This document shows positions 1 through 64,000 of a stretch of DNA of 64,000 nucleotides, piece by piece. A program made the translations under genes and the position numbers. How positions within the stretch are numbered: the first letter of the stretch is position 1; each line of letters begins with the position of its first letter. This stretch comes from Deltaproteobacteria bacterium (GTDB lineage: Bacteria; Bdellovibrionota; FAC87; UBA2466). The stretch lies in NCBI GenBank assembly GCA_900299195.1, contig OMIX01000089.1, forward strand, positions 2,892 to 66,891, read 5' to 3'. The notes under the pieces were generated by a model, which saw only the letters and a program-made list of their open reading frames with translations, searched no databases and was not told the origin of the DNA.

Positions 1-309
1 GAAGGACAATATTTCAAAGCTGATCACTTAGGCTATGCCGATGCTAAAAATTTAGACGGAAAATTTTATCCTCACTGCGATAAAATTTTGCTGTACGATC
101 TAAAAGAACCCGCCACAGTCAATTTTTTCAATGAATTCCTAGGAACCCTCGCCGACCCTGAAATTTCTGATCGCGAAGACATTCAAGACGTGAAAGTGCT
201 TGCTCATGTTTACGTTGGAGTTCCCGTATTAGGGGCTGTTAAAGTCGATGTTTCTGGAATTTATCAAGGAATGGCAGTTAAAGCCGGCGGCGATTACATG
301 GCCCGCTGA
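1..309 (+). CDS. C-terminal fragment of a hypothetical protein that continues upstream of the window
   Basis: Frame 1 is open from base 1 to the stop at 307-309. It contains the 73-aa track ORF and ends just before a strong intrinsic terminator. No recognizable motifs. Confidence 0.35.
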   Translation, partial: EGQYFKADHLGYADAKNLDGKFYPHCDKILLYDLKEPATVNFFNEFLGTLADPEISDREDIQDVKVLAHVYVGVPVLGAVKVDVSGIYQGMAVKAGGDYMAR

Positions 310-318
310 TATTTGAGC

Positions 319-357
319 GGTGTTGTTTGAGAACTTCTCAAGCAACACCATTTTTTT
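319..357 (+). terminator. Rho-independent terminator hairpin (ggtgttgtttgagaa/ttctcaagcaacacc) followed by a T7 run
   Basis: Near-perfect 15-bp inverted repeat with a short loop, followed by TTTTTTT. It lies between convergent genes (upstream + ORF, recQ on -). Confidence 0.6.
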
Positions 358-1885
358 ATCCGATAGCTTCTGCTTGAATCCACTGCTTAGAAGCAGGTAA
401 AGGCTCTAAAAACTTGCCTCGACAATTGTCACACTTGCGACAGATTTCCCCATGTTTTTCCCCGAAGTAATCTCTAAAAAAAGTTGCCCGACACTCGGTA
501 GTCTGACCATATTTCATAATCTGTTGAATCCTATCTCTATCCTGACCCAAACGTTCCTCATAATGAGTCAAAAACCGATCCAGATCGTTTCCTTCTAAAA
601 AAATCTTCTTAAGTGAAATTCCCTTTCGGCTTTGAATAATCTTTTCTTTCTCCAAATAAGCTATCAAAACTTGAGCTTTTCTTTTCACAATTCCAGAAAT
701 GGAAACCACTTCTTCCAAAGAAGTTTTTTTAGCACCCACCTCGGTGCATTTAATCAGCGCTGAATAAAGTTGAGAGGCATCAGAACGAGTGGGATATTTT
801 CCACCGAGAAAAAACGAATGAACCCTTTTGTCTTCTAAACGATAAAGCAAAGCGACAATCGCCTTTTTCCCATCGCGACCGGCTCTTCCTGCCTCTTGGT
901 AGTAGCTTTCTACCGAATCTGGAAAAGTATAATGAATCACAAATCTCACATCGGGTTTATCAATGCCCAGTCCAAAAGCCTTAGTCGCTACGATCACTCG
1001 ATATCGGTTAGCCATAAAATCTTCTTGAACAGCATCGCGATCCTTCATTTTCATTTTGCCATGATATTTCCCAGCTATAATTCCTGCTTTAAGAAGTTGA
1101 GCGTGAAGTTCATTGGCTAATCTAACCGTGCTCACATAAACAATTCCAGTTCCTTCAATATCGTGAATTAAAGTAGTCAACCGTTGGAATTTCATTTCTG
1201 CATTCACCGTTCGGTAAACTTCAAAAACTAAATTTTTTCGATCCACTCCCGTATGACAAACTTTTACCTCTTTGAGATTTAATTGTTCTAAAATATCACG
1301 CTCTACTTCCGGAGTAGCCGTTGCAGTCAACGCCAGCACGGGTGGATTACCAAAAGCTTCAATGGCCTTACGAATCGAAAGATAGGCGGGACGAAAATCA
1401 TGTCCCCATTGGGAAACACAATGAGCTTCATCTACCACTAGAAGGGACACTCCGCCCTTTTTAAGAATTTCTAAATACTCTGGGTTCTCTAATCTTTCAG
1501 GAGTGACATAAACAAGCGCATTTTGCCCATTTTTGACATCCCTCACGGCCTGTTTTTCCTCCCGACTTGAAAGAGTGGAATCCAAGTGGGTCGCATCAAC
1601 CCCCACCTCTTCCAACTTGTGGGTTTGGTCATGCATTAATGAAATTAGAGGAGTCACTACAATAGTAGCTTTAGGTAAAAACAGTGCAGGCAATTGATAA
1701 CAAAGGGATTTTCCGGCTCCAGTAGGCATAACACCCAACGCATTTTTCCCGTTCATGACCGCTTCGATCAATTCTTTTTGGCCGGGACGGAGCTCTTCAA
1801 TACCAAAATACTCAAAAGCCTTTTGCCGTAATTTGGCCCAGTTCCACTTAGAAGACACACTTCGATGTTTCTGCCCACGCACCAC
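356..1885 (-). CDS. recQ: ATP-dependent DNA helicase RecQ
   Basis: DEAD/DEAH helicase motifs (MPTGAGKSLCYQLPAL, LLVVDEAHCVSQWGHDFRP), RecQ C-terminal Zn-binding cysteines (CRKCDNC), 509 aa. Confidence 0.9.
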   Translation of the reverse strand: MVRGQKHRSVSSKWNWAKLRQKAFEYFGIEELRPGQKELIEAVMNGKNALGVMPTGAGKSLCYQLPALFLPKATIVVTPLISLMHDQTHKLEEVGVDATHLDSTLSSREEKQAVRDVKNGQNALVYVTPERLENPEYLEILKKGGVSLLVVDEAHCVSQWGHDFRPAYLSIRKAIEAFGNPPVLALTATATPEVERDILEQLNLKEVKVCHTGVDRKNLVFEVYRTVNAEMKFQRLTTLIHDIEGTGIVYVSTVRLANELHAQLLKAGIIAGKYHGKMKMKDRDAVQEDFMANRYRVIVATKAFGLGIDKPDVRFVIHYTFPDSVESYYQEAGRAGRDGKKAIVALLYRLEDKRVHSFFLGGKYPTRSDASQLYSALIKCTEVGAKKTSLEEVVSISGIVKRKAQVLIAYLEKEKIIQSRKGISLKKIFLEGNDLDRFLTHYEERLGQDRDRIQQIMKYGQTTECRATFFRDYFGEKHGEICRKCDNCRGKFLEPLPASKQWIQAEAIG

Positions 1886-1919
1886 GGCCGGGGAGTGTGC
1901 AACTCATGTGCCCGACAAT

Positions 1920-2384
1920 CTAGCGAGAGTGGAGAGGGACTGTTAAGTTTGAACGGGCTACAAAAATTTGTTCCATTCGATCAAGGTCGGCCTCAAGATG
2001 GTCGGCCAAATGTTCCCAATCAGAATCGCCTGCTAATCTCAAATCCCTTAACTCTTTCCGCACCAATTGATGATCAGCTCTAAGCTCCCGAAAAACTTTT
2101 CTTAAATAACTTCTCCGCGTGGATAATAATCGAGAAGCATGGATCTCCGCTTTCAACACCTCAAACTTGGTTCTCCAACTTTCAATCTCCTCCGCCAGTT
2201 TTTTTTCCCGCTCTATCCGAGTTGAGTCAATGGGAGTTTCCTGTACCGGCTCATCCACTGATCGTTCACTCTCAAGATGAGAAACTTTACCCGTCACTAC
2301 GGCTAAACTAAGCAAAAATAGCCCCCCCATCACAAAAAACCACTTTACCCTTTTACGGAGTTCCGGCTTAAGCTCCATGGGCAC
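1920..2384 (-). CDS. Hypothetical membrane-anchored coiled-coil protein
   Basis: N-terminal TM segment (WFFVMGGLFLLSLAVV), charged and helical remainder. Overlaps the upstream ORF by 17 nt, so an operon is likely. Confidence 0.5.
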   Translation of the reverse strand: MPMELKPELRKRVKWFFVMGGLFLLSLAVVTGKVSHLESERSVDEPVQETPIDSTRIEREKKLAEEIESWRTKFEVLKAEIHASRLLSTRRSYLRKVFRELRADHQLVRKELRDLRLAGDSDWEHLADHLEADLDRMEQIFVARSNLTVPLHSR

Positions 2385-3003
2385 TCTCAGAAGGTGTTAT
2401 GTAACCAAATGCTCCAATTTTTGGGGGCATCATTCTGAGTTTGAATTTACTTCGACCACTTAACCACTGAATGAGTCTCTCTTTCACTTGAATTTCAGAA
2501 AGCCAATGAAAATCTTTTTCCCATCTCTTGACTATTTTTTCTTGTGACTTTTTGCTGAACTGATTCTTAAGAGTCCCCATCAATTTAGGTTCAGCCACAA
2601 AAACTAAATCAAGATTACCTTCTCTCTTTCTCCCTTTTTCCACCCAATCCACAACTTTCTTGCAGGAAACAACAGCTAAATGCCTCTGCGGTTTTTCTTT
2701 ATTGCTATAACTGTGTCGAGGCGTTGCAGTTTGATGTCCCCCTCGGGCAAATGTTTTTGAATCAAACACTCTACCGGGCCGATCCGAAATTAGATCAGAC
2801 CCTTTCGCCTTACCCATGGGAAATTTCCAAGTTTTAATCGAGTTGAGTGTTTGCCCTTGGGCACTCCACTCGTAAACTTTCCCTTGAGTTCTATCCATAA
2901 TGACCACCCAAGTTTTGTTCTCTTGTTTTCTATTCATTCCAAAAGTGCTGCGCAATTCAACGCCCTGATGAGTTTTCTTCCTCGACATATTCACCTCGCT
3001 CAA
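2368..3003 (-). CDS. Hypothetical basic protein
   Basis: 211-aa ORF, Lys/Arg-rich, no clear motif. Confidence 0.45.
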   Translation of the reverse strand: MSEVNMSRKKTHQGVELRSTFGMNRKQENKTWVVIMDRTQGKVYEWSAQGQTLNSIKTWKFPMGKAKGSDLISDRPGRVFDSKTFARGGHQTATPRHSYSNKEKPQRHLAVVSCKKVVDWVEKGRKREGNLDLVFVAEPKLMGTLKNQFSKKSQEKIVKRWEKDFHWLSEIQVKERLIQWLSGRSKFKLRMMPPKIGAFGYITPSESAHGA

Positions 3004-3025
3004 TAGCTTATCCTTCTTTAAGGAA

Positions 3026-3307
3026 TTGACTGCACTTCTGATGCCGACGTTGGCACCACCTATGCACTACTTAGGATCAAACTGGGAGGAGTCCATGAAA
3101 ATGAAAACAAGTTATTTTTTAAAAATGACCTCGATGATTTTGGGACTAGGTCTGATGTTTTGGGGTATTTACGGCAAAGTCTGGTGGGGAGCCCTGGGAG
3201 TGCCTTTGTTTATTTATGGTATTTCACCCAGAAGATCGGAAGACGAATACACCGTGACTCTACGAGAAGAGGAATCCCGAGAGAAATCTCCCAAAAAAGT
3301 GGCTTAA
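3026..3307 (+). CDS. Possible small two-TM membrane protein
   Basis: ORF in a 300-bp gap between two minus-strand genes. Two hydrophobic helices (MILGLGLMFWGIYGKVWWGALGVPLFIYGI). No homology recognized. Confidence 0.25.
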   Translation: MTALLMPTLAPPMHYLGSNWEESMKMKTSYFLKMTSMILGLGLMFWGIYGKVWWGALGVPLFIYGISPRRSEDEYTVTLREEESREKSPKKVA

Positions 3308-5256
3308 TTGCCCAGTAGCTTATTTTTAGCTACTTCAAGCTCGCTAGATAGACGTTCCCATTCCACCATAGCTTGATGAAGTTTGCTCTCAAGTTGCGAA
3401 ATTTGCGACATTAAGGCTTGTTGTTCCTGTGCGGGCCGGCTGGTGAAGCTGCTGTTGGAGGCTATCGCTTGAAGCTCAGATTTTTGAGTTCCTAGTTTCT
3501 CCATTTCAGATTCAAGGGTGCTAACTTTTTTATCCAGCGAATTCACCTGGTTTTTAAGTTTTTTTCGCTCTTCGAAAGAAAGCTTGGGATTAACTGAAGG
3601 GCTCGCTTTGGGAGCTTCCATCACAGGAGCCTGGGAGGGTTTAGCTTTGCCCTCAAAGTGACGAACCAATTCAGGATATTTTTCAAAGAAGGAATTAAGG
3701 TCTCCAATATGATCGGTTAGCACATGATTGCTCGAAAGATAGAGAATTCTCTCGGCAACATCAGACAAAAAGTCTCTGTCATGGGACACAATTAACGTGG
3801 TTCCCTCAAAATCTTTGATCGCCTGTTTGAGCAGCGCTTTGGTTTCAATATCCAAATGGTTAGTGGGCTCATCGAGAAGAATCAAGTTCACCCGAGTGAC
3901 CAAAATCCTAAGCAGAGCTAACCTTGCTTTTTCACCTCCGCTCAATACTTTGGCTTTTTTCTCAATTTCATCATTGCCACTAAACCCAAAGGCTCCCAGC
4001 CATCCGCGAAGCTCCTCTAAGCTCACTCCATGGGCTTTAGCCCTTAAATTGTCCACGACAGTTTGGTCTAAGCTCAATTCAGCGAGCTGATGTTGACCGA
4101 AGTAACCGGTCTCTACCGCATGACCTTTTAAAAGATCCCCTTCTGTCAGTTTTAATCTCTCCCCTAAAACATTCAGCAACGTGGTCTTACCTGCTCCGTT
4201 ATCGCCGATAATAGCCACTCTTTGACCTCGTTTGATGTCTAAAGAAATATTTTTTAGTATCCAGGGTTGTTCTTCTTTGTATTTGAATGACGTATTTTTT
4301 AAGGATAAGGGAAATTTGGCTCCCGTTCCGGAAAGTCGAAATTTAAAATTCAAATTGTAGTTAAAGCCTTCAATACGCTGCAGCCGATCTTTAAGTTCCT
4401 TCTTTTCTACCTCGAGTGTCTCCGCCATTTTCAGTCGATGCTGCGCGCGAGCTGCTGTTTGAGCTTTAGCACGAAACTTGTAAACAAATTCCATGCACTC
4501 ATCGATTTTTTTCTGAATGCCTTCAATGTTTTTTTCTAAGTGACGTTTTTCATCTCCGAGAGAATCTCGAAAAGTTAAATAATCTCGCTGATGGGTTCTA
4601 AAATAGAATTTTCCACCGTGTAGTATGGCCAAAGAATCGGTTACTCTTTTTTGTAAAGCAACGTCGTGAGTGACTAAAATTAAACTGCCTTCGTACTCTT
4701 TTTCTAAAAACTCCTCAAGCCATTGAATCGAAGAAATGTCTAAATGGTTGGTGGGTTCGTCCAACAGCAATACTTCGGGTTTGTCTAACAAAGCCTTGGC
4801 AATAAAAATTCGTAAGAGCCAGCCCCCACTCAACTGACTCATGGGACCTTCCATCCATTCCTTGCTGAACCCTAAACCACTTAAAATTTTTCTAATCTCC
4901 CACTCTTGTTCGGCGGGATCGACAAATTCATCCTCATCCACTGTCATGTGACTCTGGATATATTTTAAAGGAGATTGGCTTTTCTCTTTGTGATGCTGAA
5001 TTTCGGTTACGGCATTCTCTAAGAGAGTTTGATCTAAAAAGCCTATACGTAGTTTCTTTCCGCCCACTACATTTCTTTTGCCTTCAGTGGACTCCGCTTT
5101 ACCTGCTAAGATTCTTAATAGGGTGGATTTACCCGAGCCATTTCTTCCGGCTAAAGCGACTCGCATTCCCTCATAAAGCGTCCAATTCACATCTTGAAAA
5201 AGTAATCGATTGGGTAATCGTACTCCGACATTTTCTAAAACTAGCTGAGCATTCAT
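3304..5256 (-). CDS. ABC-F family ATPase (Uup/YheS-like; two ABC domains plus a C-terminal coiled coil)
   Basis: Two Walker A motifs (GRNGSGKST, GDNGAGKTT), two ABC signature motifs (LSGGWLLR, LSGGEKARL), no TM domains, C-terminal coiled-coil tail. Confidence 0.9.
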   Translation of the reverse strand: MNAQLVLENVGVRLPNRLLFQDVNWTLYEGMRVALAGRNGSGKSTLLRILAGKAESTEGKRNVVGGKKLRIGFLDQTLLENAVTEIQHHKEKSQSPLKYIQSHMTVDEDEFVDPAEQEWEIRKILSGLGFSKEWMEGPMSQLSGGWLLRIFIAKALLDKPEVLLLDEPTNHLDISSIQWLEEFLEKEYEGSLILVTHDVALQKRVTDSLAILHGGKFYFRTHQRDYLTFRDSLGDEKRHLEKNIEGIQKKIDECMEFVYKFRAKAQTAARAQHRLKMAETLEVEKKELKDRLQRIEGFNYNLNFKFRLSGTGAKFPLSLKNTSFKYKEEQPWILKNISLDIKRGQRVAIIGDNGAGKTTLLNVLGERLKLTEGDLLKGHAVETGYFGQHQLAELSLDQTVVDNLRAKAHGVSLEELRGWLGAFGFSGNDEIEKKAKVLSGGEKARLALLRILVTRVNLILLDEPTNHLDIETKALLKQAIKDFEGTTLIVSHDRDFLSDVAERILYLSSNHVLTDHIGDLNSFFEKYPELVRHFEGKAKPSQAPVMEAPKASPSVNPKLSFEERKKLKNQVNSLDKKVSTLESEMEKLGTQKSELQAIASNSSFTSRPAQEQQALMSQISQLESKLHQAMVEWERLSSELEVAKNKLLGN

Positions 5257-5258
5257 GG

Positions 5259-5744
5259 TTAAATCAGATTCTTGGTTTTTAGTTCTTCTAAAGCCTTAAA
5301 AATATCTTCAGAAGTTCTACGAGTGATAGCCAGAGGCTCCACATAACGATAAAGTAACTTTTGATCTCTTCCTACGATACAAATGGCTCGGCTCGCTTTT
5401 CCCAACAAAAATGCTGAAGTGCAACGGTAGGCCTTAGCTACTTCATTTTTTACATCTGTGACTAGAGGAAAAGAAAAACCAAATTTCTGAGAAAACTTTT
5501 GATGCTTTTCAGAGCTATCTTTGCTGAGTCCCAGAAGTTGAACATCCCATTTTTCAAAACCACTAAAATTATCCTGATAATCACACAGTTGTTGGGTGCA
5601 AACCGGAGTAAAATCGCCTGGATAAAATATCAAAACGACCGGTCGCTGTTTGCAGGCCTCGGCCAAGTGAAATTGCGTTCCATCGGCTTTCACCAGTTTA
5701 AAATCAGGGGCCATGCTTCCAATGACGGGTTGAGTCTCTTTCAT
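5259..5744 (-). CDS. bcp: Thiol peroxidase / peroxiredoxin, Bcp-type (AhpC/TSA family)
   Basis: Motif FYPGDFTPVCTQQL with peroxidatic Cys, 161 aa. Immediately downstream of the ABC-F gene. Confidence 0.85.
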   Translation of the reverse strand: MKETQPVIGSMAPDFKLVKADGTQFHLAEACKQRPVVLIFYPGDFTPVCTQQLCDYQDNFSGFEKWDVQLLGLSKDSSEKHQKFSQKFGFSFPLVTDVKNEVAKAYRCTSAFLLGKASRAICIVGRDQKLLYRYVEPLAITRRTSEDIFKALEELKTKNLI

Positions 5745-5875
5745 AAGGTTTGAGAATAAATCAAAAATTACTCCTAAAGGAAAGGGCTAAATTGTGATCT
5801 AAACCGATAAAATCATTTGGGGAATCGCAACGTGCAACCTATCGTAATCTGTGAGAAACTAAGGTTATCGTCATC

Positions 5876-6811
5876 ATGAACCCTTTCTCCTACAGTCACC
5901 GGCTAAAACTGGGGTTGTCCCTGCTACTACTGATTTTATGGCCTCTCTCCGCTCTGGCTGAGCCTTACGAGCCCCCAGAAGATCGAGAACTTGAACTTAG
6001 ACCTTATTTCGAACCCCCCAATAAAGACCTCACCCCTAGAAACTTTCTTTTGCCCCCTCTCATGTCTTTTCTTATTCCCGGATCTGACCAGTGGGTAGAA
6101 GGTCAAATGAAGCCAGCCGCACTTTATACTGGCGGTGGGGCTTTAGGAGCTTTACTTCTCACACAGGCAAAGAAAACAACTCTGGATAATCGTTATAGAG
6201 ACTTTGCTTGGAGTATCTATTTTACCGCTGGAGGGTTAAGTCTTTATCACAGCTTCCACACGGCTTTAACGACGAGAATGCCAGGGGGCGAGTTTACTTT
6301 TATGGGCTCGGTCCCAGAAAAACCGACTGAGCTATTAGAAGCTCCTATTAACTTTAGCTACTTGGGCCGTTGGACCACGTTACTCCCTCTCAGTCTAGCA
6401 GCTGGCGTCTTTTTTTTCGTAACTCCTAATACCACTGCTGAAAGCACCCCAGCTAATCTCGACGATGCCTTTTATGCAGGCTCGGTAGGTTACATGACCG
6501 GGATAGGCGAAGAGGCTGTTTTTCGAGGTTTTGTCCTTCCAGTGCTTTATCACTACACTTCGGATCAACGGCTTACCCTAGGTCTTTCCAGCATTCTTTT
6601 TGCTTTGGGCCATGGATTGAAAGTGAGCCACTTTGTGACCGCTTTTTTCTTTGGGTTGTACTCGGGCTGGTTAACTCAGGAAAACAACTGGTCCATCGGT
6701 GAGGTCACCTTCATCCACACTTGGTGGGATATCATGGCATTTATGGCCGATTACACTAACCACCGCAAACACGCCTTTTTGAAGTTACCTACCATAGCAA
6801 TCAGCTTCTAA
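5876..6811 (+). CDS. CPBP-family (CAAX) intramembrane metalloprotease
   Basis: Signal/TM N-terminus, multiple TM helices, conserved EEAVFRGF ... FALGHG motifs typical of Abi/CPBP proteases. Confidence 0.7.
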   Translation: MNPFSYSHRLKLGLSLLLLILWPLSALAEPYEPPEDRELELRPYFEPPNKDLTPRNFLLPPLMSFLIPGSDQWVEGQMKPAALYTGGGALGALLLTQAKKTTLDNRYRDFAWSIYFTAGGLSLYHSFHTALTTRMPGGEFTFMGSVPEKPTELLEAPINFSYLGRWTTLLPLSLAAGVFFFVTPNTTAESTPANLDDAFYAGSVGYMTGIGEEAVFRGFVLPVLYHYTSDQRLTLGLSSILFALGHGLKVSHFVTAFFFGLYSGWLTQENNWSIGEVTFIHTWWDIMAFMADYTNHRKHAFLKLPTIAISF

Positions 6812-6922
6812 AACGCTATGCGTTACCCCGAAGATTCCCATCCATTCAACCGATTCCATCTTTCCAAGCTGAGAAAACCTCAGTAGAGTGCGCTCAAACC
6901 TTAACTTTTCGGAGGGCAACCC

Positions 6923-7648
6923 ATGTCAGCCAAAACCCCTTATTCGGGACGAATAAAAATTTTCTCTGATGGTGCAGATAAACAAGCCATGTTGGAAATG
7001 AATCAAAACCCTTTGGTTCAAGGGCTTACCACTAATCCAACTCTGATGAAAAAATCTGGCGTGACCGATTATGTTCGCTTTTGCAAAGAGATTTTGAATG
7101 AAATCAAAGTAAAGCCCATCTCTTTTGAAGTGTTTGCAGATGACTTTAAAGAAATGAAAAGACAGGCACTCGAAATCGCAAGTTGGGGTGAAAATGTTTA
7201 TGTCAAAATTCCTATCACCAATTCTGAAGGAGAATCTTCTTTAGGTCTTATCAATGATTTGAGCCAGTCGGGAGTTAAACTTAACGTGACGGCCGTTTTA
7301 ACTTTGGAGCAGTCTTGGGGAGCTTGCCAAGCCCTTAAGGGTGGCGCCCCTTCCATTCTATCTGTGTTTGCAGGTCGAATCGCAGATACTGGCCGTGATC
7401 CTCTCCCTCTCATGCAAGCTTCTTTAGAAATGTGTTTATCGACCGATAAAAACATCGAGCTTTTGTGGGCTAGCTCACGAGAAGTCTTAAATATTGTTCA
7501 AGCCGATCAGATGGGTTGCCACATTATAACCGCCACTAATGATCTGATTAAAAAAATGGCCCAGTTTAACAAGGATCTTTCTCAGCTCAGTTTAGAAACA
7601 GTTCGAATGTTTAAATCAGATGCAGAAAGTGCAGGATTTTCTCTATGA
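6923..7648 (+). CDS. tal: Transaldolase/fructose-6-phosphate aldolase family enzyme (short Tal type)
   Basis: GLTTNPTLM (TTNPSL motif), Schiff-base lysine context VKIPIT, SVFAGRIAD motif, about 240 aa. Confidence 0.75.
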   Translation: MSAKTPYSGRIKIFSDGADKQAMLEMNQNPLVQGLTTNPTLMKKSGVTDYVRFCKEILNEIKVKPISFEVFADDFKEMKRQALEIASWGENVYVKIPITNSEGESSLGLINDLSQSGVKLNVTAVLTLEQSWGACQALKGGAPSILSVFAGRIADTGRDPLPLMQASLEMCLSTDKNIELLWASSREVLNIVQADQMGCHIITATNDLIKKMAQFNKDLSQLSLETVRMFKSDAESAGFSL

Positions 7649-8244
7649 CCTCATTTTCTGAAAGTTACATTCAAGAAAGTATTTCTATTTTAAAAGATCT
7701 TAACTCGCGTGAGATCGAAAATATGGCCCAGGGTTTAGGAAGAGTGAGAGATCAAGGTGGACGTCTTTTTATTCTTGGAGTCGGCGGTTCTGCCGGTCAC
7801 GCAAGTCATGCAGTCAACGACTTTAGGAAAATATGCGGTTTTGAATCCTATTCCCCTACCGACAATGTTTCAGAACTCACAGCAAGAGTGAATGACGAAG
7901 GTTGGGACACCTCGTTTTCGGAGTGGCTTAAGGTATCAAGACTCTCTTCTAAAGATGCTGTGTTGGTTTTTTCAGTTGGCGGTGGAAACCGAGAAAAAAA
8001 TGTATCTGTCAACTTAGTGAAGGCTCTAGAGCTTTCTCAACAAGTAGGTGCTAGTATTTTTGGGATTGTAGGAAAGGATGGCGGATTTACTAAAACCGTA
8101 TCTGAAAGTTGTGTCATTATTCCCTCTGTTTCCTCAGAAAGAATCACGCCTCACACAGAAGGATTTTGCGCTTTAGTATGGCACCTCTTAGTAAGCCATC
8201 CCGCACTGAAGAAGACGGCAACCAAATGGGAATCGGTCAAGTAG
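7645..8244 (+). CDS. gmhA: SIS-domain sugar-phosphate isomerase, GmhA-like (sedoheptulose-7-phosphate isomerase)
   Basis: Colinear with E. coli GmhA: LFILGVGGSAGHASHAVNDF, VFSVGGGN, IVGKDGG. Start overlaps the tal stop (ATGA). Confidence 0.65.
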   Translation: MTSFSESYIQESISILKDLNSREIENMAQGLGRVRDQGGRLFILGVGGSAGHASHAVNDFRKICGFESYSPTDNVSELTARVNDEGWDTSFSEWLKVSRLSSKDAVLVFSVGGGNREKNVSVNLVKALELSQQVGASIFGIVGKDGGFTKTVSESCVIIPSVSSERITPHTEGFCALVWHLLVSHPALKKTATKWESVK

Positions 8245-8251
8245 TCGTTCC

Positions 8252-9241
8252 ATGGGGTATCGAGTAGGCATTATCGGAGCTGGCCTTATCGGAAACAAAA
8301 GGGCTAAAGCTCTTCGTTCTGAAGATAGGTTAGTAGCTGTTGCGGATCTCTCTCTTGAAAGAGCCCAATCCCTAGCTGAAACCCACCAAGCCCAGGTGGA
8401 ATCCTCATGGGAAAATCTCATTGAAAGAGCTGACATTGATGTTGTCATCGTGGCCACCTCAAATAATGCTATCCCCCTTTGTGCCGCCAGGGCTCTAAAA
8501 AACAAAAAAGCTATTTTGATTGAAAAACCCGGGGGAAGAAATCCTCAGGAGTTAAAAGGACTACTTGAGCTAGAAAAAGAAACTCAACAAGTGGCTAGAG
8601 TAGGCTTCAATCATCGGTTTCACCCGGCCCTACTCAAAGCCAAAAACATGATCGAAGAAGGTGCCATCGGAGAGATCATGTACTTAAGAGCTCGTTACGG
8701 ACATGGAGGGAGAATCGGCTACGACCAGGAATGGCGAGCTAATCCAGAAATCTCAGGTGGGGGAGAACTTTTAGATCAAGGGGTTCACTTGATCGATCTT
8801 TGTCGATGGCTGGGGGGTGAATTTCATTTGGAGTACGGTCGAGTTCACACTTTTTTTTGGAACATGCCCGTTGAAGACAATGGATTTCTTCTTTTAAAAT
8901 CTCCAGATCAAAAAAGGTTTGCGCATCTTCATGCAAGCTGTACCGAATGGAAAAACATTTTCGATTTTGAGGTTTTTGGTAAGAAAGGGAAACTCCAAGT
9001 GTGGGGGTTAGGTCGAAGTTATGGAACTGAGGAACTTCGTTTTTACAAAGTAAAACCTGAAATGGGAGTTCCTGACTTCTTCGTAGACTCGTTTCCTGAA
9101 GAAGATCATTCTTGGGAACTAGAATGGAAAGCTTTTATTGATTCTCTAGAAGGGAAACCCTCTTCAATCAGCACCCTTCAAGATGCTTATCAAGCCTTAG
9201 ACATCGTCTATAAAGCCTATCAACAATCAGGGAATCGCTAG
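8252..9241 (+). CDS. Gfo/Idh/MocA family NAD(P)-dependent oxidoreductase
   Basis: N-terminal Rossmann motif GIIGAGLIGNKRAKAL, EKP motif (ILIEKP), C-terminal alpha/beta domain. Confidence 0.85.
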   Translation: MGYRVGIIGAGLIGNKRAKALRSEDRLVAVADLSLERAQSLAETHQAQVESSWENLIERADIDVVIVATSNNAIPLCAARALKNKKAILIEKPGGRNPQELKGLLELEKETQQVARVGFNHRFHPALLKAKNMIEEGAIGEIMYLRARYGHGGRIGYDQEWRANPEISGGGELLDQGVHLIDLCRWLGGEFHLEYGRVHTFFWNMPVEDNGFLLLKSPDQKRFAHLHASCTEWKNIFDFEVFGKKGKLQVWGLGRSYGTEELRFYKVKPEMGVPDFFVDSFPEEDHSWELEWKAFIDSLEGKPSSISTLQDAYQALDIVYKAYQQSGNR

Positions 9242-10996
9242 TTCCTGAATTTGCTCAAAAAACTTTTCGTCCCACAAGTAATTAGGATCGTAGGGATAAC
9301 TTACCATGGACATTATTCGACGATAATAATCTTCTTCTTCTCGTGTTCCTCTGATTTGAGCTTTTATCGGCTGACTATCTTGAGGAAGACTTTCTAAAAT
9401 ATCTTCTAACCCATCATAAATTTTGGGCACTTTGAAAAGTTGCGGAGACCGGAAAAGTGGAAAGAAAGATACTTCCGAAGAGATAGCGCTTTCAATCACG
9501 GCTGAGGAATCATTACAAATACCGACATAGGCATAACCATCTGAGGGATAATCCTTAGCATAAAGCTGGGCCTCTTTGCGAATTCGTCTTAAGTAAAGTT
9601 CAGCGTATCGAGTTGCCTTTTTGATGATGGCTCTATTTTGAGGAGAATTATCAAAAATCTGAAACCGATGGGCTAGGCCGGTCCATTGAGGCCTTTCCTC
9701 GTCAAATTTCGGGAAAAACCCTACCCCGCTAATACCCAAGAAAAAATTCACCCGAGCATTAACGACAGGTCCCGTCACTTGCCAAACAAATTGGGAATGA
9801 GGGGCGGGTAAAAGCAATTCATCACCTGACATCGATTGGATTTGAGTTTTAAACCAAACGGGCCATCGAATATATTTTTCCCCTCTTGCGTAAGATAGAA
9901 AATTCGCAAAGGTTCTCTCATCTCGTAATTCAATGTGATGCCCCGTAGCCCACAAGAGTTCCAAAAACTCGTTCAACTGGGTCACTTTCATTCGTTCGTT
10001 GCCTTCAAAAGGAAAAGATAGCTCATACCCTTTTTGCTCAGCTAGAGCGGTCATAACTGAACTTAAAGCTAAATTTTGAGCCATCATCTTTAAAGGGACC
10101 GATTCTGAGACAAAATGGCCGTAACCGATATTGGGTAATTTGGGATCAACAGCCTGCAATTTTGGATAAGAAGTAAACTCATTACTTGCAATGACATCTT
10201 CCCACTGAGCAGGTAAGAGACTGTTTTCAGAACCTGCTTTCTTCTTTCCGATAAACTTAGATAAATAGGGTCTTAGGAGATTCAATTGATTGACCGAAGG
10301 TAATGTTGGAAATCGGGCTAGAGCTTTTCCATCTTTTTTTGAGAGAACTTGGGTGACTTGACTCACCAGCTTTTGCATTTCCTCTCCAGGAACTGTGTTC
10401 AGCTTCAAAAACTGTGTGAGTTTTTCTGAAAAAACTCTAAGTTCCTCAGGCTGGAGCCCTCGAATAAACTCAGCAAGAGATAATTCAGGACGACCACACC
10501 CCGCTACGCACTCCACGTTCCATAAATCATGGCTCTTAGGAACCACTAAAAGGTAGTTACCGCTCTTTTCAAGTTCGACATGATAAATGAGCTGCTTTTT
10601 AGAGGAACTGGCTCCAGGAGATACCTCTTTAAAAAACCTCTCTTTGTGGTCCGATTCTTTTTTGATTAAAATGTGAGACGTTTTGCTTTCATCGATAAAA
10701 TCTTTGGAAGGCACCACCTTGATTTTTAGTCGGGTATTGCCGAACGAATGATATCGATAGGAGACTTGGATATCTTCAGGAAAATTCTTTTGATTGAGAA
10801 CTAAATTAAAATCTAGAGGGAATTGAAGCTTTGGTTCACCTCTATCTAAGCTATCGGCCCACAGAAGGGAACCACTCAAAACGAAAGTGAATGCGAAAAT
10901 AAAAAGACGATACGCCTTAGGTATCCCAAGCCTCAAAAACACGACTGACCTCCTGAAAAGCAAACGCAAATTAAGGCATTTGCTGCATCGGGTCAA
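9227..10996 (-). CDS. Hypothetical exported protein (589 aa)
   Basis: N-terminal hydrophobic anchor or signal, no recognized domain. Lies 14 bp downstream of the small Cys/Arg-rich ORF on the same strand. Confidence 0.55.
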   Translation of the reverse strand: MTRCSKCLNLRLLFRRSVVFLRLGIPKAYRLFIFAFTFVLSGSLLWADSLDRGEPKLQFPLDFNLVLNQKNFPEDIQVSYRYHSFGNTRLKIKVVPSKDFIDESKTSHILIKKESDHKERFFKEVSPGASSSKKQLIYHVELEKSGNYLLVVPKSHDLWNVECVAGCGRPELSLAEFIRGLQPEELRVFSEKLTQFLKLNTVPGEEMQKLVSQVTQVLSKKDGKALARFPTLPSVNQLNLLRPYLSKFIGKKKAGSENSLLPAQWEDVIASNEFTSYPKLQAVDPKLPNIGYGHFVSESVPLKMMAQNLALSSVMTALAEQKGYELSFPFEGNERMKVTQLNEFLELLWATGHHIELRDERTFANFLSYARGEKYIRWPVWFKTQIQSMSGDELLLPAPHSQFVWQVTGPVVNARVNFFLGISGVGFFPKFDEERPQWTGLAHRFQIFDNSPQNRAIIKKATRYAELYLRRIRKEAQLYAKDYPSDGYAYVGICNDSSAVIESAISSEVSFFPLFRSPQLFKVPKIYDGLEDILESLPQDSQPIKAQIRGTREEEDYYRRIMSMVSYPYDPNYLWDEKFFEQIQELAIP

Positions 10997-11009
10997 TACA
11001 CTATTTTAG

Positions 11010-11246
11010 CTAGCAGATACGACGACAGCGGGTTCGGCATCGAACTCTAGCTACCGAGTAACATCGCACCCGTTTCACGCATCTAGAAACCGGCCGAACG
11101 CACCTTCGAGCACAAGGTCTAGCCCTAACAACGGGCGCACAGCCATGGCTTCCACATCTAGCTTCTGCCGGTGTAGGCGCTAATGTAGCTAAAGTTACTC
11201 CGACTAAAAACAACCCTTTAATCGTATTTTTACCAATACTTAACAC
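11010..11246 (-). CDS. Small secreted Cys/Arg-rich cationic peptide (78-aa precursor)
   Basis: GTG start preceded by AGAGGGG SD at about 8 nt. Canonical signal peptide (LFLVGVTLATLAPTPAEA) with AXA cleavage site. Mature 49 aa has 10 Cys and 13 Arg. Confidence 0.45.
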   Translation of the reverse strand: MLSIGKNTIKGLFLVGVTLATLAPTPAEARCGSHGCAPVVRARPCARRCVRPVSRCVKRVRCYSVARVRCRTRCRRIC

Positions 11247-11273
11247 AGTTTTACCCCTCTATTAATTCCAACT

Positions 11274-11307
11274 CCTAGGTGAGAACTGATTGAAAGTTCT
11301 CACTAGG
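11274..11307. promoter_or_regulatory. Near-perfect 13/14-bp inverted repeat (cctaggtgagaact N7 agttctcactagg) in the leader of the small peptide gene
   Basis: Seen directly. It sits about 25 nt upstream of the SD on the transcribed strand and is not followed by a U-run, so an operator or 5-prime-UTR structure is more likely than a terminator. Confidence 0.4.
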
Positions 11308-11519
11308 TTCCGTCTGGGCTAAGAGCAATGAATGTACCAAACTAAAAATAGGTTATCTTCGAAGGTTACAATTGTCCTATAGGTGGGCAAACGAAAACTT
11401 GTTAAACAATTTCATTAAAAGCGACAAAATTTGTTACTTTGTGGAACCCAATGGGACCGGACCGTAGCGTTCAGATTTGGATTACCTAGCTACTTCGAAA
11501 AGTGCTTTCCTTCCGCTGA

Positions 11520-12356
11520 TTAGGTTTCAATTTCGATTTCAAGCGCACATTTCAAAATAAAATCAATTTCGGATTCATCCAACGAAAGCAAGACTGAAGC
11601 AAGATCTTCTTCCATGTGTTTAGGCTGGGTAGTTCCAGTCAGAGGCAACATTCCTACTTGTCGAGCAAAAGCAAAAATAATTTGTGCGGGAGTAGCTCCT
11701 CGTTTTTTTGCCATGTCTATCACTTGAGGAAATTGCATCACAAACGGATTGGCTGTGAGAAGAGAAAAACCCTGGTAAGTTATCCTGTGGGCTGCACATA
11801 TTTTTCTCACATGAAAATCCCATCCGGTTTGAGCAAAACATCGATTTTGAACCACTTGAGGTTTGATCCGTGACTTTTCTACCAACTCTGTCAATTGGAG
11901 ATGATTAACATTACTTACTCCAATTTGTTTTGCTTTTCCTTTGTCGTAAACTTTCTCTAAAGCTTCCCAAACTTGCCAATCTTCTTCCCCCAAGTTCGGA
12001 TGATGATAAGGGCCGTGAAGCAAATAAGAATCTAGGTACTCGACTTTTAAATGGTCTAGAGACTTTTCAATCGATTGCTCGACTTGAGTTTTGATTGGCG
12101 CTGTTGGATCGTAAGGAACGCGATGATCTTGCCCCCCGATTGGAGTAAATTTCGTTTGAATAAAAATACTTTCTCTACGATGCCCCTCTTTAAAATAATG
12201 TGCTAAGGCTTCTCCCACTAGAGGTTCGGTGTAGTGCTTAGACTGATTGGCAGTGTCTATTGCGACGAACCCTTTTTTAAGCGCTAATGCTACCAAGTCT
12301 TGGGTTCGTTCCTTTTTCCATGCTGTTCCGTACATTAAAGAAAATTTCACAAACAT
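11520..12356 (-). CDS. Aldo/keto reductase family oxidoreductase
   Basis: AKR N-terminal pattern (GTAWKKE..., AIDTANQSKHYTE), 278 aa. Confidence 0.85.
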   Translation of the reverse strand: MFVKFSLMYGTAWKKERTQDLVALALKKGFVAIDTANQSKHYTEPLVGEALAHYFKEGHRRESIFIQTKFTPIGGQDHRVPYDPTAPIKTQVEQSIEKSLDHLKVEYLDSYLLHGPYHHPNLGEEDWQVWEALEKVYDKGKAKQIGVSNVNHLQLTELVEKSRIKPQVVQNRCFAQTGWDFHVRKICAAHRITYQGFSLLTANPFVMQFPQVIDMAKKRGATPAQIIFAFARQVGMLPLTGTTQPKHMEEDLASVLLSLDESEIDFILKCALEIEIET

Positions 12357-13597
12357 TGTCCTTTCAATTCATGCCATTCTTTTTGAAGTCGATCTCTGTC
12401 TTCTGGATGAGCCAAAGAAATCATCGCTTTGACCCGTTGAGAAATATTTTTTCCAAAAAGGTTTACAGCTCCAAATTCAGTCACAACATGGTGAACGTGG
12501 GCACGAGTCGTCACTACCCCGGCACCTCGTTTTAAAGAAGATACAATTCGGGATTGCCCCGATTTCGCTCGAGAAGTAAGTGCAATAATAGCCTTGCCAC
12601 CTTCGGACAAAGATGCCCCTCGGACGAAATCCATTTGCCCCCCGACTCCAGAAATGATTTTGGGGCCTATCGAATCGGCACACACTTGACCGGTAAGATC
12701 AATCTCAACGGCACTATTCACTGCGACCATTTTAGGGTTTTTCAAAATCACACTCGGGTTGTTAACATAACTGGATTCCACTTGAATCACTGAAGGATTG
12801 TCATGAACAAACTGATACAGTCGGCGGGTTCCCATCATGAAAGATGAAACCGTTTTTCCAGGATGCTTCCTCTTTTTTGAATTATCGACTGCTCCGCATT
12901 CGATTAAATCTAAAACTCCATCTGACCACATCTCGGTATGAATGCCTAAGTGTTTGTGGTTTTTTAGAAAACTTGCAACCGCATCCGGAATCGCACCAAT
13001 TCCAAACTGAAGAGTCGAACCATCCTCAATGAGATCCGCGACATTTTTTCCGATTAATGTTTCGTTTTCTTTCAACTGTACTCGTGGGAACTCAGGCAAT
13101 TTTTCATCCACTTCGATGGTCGCATGAAATCGACTTTGGTGAATGAATCCATCCCCATGAACCCTGGGCATCTGGGGGTTGATTTGAGCAATCATACAAC
13201 GAGCGGTCTCAACCGCAGATTTAGCCACATCGACACTCACCCCAAGTGAACACCACCCCTTGCTATCAGGGGGTGAGACATGAATCAGTGCCACATCGAT
13301 CGGCAGTATCCCCGTTCGAAACAGGCTGGGTATTTCTGATAAAAAACAAGGAAGGTAATCGAACCGTTCACAATCCTGCTTTTTTCTTAAGTTAGAGCCC
13401 AAAAAGAGACTATTCACTCTAGTGTTATCTTTAAAGGAATCTTCCGCGTAGGAAAGAGCCCCTTCCGTGTGGAGATGAATAAATTCTAAGTTTTTGTGAC
13501 TACTCCAAACTGGATGAAGTCGCTTTAGTAGCGCTTGAGGAGTCGCTGCCCCCCCGTGAACAAAAATGCGTTGGTTAGAATGAAACAAAGATTCCAT
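12347..13597 (-). CDS. Acetyl-CoA hydrolase/transferase family protein (4-hydroxybutyrate or succinyl-CoA:acetate CoA-transferase-like)
   Basis: Two-domain CoA-transferase architecture, about 416 aa, overlaps the downstream AKR by 10 nt. Confidence 0.7.
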   Translation of the reverse strand: MESLFHSNQRIFVHGGAATPQALLKRLHPVWSSHKNLEFIHLHTEGALSYAEDSFKDNTRVNSLFLGSNLRKKQDCERFDYLPCFLSEIPSLFRTGILPIDVALIHVSPPDSKGWCSLGVSVDVAKSAVETARCMIAQINPQMPRVHGDGFIHQSRFHATIEVDEKLPEFPRVQLKENETLIGKNVADLIEDGSTLQFGIGAIPDAVASFLKNHKHLGIHTEMWSDGVLDLIECGAVDNSKKRKHPGKTVSSFMMGTRRLYQFVHDNPSVIQVESSYVNNPSVILKNPKMVAVNSAVEIDLTGQVCADSIGPKIISGVGGQMDFVRGASLSEGGKAIIALTSRAKSGQSRIVSSLKRGAGVVTTRAHVHHVVTEFGAVNLFGKNISQRVKAMISLAHPEDRDRLQKEWHELKGQCL

Positions 13598-13650
13598 GCA
13601 AACAATATATCGAACGGGGTCTTAACTGGAAAGTTAAGACCCCAAACTTT

Positions 13651-14988
13651 TTACTGTTTCTGAATGGGTGGACCCGATTTCTCTGGAACATCCTTCAATT
13701 CAAAACTGTCGGTCTGAGGAATTTCCTCCGACTTCTGCTGTTTCAGTTGAGATTTCGAAGGTACCTGAGTTTCAGGAATGACTTTCTCCGATGCCTTCAC
13801 CGAAGTGATTGGAGCCGCAGGGGCACTTCCCCATCCCAATGCTAACGAGGCCAAATATCTTCGGCTCTCTCTTCGATTGCCTTCACTAGTCTCCTCACCG
13901 TAAGTCGCTAAATCTAGCCTTAAAGCATAGAGATTGATTCCAAGTCCGGCCGAGAGATATCCCTGATTAAGACCAGCTCTCACTGAGAATCTCCCCATGG
14001 GAACCTCGACCCCCAAGTGAAGTTTCTTAACAAAATCTCCGGTTCTAGCCCCAAAGTCTGCCCGGTTTTCTCCCCCTAAAGAAATATCAGAAATGTCGGC
14101 TAGCACATGGAAGTTATCAATGAAGGAAAATCCTTCAAAAGCGGTATACCAACCCAAGTTAACCGTTCGAACAAGACCTGGAGCCCCGGCGTTTTGTTTA
14201 GCAATCGCAAACTGAGTTGCTAACAAATTACTCAAAACAATCGAAGCTCGACTTAACACCCCAAAAGGAAGTTGTTTTATCTCGTAAGTCGCTCCTAAAT
14301 CAAGATCGACTCCCATCCCACTTCCCCCGATTTTAGCCGGATCAAAATCGATGGCAGAACTATTGTTATATTCGGCAAGAGTAAAGGGTTTTCTGCCAGC
14401 CCCTCGCAACAAACCTTTCAGATTTGCGCCTAGATGTAAGTTGGAATCGAAAAATGATTGGGCATATCCAATGAGCAGTCCCGAATCGCTGATGAAAGAC
14501 ATCTCGGCCACTTCAGTATTCACATCAGCCAAACTAGCGATGTCTGAACTGGATTTCAGAATATTAAAATTGAGTTTGGTATCGGCTAATAAAAGTCCCA
14601 CCGCAAGATTTTTGGTTAGAAAATAGGGTAAAAGCCCCACACTTCCAAACATAGGTTTTTCTTTATGTTTGTCTAATCGATTGATGGCCTGATTAATGTT
14701 GAGATCTCCCAGATCTTTGAAATCATTAAAACCAGAAATGGCATTGGAAGACACATTCCCATTCACTCTCAACATCACTTCAGTGCCACTGCGTCTTAAA
14801 CTTAAACCAGCCGGATTCGAAAAGAGTGCGTATTCATCCTCTGAAATTCCATAGAAGGCTCCGCCCATTCCCATGGACCTTGGGCTGCGTGAAAGACTGT
14901 AAAATTCTTTCACTGCAAATAAGGGGTAAGAAAAAAAAGTTAAACCTAATAGGATAACAAAAAGGTGTTTCATGGAGATCTCTCTCAA
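13651..14988 (-). CDS. Outer-membrane beta-barrel protein, FadL/TodX-like (paralog A), with a low-complexity C-terminal tail
   Basis: Signal peptide. N-terminal motif RSMGMGGAFYG...DEYALFSNPAGLSL resembles the FadL GLGRAYSG...NPA region. Alternating amphipathic strands. Paralogous to the 37702-39144 ORF. Confidence 0.5.
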   Translation of the reverse strand: MREISMKHLFVILLGLTFFSYPLFAVKEFYSLSRSPRSMGMGGAFYGISEDEYALFSNPAGLSLRRSGTEVMLRVNGNVSSNAISGFNDFKDLGDLNINQAINRLDKHKEKPMFGSVGLLPYFLTKNLAVGLLLADTKLNFNILKSSSDIASLADVNTEVAEMSFISDSGLLIGYAQSFFDSNLHLGANLKGLLRGAGRKPFTLAEYNNSSAIDFDPAKIGGSGMGVDLDLGATYEIKQLPFGVLSRASIVLSNLLATQFAIAKQNAGAPGLVRTVNLGWYTAFEGFSFIDNFHVLADISDISLGGENRADFGARTGDFVKKLHLGVEVPMGRFSVRAGLNQGYLSAGLGINLYALRLDLATYGEETSEGNRRESRRYLASLALGWGSAPAAPITSVKASEKVIPETQVPSKSQLKQQKSEEIPQTDSFELKDVPEKSGPPIQKQ

Positions 14989-15087
14989 AGTGTCTCTGGG
15001 TTAGTGTAAAAGGCATATTATGCCACAGACTAAACCCAAAGAAAAAAACAATACTGAAAAGTTACCACCTTAATACGTTAAGCTCTT

Positions 15088-16038
15088 TTAAAAATCTTTG
15101 GATAACTCGAGGCTATGAGAAAAAGCGATGTCAGACCACTTGAAGATCTCTGGACGATTGGATCGATGAGTCAGAAAAAGCAAACCGGTTTTTTGGTTTG
15201 GATTTTCATGAAATAGGGCACAGATTTCTTTTCCCGTTTTATCTTTGATGATTTGAACATTTTCTGGCAATTGTCCGGTTTGGAAGTATTGATTCAAAAT
15301 TTGGTTTCTCTTTAAAGTGTAACCTTCAGGGGGATTCCATGCGCTTCCGATTAAACGAGTAAAAGCATCGACGGAATCGGGTCGATACTCTTCAGGTAAC
15401 TCTTTCCGAGCAAAGGAGTAAAGCGCTTGAATCTCCTCCATGATAGCTTTTGAGGCCTCAGTGGAAGGCTCCATCCCGATCGCTCTTTTGTAGAGCATCA
15501 CCACACCGAAATGCTGCTGACTATCCGTGACCATTCTGCGATATCCGCCAGCTTTTAGCATCTCGATCATTTGATTTTTTACATGGAGAAAAACTTCAAT
15601 TGGAAGTCCTTTTCTAAGTTGATCGGCATTCAATTTATTGGGGGCCTGGGGCGCTAAGGGGTTTTCTAAGACTAGTCCATCGACCGAAATAGATTCAGGT
15701 TTGGTTTCATCGGGAATTAAAGTAACGTGAACGTAAACTCGTCCCGCAACTTCCCCATTAATTCGTAATCGACCTGTGGGTAAATATTCCAGCCTCAGAG
15801 AAAAAGGGCCTTTCTTACTTTCCACTTCCTTCACGAACGCTTCTGGGAACAACTGAGCCGTCGAAAGTTTTAGATTTCTTTCCTTAAATTGCCAAGGTTC
15901 AAAAGCATTGGGCTTAGAATCAGAAGAGCTAAGCGCAACTTTAGAAAAAATATAGTCACAGTCAGCATAGGAAGGCTCTCCCCCCACCCATGCAATCCCT
16001 AAAAGAAAAATCAAATGGTAAAGCTTCGCCTTTTGCAC
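15088..16038 (-). CDS. Hypothetical secreted protein
   Basis: Signal peptide (LIFLLGIAWVGG), no recognized domain. Confidence 0.55.
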   Translation of the reverse strand: MQKAKLYHLIFLLGIAWVGGEPSYADCDYIFSKVALSSSDSKPNAFEPWQFKERNLKLSTAQLFPEAFVKEVESKKGPFSLRLEYLPTGRLRINGEVAGRVYVHVTLIPDETKPESISVDGLVLENPLAPQAPNKLNADQLRKGLPIEVFLHVKNQMIEMLKAGGYRRMVTDSQQHFGVVMLYKRAIGMEPSTEASKAIMEEIQALYSFARKELPEEYRPDSVDAFTRLIGSAWNPPEGYTLKRNQILNQYFQTGQLPENVQIIKDKTGKEICALFHENPNQKTGLLFLTHRSNRPEIFKWSDIAFSHSLELSKDF

Positions 16039-16183
16039 CCGGACAACCCTTTCTAAAGCTCAGTAGCTTTAAGAAGTCTCGAGCGGAATGCAAAATTCGA
16101 TACCAAGTCACATAGGCACTTAAAGGTAAGGCAACCATGACTGTGGTTTCCACAGTCTGACAAAAAAGGTCAGCAGAAATAAA

Positions 16184-16804
16184 TCATTGGAAAGCTAAGG
16201 GCTCATAGTGGACTGATTTTTTAGGGAAAGGCCTATCTTTCAGTTTTTTAGCCGGAACCCCACCCCAAACCTCAAATGGACCCACATCTTTAGTCACTAC
16301 ACTCCCAGCAGCAATGACGGCACCAGACCCGATCGTTACGCCTGGCAAAATCACACAACGGGCACCAATCCAAACGTCAGAACCGATACTGACAGGGGCA
16401 GATGAAAAACCTTGCTGATACATGGGAATATCTGAGCGTTCAAAAGAATGGTTAGCCGTTGTGATATAGGAATAAGCTCCAATCATCACGAAATCACCCA
16501 TTGATAAAGAATCATAAACTCCTAAATGGGTATTTCTTCCGATAAAAAAATTCTTTCCTATCTTTAATTTCGGTTTTGCGTCAACTTCGGATGCAATCCA
16601 AATATTAACTTGTTTTTCAATTCTTCCTGGGCCTTCAATCGAAATATAAGGATAGGGAGATTTTTTGCCAATAAACTCTATGTCTCTCTCAGCGTTAATT
16701 TTAGCTAAGTCGAGTTGTTTGAACCAACGTTTGCGATCGTAATAATAGTTCCACTTGTGAAAACCAGCTCGTAATAGGTCTAAAGGATTAAAATAGGCTA
16801 ACAT
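16184..16804 (-). CDS. Hexapeptide-repeat (left-handed beta-helix) acetyltransferase
   Basis: Tandem hexapeptide repeats (IGSDVWIGARCVILPGVTIGSGAVIAAGSVV), about 206 aa, typical of sugar O-acetyltransferases. Confidence 0.85.
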   Translation of the reverse strand: MLAYFNPLDLLRAGFHKWNYYYDRKRWFKQLDLAKINAERDIEFIGKKSPYPYISIEGPGRIEKQVNIWIASEVDAKPKLKIGKNFFIGRNTHLGVYDSLSMGDFVMIGAYSYITTANHSFERSDIPMYQQGFSSAPVSIGSDVWIGARCVILPGVTIGSGAVIAAGSVVTKDVGPFEVWGGVPAKKLKDRPFPKKSVHYEPLAFQ

Positions 16805-17039
16805 ATTTGATCAATTTTAAGTTTAGATCATAGTATCAGATGGAATCGGTATTTCCATAAAACTTCTAGAACTCGGAGAAAAAAGTGAGACGTGATGAAT
16901 AGAATCGGATTAGGCTTCGCAATGCGCCGTGCGCCCTGACTTGATATTTTTCTCAATCTAAGGGGTGTCATTTTTTTTGACAGTCAACTTTAACTTAGAC
17001 GGTCCCTAAACACGTTTTACAAATCACATATTTCTATGG

Positions 17040-17753
17040 GTGTATTCTAGGCTTAAAATCACTGGATTTTATTTTGCAGCTTCCTCTAAGTGGGGGGGCG
17101 CTGTATCTGTTCAGCGCGATTCAATCATGTATAGCCTTTCGATTCCGCTGCCATTCACACTGTTTTTTCTTTTTCAGTTTTTGTTCTATTCCAACACCCG
17201 TGGGAATGATCACGGTCCCGATTCGAAACAATCGAACCCATCTTTTAGTGCCAGCGATTTTGAATGTGTGAAATCTGAAAATGGATTTCGTCCCCGACAC
17301 AAAGAGATAAAAAAGCCCCTGGGTGCGGGAACTTTTAAAACTCTAGAAACCTGTAAACAAGCAATCAAGGTTTCAAAAAACGATATCGTTTGTGCGTCTA
17401 CCGGGCTCCCAGGAGGATTCAAACCTACTTTCAAAGCTGGGGTCACTCCATCCCGGCCAGATTGGGGATATGTCGGTGGTTCATCAATGACGCTTGAAGC
17501 CTGTCTTTTTGCCACAGAACAATCTCTGCCATCATCTATTTGTTTCTTTGGAGGAAAAGACGGCGTAACTGTCGGAGGTCCCGAAACCCCAGGTTGGTAT
17601 GCAACCCATCCCTCGGGCAATAAAAGCCGAAAAGGTGGCCCCTATGAATCTCTCCAAAAATGTGTCGAAGCGACTCATATAAAGTTCGAAGAGGACAAAA
17701 AACAGTTGAGGGGACTTTTTGAAAGTCTGCCCGATTCTGAAATCGCCCAATAG
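17040..17753 (+). CDS. Hypothetical secreted protein with three internal Cys-containing repeats
   Basis: Hydrophobic N-terminus. Likely true start near 17128 (MYSLSIPL...). Three repeats of G..t/sLExC..A (FKTLETCKQA / MTLEACLFAT / YESLQKCVEA). Confidence 0.45.
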   Translation: MYSRLKITGFYFAASSKWGGAVSVQRDSIMYSLSIPLPFTLFFLFQFLFYSNTRGNDHGPDSKQSNPSFSASDFECVKSENGFRPRHKEIKKPLGAGTFKTLETCKQAIKVSKNDIVCASTGLPGGFKPTFKAGVTPSRPDWGYVGGSSMTLEACLFATEQSLPSSICFFGGKDGVTVGGPETPGWYATHPSGNKSRKGGPYESLQKCVEATHIKFEEDKKQLRGLFESLPDSEIAQ

Positions 17754-17777
17754 TTTTGCAAAAGGAGATTTACAGCT

Positions 17778-19562
17778 ATGAACTCAAAAACACCCTTTTT
17801 GGTCTTTTACATGGGATTAATGACTCTGGCCCCGACTGGAACTTTGATTGCAGACCGCAGCTCTTCTCGCTGGGATAGACTAGAAAAGCAACTTAAAGAA
17901 GATTCCCATGACCCTGATTTCCCACAAAGAGTCAAAGAGCTTTCAGACTTTCTTAAGAAAACCCAGCGCCCTTCCTCGAAACAAAAAAACTCAAAAGATG
18001 CCCAAGATTGCGATTGCGAGCCAGAGTCTCTAAAGTCTCCGTTTCACAACCCAAAAACAGCAGATTTGAAACCTCACAACTCTTTAATTACGAATGCCTG
18101 CTTCGATTGTCACTCTTCCCCCAACAGTGGTTTTAAGCTAACTCCATGGATTGATGATAAACAGGAATGGGAGCGAAGACTCAAATCTACGACTGCAGAG
18201 GAAAAACTTGAAGCGGAGAAATTATTAGGTCAGCTTTATCGAACTTTGGTTGATGGAAACAACATGCCTCCTGCTAGCGAATCCACCCTTCGACAACAAT
18301 TTAAAAAACATCCGAACCATGCAACTTTTGTTTCATTTATCAAAGAAAAATTTGAACAACTGCCGCAAAATGCAGTCAATACTCAAACAAGAAAAGCTGC
18401 TTCCAATCGGGTATCAGTCATGGAAGAAAAACTTGAAAACCACTACCGCAGTCTATTACCGAAAGTATCAAGTCAAACGCTGAACAACTTGTTTTCCGAC
18501 CCTAACCTTATTTTTATGGATGAAACTCACTTGGTGGCTGGTTATCAAGATCCAAGCCCCAAGGCAATGGGAGAAAGAACGACAACTTTAGGTTTTAAGG
18601 GTGCGGGTTTTGCCAAAGATGCACCCTATTTGGATAGCAAGGGACATTTAAAATTATGGACGACAGGGTTTGGAGTGGATCAAAGCCCCAACCTTAAACG
18701 GTTCCACTTTTTACAACTTCCCCAAAATGAAATGGGCGAACTTCAAAAGATCAAGGTCTCAAGCCGAAGATCAGCGTCTCCAGATGACGGTATTGTTTAC
18801 GATTGGAAATTTCCCTTGGGAACCGTTTCTGGAGAAGTGATCGCTAGTGTAGACTCTGAAGGCAAAGAGCATGTTCTGGAAGTTAGATTACGAACGAAAG
18901 ATAATTCAGAAGGCCCCTGGGGTGCAGATATTTTCAGACCTTATCCCACCAAAACTATTTTAATGGATGAACTCCTGAAAATCTCTCAAAGCAATAGTCC
19001 GCTTGCATCCGAAGCGGACAGGGTGATGAAAGAGCTTAAACTTCCAGGAAGATTAACGCCACAAAGCTCCGGAATGCACGGCTACCAGAGAGGCGAACTC
19101 AATTCCGATGGTGGCACAGAAGTCTTGCCTGAAATGTCTGAAGCCTTAACAAAAAGATTACTTCAAGTCCCCTTTCAATCCTCACTCGGATCTGAATGGG
19201 ACAGAAATGAAAAAGTTAAAGCCTTTGGGGCAACTTCCGACCAACCTTTTAGTATCGTGCCTCAAAATAACACTGAGGGAAGTGTGCAAGTGGGGCGTGA
19301 AAGTTGCGGACGCTGTCATAAAAACAGTAACACACCCATCAGAGATTTTTTCAATCCCAACCACCCCAAATATTACTCTTCAATTGTGGCTTATGGAAAT
19401 ACCCCAGGCAGCGATCAGCAATTACGTTTCCACCCGTTTGACCAGGAATTGTTTAAATGGTTTGGAAATGACACCTACGAAAAAAAAATCGGAAAAGCGG
19501 ATAACCGAGAGTTTAATCCAGCACTCAAACCTATTTTGGAAATACTTCCGTCCAAAAAATAG
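17778..19562 (+). CDS. Secreted protein with two CXXCH heme-binding motifs (putative c-type di-heme protein)
   Basis: Signal peptide. CFDCH near residue 110 and CGRCH near residue 510. No other recognized domain. Confidence 0.55.
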   Translation: MNSKTPFLVFYMGLMTLAPTGTLIADRSSSRWDRLEKQLKEDSHDPDFPQRVKELSDFLKKTQRPSSKQKNSKDAQDCDCEPESLKSPFHNPKTADLKPHNSLITNACFDCHSSPNSGFKLTPWIDDKQEWERRLKSTTAEEKLEAEKLLGQLYRTLVDGNNMPPASESTLRQQFKKHPNHATFVSFIKEKFEQLPQNAVNTQTRKAASNRVSVMEEKLENHYRSLLPKVSSQTLNNLFSDPNLIFMDETHLVAGYQDPSPKAMGERTTTLGFKGAGFAKDAPYLDSKGHLKLWTTGFGVDQSPNLKRFHFLQLPQNEMGELQKIKVSSRRSASPDDGIVYDWKFPLGTVSGEVIASVDSEGKEHVLEVRLRTKDNSEGPWGADIFRPYPTKTILMDELLKISQSNSPLASEADRVMKELKLPGRLTPQSSGMHGYQRGELNSDGGTEVLPEMSEALTKRLLQVPFQSSLGSEWDRNEKVKAFGATSDQPFSIVPQNNTEGSVQVGRESCGRCHKNSNTPIRDFFNPNHPKYYSSIVAYGNTPGSDQQLRFHPFDQELFKWFGNDTYEKKIGKADNREFNPALKPILEILPSKK

Positions 19563-19600
19563 CTCAGTGTTTTTTGAGTTCTTTTTTTTAACTCAGGCTT

Positions 19601-20941
19601 TTAAAGTTCTGTAGCTTTTTCAAGCCGTTGAATCCGTTTCAAGAATGCCCCAGCTTGAAAGCGTAGCTTAGGAATCCAATAATAGGGTTTAAATTCTAAA
19701 AATCGTCTCTGATAGATCGATAGATATCTTTGTACTTGTTCTTGCGAATAAGCCAGTCCATTATCGGCATATTTACCCACATAAATCGAAAAGTCAGAAT
19801 TGAGATCTTGAGTCGTCCACTTCCCATTCAGAGTAACTTTCATAAAATTGCCAATTAATAAATCCTCAAAAATTCCAAGCTGAATCGAAAGCATGAGCGA
19901 ATTTCTTGGAACTTCAAAAGTGATTCCTCTTTGAAATTGTCTAGTTTTCCAAGTCACACGATTATCTACACCGCCAACCCGCACATTGATAAAATCTAAA
20001 TAGTTTCCAAGATGTTCAATCCGCTTAAAATACTTTTCGATCTGTTCAAAATCACCCTTGTGAAGGGGCTCATCCCAATCATCCCCAAATTCTTTACAAT
20101 TTCTAATTTTTATCGGCATAGATTCGGGACGAATTTCAATCCAGCTTTCACTATTAAAATCATACCGAATAAACGCCGGTAAAATCTGACTTATTTCTGA
20201 CTGATACCCTTCGTATAGGTCCTGCATCCTCCTGGAGTAATCATTGGCCCAAGCACTATCATTTCTTTGGAACGCATGGAAGGAACTACTAGGAACAAAA
20301 TACCGGGCTCCAAATCGCTCTGCCTTTTTTGCATTTTCGATACCCGCGGGCGGCCGATTCAAATACTCCTTTGGGACAATGAATTGTCCGTTCTCATCAT
20401 AGTAATTAAGCATATCGGCGATACCTAGCGATGAGATCGAGAAAAGAAATGAATTTTGATATTTTTTGCCTAAATTTTTGATGTAATGGTTTCTGCCAAA
20501 ATCAACAGCATCATTGCAGTTAATTAACAAATTATTTTTTACTTCAATAAGTAAAATCGAGTCCTGATACTGGTCTGACCAACATAAAACTCTGACATTC
20601 TCCGAAAGGGAATACCACTTTCTATCTTTGAGAACTGTAACATCATATCCTTCTGCTCTTAGACCAGAAGCAATGCGCCCTCCCACATGGTCTGCTAACA
20701 ATATCTTTCTGTCCTTGAATTTAGGAAGTGAGTCTGGGTTTAAGTGGTCTGGATGCCCATGCGAAAACCAAACATATTTTGCATTTAGGATCGATTCCAT
20801 CTGAACTTGGGGAATTTGGTAGTTACAAATCCAGCTACCAAAATAAGCGTCTGGAGTGATCCAAGGATCGGTCACTAAGATCGGGGCTTCATCGTGAACA
20901 ATGATGGTTGCATTACCAATCGTTTCAAATCCCAGCTTCAT
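19601..20941 (-). CDS. MBL-fold metallo-hydrolase (COG2220-like N-domain) with an uncharacterized C-terminal domain
   Basis: GNATIIVHD...ILVTDPW and HGHPDH metal-binding motif. About 230 additional C-terminal residues without recognizable motifs. Confidence 0.6.
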   Translation of the reverse strand: MKLGFETIGNATIIVHDEAPILVTDPWITPDAYFGSWICNYQIPQVQMESILNAKYVWFSHGHPDHLNPDSLPKFKDRKILLADHVGGRIASGLRAEGYDVTVLKDRKWYSLSENVRVLCWSDQYQDSILLIEVKNNLLINCNDAVDFGRNHYIKNLGKKYQNSFLFSISSLGIADMLNYYDENGQFIVPKEYLNRPPAGIENAKKAERFGARYFVPSSSFHAFQRNDSAWANDYSRRMQDLYEGYQSEISQILPAFIRYDFNSESWIEIRPESMPIKIRNCKEFGDDWDEPLHKGDFEQIEKYFKRIEHLGNYLDFINVRVGGVDNRVTWKTRQFQRGITFEVPRNSLMLSIQLGIFEDLLIGNFMKVTLNGKWTTQDLNSDFSIYVGKYADNGLAYSQEQVQRYLSIYQRRFLEFKPYYWIPKLRFQAGAFLKRIQRLEKATEL

Positions 20942-21013
20942 GAAGCCCCCTCAGAAAGTGAACATGAAACTCTATTATATTAGCTACGTTAGGGGCTCTC
21001 AAGTAGCCATTTC

Positions 21014-22471
21014 TTAAAGGTTCAAATCCTCAACGCGGGACGAGAGACTGCGAAGAAAATCTTCTAACGCAGCTATTTCATGTTCACTCAAATTCAATGG
21101 CTTTAGCGTTTCCTCTCTAAAACCTACTCCAGAATGAGTCTCCATTTTGTTGTAGTGCTCCAGGACTTCCCTTAAAGTCTTCAATCTACCATCTCTCATG
21201 TATGGAGCAGTCTCTGCTACATTTCTTAGAGTCGGGGTTTTGAACGAACCAATCGCCTCTGGAGTTTCACTGTCCAAGAAATTGAGATCCCGACAGCTTT
21301 CGCTTTTTTGTCTTGAAGAATCTTTCAAAAATATTCCTTGGCAATTAAATCGGTCTTTTTTGACGGTCAACACACCTAAACTTCTCCCTAAATCAAACGG
21401 AGCCTGGCTTTGCGGAAGTCCAATATTGTGAAATTGATTGTCTTTAAAGTAGGGACCACTGTGACAAACATGGCAGGCCCCTTTTCCTAAAAAGATTTGA
21501 AACCCTAGAAACTCAGAGAAATTGAATTTCTCACTAAAATGAACTCTGGGGTCCGGATTTGAACTCTGCATCCACCTGCGGATAAATTGATCGAAAGCAG
21601 AATCTCTGGCAACAATGCCCTTTTCAAAGGCTTCAAAAGCCAGTCCAACGTTTGAGAAAACCCTATCTAACTCAAATCTTTGTTCACGATTCATTCTCCA
21701 GTAGTTAACTGATAATACATCTCCTTTTTGTGGAGATTGATTTCTTAATTTCTGGCGGAACTGTCGGATTTGCTGGGGTGAAAGTGTCAATTCATTCGAG
21801 CCGATTTCAGAGAGCAACTTTGGATTATCTGCTGAAACCATCGTATTTCTCACTACCCCATCAGAAAATTGAGGGCGTTCCCGCAAGGGACGCGCTTTAA
21901 AAGGGAGTGCCTTTTCCAATATTTTTGGAAAGGGGCCAAAAAGATTTTCGTAATCACTACGGGAGTTGTTTAAAATCCAGAAAGCTAATTCGGAACGAGT
22001 CAACCCCTGTTCACCCTCATCCTCAATGGGATTCAACGATTGTGCCGCCAACGAATCGGTGCGACCATCCCAGTAAAACCAAAAACTTGAAAAACTATTG
22101 ATGATAGTTGGGGTATTACGATCTCGTTGAGTTAAACCCTGTGCAGTAGTTTTACCATCCGTAAAGGATAGTTCTGGTTTATGACATGTCGCGCACGAAA
22201 TTTTCCCATTCTTGGATAAGCCAGTCTCGAAAAATAATTTTCTACCCCAATGAGCTAGTTCCCGATCTCTAGGGGTCAACTCGGGATCTTGGAAAACAAA
22301 AAACTGAGCCAACTTCCTAAGTTCGTTATCTGCCAATGGCTTGTTACCCATGGCGTCCCTTAACAATCTAGCCTGCTCTTTGGGAATCATGATGTACCGC
22401 CTGATGCCCACCATCCCAAGGACAATCAAAATCCATAAAAATAAAGTCAGCGAAAGTTTTTTAGAAATCAT
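21014..22471 (-). CDS. ccpA: Di-heme cytochrome c peroxidase (CcpA/MauG family)
   Basis: Two CXXCH motifs (CATCH, CHVCH), conserved FHNIGL and PTLRNV-type motifs, signal or anchor at the N-terminus. Confidence 0.88.
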   Translation of the reverse strand: MISKKLSLTLFLWILIVLGMVGIRRYIMIPKEQARLLRDAMGNKPLADNELRKLAQFFVFQDPELTPRDRELAHWGRKLFFETGLSKNGKISCATCHKPELSFTDGKTTAQGLTQRDRNTPTIINSFSSFWFYWDGRTDSLAAQSLNPIEDEGEQGLTRSELAFWILNNSRSDYENLFGPFPKILEKALPFKARPLRERPQFSDGVVRNTMVSADNPKLLSEIGSNELTLSPQQIRQFRQKLRNQSPQKGDVLSVNYWRMNREQRFELDRVFSNVGLAFEAFEKGIVARDSAFDQFIRRWMQSSNPDPRVHFSEKFNFSEFLGFQIFLGKGACHVCHSGPYFKDNQFHNIGLPQSQAPFDLGRSLGVLTVKKDRFNCQGIFLKDSSRQKSESCRDLNFLDSETPEAIGSFKTPTLRNVAETAPYMRDGRLKTLREVLEHYNKMETHSGVGFREETLKPLNLSEHEIAALEDFLRSLSSRVEDLNL

Positions 22472-22887
22472 TTGTTATCAATGTTTAAAGGAGTTTCAAT
22501 TCGAGTGGTCCCTGTTTTATCCTTAATCAAAAACTGCAGTAACCAATTTCCCGGCATGTGAAACCTGACACCCTCCACCCGATACTCCAGCCTCGAAATT
22601 TTAATCACTTTGGCCTTAGTTACCATTCCATGGTTATGCTGGGGCATTCTGGCATCAAAGGTAAAATCGAGCACCTCCCCCGCCTGTTTCTCAATAGGAA
22701 GCAATGAAACTATCCATGTCGTATGCCGATTTAATTGAAATAGTTCAGCACCTTTTTCAGCTGCCTTGATAGATATTTGAAAGTTGGGAGTCCTCCATTC
22801 ATAAGCCAACCCCAGAGACGAAAAAAAACCAAAACTCATTATCCAAAGGCAACTGTAGCGGAAACAATTCAAAGATTTTTTCATCAT
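22468..22887 (-). CDS. Small periplasmic protein, His/Met-rich, translationally coupled to the peroxidase
   Basis: Signal peptide. Its stop overlaps the ccp start (ATGA). MPQHNHGM and FHMPGNW motifs suggest possible metal binding. Confidence 0.5.
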   Translation of the reverse strand: MMKKSLNCFRYSCLWIMSFGFFSSLGLAYEWRTPNFQISIKAAEKGAELFQLNRHTTWIVSLLPIEKQAGEVLDFTFDARMPQHNHGMVTKAKVIKISRLEYRVEGVRFHMPGNWLLQFLIKDKTGTTRIETPLNIDNK

Positions 22888-22919
22888 AGTAATGATAATA
22901 TATCAGTCAGGATCTTAAG

Positions 22920-23978
22920 ATGACAATTCTACAAAAGAACAATTACCTGATTCGGTTTATTTGTTTTATATTCACATCGCTCTTTGCCTCATCAGCCCTT
23001 TCCAGTGATGGGCCTCAAAATAGTGGCCGTCTTCAATTGAAGGCCTCTCAGAACCACCAAGTCGAAGCTATCCTCCAAGTAGATCGGAAAGCGCTTCAAG
23101 AACTTTTTTCAACAGCTAATACAGAAAAAGCGGCTGAGTTTCTGAATTTCTTTTGGGTCAGTTCGCAAGAAGCTATCTGTCCAATGGCCTCCCCGTCTTC
23201 GTTGGCTAATGAAAATACTATCTCAACTACATTTATTCTGAATTGTCCTAAAGCTCCAGAACAACTTAAAATTCAACTCACCCAACTTGAATCACTGCCT
23301 AAGGGGTTCTCCCTAGGAGTAAGAACAAACTTTGAGCATTTTGTTTTGGATATTGATAATACCCAAAAAGAAACTTTTTTAAGTCCTTTTCAAATATTTT
23401 TTCGATCAGGTCTTTCGATATTTAGCTTTTTGGGAGCCCATTCCCAAGGATCACCGTTGGCTCTCTCACAACTTGGACGCCCGTTTCCGCTCTATTTTGG
23501 TGGGCTCAGTATTTTACCAGTGGGAATTTGGTGGCTTTTATTAGTGGCCGCGATTGGTGTATCAAATTTGAAATTTAAGCAAAAAGTATTAGCGGTAGGA
23601 ATGGCTATTTTTTTCTCGGGTTGGGTAGCTTACTTCATTTTGTTTTCTCAAATGTCACTCAGACTTCTTTCTGTTAACCAAATTAGTTTTAGTTACTTGG
23701 CCTGCATTTCCTATCTCACCTTTTTGAGTTTTCGAACCCCAACTGAGCAACAAAAGAAGGGGTGCCTGTTTTTGTTGATCGTACTTTCAATTTTTAGTGG
23801 ATTTGAATTTAGCCTGATGTTGAGATGGCTTGAAGGAAACCGGACAGTTCCTCTGGGAATTTGCATCTCGAGTTTTTTTGCTGGGCTCACACTCAACACC
23901 GCTATTCTCATGACTGCTTTTCTTATTTTAGGGTTTAGTCTTTATTCAGCGATAGCCTTGGCTTTTAAACTCATGTGA
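22920..23978 (+). CDS. Hypothetical membrane protein (N-terminal exported domain, C-terminal multi-TM region)
   Basis: Signal peptide, then 4-5 hydrophobic helices in the C-terminal 150 aa. Confidence 0.5.
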   Translation: MTILQKNNYLIRFICFIFTSLFASSALSSDGPQNSGRLQLKASQNHQVEAILQVDRKALQELFSTANTEKAAEFLNFFWVSSQEAICPMASPSSLANENTISTTFILNCPKAPEQLKIQLTQLESLPKGFSLGVRTNFEHFVLDIDNTQKETFLSPFQIFFRSGLSIFSFLGAHSQGSPLALSQLGRPFPLYFGGLSILPVGIWWLLLVAAIGVSNLKFKQKVLAVGMAIFFSGWVAYFILFSQMSLRLLSVNQISFSYLACISYLTFLSFRTPTEQQKKGCLFLLIVLSIFSGFEFSLMLRWLEGNRTVPLGICISSFFAGLTLNTAILMTAFLILGFSLYSAIALAFKLM

Positions 23979-24057
23979 GCTCAGCCACTGTTTCTTTCTT
24001 TCGACCAGTAATAGGGATTAATACTTGGTTACTTTTGGTTTCAAAATAAAGAAAGTA

Positions 24058-25665
24058 TCAGGGGGTAGTGCTGCTCTTCTTAAAAATTAAGGAACGACTG
24101 CTGTTGTTTTTTATAAAATGATTCCCCTCAAAAGGTAATAAAGGTGATAATAAATTGAACGGACTAAGTCTTAACTCAATGGAATTGGCGGTCTCTCTGT
24201 TGCCAACGAGATAACGGTCTTTTTGATCTAAAAATAGAGCAATTCTTCCCGTATAAAAATCATAACTACCGCCTCGAAAGTCTTTGGCTGGCCAAAAGGA
24301 TTCGGTATGAATCATTCGTCCCACAAAATTCAATGGAGAAAATGGATTTTCCAAGTTGGAAGGTATTTTCTCAGCTGCGACTCCCACGTTAATTAACAAA
24401 TTATCAAAAGTATATGTACCGGAGAGAGACCCCACTGTAATTTTGTCGGTTGGAAGTTGAGGAAGTTTTGATTTCTGAAAGTAAAAAGTTCCCACCCTCC
24501 CAAAAAGTAGTGAATACCAAACCCCCTCGATAAAATCCTCATTAGCATTCGTAATTTCTAAGACCGCATCCATCTCGTTCACTTCAGTTAATGTGGGTTT
24601 GGCTAAGACAAAATGATTTGAATCTTCGGATAAAAAAACGGGGTCGTAGCGGTAAGTGAGAGCTTCTTGAGATTTAAAATCTCCAAAATAAAGTCTAAAC
24701 AAAGTTGAAAGCCCTATGGGTCCACCTTCGGTTTTTGGAGGCACTATAAAAAAATCTAAGTCAGCTGCTTGATACTCATTAAGCAACTCGTGATGAACAT
24801 ACCCTATGTAAGCGCCCTCCAACTTTCGAGGCTCGATAGTTCTTCTTTGGGAATGCTGGGGAAATTCAGAAGCGGTTGCGAAAAGTTGGGTATGAACCGA
24901 TGCATCCTCACTGGAAGTTTTTTTGTACTGACACGAACCACAGGTCATCCCAGATTCATTAATCAGACAATGCTGATTTTCATACCTACCAAAGAGATCT
25001 AGATTTTGGGTGTAGAAATTATAGGCTCCTGAGAAAAACAAGTTACGAACACAGTAATTGGTTTCCGTACATTGATTTGGGTTTTCAACTCCTATCTCGC
25101 CCACAATTTCATAGTCTGAAAAGGGATGGCCCGTTTTAGTCGTTTCTTGAATACTTCGATAAGTATAGAGCTGAAGCTTTTCTTTTTTGCCTGAGCAAAC
25201 TCCTTCATATTCTCCCCAAAGGGCATCTATCAGGGGATATTTCAGAGCCACTTTTCCATCTTTTCTTAAAATAAGTTCAGGGTGATCCGTAGTGAAGCTC
25301 GTTCGCAAAGTTCCTTTGAGCTCTTCTTCAGAAAACTTAGGAAAGGAAACACTAACCTCTTGATTGATTTGGTCAAAGACTAGCCAATCTCCATGAAGAT
25401 GAGCTGTATCAAAGTGAAAAGAAACATACTCCCGGCTTTTTAAATCACCAAAATAGAACTTGAGAAGCCCTAACCAACTGGAAGGCACTTCAGATTGCGG
25501 ATTAGCTACCAAATCCAAAGTGACATATTGGTCCCTCTGAATCGAATGATGACGAAGGACTCCAGTATATCGAAGTGAAGGAAGAGACGCTCCGGGAGAG
25601 GCAATAGTGAGCAACAATCCTAAAATAAATGATAGTTTGAATTGTTTTTGGAACGTCATTCTCAA
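24058..25665 (-). CDS. Hypothetical secreted protein (535 aa)
   Basis: Signal peptide (LLTIASPGASLPS), Cys-containing, no recognized domain. Confidence 0.5.
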   Translation of the reverse strand: MRMTFQKQFKLSFILGLLLTIASPGASLPSLRYTGVLRHHSIQRDQYVTLDLVANPQSEVPSSWLGLLKFYFGDLKSREYVSFHFDTAHLHGDWLVFDQINQEVSVSFPKFSEEELKGTLRTSFTTDHPELILRKDGKVALKYPLIDALWGEYEGVCSGKKEKLQLYTYRSIQETTKTGHPFSDYEIVGEIGVENPNQCTETNYCVRNLFFSGAYNFYTQNLDLFGRYENQHCLINESGMTCGSCQYKKTSSEDASVHTQLFATASEFPQHSQRRTIEPRKLEGAYIGYVHHELLNEYQAADLDFFIVPPKTEGGPIGLSTLFRLYFGDFKSQEALTYRYDPVFLSEDSNHFVLAKPTLTEVNEMDAVLEITNANEDFIEGVWYSLLFGRVGTFYFQKSKLPQLPTDKITVGSLSGTYTFDNLLINVGVAAEKIPSNLENPFSPLNFVGRMIHTESFWPAKDFRGGSYDFYTGRIALFLDQKDRYLVGNRETANSIELRLSPFNLLSPLLPFEGNHFIKNNSSRSLIFKKSSTTP

Positions 25666-25748
25666 GCTCCCAAAGGTCTCGGACAGAGTTCTAAAACATT
25701 TTGGGATTTAGATTCAACTTTAAAAAACTGAATAACAAGTTCTTAAAG

Positions 25749-26123
25749 CTAATGTGAGTTAGCTGCGCCTACACACTTGAGATCGGCTAATTCTCTAGGT
25801 CCTGCAAAAGTGGTTTCAGATAATTTTCCGTTCATATCCACTCCTGGAAGCTCCAGCTTAATCGTTGCAAAAAATCCTGCATCAGCCACACGTTGAGCTG
25901 TTCGACAATTTAAGAAGGCTTTTAACGTGTGGTCGGAGGGTTTGGGATATACAACGTTACATTTCATGTTTCCAAACTCGATATCCTCACCATTCACAGT
26001 AAGTTTAGCAGTTTGATGATTAGAGCTAACCTTGAGGTTCCATTTTCCACCACTGCAAAAAATAGGGGCTCCGAAAGAAAATTGAGATACGACCATGAAT
26101 CCCATTAACAAGTAAGTTTTCAT
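25749..26123 (-). CDS. Small secreted Cys-containing protein
   Basis: Signal peptide (LLMGFMVVSQFSFGA), 6 Cys in the mature part. Confidence 0.45.
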   Translation of the reverse strand: MKTYLLMGFMVVSQFSFGAPIFCSGGKWNLKVSSNHQTAKLTVNGEDIEFGNMKCNVVYPKPSDHTLKAFLNCRTAQRVADAGFFATIKLELPGVDMNGKLSETTFAGPRELADLKCVGAANSH

Positions 26124-26400
26124 AAGTACTCCTTAAAAAAGTTACCCCTTTCTAACAGAAAATAACACATTGCGCAACCTGCGCTTTAAGGAATGCTGAC
26201 CTTCCCCCTTAATTAGTGTCAGTTTATGGCTTTAATTACAGCTTACAAGAGCACCACGGCTACTCTTCAACCTTGGTACTGTGAAGGAAATTTTTTGAGA
26301 GCCTCAGCGTAGGCAGGAGTAAGTCGTAAAAAATAATGTCCATTAATATTTTGCACTTCGCCCTACTCCAATGCTCAACATGACAAATTGTTTTTTGTAA

Positions 26401-27645
26401 TCAGTGCTGCGCTGAATGTTCTGTAGCGAGTCTAGCAAAAGATTTCAAACAACGTCGGCTGCCCAAATTAAAGACAAGACTTTCATCCCGAGTTGGCTCC
26501 CCACTGACAAATTCATTAAGATTCTCTTTGTCGAGTAAGCCGGTATTTTGATAAGCCTTGCCGAAGGTCTCGGGAAATGCTTTAGCCACGGCATGAACTC
26601 GTTTGACGGGATCTACTTTAAAAGCACTTTCTAAAAACCGTTCCTTTTCCTTATCCAACTCCGTAGTTGGCGGAAGGAGCTCCCTGAGTTTGGAATTGAC
26701 GAAAGATTCGAAGTCGGTTGCTGCCCGCTTGTTCGAAAGTAATAGCCGAGTGCCCCTTGAGAATAAATCATTAGAATCGACTGAAGAGTTTTTAAATTGA
26801 ATCTGGAAATACATTAACAATAGCGGTTTTCTAAAAAGTTCATGACTGATGGATTGCGCCTGTGAAAACAAATCCTCTGAAGGAACATTTGAGAGCCTTT
26901 GTTGGTAATGTAAACGCTCCGGTGCTGCATAGGACGGAGTAAACATGATGACCTTGGATGTTCCAGTCTCAGAGACACTATCAAGATCCCCAAGCCTTGC
27001 TTGGGCACCCATTATGTTATTACTTTTTAAAAGAAAGTAATTGGAAGGCTTAATGTCTCCATGAACAAGATTATTTGAGTGAAGCGCAAGAAGAGCCCCT
27101 TGACCAGCAAGAAATAAAAGATCAGAACGAATAATTCTTTGGTCTTCAGATAGCCTTTCTGGTTTTTTTGTCTCAAAGGTTCCTTTGGCAAGTGTGGAAC
27201 GGACGACGAATTCAGAACCTTCATATGCGTGCTGCTTCAACCACACTTCTTGAGTGGGTTCATAATTCAGAAAGAAACTCGGATTTGAATCCATTAACTT
27301 GCGATGTTGCGGGCTTCCGTAAAACTGTAAGCTATCTTTACCAGACAGTATTAAGTTGTTCTTTTGATCGCGTATCGGCCTGGCGAATTTCATCGCTTGG
27401 ATCTGTTTGGATCGAGCGCATCCCGAAAGGCACTCCACCTGGTAAACCTCGCCGGAACTACCCTTTCCTAGTATCTTAATAATTTTATACTCGCGATTAT
27501 CTTTATCCACCCAAACTTCCCCGGGTTGGACGGCGTGAATAGTTTTGTAGCACCCAACGAGAAAAAAGAATGTTAAAATAATCCCGAAGCCGAACTCTCG
27601 ACCTTTTTCTAGCGACCGTGCAGTCTTGTGGAGCTCAGGGCGCAT
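26401..27645 (-). CDS. Hanks-type (eukaryotic-like) Ser/Thr protein kinase with an N-terminal lipoprotein-type signal
   Basis: GKGSSGEV (G-loop), AMKFA (VAIK Lys), HGDIKPSN (catalytic loop, non-RD), DLD (DFG-like), SYAAPE (APE). N-terminus has an n-region plus h-region ending in lipobox LVGC. Confidence 0.75.
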   Translation of the reverse strand: MRPELHKTARSLEKGREFGFGIILTFFFLVGCYKTIHAVQPGEVWVDKDNREYKIIKILGKGSSGEVYQVECLSGCARSKQIQAMKFARPIRDQKNNLILSGKDSLQFYGSPQHRKLMDSNPSFFLNYEPTQEVWLKQHAYEGSEFVVRSTLAKGTFETKKPERLSEDQRIIRSDLLFLAGQGALLALHSNNLVHGDIKPSNYFLLKSNNIMGAQARLGDLDSVSETGTSKVIMFTPSYAAPERLHYQQRLSNVPSEDLFSQAQSISHELFRKPLLLMYFQIQFKNSSVDSNDLFSRGTRLLLSNKRAATDFESFVNSKLRELLPPTTELDKEKERFLESAFKVDPVKRVHAVAKAFPETFGKAYQNTGLLDKENLNEFVSGEPTRDESLVFNLGSRRCLKSFARLATEHSAQH

Positions 27646-28411
27646 AATATCCCAGTACGGCTCTTGTCATATCAAAGTCACGTTCATTTTCGATAAATAA
27701 TATTTTGCGATATTCCGTAGCATCCTCAATCATATTATTCATGGGATCTGCGATAAGATTGCTTTTTGGAAGATAAACAAAGACATGGGAAAATGTTGGT
27801 TCGTTTTTTTCTTCTCGAGCATCTGCAACTCTTAGCTCTGCTTCGATCCCAAGTTGTTTAAGAATTTTATATAAAATGGTGGCCTTGTGGCGGCAAACTC
27901 CTCTATCTTTGACACGGGAATCAAGAAAACTCGAGGCAAAACGAACTGTGTTGGGATGGAGAACCAAAGTAGACCACACGATTTGACCACCTTTTCCATC
28001 ATCACTGGGATCTCCTCCGTAGAGTTTGCTAATAAACATCTTCAATATTTGTTTTAGGTTTTGACCTGAATACTTCAGTAACTCTCTTTCTTCCGCTGTT
28101 AAGTGAGAAACAATATTGTCCCAATCAAAGTAAATACCAAACCCGATGTGAGGTGCCTGACGAGTAAACGACTGGATTTGGTGTATCAAAATGGGAATAG
28201 CTCCAACAGCGGTTAAAGTACCGCCTAATCCGACAATTCTTGTTAAAGTTTGCCGACAGGAGTAGCGAGTAGCAGTTGACTGGATCGAATCCGAAAGGAA
28301 TACAGTTCTCTCGCCTTTTATTTTTTCGATATCTGAAATTTCCAAGCCTAGGGCGCCGATATTTGTTAGACAGATACAAATAAATACGATACTTCCACGG
28401 TATCTCAGCAT
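27635..28411 (-). CDS. Membrane-anchored transglutaminase-like superfamily cysteine protease/transglutaminase domain protein
   Basis: Two N-terminal TM segments. Core GVCRHKATILYKILKQLGIEAELRV (Cys), SHVFVYL (His), IADPMN (Asp) matches the TGase-like Cys-His-Asp pattern. Overlaps the kinase start by 11 nt. Confidence 0.65.
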   Translation of the reverse strand: MLRYRGSIVFICICLTNIGALGLEISDIEKIKGERTVFLSDSIQSTATRYSCRQTLTRIVGLGGTLTAVGAIPILIHQIQSFTRQAPHIGFGIYFDWDNIVSHLTAEERELLKYSGQNLKQILKMFISKLYGGDPSDDGKGGQIVWSTLVLHPNTVRFASSFLDSRVKDRGVCRHKATILYKILKQLGIEAELRVADAREEKNEPTFSHVFVYLPKSNLIADPMNNMIEDATEYRKILFIENERDFDMTRAVLGYYAP

Positions 28412-28556
28412 ACCAAAGCCTTTCTTTGCCCCATTTCTTCTTGGTTAATGCAAATGGGATTCCATGAAAGAGAGATTAAAAAAGCTTTTTTTTCATAGTT
28501 TGAGTTGATCGGGGATAAGACAGAGATTTTTACCAAAGCATTAAAATCGAAAGAGT

Positions 28557-29303
28557 TTACTTTGATGGGACAGATCCGCTTTGTTGGATTGGAATAAGAT
28601 AGACATGGGTATAACCTAGTTCTTGAAGTTGCTTTTTAAACGAGCGGGAAGTTTCTGAGTCGCGAATAAGAATAATTTTATCCCGGTGGGTAATCATTCC
28701 ATGGGTAGCAGTACTGATAGCTTTTTTTAATTGGGTTCGACTCCAATTTTCACTCTTTGCCTTTTCTATCATTTCGCTATGGATCGATTGGGCTCGTTTA
28801 AAATCGGGAGGATTTGATACTTCAATTTCGATCGATTCTTTTAGGGTGATTAAGCTTGGAATTTCTTGGGAAATAGGAAATCCGCTCGCCTTCGAAATAG
28901 GGATGAGATGATTGTTGAGTACGTCCGAACGATCCAGAAGAACTAAGGGGCTAGGGGGGTTCTTAAAAAAGAACATGACATCTAAATCGCTTTTTTGTTC
29001 GGGAGAGTATCCGTAACTGAAATGGGTTCTGCTTCCAAAAAGCACCATCGCCTCAACATCACTAAAGTCTGGGTTGTTTTTGAAGATATCTATGAGCTCA
29101 TTGAGTTGGTTTTGGCTCATACCCATCGGGGTGGGAATGCCCTGATATCGCTTGGCTTCGAAGTTAAGAAGCTCACGGCAGTTAGTTTTGGGAATGGCAA
29201 GAGAGTAATGGCACACAAGCCCAAATGTCATAATAATAGACAGAGCTATATGTTTTTTTACAGTATTCATCGTTTTCTGACTCAATTCCAAATGCCAAAA
29301 CAT
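28557..29303 (-). CDS. Signal-peptide-bearing nucleotidyltransferase-fold (Pol-beta superfamily) protein
   Basis: Signal peptide (ALSIIMTFGLVCHYSLA). NTase motif LFGSRTHFSYGYSPEQKSDLDVMFF (hG[GS]x9-13DhD). 248 aa. Confidence 0.5.
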   Translation of the reverse strand: MFWHLELSQKTMNTVKKHIALSIIMTFGLVCHYSLAIPKTNCRELLNFEAKRYQGIPTPMGMSQNQLNELIDIFKNNPDFSDVEAMVLFGSRTHFSYGYSPEQKSDLDVMFFFKNPPSPLVLLDRSDVLNNHLIPISKASGFPISQEIPSLITLKESIEIEVSNPPDFKRAQSIHSEMIEKAKSENWSRTQLKKAISTATHGMITHRDKIILIRDSETSRSFKKQLQELGYTHVYLIPIQQSGSVPSK

Positions 29304-29362
29304 TTAGGCTGCAATAGAAAGGCCGATTTTTGAGGAAAGGATGTCTCCGGAATGTACCCGGA

Positions 29363-29439
29363 TGGTGGGCGCCACAGGACTCGAACCTGTGACCTCTGCC
29401 GTGTGAAGGCAGCGCTCTAACCAGCTGAGCTAGGCGCCC
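29363..29439 (-). tRNA. tRNA-Val (anticodon CAC)
   Basis: Reverse complement GGGCGCCTAGCTCAGCTGGTTAGAGCGCTGCCTTCACACGGCAGAGGTCACAGGTTCGAGTCCTGTGGCGCCCACCA. Cloverleaf with a 7-nt anticodon loop TTCACAC and encoded CCA. Confidence 0.85.
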
Positions 29440-29471
29440 TCGATAAGTTCCATATTAGAAATTTTAATTTT

Positions 29472-29557
29472 TGGTGCGACGGGGGGGACTTGAACCCCCA
29501 CGCCTTTCAGCACATGCACCTCAAACATGCGTGTCTGCCATTCCACCACCGTCGCAC
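29472..29557 (-). tRNA. tRNA-Leu (anticodon GAG), long variable arm
   Basis: Reverse complement GTGCGACGGTGGTGGAATGGCAGACACGCATGTTTGAGGTGCATGTGCTGAAAGGCGTGGGGGTTCAAGTCCCCCCCGTCGCACCA. Anticodon stem catgt/gcatg, loop TTGAGGT, 86 nt. Confidence 0.85.
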
Positions 29558-29575
29558 AGAAAATTTTCAAAGAAA

Positions 29576-29935
29576 CTACTTCTTAGCTGGCTCCGCAGGA
29601 GTTGTAGGCTGAGCCGCTTTATTTGCGGGAGCCCCCTCTTTTGCACCTTCAGTCTTTGGAGTCTGAGGAGCTTCGGAAACCGGTTCTTTTCCTATCACAC
29701 TCTTTGTGACATTCAAGCTTCTAGAGCGTGTCAGAAAGAAACTCGTCACTAAAAATAAAACAGCACAAACCGAAGTAGTTTTAGTTAAAAAGTTGCCCGC
29801 TCCTTTGCTACCAAAGATGCTTTGGCTCGAACTTCCACCAAAGGCTACTCCACCATCTGCCTTTCCAGGCTGAAGTAGAATCACAAAAACCAAAAAGGCA
29901 CAAATCGCAATGTGCAAAATAACTAATAGTGTCAC
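29576..29935 (-). CDS. secG: Preprotein translocase subunit SecG
   Basis: Two TM helices flanking LLQPGKADGG...FGG...IFG motifs. Conserved position after tpiA and before tRNA-Leu. Confidence 0.85.
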   Translation of the reverse strand: MTLLVILHIAICAFLVFVILLQPGKADGGVAFGGSSSQSIFGSKGAGNFLTKTTSVCAVLFLVTSFFLTRSRSLNVTKSVIGKEPVSEAPQTPKTEGAKEGAPANKAAQPTTPAEPAKK

Positions 29936-29944
29936 GTTTTCTCC

Positions 29945-30739
29945 TTAACTTTTCAAACCTCTATTAACAATTTCACCAAAAGAAAGCGGATCCAAACTCG
30001 CTCCCCCAACCAACAAACCATCAACATCTTCCATGCTCATCAGTTGAGCAGAGTTCTCAGCTTTTACACTCCCACCATACAGAATTCTAGTTCGGTTCGC
30101 AAAGGTTGATGAAATATTCTTAGAAAGCCACTGCCGAATAAATGCATGAACCTCTTGGGCTTGGTCCGGTGTTGCATTTTCTCCAGTTCCAATAGCCCAA
30201 ACTGGCTCATAAGCAATCACTAAAGGTTTTAGGATAGCTTCGCCTAAATCTTTTAACCCTGCTAACTGACCCTCAATGACCGAAAAAGTACGGTTAGCCT
30301 TGCGCTCTTCGAGCTTTTCCCCCACACAAAAAACTGGTGTCAGTCCCTCTTCTAGAGCCGCTTTAAGCCTCGCATTCACTAAAGCATTATCTTCTTTAAA
30401 CACATGGCGTCTCTCAGAGTGGCCCAAAATCACCCAACGAACCCCAAGATCCTTCAACATCACTGGAGAAATTTCTCCGGTAAAAGCGCCCGACTTCGCA
30501 GCTCCACAGTTTTGAGCCGCAACTTGAACGTGAGTGCCTTGAGTCATCTTCGTTAAATCCGATAAGTAAACTGCCACTGGAGCCAGCACCATTTCACCAC
30601 GAGAACTTTGTCTTTGAGTCGCTTCACAAAAAGGCCCTACAAAAGCCTGAACCTCACGGCCCACCTTGTTCATTTTCCAATTTGCTATAAAAAGCGGAGT
30701 TCTTAAGTCCACCATGGATTTATCCCTGCTCTCTTTCAA
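29945..30739 (-). CDS. tpiA: Triosephosphate isomerase
   Basis: Conserved NWKMN, catalytic IAYEPVWAIGTG, and GGSV motifs. Confidence 0.95.
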   Translation of the reverse strand: MKESRDKSMVDLRTPLFIANWKMNKVGREVQAFVGPFCEATQRQSSRGEMVLAPVAVYLSDLTKMTQGTHVQVAAQNCGAAKSGAFTGEISPVMLKDLGVRWVILGHSERRHVFKEDNALVNARLKAALEEGLTPVFCVGEKLEERKANRTFSVIEGQLAGLKDLGEAILKPLVIAYEPVWAIGTGENATPDQAQEVHAFIRQWLSKNISSTFANRTRILYGGSVKAENSAQLMSMEDVDGLLVGGASLDPLSFGEIVNRGLKS

Positions 30740-31937
30740 TCCGCTCCAAAACCTTTAGGCCTGGAAGGGTCTTACCCTCTAAATATTCCAGGGTAGCTCC
30801 TCCCCCCGTGCTGATAAAATCAAACGAAGCTTCAAGTCCTGCTTTCATGATCGCAGCTGCAGAATCTCCACCCCCTACCAGTTTGACAGCTTTGGTTTGA
30901 GCCAGAAGTTTGGCCACTTCGAAAGTTCCCTTTGCAAAGGCCGGCTCTTCAAAAACACCCATCGGACCATTCCAAAAAATGGTCTCAGCCGTCTCAAGGG
31001 CAGTAGCAATCTTAGCCACAGTTTTGGGTCCTATATCTAAACCCAATTTATCGTCGGGAATATCAATTCCACTGGTAATTGAAACATTCTGAGTATCACC
31101 AAAAGCTAAGCTGACTACATGATCCTCAGGAAGTATCAATCTAACAGTTCGAGCATCTGCTCCCCGAATAATTTTCTTGGCTAACTGAACCTGTTTCTCT
31201 TCACACAAGCTCTTACCAACTTGAAAACCTTTGGCAGCCAGAAAAGAATAAGCCATGGCACCACCAATGACCACCGTATCAACTTTAGGAAGAAAATATT
31301 CGAGGACCCCAATTTTATCCGAAACTTTGGATCCTCCCATCAGCAGCAGAAAAGGCCGCTTGGGATGATCTTTCAACGGAGCTAAGAATTTCAGTTCTTT
31401 CTCAACCAAAAAACCGATCGCTCGGTTTTTAATGATCTTAGGAAGACCTTCAGTTGAAGCATGGGCTCGATGTAAAGTTCCAAACGCATCACTAATATAA
31501 ACATCACAAAGTTCAGCTAATCGATTGACGAATTCCGGTGAGTTTTCTTCTTCGCCAGGATGGAACCTTAGGTTTTCCAAAAGCATCACATCGCCAGCTC
31601 GCATTTGATGAGAAAGCCCTCGCGGAGCATCTCCTACGCAATCTTCAGTCAATAAAACGTCTTTCCCCAAAACCCGACTTAAATAACTTCCCACAGGCTC
31701 GAGACTGTATTTGGGATTAGGCTGCCCTTTGGGTCGCCCCAAATGAGATCCTAAAATAACCTTTCCCCCTTGTTCCATCACAAAACGAATCGTGGGAAGA
31801 GCTTCCTCAATTCGTCTAGGATCGGCAACTTCGTAAGAATCGCCCGCCTGTTTCAAGGGAACATTAAAATCCACTCGAATAAAAACTCTTTTGTTTTTTA
31901 ATTCAAGTTCAGTGAGTTTCGGATAAGAAATCTTCAT
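30720..31937 (-). CDS. pgk: Phosphoglycerate kinase
   Basis: RVDFNVP N-terminal motif, hinge, and C-terminal GGGDS-type region. 405 aa. Confidence 0.95.
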   Translation of the reverse strand: MKISYPKLTELELKNKRVFIRVDFNVPLKQAGDSYEVADPRRIEEALPTIRFVMEQGGKVILGSHLGRPKGQPNPKYSLEPVGSYLSRVLGKDVLLTEDCVGDAPRGLSHQMRAGDVMLLENLRFHPGEEENSPEFVNRLAELCDVYISDAFGTLHRAHASTEGLPKIIKNRAIGFLVEKELKFLAPLKDHPKRPFLLLMGGSKVSDKIGVLEYFLPKVDTVVIGGAMAYSFLAAKGFQVGKSLCEEKQVQLAKKIIRGADARTVRLILPEDHVVSLAFGDTQNVSITSGIDIPDDKLGLDIGPKTVAKIATALETAETIFWNGPMGVFEEPAFAKGTFEVAKLLAQTKAVKLVGGGDSAAAIMKAGLEASFDFISTGGGATLEYLEGKTLPGLKVLERIEREQG

Positions 31938-31949
31938 TAAAAAAACCGA

Positions 31950-32990
31950 TTAAAAATTGGATTTTTGCGAGATGAAACTTGCAAGATCCAACATGCGGGT
32001 TGAGAAACCCGTTTCGTTGTCATACCAGGACAATACTTTCACCATCGTTCCATCAACGACCATGGTAGATTCCATATCCACTGAAGAAGACCAAGAAGTC
32101 CCGTTAAAATCTGACGAAACTAAAGGTGCTTTCACAGCTTGTAAAACTCCCTTGAGAGGTCCTGATTTCGCAGCAGCTTCGAAAGCCGCATTCACTTGTT
32201 CCGCAGTGGTTGGCTTTTTCACGTCAGCCACAAAATCGACTAATGAAACATTAGGGGTTGGAACTCGAACCGCAAGTCCAGTTAACTTTCCTTTGAGCTC
32301 GGGCATAACCAATCCAACTGCTTTAGCAGCCCCCGTCGTAGTAGGAATCATATTCAAAGCGCCAGCTCTCATTCTTCTGTAATCGGAATGCCCAAGATCA
32401 AGAATTCGTTGATCATTGGTGTACGAATGGACCGTCGTCATCAATCCGCGCTCAATACCAAAATTCTCGTGAAGAACCTTAACTACCGGAGCTAAGCAAT
32501 TGGTCGTGCAAGAGGCGTTAGAAACAATGTGATCGACCGCGGGATTAAAGGTTTCATGGTTAATTCCGTAAACTAAAGTTTTAATCTTTTGCTCGTCTTT
32601 GCAAGGAGCTGAAATGATCACTTTTTTTGCTCCAGCATTCAAATGTTTGGAAGCTCCGTCAAACCCAGTGAAAATTCCTGTCGACTCAATCACAATATCT
32701 ACATTCAATTCTTTCCAAGGAATTTCACCAGGATCTTTTCTAGTGAAAACTCTAACCTCTTTTCCATCGATCGACAGAGTATCTTTGGTGGACGACACCG
32801 TGTGGTTCCAGACTCCATGCACCGAATCGTATTTCAACAGATGAGCGTTTTGTTCTGTGGGGGTTAAGTCGTTAATGGCCACCACCTCAAACTCAGGTCG
32901 GTCAGCCAAAAGTCGCATAGTCACTCGGCCAATACGGCCAAATCCGTTGATCCCGATTCGTGTTTTTTTCATAGAACCCTTTCTTCTCAA
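31950..32990 (-). CDS. gap: Glyceraldehyde-3-phosphate dehydrogenase
   Basis: NGFGRIGR NAD-binding motif and active site SNASCTTNCLAPV. Confidence 0.95.
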   Translation of the reverse strand: MRRKGSMKKTRIGINGFGRIGRVTMRLLADRPEFEVVAINDLTPTEQNAHLLKYDSVHGVWNHTVSSTKDTLSIDGKEVRVFTRKDPGEIPWKELNVDIVIESTGIFTGFDGASKHLNAGAKKVIISAPCKDEQKIKTLVYGINHETFNPAVDHIVSNASCTTNCLAPVVKVLHENFGIERGLMTTVHSYTNDQRILDLGHSDYRRMRAGALNMIPTTTGAAKAVGLVMPELKGKLTGLAVRVPTPNVSLVDFVADVKKPTTAEQVNAAFEAAAKSGPLKGVLQAVKAPLVSSDFNGTSWSSSVDMESTMVVDGTMVKVLSWYDNETGFSTRMLDLASFISQKSNF

Positions 32991-33133
32991 AAAGAAAAAA
33001 TTTGTTAGCTAGATGTATAGCGAAAAGGTACAGACTTCAACTATTTAGTAAGGATTGACATAATGCAATAAACCAAGTTAAGAGTTGCGCTGAGGAGACA
33101 AGTGGCTCTTAAAGTAGAAGCGATCATTGCCGA

Positions 33134-34117
33134 ATGGATTTTGAAATCTTAAAAGTAGAAAAGTCTTTATTTATCAAAGACTTAAAACCAAAAGAAACGG
33201 TAAGAACCTCGTTCTTGGTTAAATCTAAGGAAGTCTCTTATTCTAAAAACGGGAAACCTTACCTCTCACTTTTACTCAGTGACTCAACCGGGGACCTGGA
33301 GGGTCGTGTTTGGGACAATGCTGAAGATCTGAGTGCTACTTTTTCCGAAGGAAGTATCGTTGCTGTCGGAGGAAAATTAAATGTGTTTCAAAACCGTCAC
33401 CAATTGGTGATTGATCATTTAATTCCCCTGCCATCTGACAAAGCTAAAGTGGAAGATTACTTACCTCAAGGCCTAGAGGATACCGAGGCTCTTTTCGCAA
33501 AACTGATCCACTACTTTGAATCTCTAACTAACCCATGGGTGAAAGAACTAGGTCTTAAACTTCTTAACGATCCTGAAATAGCTCCACGGTATAAAGTTTG
33601 TCCAGCCGCAAAAACCATTCACCACGCTTTTATCGGGGGGCTCCTAACTCACTCGGTTCAACTCTGTGATTTGATCGAAGCTGTTCTTCCGCTTTATCGA
33701 GGGATTGACAGAAACCTCATGTTATTTGGAGCGGCATTTCACGATTTTGGAAAAATTTTCGAACTCAATTACCAAGGAAAATTGGGTTACACCGATGAAG
33801 GAAGACTGGTCGGCCACATCGCCATCGGTGTTGTACTCGTCGATAGAAAAATTCGAGAGATCGCTGATTTTCCTAAAGAACTTGAGTACCACTTAAAACA
33901 TCTTATCCTATCGCATCACGGAAAACTGGAACACGGCTCTCCAAAACGACCTCATACATTAGAATCAGAACTGTTGCACCAGTTGGATCATTTAGATTCC
34001 AGAATTAACAGTATTCAAACCTTCATGAACTCGGAAAAAAACAACTCACGTTGGTCGGGCTACCACAAAACCTTCGACCAATATTATTTCAAGCCCATTC
34101 AAATGCTGTTAGAATAA
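33134..34117 (+). CDS. yhaM: HD-domain 3-prime-5-prime exoribonuclease, YhaM/Cbf1-like (OB-fold plus HD)
   Basis: N-terminal OB-fold region, HD motif (H...AAFHDFGK), about 327 aa. Confidence 0.65.
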   Translation: MDFEILKVEKSLFIKDLKPKETVRTSFLVKSKEVSYSKNGKPYLSLLLSDSTGDLEGRVWDNAEDLSATFSEGSIVAVGGKLNVFQNRHQLVIDHLIPLPSDKAKVEDYLPQGLEDTEALFAKLIHYFESLTNPWVKELGLKLLNDPEIAPRYKVCPAAKTIHHAFIGGLLTHSVQLCDLIEAVLPLYRGIDRNLMLFGAAFHDFGKIFELNYQGKLGYTDEGRLVGHIAIGVVLVDRKIREIADFPKELEYHLKHLILSHHGKLEHGSPKRPHTLESELLHQLDHLDSRINSIQTFMNSEKNNSRWSGYHKTFDQYYFKPIQMLLE

Positions 34118-34122
34118 ACGGC

Positions 34123-34887
34123 ATGAATGAACTTGAATCTATTTTAAATACCGCTACTCAAATTGCAGAACAGGCCGCTGAAATTGCACAATCCTATTTC
34201 AGACAAGCGATTCTTATCGAGATGAAAGAAAACATGACACCGGTCACAGTCGCTGACAAGAAGACCGAAGAATTCATTCGAAAAGAGTTAGCCTCTGCAT
34301 TTCCCGGATTTGGTATTTGCGGAGAAGAATTTGGAGAAGAAGGAAAAGAGCAGGAATTGGTTTGGACCGTCGATCCTATCGATGGAACCAAAAGTTTTAT
34401 CAAAGGAATACCCTTATTCGGGACTCTCTTGGGCCTTTTGCAGCACGGGGAACCCATCATGGGTGTCATGGTGCTTCCGGCCTTAAAAGAAACCTACACC
34501 GCCGCTAAAGACCTTGGAACTTATTGCAACGGACATCAATTACACGTCTCCCAAAAAACCAGCCTGGAATCTTCTTTTGTTTCGATTGGAGACATAGATT
34601 GTTTTGAGGCCTCAAGACAAACTAAGGGATTACATCGATTGCTAGACAAAGCGGAATTTGTTCGAGGTTACACCGATTGTTTTGGGCACTCTTGTGTGAT
34701 GCGCGGAGGTATCGATGCCATGATCGATCCCGTAGTGTCCTTGTGGGACATTGCTCCCCTAGCCTGCTTAATTAAAGAAGCGGGTGGAGAGTATTTCAGC
34801 CTTGGTGGAAGTGAAACTATTCACGAAACGAGTTTCATCACCTGTGGCCCAGGGCTCAAAAAAGAAATACTTTCTATTCTCGGTTAA
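34123..34887 (+). CDS. Inositol monophosphatase family protein (SuhB/HisN-like)
   Basis: IMPase motifs WTVDPIDGTKSF and GEE metal-binding. Start at ATG 34123 is preferred over the track start because that overlaps yhaM. Confidence 0.85.
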   Translation: MNELESILNTATQIAEQAAEIAQSYFRQAILIEMKENMTPVTVADKKTEEFIRKELASAFPGFGICGEEFGEEGKEQELVWTVDPIDGTKSFIKGIPLFGTLLGLLQHGEPIMGVMVLPALKETYTAAKDLGTYCNGHQLHVSQKTSLESSFVSIGDIDCFEASRQTKGLHRLLDKAEFVRGYTDCFGHSCVMRGGIDAMIDPVVSLWDIAPLACLIKEAGGEYFSLGGSETIHETSFITCGPGLKKEILSILG

Positions 34888-36308
34888 TTCACCAACTCAT
34901 CGGGAGTATAAACTTTAGAAATCGTTAATCGTTTTTCTTGTGGAATATCTTTTTGAAACTCTTCCAAATCCTTTGCAACCACATCTTTATCCGCCACCAA
35001 AGCGATCAACCAACTTTGAGTATTATGTTTTTCTTTTAACACTGATTTTAACTTCTTATTATTGATTCCACCGATTGTCTCAGAAAACTCCTCAGGACTT
35101 AAAATGGGAATGTTGTAGAGATAGCTCGTCAGTTTTTGAGAAACTCTTTTCTCTGCAGTTTCAAATTCAAAGGGATAGGAGTTAATCAAGCTATCTTTAG
35201 CCAAATCCAACTCATCTCCAGAAAGACCACTCTCTAAGTAGGACTTCCACATCTCTAGTGTTTTAAAAATAGTTTTAGATGTGTACTCAACACTAGGAGT
35301 TGAGGAAATACTAAACAGCCCTTGCTGATTCGATACCCCGCCCAACGATGCATAGGAACTGCCAATGGCATAGGTCCATCCCAATTCGCCTCGAATCGTT
35401 TTAAACAAACGAGAAACTAAAGGCTCACCCCCAAAGGAAAAATTTCCAGTTTTTAAGGTGTATCGATCGGGATCTTGAGCGGTAATTCCACCTTGTGCAA
35501 AAAAGAGAGAGCCCGTAGAGGTTTTTGGCTTGTGGATTACTATCAAAGTGGGCTTTTCAGGAATCTGTAACTTAACTGCCCGCTTAGGCGGCTTGGCCCC
35601 ATCGGGAAACTGTCGCCAAATCCGAGCAAAATCGGAAATCATTTCAGATTCAGGAAAAGGTGAAGCTGCTGCAAAAATAATTTTGGGTCGATCAAAATAA
35701 TCATTATATTTTCTTAGAACATCAGAAAGGGAAATTTTCTCAATAGTAGACTGACTTCCTATGACTGGACGCTCTAGAGGAGTGCCTTTAAAAATTTCTC
35801 TCCTCGCCGCGAGTCCGCCCAGTCGATTATTTGAATTTTTCACATGAAGAATGTCATTCAGGATTTCCCTTTTCAACTCTTGGAAATCTTTTTCAGTGAA
35901 AGCGGGATGAAGCAATGCCTCCTCCAAAAGAGCGATAAATTTTTGAGTATTTTCTTTAATCACTCCACCAGAAAATTGAATGGTATCTTGGGTAACGACC
36001 GCCGATAAAGCCCCACCCATTCTTTCCAATTCACTCTGAAACTTTTGTCGACTTCTTTTTTTAGTTCCACGAAGAACCATTTCGGCAACGATATTACTCA
36101 AACCACTTTTTTCTACCGGATCATCTACGCTTCCCGTCATGACGATCACACTCAAAGTGGTGGTCAGCGCTGAGGGATTTTTCTCGTAAAAAACTTTAGG
36201 TGATACAGGAACCCCATTTTCGGTTGCCGGTTCAGCCCGAAATGAGGTTTTGGTTTTTGAAAAAACTGACGATGCAATCAATAAAAAACAAAAGATGATG
36301 CGTAACAT
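34884..36308 (-). CDS. M16-family peptidase, non-catalytic (beta-type) subunit
   Basis: M16 fold, signal peptide, no HXXEH. Paired with the upstream active M16 subunit (5-bp gap). Confidence 0.75.
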   Translation of the reverse strand: MLRIIFCFLLIASSVFSKTKTSFRAEPATENGVPVSPKVFYEKNPSALTTTLSVIVMTGSVDDPVEKSGLSNIVAEMVLRGTKKRSRQKFQSELERMGGALSAVVTQDTIQFSGGVIKENTQKFIALLEEALLHPAFTEKDFQELKREILNDILHVKNSNNRLGGLAARREIFKGTPLERPVIGSQSTIEKISLSDVLRKYNDYFDRPKIIFAAASPFPESEMISDFARIWRQFPDGAKPPKRAVKLQIPEKPTLIVIHKPKTSTGSLFFAQGGITAQDPDRYTLKTGNFSFGGEPLVSRLFKTIRGELGWTYAIGSSYASLGGVSNQQGLFSISSTPSVEYTSKTIFKTLEMWKSYLESGLSGDELDLAKDSLINSYPFEFETAEKRVSQKLTSYLYNIPILSPEEFSETIGGINNKKLKSVLKEKHNTQSWLIALVADKDVVAKDLEEFQKDIPQEKRLTISKVYTPDELVN

Positions 36309-36313
36309 GGATG

Positions 36314-37687
36314 TTACCCTTTCGATGAAGTTTTAGATTGGGGTCGAACAATAACAACAGAACGAGATTCTTTTTTCAAAAAGTTTTTGGCAGCCTCTTT
36401 TAAATCCTGAGGTTTAAGTTTTTTAAACTCCTCAATAATTTCAAATCCCCTCAGGTAATTGCCACTCACCATTAAATAATCTCCCAACATATTTGCCATC
36501 GAAGAGTTGTCTTCAATCATACCGTAGAGAGACAAAAGTTCTTGGTTTAAAGCTCTTTCAAATTCTTCCTTTTTAATAGTTTGGCTTTTTAACAGGCTGA
36601 CTTCTCGATCAATGATCTCAATCGCCTCTTCTGCTCGATGTTTTTCCGCCAACGAAACAGAAAACTCGAGATAGTCCGGAACATTGCTCACCCCACAACT
36701 TGCTGAAACTGCAATTCCGGTATCTACCAATGTCTTTCTTAATCTTGACTCCATTCCTGTCGAAAGATGCGTACTTAGAAGCGATAATGGAACAATCGAA
36801 GGTGAGTTTACAGGTGGAATTCGATATCCTACCAAAAGAATGTCAGAAGTCGCTTGAGGGTGTTTTTTCTCAACTCGCCTTTCTTTCTTTTGGGAAGGTT
36901 CTTCCGGCATTTGATATCTCGGTATTTCCTGAGATTTCATATCGCCATAATACTTAACGATGAGAGGTAGTAATTCACTCTCCTCAGTATCGCCTACAAC
37001 AATAACGGTTGCATTATTGGGAGAGTAGAACGTTTTATAAAAATATTGGGCTTCTTCCAAAGTAAATCCTTTGATTTCTTCTTCAGTTCCTAAAACCGTG
37101 TACCTAAATGGAGCGACTTCAAAGACGGTGCGATTCAATTCATCCCAGGCTAATCGCCCCGGATTGTCCAAAGCCCGCCTCAACTCTCCAACGACTGCCC
37201 CCTTTTCTTTATCTAAAAGGGCGGCATCTAATTTAAGATTAGCCATTCGATCGGACTCAAGTTCGATTAATTTTTTTAATTGGTTTGAGGGAATACTCTC
37301 ATAGTAGTTGGTTCGGTAAAAATAGGTGGTTGCATTCTGTTTATCGCTTCCAATTCTGGAAGTGATTTCATCAAATTTACCGTCGGGATATTTGTCGGTT
37401 CCTCTAAACATCATATGTTCGAAAAGATGAGCCAATCCTGTCTTTTTAAGTTTTTGATCCATTTTTTCATCAAGAGATCCGATATCAAACCAAGTTTGGA
37501 AGGTCAGGACTTTAGCTTCATGCCTGGGGATCAATAAAACTTTCAACCCATTTGGAAGTTTGTACTCAGAAAGGGTCTCTCCATTGAAAAGTTTTTTATC
37601 GGACACTTTCTCAAAATCAGCTCCGAATACGCCTGAGAAAGTTAGAGCGGTTGCCAGAGTTAAAATATGCCACGATTTTTTATTCAT
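36314..37687 (-). CDS. M16-family zinc peptidase (insulinase/pitrilysin-like), catalytic subunit
   Basis: Inverted zinc-binding motif HLFEH (HXXEH) within GLAHLFEHMMFRGT. Signal peptide. Confidence 0.85.
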   Translation of the reverse strand: MNKKSWHILTLATALTFSGVFGADFEKVSDKKLFNGETLSEYKLPNGLKVLLIPRHEAKVLTFQTWFDIGSLDEKMDQKLKKTGLAHLFEHMMFRGTDKYPDGKFDEITSRIGSDKQNATTYFYRTNYYESIPSNQLKKLIELESDRMANLKLDAALLDKEKGAVVGELRRALDNPGRLAWDELNRTVFEVAPFRYTVLGTEEEIKGFTLEEAQYFYKTFYSPNNATVIVVGDTEESELLPLIVKYYGDMKSQEIPRYQMPEEPSQKKERRVEKKHPQATSDILLVGYRIPPVNSPSIVPLSLLSTHLSTGMESRLRKTLVDTGIAVSASCGVSNVPDYLEFSVSLAEKHRAEEAIEIIDREVSLLKSQTIKKEEFERALNQELLSLYGMIEDNSSMANMLGDYLMVSGNYLRGFEIIEEFKKLKPQDLKEAAKNFLKKESRSVVIVRPQSKTSSKG

Positions 37688-37701
37688 AAGATGTCAGATC
37701 C

Positions 37702-39144
37702 TTACTGTTTTGGAGTTTCAAGTTGATATAAAGACTCATCTTCAGAAAACGCAGGAGCCTTAGGCTCAGAGGCTCCTCCCTCTTTTGAAGAAGGCTCAGT
37801 AGAATTCATTTGATTGCTGTCGGATTCAGGCAATTGTTTTTTAACAGGTTCAGATATTTCAGATTCTTTTGGAATCTCAGTATGGGGATCTGATGGAGTT
37901 AATTCTAAAGAAGAATCAATTTTGGGATCGATAGGCGCCTTGGGCACCAATTTAATCTCAACCTCAGGGCTTCCCCCTTCAATCTTTTTCCCTTTGATTT
38001 TAGATTTGAAAGAGCCATTAGGAGCTCCTAACCCCAGAGCCAAAGTTAAAGCATATCTTCGACTGGGTAAACGACCCGGCCCACTTGACAACTCTTCTTG
38101 ATAAGTCGCGAAATCTAATTTGGCATAGGTCAGGTTAACACCTAATCCCACTGAAACATAACCTTGATGAATACCCGTTCTTACAGTCAACGCTCCTACG
38201 GGAACCTCAATCCCAAGATTTAGATGCTTTAAAATTTTTCCAGACCGAGCCCCCAAATGTGGATCGCTCTCTCCACCTAATTGAAACTCGGCAAGATCAG
38301 CCATCACATGATAGTGATCTACTAAATCACCTCCAGAGAAAACAGAATGCCAACCAATTGAAAAAGTACGGGTAAGACCAGGAGGTTGACCGGTGCTTTT
38401 GCTTCCCATAGAAAATGAGCTTGCAAGCAAATTACTCACTACAAATGAAATTCGATTAGCTTGTCCAAAGTCTAAATAGGGAATGTCGTACATGACTCCT
38501 AAATCAAAATCGATCCCAAATCCAGTTCCGCCAAGATCTTTGGGATTCAAATTCACTTTGTCGCCTTGAACCAAATCAGCCAAAGTTAAATTGACTCTGC
38601 CTCCGCTGCGAAGAATCCCTTTTGCCGTTAATCCGATGTGGGTATATTCATTACCCACGGTTCTTCCATAGCTAACCAGCAGTCCGGAATCGATAATTCC
38701 AGTGAAATCGACACTCGAATCGAGTTCTTTCCCAGAGAGCAAATAATCGGCTTTAACATCTCCTAGCAAAACTCCCACAGCTAAATGCTTCATTAAGAAA
38801 TAAGGTAGAACAGAGCCCCCTAAGTAAAGAGGATCTCCTTGATATTGAGCTAAAGCATCAATCGAATCGGCTAAGGATTTTGAAGACAGAGTCTTTTTAG
38901 TTTCAAAGGCAGCAAAAGTACGATTACCGACTTGACTACCGAAATTCACCATCGATTGTGTTTTACCTTGATAAAGGCTAACGCCGGCGGGATTGTAGAA
39001 CAGTGCGTACTCATCATCCGACCGCCCGTAGAACGCCCCCCCCATTCCCAAGGCGCGAATGCTTCGACTGATACCGTAGAACTCTCTCATCGCGAATGTT
39101 GGGACTACAAAAGATAGACATATGAGAAGGGTCAGTCTTTTCAT
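37702..39144 (-). CDS. Outer-membrane beta-barrel protein, FadL/TodX-like (paralog B), with an acidic/Pro-rich C-terminal tail
   Basis: N-terminus REFYGISRSIRALGMGGAFYGRSDDEYALFYNPAG is near-identical in pattern to paralog A (13651-14988). Signal peptide. C-terminal about 90 aa are low-complexity. Confidence 0.5.
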   Translation of the reverse strand: MKRLTLLICLSFVVPTFAMREFYGISRSIRALGMGGAFYGRSDDEYALFYNPAGVSLYQGKTQSMVNFGSQVGNRTFAAFETKKTLSSKSLADSIDALAQYQGDPLYLGGSVLPYFLMKHLAVGVLLGDVKADYLLSGKELDSSVDFTGIIDSGLLVSYGRTVGNEYTHIGLTAKGILRSGGRVNLTLADLVQGDKVNLNPKDLGGTGFGIDFDLGVMYDIPYLDFGQANRISFVVSNLLASSFSMGSKSTGQPPGLTRTFSIGWHSVFSGGDLVDHYHVMADLAEFQLGGESDPHLGARSGKILKHLNLGIEVPVGALTVRTGIHQGYVSVGLGVNLTYAKLDFATYQEELSSGPGRLPSRRYALTLALGLGAPNGSFKSKIKGKKIEGGSPEVEIKLVPKAPIDPKIDSSLELTPSDPHTEIPKESEISEPVKKQLPESDSNQMNSTEPSSKEGGASEPKAPAFSEDESLYQLETPKQ

Positions 39145-39905
39145 TAGTTGAATGTTTCCTTAAGCGCCCGTCTCACCGTATTCGTATTAGAATCGGTGAT
39201 TCCTGGGATGGATAATAATTTACTTAAGGCCCCTGCCAACTCGGTAAAACCAGCTGCGTTAAGGTCAGCGCTGGAGATCGCTTGGATGTCGGATGCACAA
39301 GCATCAACATCGGGTTTACACATTCCTGGACTTCCCGAAACCAATTCTCCATTGGAATCGCCTCCAATATCTACTGCACTCAAAACTCGATTGGCTTGAG
39401 CGTTAGGTGTTGTACAGTCATTGATATCTACATGAGTCGCTTGAAACATATCAGTCCTAGCCATTCGAATCGCACAATGGGAGAACAGAGCGATCGTTTT
39501 TAAAAGAACTGCCTCTTCTTTGTTACTTAAACTATTAAAATTCACACAATGGGTTTTTGCTAAATCTAAATCGGCCGACTTTCTCGAAGTCCACGGAACA
39601 AATTTTTGGGCGTAATTGGGTAACATTTTACTAGAGTTTTGATTCAAGCTATTAACTAAAACCGTTAAGGTGACTCCCCCTCGACTCAAATAGGTCTGAC
39701 AGAGTTTTTGTTGTTTGAGTGTGTTATCTTCCAATTTTTCATACTGCTCCAGGGCACAATCATAATTGGAATCCGATAAGCATTTTTGCGCCTCTTCAAG
39801 TTTATCCAGATCCGAACCGGTGGTATTAAAGGGCGTGTAAAGGTTGCAAGAAATAAGAGAGAGAATGATTAGCAATAAAATAAAGAAATGTAGGAATGGC
39901 TTCAT
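39144..39905 (-). CDS. Hypothetical lipoprotein
   Basis: Signal peptide with lipobox LISC, Cys-rich mature domain. Its stop overlaps the OMP start. Confidence 0.5.
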   Translation of the reverse strand: MKPFLHFFILLLIILSLISCNLYTPFNTTGSDLDKLEEAQKCLSDSNYDCALEQYEKLEDNTLKQQKLCQTYLSRGGVTLTVLVNSLNQNSSKMLPNYAQKFVPWTSRKSADLDLAKTHCVNFNSLSNKEEAVLLKTIALFSHCAIRMARTDMFQATHVDINDCTTPNAQANRVLSAVDIGGDSNGELVSGSPGMCKPDVDACASDIQAISSADLNAAGFTELAGALSKLLSIPGITDSNTNTVRRALKETFN

Positions 39906-40004
39906 AGCTTTTGTGCGGTATAAGAAAATTTACCACAAAAGCTTATCGAAAAGTATTCAAAGACTTAGAGTTTTATGATGTGGCGAGTTACTAAACGAGT
40001 TTTG

Positions 40005-40580
40005 TCAACAACCCAATCCAAACTGCACAGCCCCCGTACAAAAAGCCGGCCGAACCGGTTGGAGTGAGGGTTGTGTCAAAACATCTCTCTGAACTAATTG
40101 CCAACCCGCTTGTTGAAGTTTTTGAGCACGATCTGAGGTAATTTCAAATCCTCTCGCAACTAAATTAGAGCCGACTCGACTCACAATTCCGCCTAACTGT
40201 GAAATAAACCAAGGTCGGGTTTCAGGATAATTAGCATACTGACCATTCGACATAGTCGAATACATCATAATGAAATTAATTAAATTGTCAGAACACTGCC
40301 CTCCCAAAGAAGGGATTACGGGAAGTCCTCCCCCCATTCCAGCTTGAGGGTTGCTCATCATCATCATGACTGGAGCTAAGCTATTAGCGCCCGATTTTCC
40401 GCATTCTTCTTTTGTTTGTTGGGCTAAAGTAAACATAGTTTGAAGTTGGGCCTGATCGGTAGGGTTATTCAATTTAAGCCCAGGCGGCTGCGGTGGTGGA
40501 GCCGAACTGTCTCCGCATCCAATCATGAAAAGCAGTAAACTTTGAGAAAAGAGAATCAAAATGTGTTTCATAACTAACAC
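40005..40580 (-). CDS. Hypothetical lipoprotein (Met/Gly/Pro-rich)
   Basis: Lipobox MIGC after a hydrophobic signal. MMMMS / GMGGG low-complexity segment. Confidence 0.45.
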   Translation of the reverse strand: MLVMKHILILFSQSLLLFMIGCGDSSAPPPQPPGLKLNNPTDQAQLQTMFTLAQQTKEECGKSGANSLAPVMMMMSNPQAGMGGGLPVIPSLGGQCSDNLINFIMMYSTMSNGQYANYPETRPWFISQLGGIVSRVGSNLVARGFEITSDRAQKLQQAGWQLVQRDVLTQPSLQPVRPAFCTGAVQFGLGC

Positions 40581-40820
40581 TCCAAGCTAAACGGCTAATG
40601 GGACTCTTAATAAGTAAGGCTGCAACCCTGAGGCCACAAATAGACTACGAATAAACAGCTTACAAAGCTCTGAAGTCATTCACTTTTGTTAAGTTTTTAT
40701 GAGGCTGACTAGAACCTAGACAAAGAATATTTAATCGACAACGGCCCTAGAACTTAAAAAAAACATTGTTAAATCAGTATTTTAGGGTGGCTAGCTTTTT
40801 AGCAACCCAAACGACTAGCT

Positions 40821-41765
40821 TCAGTTCGCTTTAAGCTCTCTAGATAATCTTTCTCGAGTATATTCGACAAAGGACTTAATCCCCTCTTGGATAGAAATTC
40901 TAGGCTCCCAGCCAACTCTTTGCGTTTCTGAGATATCGGCCAAAGTTCTAAAAGCCTCTCCCGGCAACTCCGGCTTAAAAATTGGTTCAAGACCCGATTG
41001 GATTTCATTCTCAATCATTTGGAAAATTTCAAGAATGGAATAGTCTTTACCCGATCCCAAATTATAAATTCCCCCTTGAATGTTTTTCTCTCGTACAAGT
41101 TGGAGATGAAATCGATTGATATCATCGACATGAATAAAATCTCTTCTCTTTTCACCCGTTCCGTAAATGAAAGGTCTTTGTCCTTGTAAAAGCTTGATCG
41201 TAAAAGCACTCATGACCGGAGGAATCACTCTCCGCCAATCTTGGGCTGGACCATAAACATTAAAATAACGAACCGTAGAGATATTTAATCCGTAATAGTT
41301 TTTAAAGCCCTCTGCAATTAAAGCCCCGCTTCTTTTACTGCAAGCATAGATCGACATAGGCTTAACCCGATCAGTTTTAGAGGGAAAAGAGTCAATGCCT
41401 TCGTATTCAGCTGAAGTGTCCGAGTAGATCACATGAGGCACTCGATATTCGACACAAGCCTGCAAAACATTCGCTGTTCCCATCACGTTAATTCGAGCGG
41501 TGTCGACTGGATTTTTAGCACAGTCATCCAAACAATTTCTGGCAGCTAAATGAAAAACGGCCGAAGCCCCCTCTACATACCGGCCAAAATCGGAATCGCA
41601 AACGTCGATTTTCTTAAAATCGACTCCCTCTGGTAAATTTTCTAATGTTCCCGCCAAAAGATTATCGATAGCCACTACGAAATAACCTTCCTGCAATAAC
41701 ATCTTACAAAGATTACTTCCGATAAACCCGGCAGCCCCGGTCACGACTATTTTTTCACGCACCAT
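40821..41765 (-). CDS. NAD-dependent epimerase/dehydratase (extended SDR, UDP-sugar 4-epimerase-like)
   Basis: GAAGFIGSNL Rossmann motif, catalytic YACSK, 314 aa. Confidence 0.85.
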   Translation of the reverse strand: MVREKIVVTGAAGFIGSNLCKMLLQEGYFVVAIDNLLAGTLENLPEGVDFKKIDVCDSDFGRYVEGASAVFHLAARNCLDDCAKNPVDTARINVMGTANVLQACVEYRVPHVIYSDTSAEYEGIDSFPSKTDRVKPMSIYACSKRSGALIAEGFKNYYGLNISTVRYFNVYGPAQDWRRVIPPVMSAFTIKLLQGQRPFIYGTGEKRRDFIHVDDINRFHLQLVREKNIQGGIYNLGSGKDYSILEIFQMIENEIQSGLEPIFKPELPGEAFRTLADISETQRVGWEPRISIQEGIKSFVEYTRERLSRELKAN

Positions 41766-42483
41766 CGACGAAACTCCTCATTCGGATCAAACTGAGCTCT
41801 CTAAAGTTTTTTAAGGTTCCCCAGATGGGATGGTACCGAGTATCGCTGTCATTAGACCATTCCACAGGGAATTCAGCATGTTTCAGTTTCAGCTTTTTGG
41901 CGACAAGAAGGGCCTCAATATCAAACATGAAACCATCCGTTTTAACCCGTTCAAAAATCGATAGAGCCGCTTTTTTAGAATAAATTTTAAATCCACACTG
42001 AGTATCAGAGACCTGAACCCCCATAAACCCTTTCACAACCCACCAAAAAACTTTAGAACCCACTTTACGGTAAGTGGGTTGCTCCCGCTTGATTTTTGTG
42101 TCTTTTAATCGACGTGAAGCCAACGCAAAATCGGCCCCACCCTCGATTTGCTCAATCCCTTTGATCAAATAAGAAAAAGGAACACAAAGCCCGCTGTCAG
42201 CAAAAGCTATTAAATCCCCTTGAGCGTTCTTGACCCCATAGCGAATTGCATACCCCTTGCCTCGATTACCCCCATAACTCAAAACACGAAATTGCACTTG
42301 GGGCGTAGAAAACTTTTTACTGAGTTCTTCGGCCACTTTTTGGGTTTCATCTTGGCTCCCATCATTAATTATCAAAACCTCAGATGAAAAAGGCTGGGAC
42401 TCCAAAAAAAGACTCGCCGCATTAAAATCAGCATGGATTTTTTTGGCTTCGTTATAAGCAGGAATAATGAGACTTAATTTCAT
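41755..42483 (-). CDS. Family 2 glycosyltransferase (polyprenyl-phosphate sugar synthase-like)
   Basis: SLIIPAYNE, INDGSQD (DxD-type) motifs, 242 aa. Confidence 0.85.
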   Translation of the reverse strand: MKLSLIIPAYNEAKKIHADFNAASLFLESQPFSSEVLIINDGSQDETQKVAEELSKKFSTPQVQFRVLSYGGNRGKGYAIRYGVKNAQGDLIAFADSGLCVPFSYLIKGIEQIEGGADFALASRRLKDTKIKREQPTYRKVGSKVFWWVVKGFMGVQVSDTQCGFKIYSKKAALSIFERVKTDGFMFDIEALLVAKKLKLKHAEFPVEWSNDSDTRYHPIWGTLKNFRELSLIRMRSFVDGA

Positions 42484-42586
42484 AAGGTTTTGATAACCAA
42501 ATATCCTTGAAAGGGCAACCCTAAGCTAAGTTTCCGGCCTTTTACCTTTGACACCCTAATCCCCCTCTATCTATAGTGCAAAGCTT

Positions 42587-43660
42587 ATGATTATCACTCG
42601 AACGCCTTTTAGATTTACCTTGGGTGGTGGAGGTACAGACCTACCTTCTTATTATAGTAAATACGGGGGTTTAGTGTTCAGTGCTGCGATTGATAAATAC
42701 ATGTTCATTTCAGTGAATCGCCCTATTGTAGATGATTTGGTAAGAGTCAAATACTCCAAATCGGAGTGTGTGGCTTCAGTGAAAGAACTCCAACATGAAT
42801 TAGCTAAAGCGGCTCTTGAATTCACTGGAATCGAAAACGCTATCGAAATCTTGTCGATGGCCGATATTCCCGCTGGGACTGGACTGGGCTCTTCGAGCTG
42901 TTATGTCGTAGGCCTATTGAATGCTCTTCAATGTTTAAAAAGAGATATTCCTACCCAACCCCAACTCGCTGAGACAGCCTGTTACCTAGAAATGGATGTT
43001 CTCAAAAAACCGGTAGGAAAACAGGATCAATATGTAGCAGCCGTAGGCGGGCTTCCCATTCTAGAAATTGAGAAATCCGGAAAAGTGAATGTTCGCCAAG
43101 CTCACGTCTCCTATGAAGTCATGGACGAATTAAACCGAAACACTCTCATCTTTTACACGGGGATGACTCGATCGGCAGACGATATTTTAAAGCACCAAAA
43201 TTCTTCCGTAAAAAAAGATGATAAAGCAGTTACCGAAAGTTTGCACAGGATTAAGGAAATTGGTTATGAAATTATCGAAGCTATCGAATCGGGGAATTTG
43301 GATAGGTTCGGGCTTTTGATGGATGAACATTGGGAAAATAAGAAACGCTTATCCTCAAAAATTGCAGATTCTAGACTTGATAAAATTTATGCTACCGCCA
43401 AAGCCAACGGAGCACTGGGTGGAAAAGTCACCGGAGCTGGTGGAGGTGGTTTTTTTGTTTTTTATACCAGCCATCGGCACCAGCAACTTCGACGAGCTAT
43501 GCAACGAGAGGGGTTAAGAGAACTTCGTTATCGATTTGATACCGAGGGAAGTAAAGTACTGGTCAATTTATCAGATAGTCGAGGTCGTTATGACAACACT
43601 ACCCCGCAATGGAACGCAGTTCCCCATTACACTGATATCGGGATATCGGGGACTTGCTGA
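42587..43660 (+). CDS. GHMP-family sugar kinase, HddA-like (D-glycero-D-manno-heptose 7-phosphate kinase-like)
   Basis: N-terminal RTPFRFTLGGGGTDLPSYY and GHMP ATP-binding motif PAGTGLGSSS. Confidence 0.7.
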   Translation: MIITRTPFRFTLGGGGTDLPSYYSKYGGLVFSAAIDKYMFISVNRPIVDDLVRVKYSKSECVASVKELQHELAKAALEFTGIENAIEILSMADIPAGTGLGSSSCYVVGLLNALQCLKRDIPTQPQLAETACYLEMDVLKKPVGKQDQYVAAVGGLPILEIEKSGKVNVRQAHVSYEVMDELNRNTLIFYTGMTRSADDILKHQNSSVKKDDKAVTESLHRIKEIGYEIIEAIESGNLDRFGLLMDEHWENKKRLSSKIADSRLDKIYATAKANGALGGKVTGAGGGGFFVFYTSHRHQQLRRAMQREGLRELRYRFDTEGSKVLVNLSDSRGRYDNTTPQWNAVPHYTDIGISGTC

Positions 43661-44450
43661 AACAATCCTAGAACAAGCCACTCAAGAAGGCCATCAATTG
43701 TCCGTCTTGGTTAGAAATCAAGGGGCTTTGTCTGAACTTAAAGTAAAATTTCCTGAAGCTTTTTTTTGCATCGGGGATATCAAAAACAAAGTCGACTGTG
43801 AGCGGTGGGTGAACGAGACTCTCAAACGATGGAATCGAATTGATAATCTCATTAACAACGCGGCAATGACTGGCCCCACCGGGAAATTGGAGGAGTTGAA
43901 CTTTTCAGATTTTGAAGAAACCCTTCAAGTTAATTTTTTGGCTCCTATTTTTTTAACTCAATTGGTTCTTCCTTGCTTTCAATTACAAAAAAAAGGCACT
44001 GTCATTAACTTGTCCGGCGGAGGAGCCACGGCTCCGCGACCTTTCTTTGGACCTTACGGGGCAAGTAAATGTGCCCTAGTCAGATTTACTGAATCTTTGG
44101 CTTTGGAGTATCCCGAATTTAATTTTTACTCGATAGCTCCAGGAGCACTGAAGACCCCTATGATGGAGGGCATTTCAAAAACTTCTGCCGATAAAATTGG
44201 GAAAGAACAAGACGAAGCCATTCACCGTATGAAATACGGAGGAGATGATCCTAAGAAGGCTGCACAGCTCATCTTATGGCTATGCCAAAACCAACCTCGA
44301 ATCCTCAGTGGAAAATTAATCAGCGCGAAATGGGATAACTACCTTGAGTACTCATTGAATAACCCTAACATTCCTTATTGGACTTTAAGAAGGGTAGATG
44401 AAGCTTTGATTAAAACTTTGTCAAAAACTGATGGACCCCACTCATGTTAG
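43589..44450 (+). CDS. Short-chain dehydrogenase/reductase (SDR) family oxidoreductase
   Basis: NNAA cofactor-site motif and catalytic YxxxK (YGASK). Start chosen at ATG 43589. The longer track ORF start lies deep inside the kinase gene. Confidence 0.7.
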
Positions 44451-44974
44451 GGAAAGCTCTATTTTTAGATCGAGACGGTATTTTTAATGAATTGGTCTTG
44501 AGAGATGGGACCTACCATTCACCAAGAAACTGGAATGAAGTAACCCATTACAACCTTGAGGGATTAGGACACTTTAAATCTTTAGGTTTTCAGTTGATCA
44601 TGGTCACCAATCAACCCGATATCGAAAGAAAAATCATAGATTCTACTTTTATCGACGAATTGCACCGTTATTACCAAGAACGCTACAGTTTAGATAAAAT
44701 CTATGTCTGCCCCTTTTCTTCAAATGACCACCCTTTAAAAAAACCCAATCCAGGAATGTTTTTCTTAGCTCAAAAAGAATTCCAGTTAGATCTATCTCAC
44801 TGTTTTATTTTGGGAGACACCGAAAAGGATACGTTAGCAGCCCGTCGATGTGGCATGAAAAGTATTTTATGGAACCGAAATTACAATCAAGGTGTTAAGG
44901 CTGACTTTACCGTGGATTCAATCAGTTCTTTACAACAGCTTTTTTGCCGTCTCATCGACCCCGCTTCCATTTAA
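44444..44974 (+). CDS. HAD-IIIA phosphatase, GmhB-like (lacks the Zn-Cys motif)
   Basis: ALFLDRDGIFN (DxDG), VTNQP, KKPNPGM, GDTEKD motifs. Confidence 0.7.
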   Translation: MLGKALFLDRDGIFNELVLRDGTYHSPRNWNEVTHYNLEGLGHFKSLGFQLIMVTNQPDIERKIIDSTFIDELHRYYQERYSLDKIYVCPFSSNDHPLKKPNPGMFFLAQKEFQLDLSHCFILGDTEKDTLAARRCGMKSILWNRNYNQGVKADFTVDSISSLQQLFCRLIDPASI

Positions 44975-45731
44975 ACGAGTCGCCTTTAAGCAGAATTTTA
45001 AAAGTTCCAGGTTCTAAACTGAGATTGTGTTCAGGATTCAAACATCCTACCCAATCCAGATAGGGTTCTTGGGTTTGGGGCTGGGTGTAATCGACTAAGA
45101 CTTCGGTCTTAAGTTGGCTACAGCCAAGCGACCTTATCCCTCCCCCTATCGCTGAGGAGTCTCCAAGACCCGCCGCTAGACTATTTTTGCCGTGAATGAG
45201 TCTTAAAATTAAAGAATCTTTGGCTAGAGCCATGACCTTAAGTTGGGTTTGGGATTGAGAAAAAAGAAAACTTTCTAAGCTCAGACTTTGAAGTGAAATC
45301 CCTCTCTTTAAAAAGATTTCCTTAATGGCTAACCAATCAGCGGTTTCGAGAGAAAGTGGATTTGTTTTGACCTCTTTAATTCTTATTCCGCTGGCCAACA
45401 TATCTTTTAACGCTGAAATCGAATCCGGCCCAAAAGAACTTAATATTAATTGGTCTATATCTTTGATTTTCTGTTTTTTTAGATAAAGCAAAAGACTCCC
45501 GGCTGCCTTTCCTGCATTAATTAAAAAAACCTGTCCGTCTGGCATTTTGACCAATTGAGCCTGAGCGGCATGTGTTTGGGAGTCGGATTTGATTAAGGTC
45601 CATTCAACAAAAGGTCTTTTATCGATCAAGAAGGTAAAGGCTAACAGGTATAAAACAATCCATCCCAAAGCGATGGAGCCCCATTTCAAAAAAAATCTGG
45701 CCCTCTTTTGTTCAGAATGAATTTCTGACAC
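44952..45731 (-). CDS. Hypothetical membrane-anchored protein
   Basis: One N-terminal TM, no clear motifs. Convergent with gmhB-like, divergent from fcl. Confidence 0.4.
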   Translation of the reverse strand: MSEIHSEQKRARFFLKWGSIALGWIVLYLLAFTFLIDKRPFVEWTLIKSDSQTHAAQAQLVKMPDGQVFLINAGKAAGSLLLYLKKQKIKDIDQLILSSFGPDSISALKDMLASGIRIKEVKTNPLSLETADWLAIKEIFLKRGISLQSLSLESFLFSQSQTQLKVMALAKDSLILRLIHGKNSLAAGLGDSSAIGGGIRSLGCSQLKTEVLVDYTQPQTQEPYLDWVGCLNPEHNLSLEPGTFKILLKGDSFKWKRGR

Positions 45732-45822
45732 TAACTTACCTCCAGCGTCATTTGATATCTGTGGTACACTAAAAACGTCCCAATCGTAAGTGAAATAAAA
45801 CTTTAAAAATAACCATTCGAAT

Positions 45823-46818
45823 ATGAATCTTAAAGACAGGATTTACATCGCTGGTCATCAAGGCTTGGTAGGATCCGCTATCGTAAGGAACTTAAAAGCT
45901 AAGGGTTTTAAAAACATCATCACAGCCGAACGATCGCAACTCAATTTACTCGATCAAACTGACGTACAAGAGTTTTTCAAAGAAAATAACTTTGACTATG
46001 TCCTTGTAGCGGCTGCTAAAGTAGGAGGAATTCTCGCCAATAGCTCCTACCCCGCAGATTTTATTTACGAAAATTTAACGATAGCGACTCATGTCATTCA
46101 TTCCGCTTACCAAAGCAAAGTAAAGAAGCTTTTATACTTAGGAAGTAGCTGTATTTATCCTAAAGATTGTCCTCAACCCATGAAAGAGGAACATCTGCTC
46201 ACAGGACCTTTGGAGCCGACTAACGAAGCCTATGCGATTGCAAAAATTGCGGGGCTAAAACTGTGTGAATTTTATCGTTCTCAATACGGACAAAATTTTA
46301 TAGCCGCCATGCCCACTAATCTGTATGGCCCTTTCGATAATTTTCATCCTCAAAACAGCCACGTTTTACCCGCTCTTATCAGAAGGTTTCATGAAGCTAA
46401 GGAAACAGGGGCTAAACAGGTTACCGTTTGGGGAAGCGGAAGACCCATTCGGGAACTGCTCTTCGTTGATGATTTAGCAGAAGCCCTTGTTCTTCTCATG
46501 GAGAAATATGAATCCGGGGAGGTCATCAACGTAGGAACCGGACAAGGGTACACTATTGCGGAAATTGCTAATCAAGTGCGAGAGGTTGTGGGTTTTGAAG
46601 GTGCGATTGTGTTTGATAAGACAAAACCCGACGGCACACCTAAAAAAGTTCTCAACATAGAAAAAATCTCAAGTCTGGGGTGGAAACCCTCAACGCCTCT
46701 CAAAGAGGGTATTTTGACCACTTATCAATGGGCACTAAAAAATGGAGTCTTCAACCTACCCTCCTCAAAACAAGCACTTCCCACTAACTCAAAGCCTATC
46801 ACAGTAGGGCGCTGCTAA
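45823..46818 (+). CDS. fcl: GDP-L-fucose synthase-like (GDP-4-keto-6-deoxy-sugar 3,5-epimerase/4-reductase, Fcl family)
   Basis: N-terminal RIYIAGHQGLVGSAIVRNL, catalytic YAIAK. Colinear with E. coli Fcl. Confidence 0.85.
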   Translation: MNLKDRIYIAGHQGLVGSAIVRNLKAKGFKNIITAERSQLNLLDQTDVQEFFKENNFDYVLVAAAKVGGILANSSYPADFIYENLTIATHVIHSAYQSKVKKLLYLGSSCIYPKDCPQPMKEEHLLTGPLEPTNEAYAIAKIAGLKLCEFYRSQYGQNFIAAMPTNLYGPFDNFHPQNSHVLPALIRRFHEAKETGAKQVTVWGSGRPIRELLFVDDLAEALVLLMEKYESGEVINVGTGQGYTIAEIANQVREVVGFEGAIVFDKTKPDGTPKKVLNIEKISSLGWKPSTPLKEGILTTYQWALKNGVFNLPSSKQALPTNSKPITVGRC

Positions 46819-46876
46819 TCACATTCCCAAAAAACCTTTGTTGTCAGTATTTCAAAAATAGGCGATAAAACCTGAT

Positions 46877-48751
46877 ATGTGTGGAATCATCGGTTATATA
46901 GGTTTTCAAGATCCTAAAGGGATTCTTTTGGATGGACTTAAACGGTTGGAATACCGAGGATACGATTCTGCCGGAATTGCTATTCTTGAGGGAAATAAAA
47001 CTCTCTTATTCCGTTCTGAAGGTAGAATACAAAAATTGGAAAGTAAGCTGACTCAAGAGCACTTTCAAGGGCATTTGGGAATAGGGCATACTCGTTGGGC
47101 TACTCATGGAGCCCCTACTGAAAACAATGCTCACCCCCATCAAGCTGGCCCCATCACTTTAGTCCACAATGGAATATTGGAAAACTACTTAGACCACAAA
47201 CTTAATCTACAAAAAAACAAAGTTTCTTTCTCGAGTGATACCGACACTGAAGTGATTGCCCACCTCTTTCACCAAGAAATTCAATCGGGAATATCTCTCA
47301 AAGATGCGACCTTCAAAATTTTGCCTACCCTGAAGGGATCTTATGCTTTTGTTGTTATTCATGAAAATGAGCCTGATGTAGTAATAGGCACTGCTCAAGG
47401 AGCTCCGCTAATTATTGGACTAGGAGAGAAAGAGACTTTTCTAGCTTCTGACGTGCAAGCTATTTTGCATCGAACCAATAAAGTCATTTATCTCGAAGAG
47501 GGTCAAGTCGCCGTTTGCAAAAATAATCAAGTCGAGCTTTTTTCTCGAGAGGGTAAAAAACTCGTCCCTCAAATAAAAACTCTACAATGGTCAGCGGAAC
47601 AAATGGAAAAAGCTGGCTATCGACACTACATGCTCAAGGAAATCCACGAGCAATCCCAGGCCATTGCCAACACCATCTCGGGCCACATGGAATCCGTAAG
47701 TGGCACTATTCAAATTCCTGAGATCCTGAAAATCAAAGACAAGCTTAAGACCCTTAACAGAATCTCTATTGTTGCCTGTGGAACTGCAAGACATGCAGGA
47801 CTTGTAGGAAAATATTATTTTGAAAAACTTTCAAGAATCTCAACCGACGTCGATTTTGGATCCGAGTTTAGATATCGACAACCCATCTTAGATAAAAACT
47901 CGTTAACTATTTTAATTTCTCAATCAGGCGAAACAGCAGACACTTTGGCTGGACTTAGAGAGTCAAAATCTCAAGGAGTAGCCACCTTATCCATCTGTAA
48001 TGTGAGAGAAAGTTCTCTGGCTCGAGAATCGGATTTGGTTCTTTACACCAATGCAGGCCCCGAAATTGGAGTAGCTTCCACGAAAGCCTTCACCACGCAA
48101 TTAACCATGCTTTACATGTTGGCGGTTCAGCTAGGAGAAATTCGAGGCACCATTACCAAGGAATATGCCAAAGAATTAGCAACCGATTTGATGCATCTCC
48201 CCCACCTGGTAGACCAAACTTTAAGGCTCGAAAATAAAGTTGAAGAGATTGCACAAAGTTTTCAAGACCATCCGTTTTTCTTCTACATGGGGAGAGATTG
48301 CTTGTACCCCATTGCTCTAGAAGGAGCGCTAAAACTTAAAGAGATCAGTTACGCACATGCAGAGGGGTATCCAGCTGGCGAATTAAAACATGGACCTATT
48401 GCTTTGATTGATCGGCAAGCTGCTGTGATTGTTCTTGCGCCTCGAAATAAAGCGCCGGAAACCCAAACGGATCTGAATGATTTTGATCACAATATTCTGT
48501 TTGATAAAATTTTAAGTAATCTTCAACAAGTAAAAGCTCGAGGGGGACAAATTTTGACAGTGGGAAGTGAAGAAGACTCTCTTTTTCCGAAAGAATCTAA
48601 ATATTTTATAGGTCTACCGAAATGTTCTTGGGCACTTAATCCTATTTTGACCACCCTGCCACTTCAGTTGTTGGCTTATCACATTGCCTCTCTAAGAGGA
48701 ACTGACGTCGATAAACCCAGAAACCTAGCCAAAAGTGTTACGGTAGAATAA
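46877..48751 (+). CDS. glmS: Glutamine--fructose-6-phosphate aminotransferase (isomerizing)
   Basis: N-terminal MCGIIGY nucleophile, two SIS domains, conserved C-terminus ...VDKPRNLAKSVTVE. Confidence 0.95.
   Translation: MCGIIGYIGFQDPKGILLDGLKRLEYRGYDSAGIAILEGNKTLLFRSEGRIQKLESKLTQEHFQGHLGIGHTRWATHGAPTENNAHPHQAGPITLVHNGILENYLDHKLNLQKNKVSFSSDTDTEVIAHLFHQEIQSGISLKDATFKILPTLKGSYAFVVIHENEPDVVIGTAQGAPLIIGLGEKETFLASDVQAILHRTNKVIYLEEGQVAVCKNNQVELFSREGKKLVPQIKTLQWSAEQMEKAGYRHYMLKEIHEQSQAIANTISGHMESVSGTIQIPEILKIKDKLKTLNRISIVACGTARHAGLVGKYYFEKLSRISTDVDFGSEFRYRQPILDKNSLTILISQSGETADTLAGLRESKSQGVATLSICNVRESSLARESDLVLYTNAGPEIGVASTKAFTTQLTMLYMLAVQLGEIRGTITKEYAKELATDLMHLPHLVDQTLRLENKVEEIAQSFQDHPFFFYMGRDCLYPIALEGALKLKEISYAHAEGYPAGELKHGPIALIDRQAAVIVLAPRNKAPETQTDLNDFDHNILFDKILSNLQQVKARGGQILTVGSEEDSLFPKESKYFIGLPKCSWALNPILTTLPLQLLAYHIASLRGTDVDKPRNLAKSVTVE
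48718..48751 (+). repeat. 34-bp direct repeat copy A (authentic glmS 3-prime end)
   Basis: cagaaacctagccaaaagtgttacggtagaataa. Matches 49967-50000 at 33 of 34 positions. Confidence 0.85.
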
Positions 48752-48800
48752 GAGGCTTTGCTTTTATTTAGCGTTCAGCTTTTCCTGAATATACTAAAAG

Positions 48801-49922
48801 TTACTCATAACCCAGACTTTTTAGTTTTAAAGTAACCCTCTGGATAAACCAGTTTCCCAACTTAATCCCTGGTTCTTCAATTAAAACATGGATGAAACTT
48901 GCCACACTGAAAGACACTGCTACCAACAAAATAAAATGAACCAAACTTCCAAAGTTAGACCCAGTTAAGTACTGGGTAAGACCTATTTTTTGAAACAAAT
49001 AGATAATGGCAAAATGAAATAAATATATTCCATAGCTCTGCCTGCCTAGTTTCACAGTTACAAAATTTACGAAAATAACGACTTGATGTAGGGACAGGAA
49101 CATTACGAATATTGAGATAGCTATAGCATCAACAACCCATTGAGGCATAAACAATGGTGATCCAAAGGGTAAGTAAGACCGGAAAACAGTGATTATAAAG
49201 ATGAATCCACCAATCCAGTAAAATCTAACCTTTCTGATCCCGTTTTTTAAAAAACAAAAAGTGATAATTCCGATTAGAAATACCGGAAACTGCGCCAGGA
49301 AATTTAAATAACAAAAATCTCTAACCAGATATTGCTGATTAACAGGATAATTAAATAAACCCATGATGAAAGGCTCACTCATCTTAAGTATCCATAGACT
49401 TGAGAAGAACATTAAAATTGCAAACACGGGAGACCTAACTTCTGATAACAAAAAGGGCACAAGCAAATAGAAAAAAGCTTCATTTGCTATCGACCATCCT
49501 CCAGGTACCAACGAGTTTATTGTTAAAGGATTAAATCCGTGCAAAAATGTTGCGGTAAGAAAAATGTCCCATCTATTTACTCCCATAGGAGCTGAATATC
49601 TAGGTTTCAATCCATTCAAAATAAGAAAAATCACTATCGCTAGATAAAACAGCGGGGCAATCCTAAAAACCCTTTTTAGATAAAAGTTTAATTTGGGGAA
49701 TCTTTCACTAGCCATTTTTGAATACCAGGACATGCAAATAGCAATAGCAGATACAATGAAAAACAATTGGACTCCTAGCATTCCTTTTTTCATTATTCGA
49801 TTTAATAATTCATTTGTGGGAACAGCATATTGACTAGAATGGACAAGAACGACAGCCAAAATGGCTAATCCCTTAAGAGCATCAAGATAGGGATACTTTT
49901 TTATATCCATTGAATAACCCAT
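48801..49922 (-). CDS. Acyltransferase family 3 membrane protein (OatA/OafA-like O-acyltransferase)
   Basis: About 10 TM helices, 373 aa, acyltransferase-3 topology. Flanked by the glmS-end direct repeats. Confidence 0.7.
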   Translation of the reverse strand: MGYSMDIKKYPYLDALKGLAILAVVLVHSSQYAVPTNELLNRIMKKGMLGVQLFFIVSAIAICMSWYSKMASERFPKLNFYLKRVFRIAPLFYLAIVIFLILNGLKPRYSAPMGVNRWDIFLTATFLHGFNPLTINSLVPGGWSIANEAFFYLLVPFLLSEVRSPVFAILMFFSSLWILKMSEPFIMGLFNYPVNQQYLVRDFCYLNFLAQFPVFLIGIITFCFLKNGIRKVRFYWIGGFIFIITVFRSYLPFGSPLFMPQWVVDAIAISIFVMFLSLHQVVIFVNFVTVKLGRQSYGIYLFHFAIIYLFQKIGLTQYLTGSNFGSLVHFILLVAVSFSVASFIHVLIEEPGIKLGNWFIQRVTLKLKSLGYE

Positions 49923-49966
49923 TCTTACTTAGAGTTGCTGTAGCTAAAGTAGATAGGAAGTAGCGC

Positions 49967-50000
49967 CAGAAACCTAGCCAAAAGTGTTACGGTGGAATAA
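49967..50000 (+). repeat. 34-bp direct repeat copy B (displaced remnant of the glmS 3-prime end, encodes ...RNLAKSVTVE*)
   Basis: cagaaacctagccaaaagtgttacggtggaataa. Sits between acyltransferase-3 and wzt. Confidence 0.85.
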
Positions 50001-50002
50001 CT

Positions 50003-50800
50003 TTAAGCGACTTGAGGGAGGTCTTTTTCCTTGCTGTAAAGATCTAACATCTCACTTGCAGATCCCAAGGCAATTACTTTGCCTTGCTTCATGTAAACTC
50101 CTCGATTACAAAGCTTGTTAACGGCTTTTTCATCGTGACTCACAAACAAAATGGTACGACCGCTATTAGCTACAGAACGCATTTTATTTATGCATTTGTT
50201 TTGAAAGGCTGTATCTCCAACTGCTAACACTTCATCTACAAACAAAATAGGTTGATCCAAATGAGCTGCGACAGAAAACGCCAATCGAACGTACATCCCT
50301 GAGGAGTAATGCTTAATTGGAGTATCGATAAATTTTTCGACTTCAGAAAAATCTACAATGGCATCAAACTTAGCTTGAATTTCTCTTCTTCTCATTCCTA
50401 AGATCGCACCATTGAGAAAAATATTTTCTCTTCCTGAAAGCTCAGCATGAAATCCGGTTCCCACTTCCAACAAAGCCGAAGATTTTCCCCTGATGACAGC
50501 TCTACCCTCAGTAGGAAAAGTGATTCGAGAGAGAATTTTTAAAAGGGTCGATTTGCCACATCCGTTGCGACCAATCAATCCTACAATCTCACCCGGCTGC
50601 ACAGAGAAAGAGACATCTTTTAACGCCCAAATATAATCGTTGGAATTTTCGTTTTGCTTATTCCCTTTTAACATTCCTATCGGTCCATTCTCTCTAAGAT
50701 TTTTAGAAAACCTATTAAGAACTTCTCTGATTGAAGTCGTACCGATGACACCCAGGCGATACTGTTTGGAAATATTTTGAACTTCAATTATTGGCTTCAT
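50003..50800 (-). CDS. ABC transporter ATP-binding protein, polysaccharide/O-antigen export type (Wzt/KpsT-like)
   Basis: Walker A GRNGCGKST, signature YSSGMYVRLAF, Walker B ILFVDE. Downstream of the ABC-2 permease. Confidence 0.85.
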   Translation of the reverse strand: MKPIIEVQNISKQYRLGVIGTTSIREVLNRFSKNLRENGPIGMLKGNKQNENSNDYIWALKDVSFSVQPGEIVGLIGRNGCGKSTLLKILSRITFPTEGRAVIRGKSSALLEVGTGFHAELSGRENIFLNGAILGMRRREIQAKFDAIVDFSEVEKFIDTPIKHYSSGMYVRLAFSVAAHLDQPILFVDEVLAVGDTAFQNKCINKMRSVANSGRTILFVSHDEKAVNKLCNRGVYMKQGKVIALGSASEMLDLYSKEKDLPQVA

Positions 50801-50803
50801 AAA

Positions 50804-51691
50804 TTAAATAATATCAACAAAGTCTCTTTCTACTCGGTTAAACATCATCAACCCCAACACCACAGAAACCATAGAAACGATTAAGGATACGAATAAATAT
50901 GACACTTCCAAGGCAGAGGTCCCTAAAAAAACATGACGAAACGTATCTACCACTGCAATGAGGGGGTTAAAAACCGTTAAATAATAGAAACGTTCTGGAA
51001 TTTTACTTACAGGATAAACCACTGGGGTCGCATAAAACCATAACTGAATAAAAAACCCTAAGACATGAGTTAGGTCTTTATATTTCACCGTAATAGCTGC
51101 AAACATCAGCCCTAAACCTAAACACATCGCAGAAGTAATGAGGAGAAGCAAGGGAGTCAAAGCCACGATCTTAATGAGATCGGGATGAATGATATTTCCT
51201 GCCGCAGTAAATAATTTATAAAAAATAAGCAACCCCATAAAAACTAGGAGTTGAGTAAAAAAAATCAATGATTTTGAAATCACCACAGAAAGAGGCATTA
51301 CAAGTCTAGGAAAGTAAACCTTTTGAAAAATATAAGCATTGGCAATTAACACATCCGCAGTTTGTTGAAAGGCAACTGAGAAATAGCCCCAAATGACTAA
51401 CCCGCTAAAATAAAAAAGAAGGTGAGGAATTTCATCCGTTGACATCCCTCCTAGTTTTCCAAAAACGGCAGTTAAAACTCCTGACATCATAATAGGTTGT
51501 ACGATGTACCAAATGGGTCCAAGAATGGTTTGGCGATAACGAGCTATAAACTCTTTTTGTACAAAGAGAGTAATCAAATCTCTAAATTGCCACAACTCTA
51601 CCCAATCGATTCTGAACCACTGATAATTGGCGTCAATTACCGTAGTTGAATTGAGACGGTCCGAGTAGACCTTTTTCAAATATGCGCGCAT
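50804..51691 (-). CDS. ABC-2 type transporter permease (Wzm/KpsM-like)
   Basis: Six TM helices, 295 aa, 3-bp gap to the ATPase gene. Confidence 0.8.
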   Translation of the reverse strand: MRAYLKKVYSDRLNSTTVIDANYQWFRIDWVELWQFRDLITLFVQKEFIARYRQTILGPIWYIVQPIMMSGVLTAVFGKLGGMSTDEIPHLLFYFSGLVIWGYFSVAFQQTADVLIANAYIFQKVYFPRLVMPLSVVISKSLIFFTQLLVFMGLLIFYKLFTAAGNIIHPDLIKIVALTPLLLLITSAMCLGLGLMFAAITVKYKDLTHVLGFFIQLWFYATPVVYPVSKIPERFYYLTVFNPLIAVVDTFRHVFLGTSALEVSYLFVSLIVSMVSVVLGLMMFNRVERDFVDII

Positions 51692-51802
51692 GAGCCAAGT
51701 TTGTTGTTATTAGGAAATTAAGAAGATTCATTTATTATCCTACATTTAGCGAGATTGTATAAGCTAAAATTTGATTTGCAGCGAGGCAACGTGCCTAACA
51801 CA

Positions 51803-54034
51803 CTAAGGCCACAAACGCGCCATGGCCTGAGAAGCCCCAGCTATTCCGCTGAGAACAAGTTGGATGCCATCTAAAATAATGCGGTTGGCCGCAGAGTTCC
51901 CTTGAGTAAAACTGACTGTTTTTAGATGGTTTCCATCATTAATAAAATTACCATTAGATTGATACCTTTTGATCAACATTTGATTGGATGCAGTTCCAAC
52001 TATCAAAATCTGACCAGCTGAATCAACTTCAATATCTTTGGCTTCTGTACTTATAGTATCGGTGATGAGACCTGAGCTTCCAAACGTAGTGTCCAAACCC
52101 AGGTTGGTATTCAGCCTGATCACCGCTAGTTGGGAACCGTTAGTTCCAGCGAGTAAAATTTTTCCAGAAGCATTAAAGGCGATTGGATTGACTGTACCTT
52201 GACCAAATTGAGACAGAGTCAAAGTAGGTGGCAAATTAGCCGGATCAAATCGGGTCACTGACATTTTTGAATCAGAAGAAGTGCCCCCTATCACAATATT
52301 TCCAGAGCCGTCCTTCTTAATGCGGGTGGCCAAAGCAGAAAAGGTAGGGTTCACCAGGTTATTAGGATCCATGGCCCCGGTGACTTTCGGCACAAAGATA
52401 AAATTAAATTTGTTCCCTACCAGAACCAAGTTTCCAACATTAGTAGTTTCAATTCCAATGAGCTCGTCATCTAATGCCATCAGATCTCGGGTTTGTACTG
52501 GAAAATCAGAATTGAGTACCAGATCATTACCCATCAAATTAAGTTTTCCATATAACCAATCCTTCCCCGAACTTCCTCCAAAATCGGCCCAGCCAGCAAA
52601 ATAAACATCGGACCCCTCAATCACCATGGAGTTAATACGCGAGGAGTTACCTATGGTATCACTCACATTGAACTCAGACTTAACGGCACCCGTATCTCTG
52701 TCTACCAAAGCTAAATAGCCCCTCTCAACTGAAGAAACGATTTTGTATCCAGCAATCAAATAGCCCTCAGAAATTTTAATGATCGACAAGATTTCTCCAG
52801 GTGAAAGAGCCAACTTGCCATCACTACTAAAAGCAGTGTCCAACACTAAGTGAGTGACGTTAAGGGTAGCCGTAGCGTTAGTTAATCCAGTCGAGCTTCC
52901 AGTGAGAGTCACGCTAGTTACTGCGATAGAGGTGACTTTAAAGAACAGTGCCGCTGAAGGCGACGCACTGCTGATCCCCACCGAAGTTCTAATGTTACTT
53001 CCACTTTGACAATCACTTAAGCTTGTAAAAAACTGACCGTTCCCGCCTGAAGATAAGCTCACGGTCTTATTGTTCTCACTAAACGCATTCCCCAACCCAT
53101 CTCTCGATGTGATAGTGAACGAGCCACTACACACACCGACGTTTAAGGTGGCGGGTGCGGAATCAAAAGTTAACGCGGTAGCCGTTCGGGTCACAGCGAT
53201 AGTGGCTGTTCCATTTGAAACTATCGGATCACTTACTGCCAAAGAAGAAGTGATGACTCTCGAATTGGTATTTATGCTTGTGACTTTAAAAGAAAGATTA
53301 CCCGTTGTGGTATTATTCTCAGGAATGCTGACTGAGGTCGTTTCATTAACACAATCATTCCCAGTATAAAATTTGGCTTCGAAATTAACTCCTAAGCTAA
53401 TCTGGGTTTCAGTTCCTCGGGTAAATGGGTTACCCAGTCCATCGATACTTGTCACCGTAAGTCCACTCGCACAAACACCAACATTAGCCGAATTGGGATT
53501 CCCATTAAACCTAAGGGCCGTAACTACCCTCTTAACCTCCGAGCGGCCTATCTCGCTCGAAAATCCACGACTGCTAGCAGAAAAAGCGACAGGATTGCTG
53601 GTAGCTTGATTGTAATCGTAATTAGTTGGCTTATAGTAAATCAGTTTTCGACTTTCCCCAGCGTTCATGGGAATTGAAGTCATACTCGCGCCAGAACAAT
53701 TGGAAGTAGTATAAAAATTCCCCCCTTGCCCCGTGGCTTCGAGATTCACAACTATAGAACTTTTAAGTCGAACTTCAATAGAGCTTCCTCGATTCACTGC
53801 AGTTGCCACGCTCACATCCACGGGCTCACAGAGGGTCAGTCCGAGTTCCGCTTTTCTTGATTTGATAAGAATACGACTGGGTAACAATGCCGGATCCTCT
53901 GAAAAATTGAGTGCCTGCTTTTGGGGAGCTTTTTCCTCATCAAAAGACATGAAACCAAACTGACAAGAGGTTAAGACAAAGGTAAGAAGAAGAGCTAAAA
54001 GACGATTTAGGAATGTTAAAAACGTGCTTTTCAT
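51803..54034 (-). CDS. Large surface lipoprotein with tandem Ig-like (about 100 aa) repeats and a Gly/Asn-rich C-terminal repeat region
   Basis: Lipobox LTSC. Repeated blocks (ALRFNGNPNSANVGVCASGLTVTSIDGLGNPF / ALTFDSAPATLNVGVCSGSFTITSRDGLGNAF). Thr/Ser/Asn-rich. Directly upstream of wzm/wzt. Confidence 0.55.
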   Translation of the reverse strand: MKSTFLTFLNRLLALLLTFVLTSCQFGFMSFDEEKAPQKQALNFSEDPALLPSRILIKSRKAELGLTLCEPVDVSVATAVNRGSSIEVRLKSSIVVNLEATGQGGNFYTTSNCSGASMTSIPMNAGESRKLIYYKPTNYDYNQATSNPVAFSASSRGFSSEIGRSEVKRVVTALRFNGNPNSANVGVCASGLTVTSIDGLGNPFTRGTETQISLGVNFEAKFYTGNDCVNETTSVSIPENNTTTGNLSFKVTSINTNSRVITSSLAVSDPIVSNGTATIAVTRTATALTFDSAPATLNVGVCSGSFTITSRDGLGNAFSENNKTVSLSSGGNGQFFTSLSDCQSGSNIRTSVGISSASPSAALFFKVTSIAVTSVTLTGSSTGLTNATATLNVTHLVLDTAFSSDGKLALSPGEILSIIKISEGYLIAGYKIVSSVERGYLALVDRDTGAVKSEFNVSDTIGNSSRINSMVIEGSDVYFAGWADFGGSSGKDWLYGKLNLMGNDLVLNSDFPVQTRDLMALDDELIGIETTNVGNLVLVGNKFNFIFVPKVTGAMDPNNLVNPTFSALATRIKKDGSGNIVIGGTSSDSKMSVTRFDPANLPPTLTLSQFGQGTVNPIAFNASGKILLAGTNGSQLAVIRLNTNLGLDTTFGSSGLITDTISTEAKDIEVDSAGQILIVGTASNQMLIKRYQSNGNFINDGNHLKTVSFTQGNSAANRIILDGIQLVLSGIAGASQAMARLWP

Positions 54035-54405
54035 CGACCGACTACGCCCCTCAATACACTATGATTCACGATTGAGAGGTCCAATTAACATGCCAACAAA
54101 ACTGACAACTGTCTCATCCTTAGTCAGCCAAGCAACTCTGAGTGATTTTGAAGTTCGGAAATTAAGCAACTAATTCAACAACTAAGAAATCACTAAAAAC
54201 AACTCGCAATTATGTCGAACAAATCACATTTATGACTTTTTGAAAATCGTCGAAGAACTATACATTCGGGTTTCGGAAAATGCTAAAACCCTGAAATGAC
54301 TTCACTTTAAACATCTACCCTTTAGACACTCTTATAAAAATAAACTCTACTCACAAAATGAGAATGAATTTCTGATACTTAACTAAAATCATCGAAGAAA
54401 GTGTC

Positions 54406-55182
54406 CTAAAAATTGACACCAAAATCGACAAGAACTAAAGGTTTAAAACCGGTTCCTTTCAAATTCAAACTAGAAAATTCTGGATCACCTAGATACTGAA
54501 ATCCAGCCGCCAACCCCACAACCACTCCAATGTCCAATTTGAATCGGTAGCCCCCGGTCAATAATACCTGTAACTCGGTGGACTGTTGCTCGATACTCCC
54601 AGTCGAACTTGACATAAAAGCAAGTCCACCTGCGACCATAATCCAAAGTTCTTTAAAAAATCCTTTGGGATAGAAATTGCCCGTAAGAAGAATAGAGATC
54701 GAATTCAAAGATTTGGTTGAAGAATTAATATTCAAATAACTTGGCATCACACCCAGAGCAAATTCAGGCTCAACAATTCTTTGAAAGTGCAGGGAAGGAT
54801 ACAAAAATGATAAGCCAACAGTACCACTCAAAGTCAAAAGATGGAAAGGCTCTTTGGTAATCGGTAAACTACTAGTGACGATTTCGGGTTCCACCAATAT
54901 CGCAGGTTTTTTAATAGGCGTGCTGGCGATGACTTTATCTCCACGAGCAATTGATTCACTGCCCTCTTTAAGTCTTAAAATGCAAAAATTCTCTTTGACT
55001 CGAATGACATTTCCACAAGCAAACTCTTTTCCATCTTTAACAACACACAACTTGTCATTAAGTTGCCATCTTCGGGTCACATCGTGAGAAACAGCGACCA
55101 TTCGACTATCACTGCCCACTTTGATAACTTCAGCCCCCCACACAACTCCAGAGACTAATGAAATAAGAAAAATGAGTTTCAT
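54406..55182 (-). CDS. Putative outer-membrane beta-barrel protein
   Basis: Signal peptide, alternating amphipathic strands, C-terminal ...DFGVNF ending in Phe. Confidence 0.45.
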   Translation of the reverse strand: MKLIFLISLVSGVVWGAEVIKVGSDSRMVAVSHDVTRRWQLNDKLCVVKDGKEFACGNVIRVKENFCILRLKEGSESIARGDKVIASTPIKKPAILVEPEIVTSSLPITKEPFHLLTLSGTVGLSFLYPSLHFQRIVEPEFALGVMPSYLNINSSTKSLNSISILLTGNFYPKGFFKELWIMVAGGLAFMSSSTGSIEQQSTELQVLLTGGYRFKLDIGVVVGLAAGFQYLGDPEFSSLNLKGTGFKPLVLVDFGVNF

Positions 55183-55742
55183 GAGACTTTTATTTTTCTA
55201 TCAGGTACCGTTTGGGCCATCGCTAGCAAATCCGAAAAAATCTGATACTTATTATAACCCATTTTGCGTTGGAGTTCAGATAAGGTTTCACTCCCCTTTC
55301 CCGTCAGGACTAAACAACCCTTGCCCCCTAAATTATCAGCCAATTCCAAATCACACATTTTATCCCCTACAGTAAAACTGTCCTCCCAAGAAATCGAATG
55401 TTCACCAAACGTTTTAGGAATGAGCTCAATTCCTGGTTTGCGACAAAAACACTTATCTTCAGGAGTGTGAAAGCAATAAGCAAAGCCATCTACTCGGCAT
55501 TGAAAATCGGAAAGATGAGCACAGAACTTCTCATGAACTTTTTTAAATTCGAGGTCCGAGATCAAACCTCGCCCAACCCCCGATTGATTACTCACCACAA
55601 AAAGTAGATACCCTTTTTCTCTTAAGAGCCTCAACCCTTCGACGGCATTGGGAAGTAATTTTACCTTGTCCGGATCTTTCGGATAGTGTTGGTCCTCAAT
55701 CAGAGTCCCGTCTCGATCCAGAAAAATAGCTGCTAACTTCAA
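55179..55742 (-). CDS. gmhB: D,D-heptose 1,7-bisphosphate phosphatase (GmhB), Zn-binding type
   Basis: AIFLDRDGT, VVSNQSG, CFHTPEDKCFCRKPG (Cys4-type Zn loop), VGDK. Colinear with E. coli GmhB. Confidence 0.85.
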   Translation of the reverse strand: MKLAAIFLDRDGTLIEDQHYPKDPDKVKLLPNAVEGLRLLREKGYLLFVVSNQSGVGRGLISDLEFKKVHEKFCAHLSDFQCRVDGFAYCFHTPEDKCFCRKPGIELIPKTFGEHSISWEDSFTVGDKMCDLELADNLGGKGCLVLTGKGSETLSELQRKMGYNKYQIFSDLLAMAQTVPDRKIKVS

Positions 55743-55766
55743 AAGACTTACCCCTTACCGGTACGC

Positions 55767-56657
55767 TTAATTGAGACTTTCTGAGAACTGTTCCACTTTT
55801 TGAGAAACTTCTGCGATTCGCTGACACCCTACCATTAAGTTTTCCAAATGCTTAAGCGGCCAGGCATTAGTAGCATCTGATAAAGCTTGAGAAGGATTGG
55901 GATGAGTTTCAGCAAAAAAACCGGTGACACCCACCGCGGCCCCGGCTCTCGCCAAATGGGGAATAGCCTCTCGTAGCCCAGCCGTAGATTCTCCAAGTCC
56001 CCCAGGAAGTTGAACCGAGTGAGTAATATCAAGTATCAGTTCCGCACCCAATTTTTCCATCTCAGAAAAGCCTGAGAAATCTACTACCAATCGTTGGTAA
56101 CCAAAAGAAACGCCTCGCTCGGTTATCCAAAACCCCTGGGCTTTAAATTCCTCTAATTTATTTAAAATTTGTTTAACGTTGGCAGGACTTAAAAACTGCC
56201 CTTTCTTTACATTGACACATTTGCCAGTCTTGCTGGCAGCCTCTAGGAGGTCGGTTTGTCGACATAGAAAAGCTGGGATCTGCAAAACGTCCGCTACTTC
56301 CGCTACTGGTTTGGCCTGATGGGTCTCATGAATATCGGTAACAATGGGAAGTCCAAATTCTTTTTTTACCCAAGATAATTCTTTAAGCCCCTCTTCAATC
56401 CCCAAACCTCGATAGCTTTTGTGAGAGGTTCGGTTGGCTTTATCAAAAGACGCTTTAAAAACTACCGGAATTTTATGTTTTTCAGAGATTGTCTTCACGC
56501 TCTCAGCAATGGTCCTTAAAACTTCTCGACTCTCGATAACGCAAGGTCCAACGAACCAGAAGGGATTCCTTTGACCTCCCTCTTGTAGCTTATTTTTGAA
56601 GTCAAACATGAAGGTTAACCTACCTTGCCATTCCCGTTCTATCAAGCCTCTAAGCAA
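55767..56657 (-). CDS. kdsA: 3-deoxy-8-phosphooctulonate (KDO-8-P) synthase
   Basis: GPCVIESREV, FKASFDKANR, TDIHE, QIPAFLCRQTDLL motifs. True start is probably ATG at 56609. Confidence 0.9.
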   Translation of the reverse strand: MLRGLIEREWQGRLTFMFDFKNKLQEGGQRNPFWFVGPCVIESREVLRTIAESVKTISEKHKIPVVFKASFDKANRTSHKSYRGLGIEEGLKELSWVKKEFGLPIVTDIHETHQAKPVAEVADVLQIPAFLCRQTDLLEAASKTGKCVNVKKGQFLSPANVKQILNKLEEFKAQGFWITERGVSFGYQRLVVDFSGFSEMEKLGAELILDITHSVQLPGGLGESTAGLREAIPHLARAGAAVGVTGFFAETHPNPSQALSDATNAWPLKHLENLMVGCQRIAEVSQKVEQFSESLN

Positions 56658-56715
56658 TCACAGATAAATTAGCTCGTTTTTGCAGTTTTTTTAACTTTAG
56701 GAAGAGCCATTTTTA

Positions 56716-57642
56716 ATGGTAAAACTACGGGGTTTTCGTATGGCACATTCTGAAAAATTTGAATTCAAAAAGCTCACTCCAAGAGCCCGCCCTGTTCTAA
56801 AATGGGCGGGTGGGAAGTCGCAACTACTCCCCCAACTTATTCCCTTTTTCCCTACCCAATTTAATCGTTATATTGAGCCTTTTCTGGGGGCTGGTTCCGT
56901 CTACTTTTCTTTAGATCCCAAATGCCCCGCCTTAATTAATGATGCCAATCCCGAACTTTATGAACTTTACCTTGTTTTGAGAGATCATCCGGCAGCTCTC
57001 TGCCGATTATTAGATAAATACTCAAGGAAATACTCAGAACAATTTTATTATGACCTTAGAGCTTCTCAACCCAGAAACCCCATCTCAAAAGCAGCACGTT
57101 TTATTTTTCTCAACAAGACAGGTTTTAATGGACTCTATCGCTTAAATTCAAAAGGCCACTTTAATGTTCCTTTTGGAAAGAGGGAAAAATGTCCCTTACT
57201 TTACGATGAGGAAAATATTAAACGAGTGTCGGAGCGTTTAAAAAAAAGTCAGATCAAAAATATGGATTTTGAAAAAGTCATTCGCTTAGCCAAAAAGGGA
57301 GATTTTGTTTATTGCGATCCCCCCTATTCCCCACTATCGAGAACTTCATCTTTCAACAGCTACACAGCAGGTGGTTTTTCTGACCAAGAGCAAAATCGCC
57401 TAAAAGAGGCCTGCGCAGAAGCAGCTCACCGAGGAGCTTTTGTGGCTGTTTCCAACTCTTCGGCCCCAATTATTTTAGAACTTTTTAAAGATTGGAAGAT
57501 ACACCTGATTAAAGCTCGACGAAGCATTAACTCTAAGAGCCATTTGCGCGGACCCATTCATGAGGTTTTGACGACCTCCTGGGACTTTAAAAAAAATCAC
57601 TTTAATTCAAATCATCCGGGCCGACCACTTTTCCATCTGTGA
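56716..57642 (+). CDS. Dam-family (D12 class) N6-adenine DNA methyltransferase
   Basis: LKWAGGKSQLL, EPFLGAGSV (FxGxG), DPPY catalytic motif. No adjacent restriction endonuclease. Confidence 0.85.
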   Translation: MVKLRGFRMAHSEKFEFKKLTPRARPVLKWAGGKSQLLPQLIPFFPTQFNRYIEPFLGAGSVYFSLDPKCPALINDANPELYELYLVLRDHPAALCRLLDKYSRKYSEQFYYDLRASQPRNPISKAARFIFLNKTGFNGLYRLNSKGHFNVPFGKREKCPLLYDEENIKRVSERLKKSQIKNMDFEKVIRLAKKGDFVYCDPPYSPLSRTSSFNSYTAGGFSDQEQNRLKEACAEAAHRGAFVAVSNSSAPIILELFKDWKIHLIKARRSINSKSHLRGPIHEVLTTSWDFKKNHFNSNHPGRPLFHL

Positions 57643-58279
57643 GAGTAATCACTCTGTCAGCAAACTTAATCACCCTGGGATCGTGGGATGAAAAAATAAA
57701 AGTAGTCCCATTAATTTCGTTAAGCCTTTGAAAAAGCTGTAAAAGCATTTCTGCAGTGGCAGCATCTAGATTAGCGGTAGGTTCATCAGCAAAGACGATT
57801 TTAGGTTCAGTCACCATGGCACGAGCCACTGCGACCCTTTGTTGTTGGCCTCCAGAAAGCTCCGCAGGCTTTCTATGTTCTAGACCTTGCAACCCAACCT
57901 CCTTGATCCACTCTTTGGCTTTTTGGAGTCGTTCATTACGTTTCATTCCCTTTAAGGCCAAAGGATATTCCACATTTTCTAAAACTGTCAGCACGGGAAA
58001 TAAATTATAGGATTGAAAAATAAAACCGACTTGTCCGCGTCTTAACTCCAGAACTTCATCCGAATTCAAATACTTCAGGGATTGCTCTAATAACTTCACC
58101 TCTCCAAGACTAAAGTCATCGAGCCCAGCCGCAATATTTAATGCTGTAGTTTTTCCCGAGCCTGAGGGACCCGCTAAAGCGATCAACTCCCCTTTTTGTA
58201 TCGAAAAACTCACATTGTGGATTCCAGCTTTATCCTGACCATAAACTTTACTCACTTCATTAAACTCAAGAATATTCAT
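57602..58279 (-). CDS. ABC transporter ATP-binding protein (LolD/MacB/FtsE-like)
   Basis: Walker A GPSGSGKTT, signature LSGGQQQRVAVA, Walker B. Start chosen at ATG 58279 (MNILEFNEV), TAATG overlap with the permease stop. The track ORF extends further upstream. Confidence 0.85.
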   Translation of the reverse strand: MNILEFNEVSKVYGQDKAGIHNVSFSIQKGELIALAGPSGSGKTTALNIAAGLDDFSLGEVKLLEQSLKYLNSDEVLELRRGQVGFIFQSYNLFPVLTVLENVEYPLALKGMKRNERLQKAKEWIKEVGLQGLEHRKPAELSGGQQQRVAVARAMVTEPKIVFADEPTANLDAATAEMLLQLFQRLNEINGTTFIFSSHDPRVIKFADRVITLTDGKVVGPDDLN

Positions 58280-59523
58280 TAATGACTCCTTAGCGCTTTC
58301 ATGGGCGTTAAATTTCCTGCGTGTTTGGCTGGAAAATACGAAACTAAAAGAGCTAAACACAGGATGACACTGGTCACTACCCAACTGTTGTATAACCTCA
58401 CGGTGGGGTAACTGATCGTTTGAACTACGGCCCCTTGAATCACAAAGTCTTTAGAAGTGAGCCATCTCAAATCAAAGCCAATCTGGTTAAAAAAGCCCGT
58501 CACAAACCACCCAAATACATTTCCCACTAGCACACCCACTAAGGTGAGTAACATCGTCTCAACAACTACCATTTTAATGACCTCGTCCCTAGCGGTTCCT
58601 ATCGCCAACATCACACCAAATTCCCGAGTTCTTTCCATAATGCTCATGAGAATAGAGTTAGCAATTCCAAGAGCCGCCACACAGAGAATCAAAATCATCA
58701 GAAGTCGATTCACTGCCCTATCCAGTTCGATCATGGCTACCACTGGCCGTTGTAGTTCCTTCCATGAAAAAATTTCTATTTGCGAACCCACAGAGAACCC
58801 CTTTTCAAACAACTCTTTAAACCCTGCGGTTTTTTCTTCTTGTTTCAGAATAACCGCAATCTGATGAAAACTTTGTTCTCCCAAACTGAGAATAGATCGT
58901 GCGTCCTCTAAAGAAATAAACCCCACCGATTTGTCAGCATCAGATTCGGTCTCAAAAATTCCGCTCACAAAAAACAGCTCATTTCCTACGGAGCCATCTA
59001 CACCTTGGGTGAGCACTACAAGTTTTGAACCGATATCGGCCGATAAAGTTTCGGCTGTTTTACTCCCAATCACAATGGAATGACTTTTAGGCGCTATCAA
59101 AAATTCACCCTTAATCATTTTTTGGGAAAAAGCGGTGACTCTGGCTTCGTTTTTTGAATTAACCCCCATCACCCATAAATTGCTTGAGCCACGAGCTGAA
59201 GATAACATCGCAGAAAGAACAACCCGCTCGCTATGAGCTTCCACATCTGAACGCGATTGAATCCACTGGTTCACTGCCGAGCCATCTTTAATGAAAATTT
59301 GGGTTGAGTTGTTCTTTTCAAATCCTTGAGCTGAAATAGCCAAGTGGCCACTGTGATATCGGATCACGTTATGTATGACCTGCTCATGAAAGGTATCATA
59401 ATAATTACGGAGAAAAACAAGAGCCATGACCCCAAGTCCGATAGCATTGATCGTAATAAACGTTCTTCGTTTATTTCTCCAAATGTTCTTCCAGCATAAC
59501 TTTAAGAAATAAGTATTCATCAT
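58279..59523 (-). CDS. FtsX-like ABC transporter permease (LolC/E/MacB-type)
   Basis: N-terminal TM, large periplasmic domain, three C-terminal TMs. 414 aa. Confidence 0.8.
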   Translation of the reverse strand: MMNTYFLKLCWKNIWRNKRRTFITINAIGLGVMALVFLRNYYDTFHEQVIHNVIRYHSGHLAISAQGFEKNNSTQIFIKDGSAVNQWIQSRSDVEAHSERVVLSAMLSSARGSSNLWVMGVNSKNEARVTAFSQKMIKGEFLIAPKSHSIVIGSKTAETLSADIGSKLVVLTQGVDGSVGNELFFVSGIFETESDADKSVGFISLEDARSILSLGEQSFHQIAVILKQEEKTAGFKELFEKGFSVGSQIEIFSWKELQRPVVAMIELDRAVNRLLMILILCVAALGIANSILMSIMERTREFGVMLAIGTARDEVIKMVVVETMLLTLVGVLVGNVFGWFVTGFFNQIGFDLRWLTSKDFVIQGAVVQTISYPTVRLYNSWVVTSVILCLALLVSYFPAKHAGNLTPMKALRSH

Positions 59524-59530
59524 GTAACCT

Positions 59531-60334
59531 TTAGAGCTTATCGGAATCCATCGATTCTTTTGACCATCCCGAATCTAAATTGAGAGCGTTGTGAGCTGAT
59601 TCTCTGAGCTTTTCCCGCTCAAACCATTGAGGATGGACTTTCTTATCAAAAATCATCTTTTCGTAGGTCACAATCGTTTGATCCTTAGGAGAACTCGTAT
59701 TTCGAATTTTCAAAACCGTCGGAACAACTCGATCATCCATTTTTCTAAACGAAGATAAAGTCAACGTTCTCACTAATTGGCCTTTTTCATCGTAATAATC
59801 TTCTTTAACCGGCAAATGGTCACTCACTCTTGCCCAATAATTAATTTTTCCCCAAACAACCGGGGCATTAGTCTTAGGTAAACACTCAATCAAATGAACT
59901 TTTTCATTTCCGATTTTTTCGGTTCTGACCCAACGGTGAGTGTAGTCTACCGATAATGAACTCAGTTTCATCAAGTCATCATTGGTGAAATCACTTCCCA
60001 TCCAAGATTGCAGCATGACTGAAGTAGGAATTCGAACCGTTTGATCTGTTTTAGGAAAGAAATTCCACATTTGGTTATCTACTCTCAGAGAGGCAATCCC
60101 TTTCTCTTTGGCAGGAGCAAGAATGGATACCATCGACCGATTTTTTCCTACCGTCCAGGATCTCAGTCTCAACTCTCTTTGATAACTTTCATGTTCAATG
60201 TTCATTTTCATGAGGGTTTGTGTTGAGCGTCCTCTAAGAAGGGATTCCCCTCTTTCTACTATTTCAGTCGGATTGGGTGCCGAAAAAAGCCCCCCACTGA
60301 ATAATACGGTTAATAATAAAACGGTGTTTTTCAT
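59531..60334 (-). CDS. LolA-like outer-membrane lipoprotein-sorting family protein
   Basis: Signal peptide. Typical gene order LolA-like, then FtsX permease, then ABC ATPase. Confidence 0.6.
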   Translation of the reverse strand: MKNTVLLLTVLFSGGLFSAPNPTEIVERGESLLRGRSTQTLMKMNIEHESYQRELRLRSWTVGKNRSMVSILAPAKEKGIASLRVDNQMWNFFPKTDQTVRIPTSVMLQSWMGSDFTNDDLMKLSSLSVDYTHRWVRTEKIGNEKVHLIECLPKTNAPVVWGKINYWARVSDHLPVKEDYYDEKGQLVRTLTLSSFRKMDDRVVPTVLKIRNTSSPKDQTIVTYEKMIFDKKVHPQWFEREKLRESAHNALNLDSGWSKESMDSDKL

Positions 60335-60503
60335 AGAATCCCCCCCTAATACCCCAAATGATTAATCTAAAAGTTTTAGACCGTGATTAGGGGACGGTGT
60401 GCTTTTTGTTAATGTGACAACATTTAATTAAAAACAGCATAACTAATTGAAATAATGAAATAATTTAAACTATCATCCTTATTGAAAAAACCATTATTAT
60501 GCG

Positions 60504-62711
60504 TTGCATAAATATGTTTATTTTGTTACAACGCGGGGCATTCAGGAGGGGCGAATGGCTTTATTTCGAGCTGCGAAAGTAGGTTTTCTCTTTCTCACTT
60601 GTTTTTCGATAGGGGCCATCGCCAAAGAGACTCTTTACTCCAAACTTCCTATTCCCGCTAATTGCGAATCTGACTATCAAAAAGGAAATGAAAAAATCGC
60701 TCATCTGGTAAGCCAAGGCTTTGACCTAGGCAAAAGAGGCGAAACTATTGCAGAGTTAGACAACGCCCTTGAAACCTATCCCCAAGAAAGTCCCTGTCGT
60801 TTTTATTTCTCTGTGGGAATGTTTGATGCTCAGGCCCTTCTTCAGCAAATGGCTTCGCTTGAGTATTTTCTCGAGTTAGATCAAATCAAAATAAATCAAC
60901 AAACTCACACTTTGATTGGAGTTCAAAGTCTTTATCGAGAACGATTTCAAAAACTAGGACTGGATCCGAAATCCCTTCTTAGCCTCCAAAAAGATGAAAA
61001 ACTTAGGACAGAAGCCGTTCGAAATATTTCTGACAATTTAAACAAACTAGCCGACGAAAAATCAGAAGCTATTTTTTTAGGTCGGTTTGTTTTTGTGGGC
61101 CACTCAATGCCCGTTTTCACCCTTTTTGACTACGATTTCGAACCTTCGGGCAAAATAAAGGTCGGGGATAACCATCAAGAGCTGATTCTAGAAGGTTCCT
61201 ATCCCAGAATTGCAAAAATAAACTTCGAAAAAGCTATTGCAGTAGCTAAAGAATATTTAGAATGGCGACCGAGTTTGTTTTTTGGAGAAGACTCATTCTG
61301 GCGAGGGGCTTGGTGGAGATATTTTGGTTCCCCGTATGAAAAATCATTAAGAGAAGTTAAGCAGGAAGGGTACGATCGACTTTTTTTAAGCCACATTAGC
61401 TTTGCTAGAAAACTTCGTTTGGGCACGGATGAATATTTAAAAATCTACCAGCTCATGCTCAACAAAGAGAAAGCGGTTCTAGCTCGAGAATTAAACACTT
61501 ACGAAAAAATGTACAAATACCGCTGGGCTCCAGTCCTTATCCCTGTAGGTATGTACGTCGGCTCGGCTTTATTGGTTAAAAGCACTTTGTTTGCGGCCTT
61601 ACCTTCGGGAACTACTTCTTTCAGTTTCGTGGGGGGCAGCTTAGGTTTGGCTACTAACGCTTCAGCAGCTGTGAGTCTTCTGACTCTTAGTACTTACTCA
61701 GGCCTGGGGGCGAGAGCCGCCTACATGGATTACCAAACGCGCAAAGCTCAAGGACTTCCTTTTAAGACGTCTGATGTTTTCGACTATGTGGTAGGAGCGA
61801 CTTATCAAGCGTTTCCCTTGGCGGCGATTATGCCAGTCATTGTGGGAGGAGCTGTCTACAGTGCTCATGAAGCTTTTATTGCCGCCAAAAGTTTGTTAAG
61901 TAGCACCATCTCCATGGGGAAATCGATCCAAACCTTAGGTTATCAAGGCTCCCTACAGGCCGCTAAAAGCTATTTAATCCAACTCCCTGGAAAACTGGTA
62001 ACTCTTCCCCAGTTTGTGGCTCAAAAGTGGCTTGAATCCTGGTACAAAAATCCCAAAATACTCCTTAGCAATTATGGAGCTGATATCCTAATGACTCTCA
62101 TCTTTGATTGCGGTTATCGACAAGTGAATTTGGAGGGACAGGATGTTTGTGTTTGGAAAGATGAAAACGGAACCCACGTTAACTCTCAATTTCTCTACTC
62201 TCTCTCCTCTACAGTGATTGTGGGTGGAATTTCCAAGCCCGTTACGCTCATTCCCTCGTTTGGTGCTCGCTGGATGACCTACCGGGGAGTAACTTTGCTC
62301 AGTGGTATTGTCAGTCAGCTCATCGTGAGCGGCCATTTAGATGAAAAAAGATTGCTGTTCGATCAAGTGTACGGTGCTGGTCCTTCAAGCGCTAAAGGCG
62401 AGTTTGAGCGTTACATTAGAATGAGTGACTGGGTTCAAAGTCGTTCTACGGTTGAGCAAACTATTCTGCTCATCGCACTGAGAGCCCTGGTACTCTCGCC
62501 CATTGAATCGCCCATCAAAATTTATTTCTTAGATCGGTTTGTCAAAGGACAACTGAGACCTGTTCAAGAGCTCAAAAACTTAATGAAAGATGTAGTTCAG
62601 ATCAGCATCGATGATCTTGATGATGTCGCTGTGGAGCAAGCTATTGAGGCCCTAAGAAATGAAAAAGAGGTTATTGAAGCAATAACCTCTTCTTACAAAC
62701 CTTCTAACTAA
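60504..62711 (+). CDS. Hypothetical large membrane protein
   Basis: Possible internal start MALFRAAKVGFLFL (signal). Central cluster of hydrophobic helices. No recognized domain. Confidence 0.5.
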   Translation: MHKYVYFVTTRGIQEGRMALFRAAKVGFLFLTCFSIGAIAKETLYSKLPIPANCESDYQKGNEKIAHLVSQGFDLGKRGETIAELDNALETYPQESPCRFYFSVGMFDAQALLQQMASLEYFLELDQIKINQQTHTLIGVQSLYRERFQKLGLDPKSLLSLQKDEKLRTEAVRNISDNLNKLADEKSEAIFLGRFVFVGHSMPVFTLFDYDFEPSGKIKVGDNHQELILEGSYPRIAKINFEKAIAVAKEYLEWRPSLFFGEDSFWRGAWWRYFGSPYEKSLREVKQEGYDRLFLSHISFARKLRLGTDEYLKIYQLMLNKEKAVLARELNTYEKMYKYRWAPVLIPVGMYVGSALLVKSTLFAALPSGTTSFSFVGGSLGLATNASAAVSLLTLSTYSGLGARAAYMDYQTRKAQGLPFKTSDVFDYVVGATYQAFPLAAIMPVIVGGAVYSAHEAFIAAKSLLSSTISMGKSIQTLGYQGSLQAAKSYLIQLPGKLVTLPQFVAQKWLESWYKNPKILLSNYGADILMTLIFDCGYRQVNLEGQDVCVWKDENGTHVNSQFLYSLSSTVIVGGISKPVTLIPSFGARWMTYRGVTLLSGIVSQLIVSGHLDEKRLLFDQVYGAGPSSAKGEFERYIRMSDWVQSRSTVEQTILLIALRALVLSPIESPIKIYFLDRFVKGQLRPVQELKNLMKDVVQISIDDLDDVAVEQAIEALRNEKEVIEAITSSYKPSN

Positions 62712-62745
62712 ATAGAGGGGCTGACCCACCGCCTCTCTTTCAGTT

Positions 62746-63198
62746 TTAGTAATCCTCAACTTCAATGAGTTCTTCGTCTTCTCGCAAACGATACACTAAA
62801 GCAGTTTCGATAGTCTTAGGTTTAAACGCTTTCTTGAGTTCGTTGTAAACCAAATCGGGATCAAAATCTTTACAGCTATAACAGTCAAAAGTGAAGAAGG
62901 GCTTAAAAATACGCCGCTGAATTCCCCTGGGTTTCGGCTTACCGTCTTTTTGACCTTTGGGGAAAGTATGAATGCTGATGTGACTGGTAGCGATGATGGC
63001 TGTTCCAGTGATACCAATATCAGGATGATCTTCTGGACGAACCTTGTAAACGATCGGTAAACCCATACGCTGCATTCCAATTTTGTCAGGTAAAGTCTTA
63101 AGAAAAGAATAAACAACATCAAAAGACATCAATGATTTTTTATCACAATCAAACCCGGAACACATTAAGTGGGGCCATCCTCGATAATTTTGGTCCAT
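62746..63198 (-). CDS. S-adenosylmethionine decarboxylase family proenzyme (SpeH/SpeD class 1, pyruvoyl-dependent)
   Basis: Motif IIATSHISIHTFPK resembles the AdoMetDC self-cleavage and active-site region (ESHISIHTWPE). Confidence 0.55.
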   Translation of the reverse strand: MDQNYRGWPHLMCSGFDCDKKSLMSFDVVYSFLKTLPDKIGMQRMGLPIVYKVRPEDHPDIGITGTAIIATSHISIHTFPKGQKDGKPKPRGIQRRIFKPFFTFDCYSCKDFDPDLVYNELKKAFKPKTIETALVYRLREDEELIEVEDY

Positions 63199-63355
63199 CC
63201 ATTCATCTCCTTATAAAGCCAGACAGTGCCTGGATTTTTACGAATCAATGATTTTCTTTTTACTCTCTTATTTTGAATTTGCAATTATCAACTTACAGAA
63301 ATTTGAATTTTTTTTAAATTGTCATTTCAAGGTGGGTTAAGAGATAAATTCCTCT

Positions 63356-64000
63356 ATGAATCAGCTTGTAAAGGCCGAGGAGAGTTTACTCTATTTTAAC
63401 TCGGCCAATCTTTCCATTTGCCCACCTACCATTTTGGAAGCCACCGAGAGATATCGTCGAGAATTTGAAAAAAACCCCACTCAAGGACTTAAAAATGCTT
63501 GGAAACAACTGTGGCAAGTTCAAACCTCCCTCGCAGAGTTTTTTGGCGCTAGGCCTAAAGATCTTATTTTGAGAACTAACGTCACTGAAGTCCTTAATAC
63601 GTTCATTTTAGGTTACCCGTTACAGCCAAAAGATGAAATTTTGATAGGAGAACTCGAATACGGCGCGATTGGCAATATCTGTCAATTTAGGGCTCAACGA
63701 GACAACTTGAATTTAAGAGTATTAAAAATTCCACAAAGCCAGGCTGCTTTAGCATCGATGACCGAAGACAGCCTAGTGGATCTCATTTGCTCTCAATTCT
63801 CCCCCCAAACTCGGGTGTTAGTCATAAGTCATGTCATTGCGAGCCTAGGGTTAAAAATTCCCATTGAAAAGTTGGGTAAGACAACCCGGAAGTTAGGTAT
63901 CGCGCTCATTATTGATGGAGCCTATGCCCCAGGCGCCATCCCAATCAATTTTGAATGCTTGGATGAAATCGACTTTTATGGCTGCAGTCTTTACAAATGG
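63356..64000 (+). CDS. Class V (fold type I) PLP-dependent aminotransferase/desulfurase-like enzyme, N-terminal part (continues beyond the window)
   Basis: ATG at 63356, open to the window end. Pattern ...IDGAYAPGAIPINFECLDEIDFYGCSLYKW with the PLP-lysine context (SLYKW). Confidence 0.65.
   Translation, partial: MNQLVKAEESLLYFNSANLSICPPTILEATERYRREFEKNPTQGLKNAWKQLWQVQTSLAEFFGARPKDLILRTNVTEVLNTFILGYPLQPKDEILIGELEYGAIGNICQFRAQRDNLNLRVLKIPQSQAALASMTEDSLVDLICSQFSPQTRVLVISHVIASLGLKIPIEKLGKTTRKLGIALIIDGAYAPGAIPINFECLDEIDFYGCSLYKW

Follow-up and report, generated by a model that had tools for sequence, protein, structure and literature searches.

On the minus strand of the window, i.e. the whole 64-kb stretch of DNA (64,000 nucleotides) analysed here, a small open reading frame (the mini-ORF) lies upstream of a gene for a larger exported protein (the partner), and both are accompanied by predicted regulatory elements (Table 1). 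The 78-aa frame with its GTG start and its well-spaced AGAGGGG Shine-Dalgarno (SD) sequence had already been proposed in a first-pass annotation made from the letters only, and both stand, as does the local rise in GC content (0.53 at 11000-11199 compared to about 0.38-0.42 in the flanks), which is due to the Arg, Cys, Ala and Pro codons of the mini-ORF. Of 342 segments of 49 aa or more that are free of stops in the six frames of the window, only one has the composition seen in the product of the mini-ORF. The partner had been listed as a 589-aa protein with a TTG start at 10996, leaving a junction of 14 bp. Most likely, however, the gene starts at GTG 10942, which has AGGAGG 6 nt upstream and yields a product already present in the database (Table 1); the gap between the two genes then widens to 67 nt. 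Aldo/keto reductase, GFO/IDH/MocA oxidoreductase, SIS and transaldolase genes are the neighbours of the mini-ORF.

Table 1 Features of the mini-ORF locus in the window.
Feature	Position	Strand	Remarks
Mini-ORF	11010..11246	-	GTG start, 78 aa; read from sequence
Stop codon TAG of mini-ORF	11010..11012	-	
Signal peptide, residues 1-29, MLSIGKNTIKGLFLVGVTLATLAPTPAEA	11160..11246	-	Predicted cleavage, from sequence features
Mature 49-aa peptide	11013..11159	-	From composition, spacing and ortholog alignment
Shine-Dalgarno AGAGGGG	11254..11260	-	7 nt before GTG; read from sequence
Leader stem-loop (palindrome noted earlier)	11274..11307	-	About +7 to +40 of predicted transcript
Sigma-54 (RpoN) type -24/-12 promoter TGGTACATTCATTGCT	11324..11339	-	GG (11337-11338)-N10-GC (11325-11326); predicted start near 11313, about 12 nt past GC
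Second upstream box TTGTTTAACAAGTTTTCGTTTG, putative	11388..11409	-	About -75 to -95
Box 1, enhancer-like palindrome GTAACAAATTTTGTCGC	11421..11437	-	Centred about -115 from predicted transcription start
Partner gene, exported 571-aa protein	9227..10942	-	Identical to P0001
Sigma-70-like promoter of partner, putative	10968..10996	-	TTGACC (10991-10996), 17-nt spacer, TAATTT (10968-10973)

Coding capacity and conservation

But, does the GC-rich patch encode a protein? A chance ORF, a structured non-coding RNA or a regulatory DNA element might be suspected instead, given that gene callers omitted the mini-ORF in four (L003, L004, L007 and L008) of the six distinct assemblies found by exact protein match, that the first protein search came back empty and that the composition of the mini-protein is of low complexity. 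The structured RNA considered as an alternative in the first-pass annotation found no counterpart, since Rfam covariance models applied to 10700-11700 on both strands gave no match even at E ≤ 10. The other doubt voiced there, namely that the ORF might lack conservation in related genomes, was dispelled as well: each of the 15 related loci recovered, whose partner proteins are at least 47% identical, has an ortholog in the corresponding place. An HMM of the mini-protein matched the 15 loci with E values of 1e-29 to 1e-37 and separated them cleanly from everything else (true loci at 1e-29 or better, the rest at 0.44 or worse). The HMM search was used in place of a loose Cys/Arg composition filter, which produced many off-frame false positives in high-GC loci.

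The frame of the mini-ORF was the only one of six found to be open in all seven orthologs tested. Synonymous sites in it are saturated (pS 0.55-0.86 compared to pN 0.06-0.44) and dN/dS amounts to 0.06-0.4, with a value of 0.06 for L008 versus L010. Length differences among orthologs invariably comprise whole codons, and the signal peptide, the start codon and the SD are conserved, the latter as a GGGGTA-type purine run at the same place in 7/7 orthologs examined. Taken as a pattern of substitution, this is the signature of translated-type sequence under purifying selection. For practical purposes, the analysis of frames and substitutions already refutes a non-coding origin, which we regard as extremely improbable; as far as comparative sequence data can tell, the mini-ORF is a genuine protein-coding gene, conserved but unannotated. 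In some assemblies it is called as a protein (P0047-P0049, MSP19642.1), and its omission from the others constitutes an annotation gap, leaving a strongly selected gene without coverage in family databases.

Carriers of the mini-protein all belong to a small, uncultured group of Bdellovibrio-like bacteria; three homologs turned up when 1.84 billion protein representatives were searched, all from the same clade. A word-indexed protein search with the mini-protein yielded no match despite the existence of real homologs, evidently because low-complexity words are missed by such an index. Exact-sequence look-ups returned nothing for the mini-ORF, the 589-aa and 571-aa translations, the aldo/keto reductase and P0001, and some of these empty results are probably explained by GTG having been translated as V. 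No DNA tandem repeat was found within the mini-ORF, which rules out DNA slippage as origin of the peptide repeats and indicates that their x-R-x-C periodicity is kept at the protein level.

The predicted mature peptide and known peptide families

The mini-protein carries a Sec signal peptide of the cleavable type, recognised by its basic n-region, the roughly 13 hydrophobic residues of its core, Pro at -6 and A-x-A at -3/-1. P24, A27 and A29 are invariant across 15 sequences, and in the AF2 model residues 6-21 form a helix. Lipobox-like sequences occur only in L008 (IAGC) and L009 (VASC), and most variants have no Cys at +1; a lipoprotein was thus rejected. The length of 49 residues given earlier for the mature peptide was correct, while the composition was not: instead of 10 Cys and 13 Arg, our recount gives 9 Cys, 15 Arg and 1 Lys, together with 1 His, no Asp or Glu and a pI of 11.6. 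Mature variants comprise 46-55 aa with 13-17 Arg, 8-11 Cys, one His, no acidic residue and a pI of 11.4-11.8, so that roughly one third of the residues are Arg and one fifth are Cys. Conserved elements are the x-R-x-C tetrapeptide periodicity, a GSHG motif near the new N-terminus and an invariant C-terminal ...RxRC...CRRxC with an invariant C-terminal Cys. The His is third in two lineages only and fourth to sixth elsewhere, which excluded an ATCUN (N-terminal X-X-His) metal site as a general feature. Cys positions are gained and lost singly, their spacing is dominated by CxxxC and their number is 8, 9, 10 or 11.

Searches of Pfam, NCBIfam, PADLOC, PHROGs, PDB sequences and Rfam gave no significant family match for the mini-protein. 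Together with the signal-peptide features, these empty searches support the initial description of a signal-peptide-bearing, Cys/Arg-rich cationic mini-protein outside annotated families. The label 'defensin-like', which had been attached to its composition, fared worse. CS-alpha-beta defensins follow the pattern CX(2,18)CX(3)CX(2,12)CX(4,17)CXC, in which the CxxxC of the helix is paired with the CxC of the last strand, and bacterial cis-defensins fall into five classes mainly from myxobacteria and actinobacteria (PMC11561630). None of 12 mature variants matches this pattern and a CxC motif occurs in none of them; the fixed, even set of six or eight Cys is likewise missing, the count being odd in 5/12. 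Both features speak against a CS-alpha-beta defensin. What the mini-protein does share with bacterial cis-defensins is a ribosomal precursor with signal peptide (P/A-x-A) and a small, cationic, Cys-rich mature peptide, and the myxobacterial producers were, as the present clade, formerly placed under 'Deltaproteobacteria'. Compared to cis-defensins, however, the mini-protein is far more Arg-rich, and matches none of them in sequence or profile (its profile has no PDB sequence match). Its AF2 model gave no confident fold, showing low-confidence helices only (pLDDT 50, pTM 0.22).

Two further groups come closer in composition than any described bacterial family. Animal beta-hairpin antimicrobial peptides (protegrin, tachyplesin, polyphemusin, arenicin) also alternate Arg with hydrophobic residues or Cys, as in VRVRCRTRCRRIC, have a very high pI and are made as signal-peptide precursors. 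They comprise 17-21 residues with exactly two conserved disulfides, whereas the mini-protein is bacterial, has about 50 residues with 8-11 Cys and shows no detected homology to them. Mammalian protamine P1 shares the length of about 50 residues, the dominance of Arg and the presence of several Cys; in protamine, the Arg bind a polyanion and the Cys cross-link separate molecules by disulfides, which is the closest parallel to a variable and odd number of Cys. Protamines are nuclear, lack a signal peptide and carry their Arg in long runs, while the mini-protein is predicted to be exported, has x-R-x-C periodicity and no Pfam match at E ≤ 0.1. Any similarity to protamines is one of convergent composition.

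Short peptides with CxxxC-type repeats are also known from the TIGR04117/SCIFF group of RiPP precursors, and the mini-protein could accordingly be a RiPP-type precursor with an N-terminal leader and a Cys-rich core modified, e.g. by thioether formation, by a nearby enzyme. Apart from its small size and Cys content, a weak compositional likeness to TIGR04117 ('Cys-Xaa-Xaa-Xaa repeat radical SAM target', E 0.076) points in this direction, but the score of 13.1 bits is far below the cutoff of 50, and the N-terminus is built like a Sec signal peptide, not like the cytoplasmic leader of a RiPP. Moreover, adjacent genes for a radical-SAM enzyme, lanthionine synthetase, cyclodehydratase or ABC/peptidase export system are absent and the sole conserved neighbour is itself exported. 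Membership in the radical-SAM Cys-repeat family was rejected on the grounds of score and missing maturase, and we consider a RiPP in general very unlikely.

The control region of the mini-ORF

In the window, TGGTAC-N5-TTGCT is located 77 nt before the start codon of the mini-ORF and agrees with the RpoN consensus TGGCAC-N5-TTGCW in sequence, in GG-N10-GC spacing and in lying at a suitable distance. Amid sequence that cannot be aligned, TGGTA[CT]-N5-TTGCT is invariant in 7/7 aligned loci, 77-88 nt before the start codon. The motif has a single match in the 64-kb window, with 0.16 expected by chance, and occurs exactly once in each of the 15 mini-ORF loci but nowhere else in the 261 kb of fetched loci. 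This distribution argues strongly that the mini-ORF would be transcribed from a sigma-54 promoter.

Sigma-54 promoters are silent until a signal activates a bound enhancer-binding ATPase. Enhancer sites are located about 80-150 bp from the promoter, and two candidate boxes at -110 to -121 and near -90 were found in this range. The distal one (box 1), which we infer to be a binding site for the sigma-54 activator, reads xACAA-N3-TTGTC and was found in 10 of 11 distinct orthologous loci, L014 having a one-base variant; the window contains a single copy when up to two mismatches are allowed. In the putative second box, YGTNYAACA is followed by a CGTYTG-like half-site; all aligned loci share an unchanged AACA and conserve the TGT/CGT elements on its flanks. 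Neither the 64-kb window nor the close-clade loci contain a gene for sigma-54 or an activator. The sigma-54-type promoter and the upstream palindromes, i.e. the main regulatory feature of the locus, had been missed in the first-pass annotation.

What had been noticed there is the inverted repeat in the leader, predicted to fold into a 13-bp stem with a single bulge and a loop of 7 nt (dG -16.6 kcal/mol, z = -3.4; 0/200 shuffles as stable). The first 52 nt or so of the leader fold with z ≤ -2.5 in nine of the 11 distinct orthologous leaders, whose stem sequences differ and which are too divergent to align for a covariation count. By these folding predictions, the palindrome is an RNA stem-loop conserved in structure, not in sequence. 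The accompanying idea of a recurring operator or regulon site was rejected, given a single occurrence of the repeat in the window and orthologs that do not preserve its sequence.

A comparable promoter layout is known from small sigma-54-dependent periplasmic stress proteins such as ZraP of enterobacteria, whose gene is switched on by the two-component system ZraSR. ZraP forms a helical, zinc-binding oligomer rich in His, and zraSR is adjacent and divergent. Both proteins are small and exported (in the case of the mini-protein by prediction), and both genes have a sigma-54 promoter with upstream activator sites, again predicted in the case of the mini-ORF, which implies signal-gated expression by an NtrC-type regulator; the mini-protein differs in having no sequence similarity to ZraP and no linked activator. 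Following this logic, envelope or metal stress might induce it as a thiol, metal or metalloid buffer of the periplasm; Arg-flanked low-pKa Cys thiolates and the Cys/His GSHG N-terminus would then take up soft metals (Cu, Zn, Cd or Hg), bind thiol-reactive oxyanions (arsenite, selenite or tellurite), or scavenge oxidants. Signal-specific stress induction would fit the sigma-54 promoter with its enhancer sites, and about 18-20% Cys in variable number with CxxxC periodicity and no fixed disulfide framework would fit a buffer, as would the invariant His, which in many variants has Cys on either side (CGSHGC), and, weakly, an AhpC/TSA peroxiredoxin in the wider neighbourhood. However, a net charge of about +16 without acidic residues would repel metal cations and is unlike that of known metallothioneins or copper-storage proteins, and the mini-protein has no significant match to metallothionein, Csp or other metal-binding families in Pfam and NCBIfam. 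There is no adjacent metal sensor, efflux pump or resistance gene either, and in the oxidising periplasm the Dsb system would oxidise free thiols unless they are protected. A stress buffer appears unlikely to us; should the mini-protein be one after all, the periplasm would harbour an unusual polycationic thiol protein.

The partner protein and possible functions of the peptide

The partner consists of a signal peptide, an N-terminal beta-sandwich, a helical linker and a C-terminal domain, and its AF2 model reaches a pLDDT of 85 and a pTM of 0.86. Foldseek matched the N-terminal domain only, to collagen-binding/PPC/CPE C-terminal domains at E of about 1e-4. The family of about 45 clusters has no annotated domain; a Pfam scan of each member gave only two weak PPC matches, and a profile of the family, used as query, did not extend to annotated relatives at a greater distance. 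Although confidently modelled, the C-terminal domain has no fold or family match in Foldseek, Pfam or the profile search, and thus no detected structural relative. It contains the invariant residues His335, His382, Cys476 and Asp478, which suggest a putative Cys/His enzyme.

The partner probably has a promoter of its own: TATTGAC-N17-TA(A/T/G)(A/T)TT is aligned in 7/7 loci despite intergenic spacers of 67-157 nt, with a -10 element that is weak (3/6 matches) and below the threshold of a generic scan. Given this conserved promoter and the gap of 67 nt, the two genes are not joined as tightly as a 14-bp junction would have suggested. No terminator was found between them in the window, so that co-transcription is possible; hairpins follow the mini-ORF stop codon in some lineages. 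Mini-ORF and partner co-occur in 15/15 loci, even in L009 with its different upstream neighbour, which supports the early suggestion that the mini-protein is linked to the exported protein encoded downstream. All relatives of the partner at ≤39% identity occur without the mini-protein, indicating that the partner does not need it, and the neighbourhoods of distant partner homologs comprise unrelated housekeeping genes that give no hint on function.

The constant adjacency, surviving a change of the upstream neighbour, raises the question whether the peptide is a dedicated partner of the 571-aa protein instead of a free effector. The enzyme might cleave or cross-link it as a substrate, or use it as a cationic adaptor for docking on an anionic surface; alternatively, the peptide might serve in trans as an inhibitor or chaperone that keeps the putative catalytic residue Cys476 in a mixed disulfide up to the moment of delivery. 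Odd Cys counts, which leave an unpaired thiol in many variants, would suit a dedicated partner. Export is predicted for both proteins, the larger one combines a binding-module domain with the invariant His, Cys and Asp residues, and read-through across the terminator-free gap would allow joint expression. On the other hand, the more distant members of the partner family all do without such a peptide, each gene has its own conserved promoter, sigma-54-type in one case and sigma-70-like in the other, some lineages have hairpins behind the mini-ORF, and it is solely by its invariant residues that the C-terminal domain, lacking a fold or family match, is seen as enzymatic. We assign this possibility a low probability.

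But, what might a free peptide do beyond the inner membrane? We tentatively favour, with somewhat less than even confidence, a sigma-54-controlled, Sec-exported, clade-specific polycation that binds polyanions, is cross-linked by disulfides and acts with the partner. Very probably, a signal would activate an enhancer-binding ATPase, encoded elsewhere, at the conserved palindromes (about -90 and -115) and thereby initiate transcription by sigma-54, and the 5' end of the mRNA would form the stem-loop, most likely for transcript stabilisation or tuning of translation. With less certainty, the peptide, once exported to the oxidising periplasm or the outside, would act as a polycation resembling protamines or antimicrobial peptides. 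There, its arginines might bind LPS or membranes, cell-wall polymers or nucleic acids, while its variable, often odd cysteines might lock or cross-link it via intra- and intermolecular disulfides. It may act together with the adjacent exported partner, to which the beta-sandwich would contribute a binding module and the C-terminal domain putative Cys/His catalysis. The partner would be expressed from its sigma-70-like promoter and, in the window, probably also by read-through.

Several points speak against the proposed polycation. In its producer's own periplasm it would seem to call for immunity or a system for onward secretion, neither of which is evident nearby. Thiol or metal chemistry would fit the composition of the peptide equally well. 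With a promoter of its own, the partner seems to be expressed in part independently, its family persists without the mini-protein in relatives at ≤39% identity, and no sigma-54 gene or activator is linked to the locus in the window or the close clade.

Taken further, the mini-protein could be the first representative of a new class of polycations exported by bacteria, with protamine-like Arg/Cys repeats and no defensin fold, deployed under sigma-54 control and together with a novel Cys/His enzyme by Bdellovibrio-like, possibly predatory bacteria. We consider this wider view possible, albeit doubtful. If it is true, both the peptide and the C-terminal domain of the partner would represent new functional types, and possible uses include permeabilising or cross-linking the envelope of competitors or prey, or condensing their nucleic acids. 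Should the peptide prove antimicrobial or envelope-active, a lineage known to attack other bacteria would have provided a scaffold short enough to be synthesised. The sigma-54 promoter points to a specific signal that induces the gene, and this signal might be reached by way of the activator. At the locus of a distant partner homolog (L005), a gene with Response_reg and Sigma54_activat domains is found two genes away, which indicates that sigma-54 regulators exist beside the partner protein family elsewhere.

Coding status and conservation of the mini-ORF

The first-pass annotation had described a 78-codon ORF with a GTG start and an AGAGGGG upstream, and the sequence bears this out. Local GC content is indeed raised (0.53 across 11000-11199 against approximately 0.38-0.42 in the flanks) because of the Arg, Cys, Ala and Pro codons, and when all six frames of the window are screened for stop-free stretches of 49 aa or longer, the mini-ORF is the only one of 342 with such a composition. 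Two figures had to be corrected: the mature peptide contains nine Cys, 15 Arg and one Lys rather than 10 Cys and 13 Arg, and the downstream gene, starting at GTG 10942, is separated by 67 nt instead of 14 bp.

Since a word-indexed protein search with the mini-protein returned no homolog and gene callers had often omitted the ORF, homologs were sought via the neighbouring gene. Relatives of the exported protein encoded downstream (the partner) with 47-51% identity were found in two MAGs (‘Deltaproteobacteria bacterium’ and ‘Bdellovibrionaceae bacterium UBA2466’), both of which carry a similar mini-ORF at the equivalent position, with an aldo/keto reductase gene on one side and the large partner gene on the other. 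Addition of loci from assemblies and metagenomes led to a total of 15 loci in related genomes with about 12 distinct peptide variants. Seven variants served to build an HMM, which was searched against 6,377 six-frame segments and detected every one of these close-clade loci with E-values of 1e-29 to 1e-37, while the best other segment reached 0.44. When 1.84 billion representatives were scanned exhaustively with HMMER, three true homologs emerged (E 1e-16, 1e-12 and 2e-7), one of which, from a Bdellovibrionales MAG, is annotated solely as ‘hypothetical protein’; a fourth match was discarded as a spurious repeat protein. In four assemblies the mini-ORF was left uncalled and appears as an ‘intergenic’ gap of about 500 nt, and the family was therefore nearly missed by protein-database searches.

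The mini-ORF frame is the only one of six that is open throughout the seven orthologs tested, and length differences amount to whole codons in all cases. Synonymous sites are saturated (pS 0.55-0.86) compared to pN values of 0.06-0.44, and dN/dS is 0.06 for the closest pair, L008 and L010. We regard this codon-level evidence as decisive for a conserved coding gene and consider a non-coding artefact exceedingly improbable. The first-pass annotation had named a match to a structured RNA and missing conservation as grounds for refutation, and neither applies: Rfam gave no match even at E ≤ 10, and the ORF recurs in related genomes. Amino acid identity to the window copy (47-69%) is comparable to that of the partner (47-55%), to which the mini-ORF is strictly linked.

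Features of the mini-ORF locus and of related loci (window coordinates unless a locus is named)
Feature	Position	Strand	Remark
Mini-ORF	11010..11246	-	78 codons, GTG start
Shine-Dalgarno AGAGGGG	11254-11260	-	7 nt 5' of GTG
Inverted repeat / leader stem-loop	11274-11307	-	13-bp stem, one bulge
Sigma-54-type -24/-12 element	11324-11339	-	upstream of mini-ORF
Second box YGTNYAACA…CGTYTG	11388-11409	-	near -90, conserved
Box 1, conserved palindrome GTAACAAATTTTGTCGC	11421-11437	-	-110 to -121 in 10/11 distinct loci
Mini-ORF, uncalled by gene callers	L003 946-1182
Mini-ORF, uncalled by gene callers	L004 429-665
Mini-ORF, uncalled by gene callers	L007 about 1170-1397
Mini-ORF, uncalled by gene callers	L008 226-480
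AhpC/TSA peroxiredoxin	5259-5744	-
Rce1-like/CPBP intramembrane protease	5876-6811	+
GFO/IDH/MocA oxidoreductase	8252-9241	+	convergent with partner
ORF without Pfam match	13651-14988
ORF without Pfam match	15088-16038
ORF without Pfam match	17040-17753
ORF without Pfam match	17778-19562
ORF without Pfam match	19601-20941

A predicted exported polycation rich in cysteine

The first 29 residues are built like a Sec signal peptide, with invariant Pro-24, Ala-27 and Ala-29, from which export and cleavage after the A-x-A motif are predicted. Across variants, the mature part is 46-55 residues long; it contains 13-17 Arg and 8-11 Cys, a single His and neither Asp nor Glu (pI 11.4-11.8). A conserved GSHG motif immediately follows the predicted cleavage site, x-R-x-C tetrapeptide periodicity makes CxxxC the predominant spacing, and the conserved tail V-x-R-x-R-C-x-x-x-C-R-R-x-C ends in an invariant Cys. 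As no DNA tandem repeat was found, the periodicity is kept by selection on the protein. The lineage of L009 (914-1168) and the database homolog P0049 has a CGRSR pentapeptide repeat instead, carries Ser/Gly in place of Val/Pro and has undergone the loss of one C-terminal Cys; it retains the GSHG motif, VTRxRC and the final Cys, which thus mark the essential features.

Cysteines are gained or lost one at a time and their number is odd in five of the 12 variants, which speaks against a rigid scaffold in which all cysteines are paired in disulfides. The defensin-like reading offered earlier is not supported: none of the 12 variants matches the defining cysteine pattern of bacterial or eukaryotic CS-alpha-beta defensins. 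An AF2 model based on eight homologs shows no confident fold (pLDDT 50, pTM 0.22). In agreement with the initial impression of an unannotated family, the mini-protein has no Pfam match at E ≤ 0.1, by which the defensin, protamine and metallothionein models of that library are ruled out. It scores 13 bits, far under the cutoff of 50, for the CxxxC-repeat radical-SAM target family, and we consider a RiPP precursor very unlikely. No phage or defence-system match was found.

Our tentative reading is that the peptide, once exported, behaves as a polycation of the protamine or antimicrobial-peptide type, which would bind polyanionic surfaces or polymers, be locked or cross-linked via its non-fixed set of cysteines and work jointly with the exported partner. 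In presumed working mode, cationic Cys-rich host-defence peptides and protamines come closest, although the mini-protein falls in neither group. It would belong to the general kind of exported cationic Cys-rich peptides and, as this type has precedents, it is not categorically new. Literature searches turned up no description of such a peptide in Bdellovibrio-like bacteria. The family, confined to one clade, combines an unusual composition with a clear sigma-54 regulatory signature. The gene is solid, unusual and experimentally approachable, but its distribution across taxa is narrow and the mechanism a presumed one.

Upstream control region and structured leader

The motif TGGTA(C/T)-N5-TTGCT, located 77-88 nt 5' of the start codon, is invariant in all seven aligned loci within otherwise unalignable surroundings, and matches the canonical sigma-54 -24/-12 (RpoN) element with its GG-N10-GC spacing. 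With both strands considered, it is found only once in the 64 kb (chance expectation 0.16). Among 261 kb of fetched loci, each of the 15 mini-ORF loci contains exactly one copy, in all cases upstream of the mini-ORF and in its orientation, and no further copy exists. The two conserved boxes farther upstream lie where sites for an enhancer-binding ATPase would be expected and are candidates for such sites. Transcription of the mini-ORF is thus, we strongly infer, sigma-54-dependent and activator-gated. The window and the close-clade loci encode neither an enhancer-binding activator nor an RpoN box; the activator would therefore be unlinked. As an alternative role of the peptide, that of a periplasmic thiol or metal(loid) buffer with ZraP-like regulatory logic appears unlikely to us. 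In two loci whose partner homolog (39% identity) comes without mini-ORF and without TGGYAY-N5-TTGCW motif, an NtrC-type gene (Response_reg + Sigma54_activat) lies two genes upstream of that homolog (L005 795-2135, L006 531-1871).

A short CGGA motif (ACGGA or TCGGA), conserved in most loci, lies at 11310-11314 and at orthologous positions, directly where sigma-54 transcription is predicted to start; this would fit a conserved initiation region. With a start near 11313, the inverted repeat flagged earlier covers leader positions from roughly +7 to +40. The repeat is real (dG -16.6 kcal/mol, z = -3.4, 0/200 shuffles equally stable), but a role as a recurring regulon element was rejected, as it is present in a single copy in the window and its sequence is unconserved among orthologs. 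A sequence-specific operator was rejected in favour of a stem-loop with lineage-specific stems: the first ~52 nt form a stem-loop (z ≤ -2.5 versus shuffles) in nine of 11 distinct orthologous leaders, which are too divergent to align and whose stem sequences differ from lineage to lineage. Such a pattern is compatible with selection for RNA structure, e.g. a 5'-terminal stabilising or translation-tuning hairpin, and strongly suggests a structured 5' leader of the mRNA.

The partner gene and its surroundings

Translation of the partner (9227-10942, minus strand) most likely starts at GTG 10942, which is preceded by AGGAGG at 6 nt and gives a 571-aa product identical to the database protein P0001; the mechanically listed 589-aa ORF is therefore 18 codons too long. 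The TTG start of the latter falls within a conserved promoter-like motif, TTGACC-N17-TAATTT (10968-10996, minus strand). All seven loci contain TATTGAC-N17-TAAWTT and an AGGAG SD in the spacer despite its variable length (67-157 nt), and the partner thus probably has its own sigma-70-type promoter. No terminator was found between the two genes in the window, making read-through from the sigma-54 promoter plausible. In two lineages only, L008 (~500-545) and L010 (~590-615), a GC-rich hairpin lacking a T-run directly follows the mini-ORF stop and may act as a 3' stabiliser or as a partial terminator uncoupling the mini-gene from the partner.

The partner family is isolated (~45 clusters, no annotated domain), without sequence match in Pfam, NCBIfam or PDB. 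Its AF2 model is confident (pLDDT 85, pTM 0.86) and consists of a signal-peptide helix, an N-terminal beta-sandwich matching collagen-binding, pre-peptidase C-terminal and enterotoxin C-terminal binding domains (E ~1e-4), a helical linker and a large C-terminal domain (approximately residues 260-571). As no structural relative of the latter was detected, it may represent a new enzyme fold. Invariant His335, His382, Cys476 (at a helix start), Asp478, Glu484 and Arg453 suggest a putative Cys/His enzyme. That the mini-protein is a dedicated substrate, inhibitor or adaptor of this enzyme seems improbable to us. Family members with at most 39% identity, mostly from high-GC organisms, lie among unrelated housekeeping genes and lack the mini-ORF. 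Hence, the mini-protein is an innovation of one low-GC (~43%) clade, in which its gene was added ahead of a pre-existing partner gene.

Five consecutive sizeable ORFs in the window (237-594 aa) have no Pfam match at E ≤ 1e-5. The CPBP gene lies four genes off the mini-ORF, with the peroxiredoxin gene farther out. CPBP family members have been associated with bacteriocin immunity and processing; such a gene is also present at the edge of L010, and the association may be mere shared synteny. The partner and the convergent oxidoreductase gene overlap by 15 nt at their 3' ends (9227-9241), and a comparable 12-nt overlap is found in L003, L004 and L007.

Follow-up and report, generated by a model that had tools for sequence, protein, structure and literature searches.

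Analysis of the 64-kb window (the whole stretch of DNA studied here) revealed a single membrane O-acyltransferase gene flanked on each side by a copy of the 35 nt that end glmS. A segment of 1,249 bp at this place is, by comparison of sequences, a recent insertion. Our preferred reading, to which we give a probability of roughly one half, is that it is a recent single-gene insertion in the form of a recombinase-less minimal cassette between attL- and attR-like glmS termini, similar to a CIME, an element that keeps attL and attR but has lost its integration genes (PMC5704250). The left terminus completes the essential glmS gene, and the right one is an orphan copy that abuts wzt. The features of the locus are as follows.

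46877..48751, plus strand: glmS (glutamine-fructose-6-phosphate aminotransferase), full length, 624 aa; Pfam SIS, GATase_6 and GATase_7.
48717..48751, plus strand: repeat copy 1 (attL-like), codons (P)RNLAKSVTVE and TAA, the end of the functional glmS; A at 48745.
48752..48800, no strand: spacer of 49 nt from the glmS stop to the acyltransferase stop; the new DNA begins here.
48801..49922, minus strand: family-3 membrane O-acyltransferase, 373 aa, with AT3 alone and without an SGNH domain; PF01757.
49923..49965, no strand: spacer of 43 nt, 5' of the acyltransferase start.
49966..50000, plus strand: repeat copy 2 (attR-like), a non-coding orphan of the glmS terminus; G at 49994.
50003..50800, minus strand: wzt-like ABC transporter ATPase, 265 aa, intact; PF00005; immediately upstream of the cargo and on the same strand.
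50804..51691, minus strand: wzm-like ABC-2 permease; PF01061; first gene of the wzm-wzt(-acyltransferase) unit.

The direct repeat (48717-48751 and 49966-50000) is identical at 34 of 35 positions, has a spacing of 1249 nt and reads CCAGAAACCTAGCCAAAAGTGTTACGGT[A/G]GAATAA. No match to it with at most three mismatches occurred in 100 shuffles, and it is the sole direct repeat of at least 22 nt within 8 kb across the whole window. Copy 1 consists of the last 11 codons and the stop of the full-length glmS, whose product shares 83% amino acid identity with the 624-aa glmS of L001. The sole difference between the copies is GTA against GTG, both coding for valine; the GTA variant is common among relatives. 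The original prediction had described a glmS terminus recurring with one synonymous change, and this was confirmed with a repeat one base longer (35 nt, not 34). It had also described the second copy as still in frame, which is meaningless, since the reading frame of copy 2 has a stop codon six codons upstream and no start; copy 2 is thus a non-coding relic. The edges of the repeat are sharp, with no similarity to the left of 49966 and identity stopping exactly at the stop codon, as would be expected of an att core that restores the end of a gene. The 35-nt repeat shows no dyad symmetry or other recombinase-site signature, and its flanks have no significant structure. Analysis of the spacers found no significant hairpin or terminator in the 49 nt (z-scores of -0.9 and -1.25 for folding against shuffles) and no promoter-like site in the 43 nt. 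An RNA element or tRNA as the true target was rejected, since searches with Rfam and ARAGORN found only two tRNAs, both near 29.4 kb.

Comparison of the glmS-wzt junction among relatives, which had been proposed as a check, revealed an empty site in five related species with the same gene order. In all sampled relatives the ancestral state is a convergent pair, glmS (+) and wzt (-), with stop codons 1-6 nt apart and nothing between them. Because the stops lie so close, a gene can enter only with duplication of one gene terminus. The Wzt orthologues of these relatives are 73-86% identical and all 265 aa long, and wzm-wzt synteny is kept in L014-L022. In the window, copy 2 is followed by CT and then by the wzt stop codon, so that it ends 2 nt from that codon, and this junction is collinear with the empty sites of L001, L014 and L022. 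The boundary between copy 2 and wzt is, on sequence grounds, the ancestral glmS-wzt junction. No other filled site and no larger related element was found at this junction among the relatives. In a Wzt tree the window species falls among the empty-site relatives, with empty sister and outgroup lineages, which makes a single gain the most parsimonious history. Between species, this 35-nt stretch has changed at 2-7 synonymous sites, whereas the two repeat copies are 97% identical, so the duplication is much younger than the species splits.

These results bear on the opposite history, in which the filled state is ancestral and recombination between the repeats removed the gene from the relatives, and on the suspicion of an assembly artefact; together they are highly improbable. 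A deletion between 28-nt direct repeats would indeed produce a clean site looking just like one that was never occupied, but the Wzt tree would require at least three independent losses, and an unconstrained orphan would not have stayed 97% identical while synonymous sites changed 2-7 times. An artefact is excluded, since the same structure was recovered from a second sample in an independent k=119 contig (L003), as well as in contigs L004 and L008; in all, the k=119 contig and three further contigs cross the junctions.

Analysis of metagenome contigs also gave information on the empty allele. Two haplotypes that diverge by 1.7 SNP/kb on the left side of the insert have the same insert sequence, and the tract 48071-52185 contains no SNPs. 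In sample ERZ11848522, contig L009 ends at 49966 and the 1,331-bp L004 covers 48690-50020, reaching 55 nt past both 48745 and 49965; in sample ERZ23495462, L012 ends at 48744 and L010 at 49966. Contig ends at these points are predicted by a coexisting empty allele carrying G, and the exact repeat, only 28 nt long, is too short to collapse a k=55 graph. The break points, seen in two samples that may stem from the same reads, suggest that an empty allele coexists in at least one metagenome. The insert contig has a coverage of 16.6x, not lower than the 15.7x of the flank, so the empty allele may be rare. Its expected junction is ...GATAAAC-CCAGAAACC...GGTGGAATAA-CTTTAAGCG, that is, GATAAAC + CCAGAAACCTAGCCAAAAGTGTTACGGTGGAATAA + CTTTAAGCG. 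The collections contained no direct contig of a same-species empty allele (the clusters of Wzt and of the acyltransferase are both singletons) and no record of the exact glmS product. Overall, the insertion now appears to segregate as a presence/absence polymorphism.

The original prediction had interpreted the locus as an attTn7-like, site-specific insertion scar. Tn7 integrates approximately 20 bp past the stop codon of glmS, duplicating 5 bp in the process, and the conserved coding end of glmS is the sequence recognised by TnsD in attTn7 (PMC2918618). The locus resembles Tn7, Tn7-like and CAST elements in that the same conserved last glmS codons mark the site and the cargo enters without inactivating glmS. 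The involvement of these codons is all that it has in common with attTn7 itself. The duplicated segment being the very one recognised by TnsD (PMC2918618) favours TnsD-directed transposition that left a decayed transposon. However, the new DNA starts at 48752, directly after TAA (0 bp from the stop), whereas membership of the Tn7-like group would place it about 20-25 bp downstream, and a position 20 bp downstream would fall within the intact wzt gene. The duplication measures 35 nt as opposed to 5 bp. No inverted repeat pairs 48752-48850 with 49870-49965, and the insert ends show no repeats resembling TnsB sites. Among the 55 ORFs of the window (at least 150 aa, Pfam) there is no tnsA/B/C/D, tniQ, rve-family or transposase gene, and the insert holds the AT3 ORF only. 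A Tn7 or CAST scar was rejected on these four counts of insertion point, duplication length, ends and genes, which point to a mechanism other than Tn7, and we regard the Tn7-like reading as extremely improbable. The part of the claim that stands is an insertion at the glmS end, regenerated by a direct repeat; the attTn7/TnsD framing does not. The glmS end is the safe harbour of Tn7, yet the signature here differs, and insertions at this end should not be assumed to be Tn7.

Two further parts of the prediction held. The acyltransferase, a minus-strand Acyl_transf_3 protein of 373 aa, is indeed the only gene between the copies, and this cargo of a horizontally mobile type is a genuine insertion exactly at the glmS terminus. 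The description as a decayed or minimal insertion held in its second half: decay is unlikely, since the ORF has just 49 and 43 nt of non-coding DNA on its two sides, too little to accommodate the remains of a larger element, and minimal cassette is the better term.

For the minimal cassette, the most likely mechanism is Campbell-type integration, which we place slightly below even odds. One reciprocal crossover would have joined the chromosomal glmS terminus with a small circular DNA bearing the cassette and its own copy of the terminus. From the A/G pattern of the copies, the crossover would fall within the first 28 nt of the repeat, so that the left copy would carry the A of the element and the right copy the G of the chromosome. 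The expected junction of such a circle is GTAGCG-repeat-GAGGC, that is, GGAAGTAGCG + repeat + GAGGCTTTGC. No circular form of the cassette was observed. Phage_integrase, resolvase and rve had no match in the insert or in the window (Pfam on the 55 ORFs of at least 150 aa), in agreement with the earlier statement that no transposase or integrase remains. As no recombinase is encoded in cis, the enzyme would have acted in trans, and may have been of the tyrosine-recombinase type, or RecA acting on short homology. Once in place, the cassette may spread or disappear through homologous recombination involving either the flanking DNA or the two repeats. Incoming DNA that brings or creates a second copy of a gene terminus is the principle illustrated by this locus, in which an accessory gene is slotted between abutting convergent genes, one of them essential, and neither is damaged.

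The A/G difference could also be a later point mutation, in which case duplication of a 35-bp target in situ fits equally well. Here a linear acyltransferase fragment would have been joined into a staggered break with nicks 35 nt apart (48716|48717 and 48751|48752), and fill-in of the gaps would have doubled the glmS terminus, as with a transposase, with casposase or Cas1-type integration, or in a repair accident; selection would have retained only an outcome that damaged neither glmS nor wzt. Such an event automatically accounts for how closely the copies match the glmS codons of the host itself, and a perfect direct target duplication with sharp edges, the lack of a recombinase in cis and the apparently unique occurrence, with no recurrence in relatives or elsewhere, are all consistent with it. 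Yet 35 bp is far above known transposase duplications (2-15 bp), and terminal inverted repeats are missing from the insert. As both copies would start out identical, one additional mutation must also have fallen within their 70 nt, although the haplotypes do not vary anywhere else in the 1,249-bp insert. We consider this second mechanism possible, at a much lower likelihood than the crossover. An IS element, MITE or composite transposon was rejected on the same two features, the lack of terminal inverted repeats and a duplication of 35 nt as against 2-15 bp.

Somewhat less probable again is homology-facilitated illegitimate recombination or template switching from a close donor that already carried the acyltransferase downstream of glmS. 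The left join would be homologous, within the glmS terminus, and the right join illegitimate, 35 nt upstream of the recipient's stop, which would produce the duplication. An identity that ends precisely with the stop codon, the limit of coding conservation, suits this reading, as do the host-like codon usage of the cargo and the SNP-free tract around the insert, which suggests a recent recombinational import; the A at 48745 could be the donor allele, GTA being frequent in the relatives. It is opposed by the five empty relatives, and no genome was found in which glmS is followed by the acyltransferase and then by a different right-hand context. Further, no donor was found, the nearest homologue being 53% identical, and a join upstream of the homologous anchor, giving a duplication and not a deletion, would be an unusual outcome.

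The cassette could in principle be what is left of a larger integrase-bearing island or prophage at the glmS 3' end, reduced by internal deletions to the cargo and attL/attR. Repeats of this type, which restore the 3' end of a gene, are the hallmark of elements integrated by tyrosine recombinases; CIMEs by definition keep attL/attR without integration genes (PMC5704250), and tyrosine integrases lie 253 nt downstream of glmS in three proviral contigs (L028, L092 and L101). However, there are no pseudogene fragments in the 49 and 43 nt of non-coding flank, deletions on both sides would have had to stop almost exactly at the gene, and the relatives yielded no larger related element at the glmS-wzt site, which makes an island remnant improbable. 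The L028 integrase was followed into the phage collection and nothing was found.

Comparison with CIMEs revealed both likenesses and differences. As in CIMEs, direct repeats of the 3' terminus of the target gene bracket foreign DNA, the left copy regenerates the gene, there is no integrase within the element, and the inferred empty site suggests a presence/absence polymorphism. Unlike CIMEs, the element is one gene with flanks of 49 and 43 nt, without trace of a former larger element, and its target is the coding end of glmS, not a tRNA, a tmRNA or one of the usual protein-gene targets. Of the features of CIMEs and tyrosine-recombinase elements, attL/attR direct repeats that include the target gene 3' end are present, and no reuse of the att core was found in the relatives, in 84 IMG/VR loci or in the contexts of homologous acyltransferases. 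These 84 IMG/VR contigs, which carry the NLAKSVTVE-stop codons, are full or contig-edge glmS genes, and none of the 84 has a second copy of the terminus; a phage attP with a glmS terminus was therefore rejected as a precedent. A search of the literature on duplications of the glmS end found nothing relevant. The cassette also resembles an integron cassette in its size of about 1.2 kb, its single promoterless ORF, the resident promoter upstream and the presumed circular intermediate. It differs in having no attC-like imperfect palindrome after the ORF and no intI or attI nearby, and integron recombination does not duplicate 35 bp of the target. An integron cassette was rejected, since the 49-nt 3' spacer folds no better than shuffles and intI is absent.

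It is doubtful, though conceivable, that the locus represents an active element from an undescribed class of minimal single-gene cassettes without a recombinase, which home to the universally conserved glmS terminus, the safe harbour of Tn7, by a non-Tn7 route with a 35-bp att core and a trans-acting recombinase. If so, the coexistence of empty and filled alleles would result from ongoing excision and integration, and a dedicated recombinase, if it existed, would define a second glmS-homing system. As it stands, the locus is a well-documented but ordinary strain-specific gene gain.

The setting of the insertion is an LPS/polysaccharide gene cluster. No promoter or terminator was found between wzt and the cargo, which has the same direction as wzm-wzt, and the cargo is therefore most likely transcribed by read-through from wzt as the new distal gene of the wzm-wzt operon. 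Its gene order and orientation predict that it O-acylates the glycan exported by Wzm/Wzt. Strain-variable or phage-borne AT3 O-antigen acetyltransferases include Oac of Shigella phage Sf6, Salmonella OafA and Legionella Lag-1. The cargo resembles these as an AT3 membrane acyltransferase variably present in its lineage and tied to surface-polysaccharide genes, and differs from them in being wired directly behind wzm-wzt and not carried on a prophage or transposon. Gain of an O-acyltransferase behind a Wzm/Wzt glycan exporter in this Bdellovibrio-like uncultured freshwater lineage is a plausible source of strain-level surface-antigen variation.

Analysis of the acyltransferase itself gave a match to PF01757 with an E-value of 1.2e-26 and 94 bits (cut-off 31), covering profile positions 2-324 of 326. 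It has 3,657 homologues, many of them named OafA/YrhL, and the nearest are just 49-53% identical. The contexts of the closest homologues P0002, P0003, P0004 and P0006 (L024, L006, L005 and L023, respectively) contain no glmS fragment; a family of glmS-targeted acyltransferase cassettes was rejected on this basis. The same four contexts are unrelated and show no similarity to the cassette flanks. A phage origin of the cassette was also rejected: IMG/VR has no contig with the cassette junction or a close acyltransferase homologue, and phage AT3 genes are at most 32% identical to the cargo. The check on GC content and codon usage suggested by the original prediction gave a divided result. The acyltransferase has the lowest GC (0.347) among the 55 window ORFs, whereas its GC3 and codon usage are ordinary. 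Compositional evidence of foreign origin is therefore weak, the neighbouring membrane gene wzm being similarly AT-rich.

Comparative analysis of the junction between glmS and wzt revealed that the insertion at this site is real and recent. The 35-nt sequence CCAGAAACCTAGCCAAAAGTGTTACGGTAGAATAA at 48717-48751 was found again at 49966-50000, differing solely at base 29, where A is replaced by G. The duplicated glmS end of the original prediction is thus present with its one change, but is one nucleotide longer than had been noted. Zero matches to the repeat with up to 3 mismatches were found in 100 dinucleotide-preserving shuffles, and the two copies are the only pair of direct repeats of at least 22 nt within 8 kb in the whole 64-kb window. 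A full-length glmS terminates in copy 1, which codes for (P)RNLAKSVTVE-stop; copy 2 lies outside every gene, with a stop codon six codons upstream in its frame. The features of the locus are as follows.

46877-48751, glmS, 624 aa, full-length, with SIS and glutamine amidotransferase domains
48801-49922, minus strand, acyltransferase, 373 aa, full-length Acyl_transf_3 match (PF01757, 94 bits)
50003-50800, minus strand, ABC ATPase (wzt), intact, stop codon next to copy 2
50804-51691, minus strand, ABC-2 permease (wzm), preceding the ABC ATPase

As had been predicted, the minus-strand Acyl_transf_3 protein is the only ORF between the copies. Its stop lies 49 nt from the glmS stop and its start 43 nt from copy 2; the wzt stop codon follows two bases past copy 2. 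The ABC ATPase and the ABC-2 permease are a Wzm/Wzt-type glycan exporter. The structure of repeat and insert is real, as shown by three contigs: L003, a k=119 contig from an independent assembly of another sample, has the same arrangement and no differences to the window over 48071-52185; L004 spans both copies and L008, a Logan contig, runs through copy 2 into the acyltransferase, both identical to the window. The exact glmS product was absent from the protein collection, in which the wzt and acyltransferase products of the same 67-kb contig are present; probably either the start codon was called differently there or the indexing has a gap.

Comparison of the junction in relatives, as the original prediction had proposed, revealed that the 1.2 kb segment is absent and the site empty in related species. 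L001, the nearest genome among GTDB representatives (glmS 83% identical), and L014, a contig from JGI that belongs to L001's species, read ...ACGGTGGAGTAA-T-TTAGGC..., with a single base between the stop codons of glmS and wzt. Contigs with Wzt orthologues of 77-86% identity (L015-L019, L020/L021, L022) show the complete order of genes unchanged, from the DUF5122 protein through wzm and wzt to the convergent glmS and epimerase, with 1-6 nt between the glmS and wzt stops. In a neighbour-joining Wzt tree, the other sampled members of the window species' clade (73% bootstrap) are empty, as are the outgroup lineages, so a single gain of the insert would be the parsimonious history. Beyond the right edge of copy 2 the sequence runs collinear with that of the ancestral junction, and the G of copy 2 is also present in L001 and L014. 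Across these related species the same 35 nt show 2-7 synonymous differences, against one between copies 1 and 2, so the duplication arose long after the species did.

Break points in other assemblies suggest that an empty allele is present within the species. The contigs of ENA assembly ERZ11848522 are named in SPAdes style; there, the wzm-wzt contig (L009) stops at window 49966 and L004 is a separate 1,331-bp contig equal to window 48690-50020, its ends being 48745 - 55 and 49965 + 55. In ERZ23495462 a 51.8-kb scaffold (L012) stops at 48744, one base short of the A/G site, and L010, the scaffold that carries wzm-wzt, at 49966, though these accessions may come from the same reads. If an empty allele were also among the reads, a de Bruijn graph with k=55 would be expected to give just such breaks and overlaps; the repeat by itself cannot collapse this graph, since its exact stretch is only 28 nt. 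The empty allele would read glmS...ACGGTG-GAATAA-CT-wzt and carry G at the variable base. Its path, an 82-nt contig, was found in none of the collections. The insert contig was covered no less deeply (16.6x) than the flank (15.7x), which may mean that the empty allele is rare, and L008 passes 49966 unbroken. Overall, we infer that the insertion is probably polymorphic within the species. The haplotypes of the window and L003 differ by 1.7 SNP/kb left of 48070 (9 SNPs in 5.3 kb), whereas the tract holding the insert, wzt and wzm has 0 SNPs where about 5-7 are expected. The pattern would fit a filled allele that has spread recently through homologous recombination, and points to a recombinational sweep or import of that allele not long ago.

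The direct repeats are the 3' end of the target gene, similarity breaks off sharply left of copy 2, and repeat identity ends exactly at the stop codon. Such an anatomy is that of attL and attR left when a circular element with a gene-terminus copy integrates, and it upholds the earlier suggestion of a site-specific-like integration regenerating the gene end. In the preferred mechanism (probability about 45%), a circular element carrying a copy of the glmS terminus would have integrated at the chromosomal glmS end through a single crossover within repeat positions 1-28; the element would be a minimal cassette and the recombining enzyme supplied in trans. A crossover so placed would fit the A/G pattern, in which the variant of the left copy is missing from the inferred empty allele, and that of the right copy is the chromosomal one. 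The one-base difference could also be a later point mutation after in-situ duplication of a 35-bp target at a staggered break, which we consider rather unlikely; homology-facilitated illegitimate recombination with a close donor appears somewhat less probable again. The repeats resemble those of CIMEs, elements that keep attL and attR and have lost their integration genes (PMC5704250), but a CIME-type remnant of a decayed large island is very improbable: since the non-coding flanks measure just 49 and 43 nt, decay would need two almost perfectly placed deletions, and for this reason the minimal cassette is preferred. The locus is a fresh example of a known structure, a cargo-only insertion between att-like copies of a gene terminus, for which the glmS end is an unusual target.

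The attTn7/TnsD reading of the original prediction found no support. Tn7, with TnsD bound to the conserved glmS end, inserts about 20 bp past the glmS stop with a 5-bp duplication (PMC2918618), whereas the new DNA here follows the stop codon immediately and 35 nt are duplicated. A site 20 bp downstream would fall within wzt, yet wzt is intact, and no inverted repeat common to both insert ends was found. None of the 55 window ORFs of at least 150 aa matched transposase, Tns, integrase or resolvase families, in agreement with the earlier remark that no transposase or integrase remains. Overlap of the duplicated segment with the codons recognised by TnsD reflects only the extreme conservation of the glmS end peptide. 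Two further candidates were rejected: an integron cassette, the 3' spacer having no attC-like structure (z-scores -0.9 and -1.25), and an RNA or tRNA target, neither an Rfam family nor a tRNA being nearby.

Even the nearest homologues of the acyltransferase share only 49-53% identity with it; they occur among glycosyltransferases, beside an IS fragment or in other contexts, none with a piece of glmS. A second terminus copy was likewise found in none of 84 IMG/VR loci with a glmS terminus; these searches give no evidence yet of a recurring system. Three proviral IMG/VR loci (L028, L092, L101) carry a tyrosine integrase (Phage_integrase, E 2e-29) on the opposite strand, 253-1383 nt past the glmS stop, indicating prophages integrated beside the glmS end, although the contigs stop short of the other prophage end and leave the att sites undefined. 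Integrases lying 253 nt downstream show that integrase-type elements use the glmS neighbourhood. In L045 and L091 an IS30-like transposase immediately follows glmS. Four viral or proviral loci (L050, L093, L098, L105) carry an unrelated, convergent Acyl_transf_3 gene (376 aa, PF01757 E 6e-11) about 1.2-2.3 kb downstream of a glmS whose end is not duplicated, which may be coincidence or a recurrent neighbourhood.

The cassette has the orientation of wzm-wzt and lies 80 nt downstream of wzt, with no promoter-like or terminator-like site found between wzt and the acyltransferase, which is now probably the distal gene of the operon. The surrounding 16 kb encode sugar-nucleotide and LPS-core functions (epimerases, a GT2 glycosyltransferase, a GHMP kinase, HAD phosphatases and a KdsA-like DAHP_synth_1 protein), and O-acylation of the exported glycan would be the obvious role. 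The proposed check of GC and codon usage gave a divided result: total GC of the acyltransferase (0.347) is the lowest of 55 ORFs (0.418 +/- 0.022), but neither its GC3 nor its use of synonymous codons is out of the ordinary, and wzm is AT-rich to a similar degree. Composition is a weak sign of foreign origin.

Upstream of wzm, the gene for a large DUF5122 beta-propeller-type protein (51803-54034, minus strand) is hypervariable, with 16 SNPs clustered at 53039-53204 between the two haplotypes and contigs of two assemblies breaking at about 52920-52947. The protein has 743 aa in the window against 985-1000 aa in related species, and is probably a surface protein on which diversifying selection acts. 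The minus-strand ORF at 26401-27645 encodes a protein kinase domain of eukaryotic type (Pkinase, E 4e-13) and lies in a run of ORFs without Pfam match (24058-29303). A D12-class N6-adenine DNA methyltransferase (PF02086, E 4e-58) at 56716-57642 (plus strand) has no obvious restriction partner among its neighbours and is possibly an orphan Dam-like methylase. For the ORF at 2368-3003 (minus strand), Pfam gave Host_attach (PF10116, 'protein required for attachment to host cells') as well as baeRF family 12; these matches and the 'Deltaproteobacteria' label of the nearest MAG hint at a Bdellovibrio-like predatory lineage.
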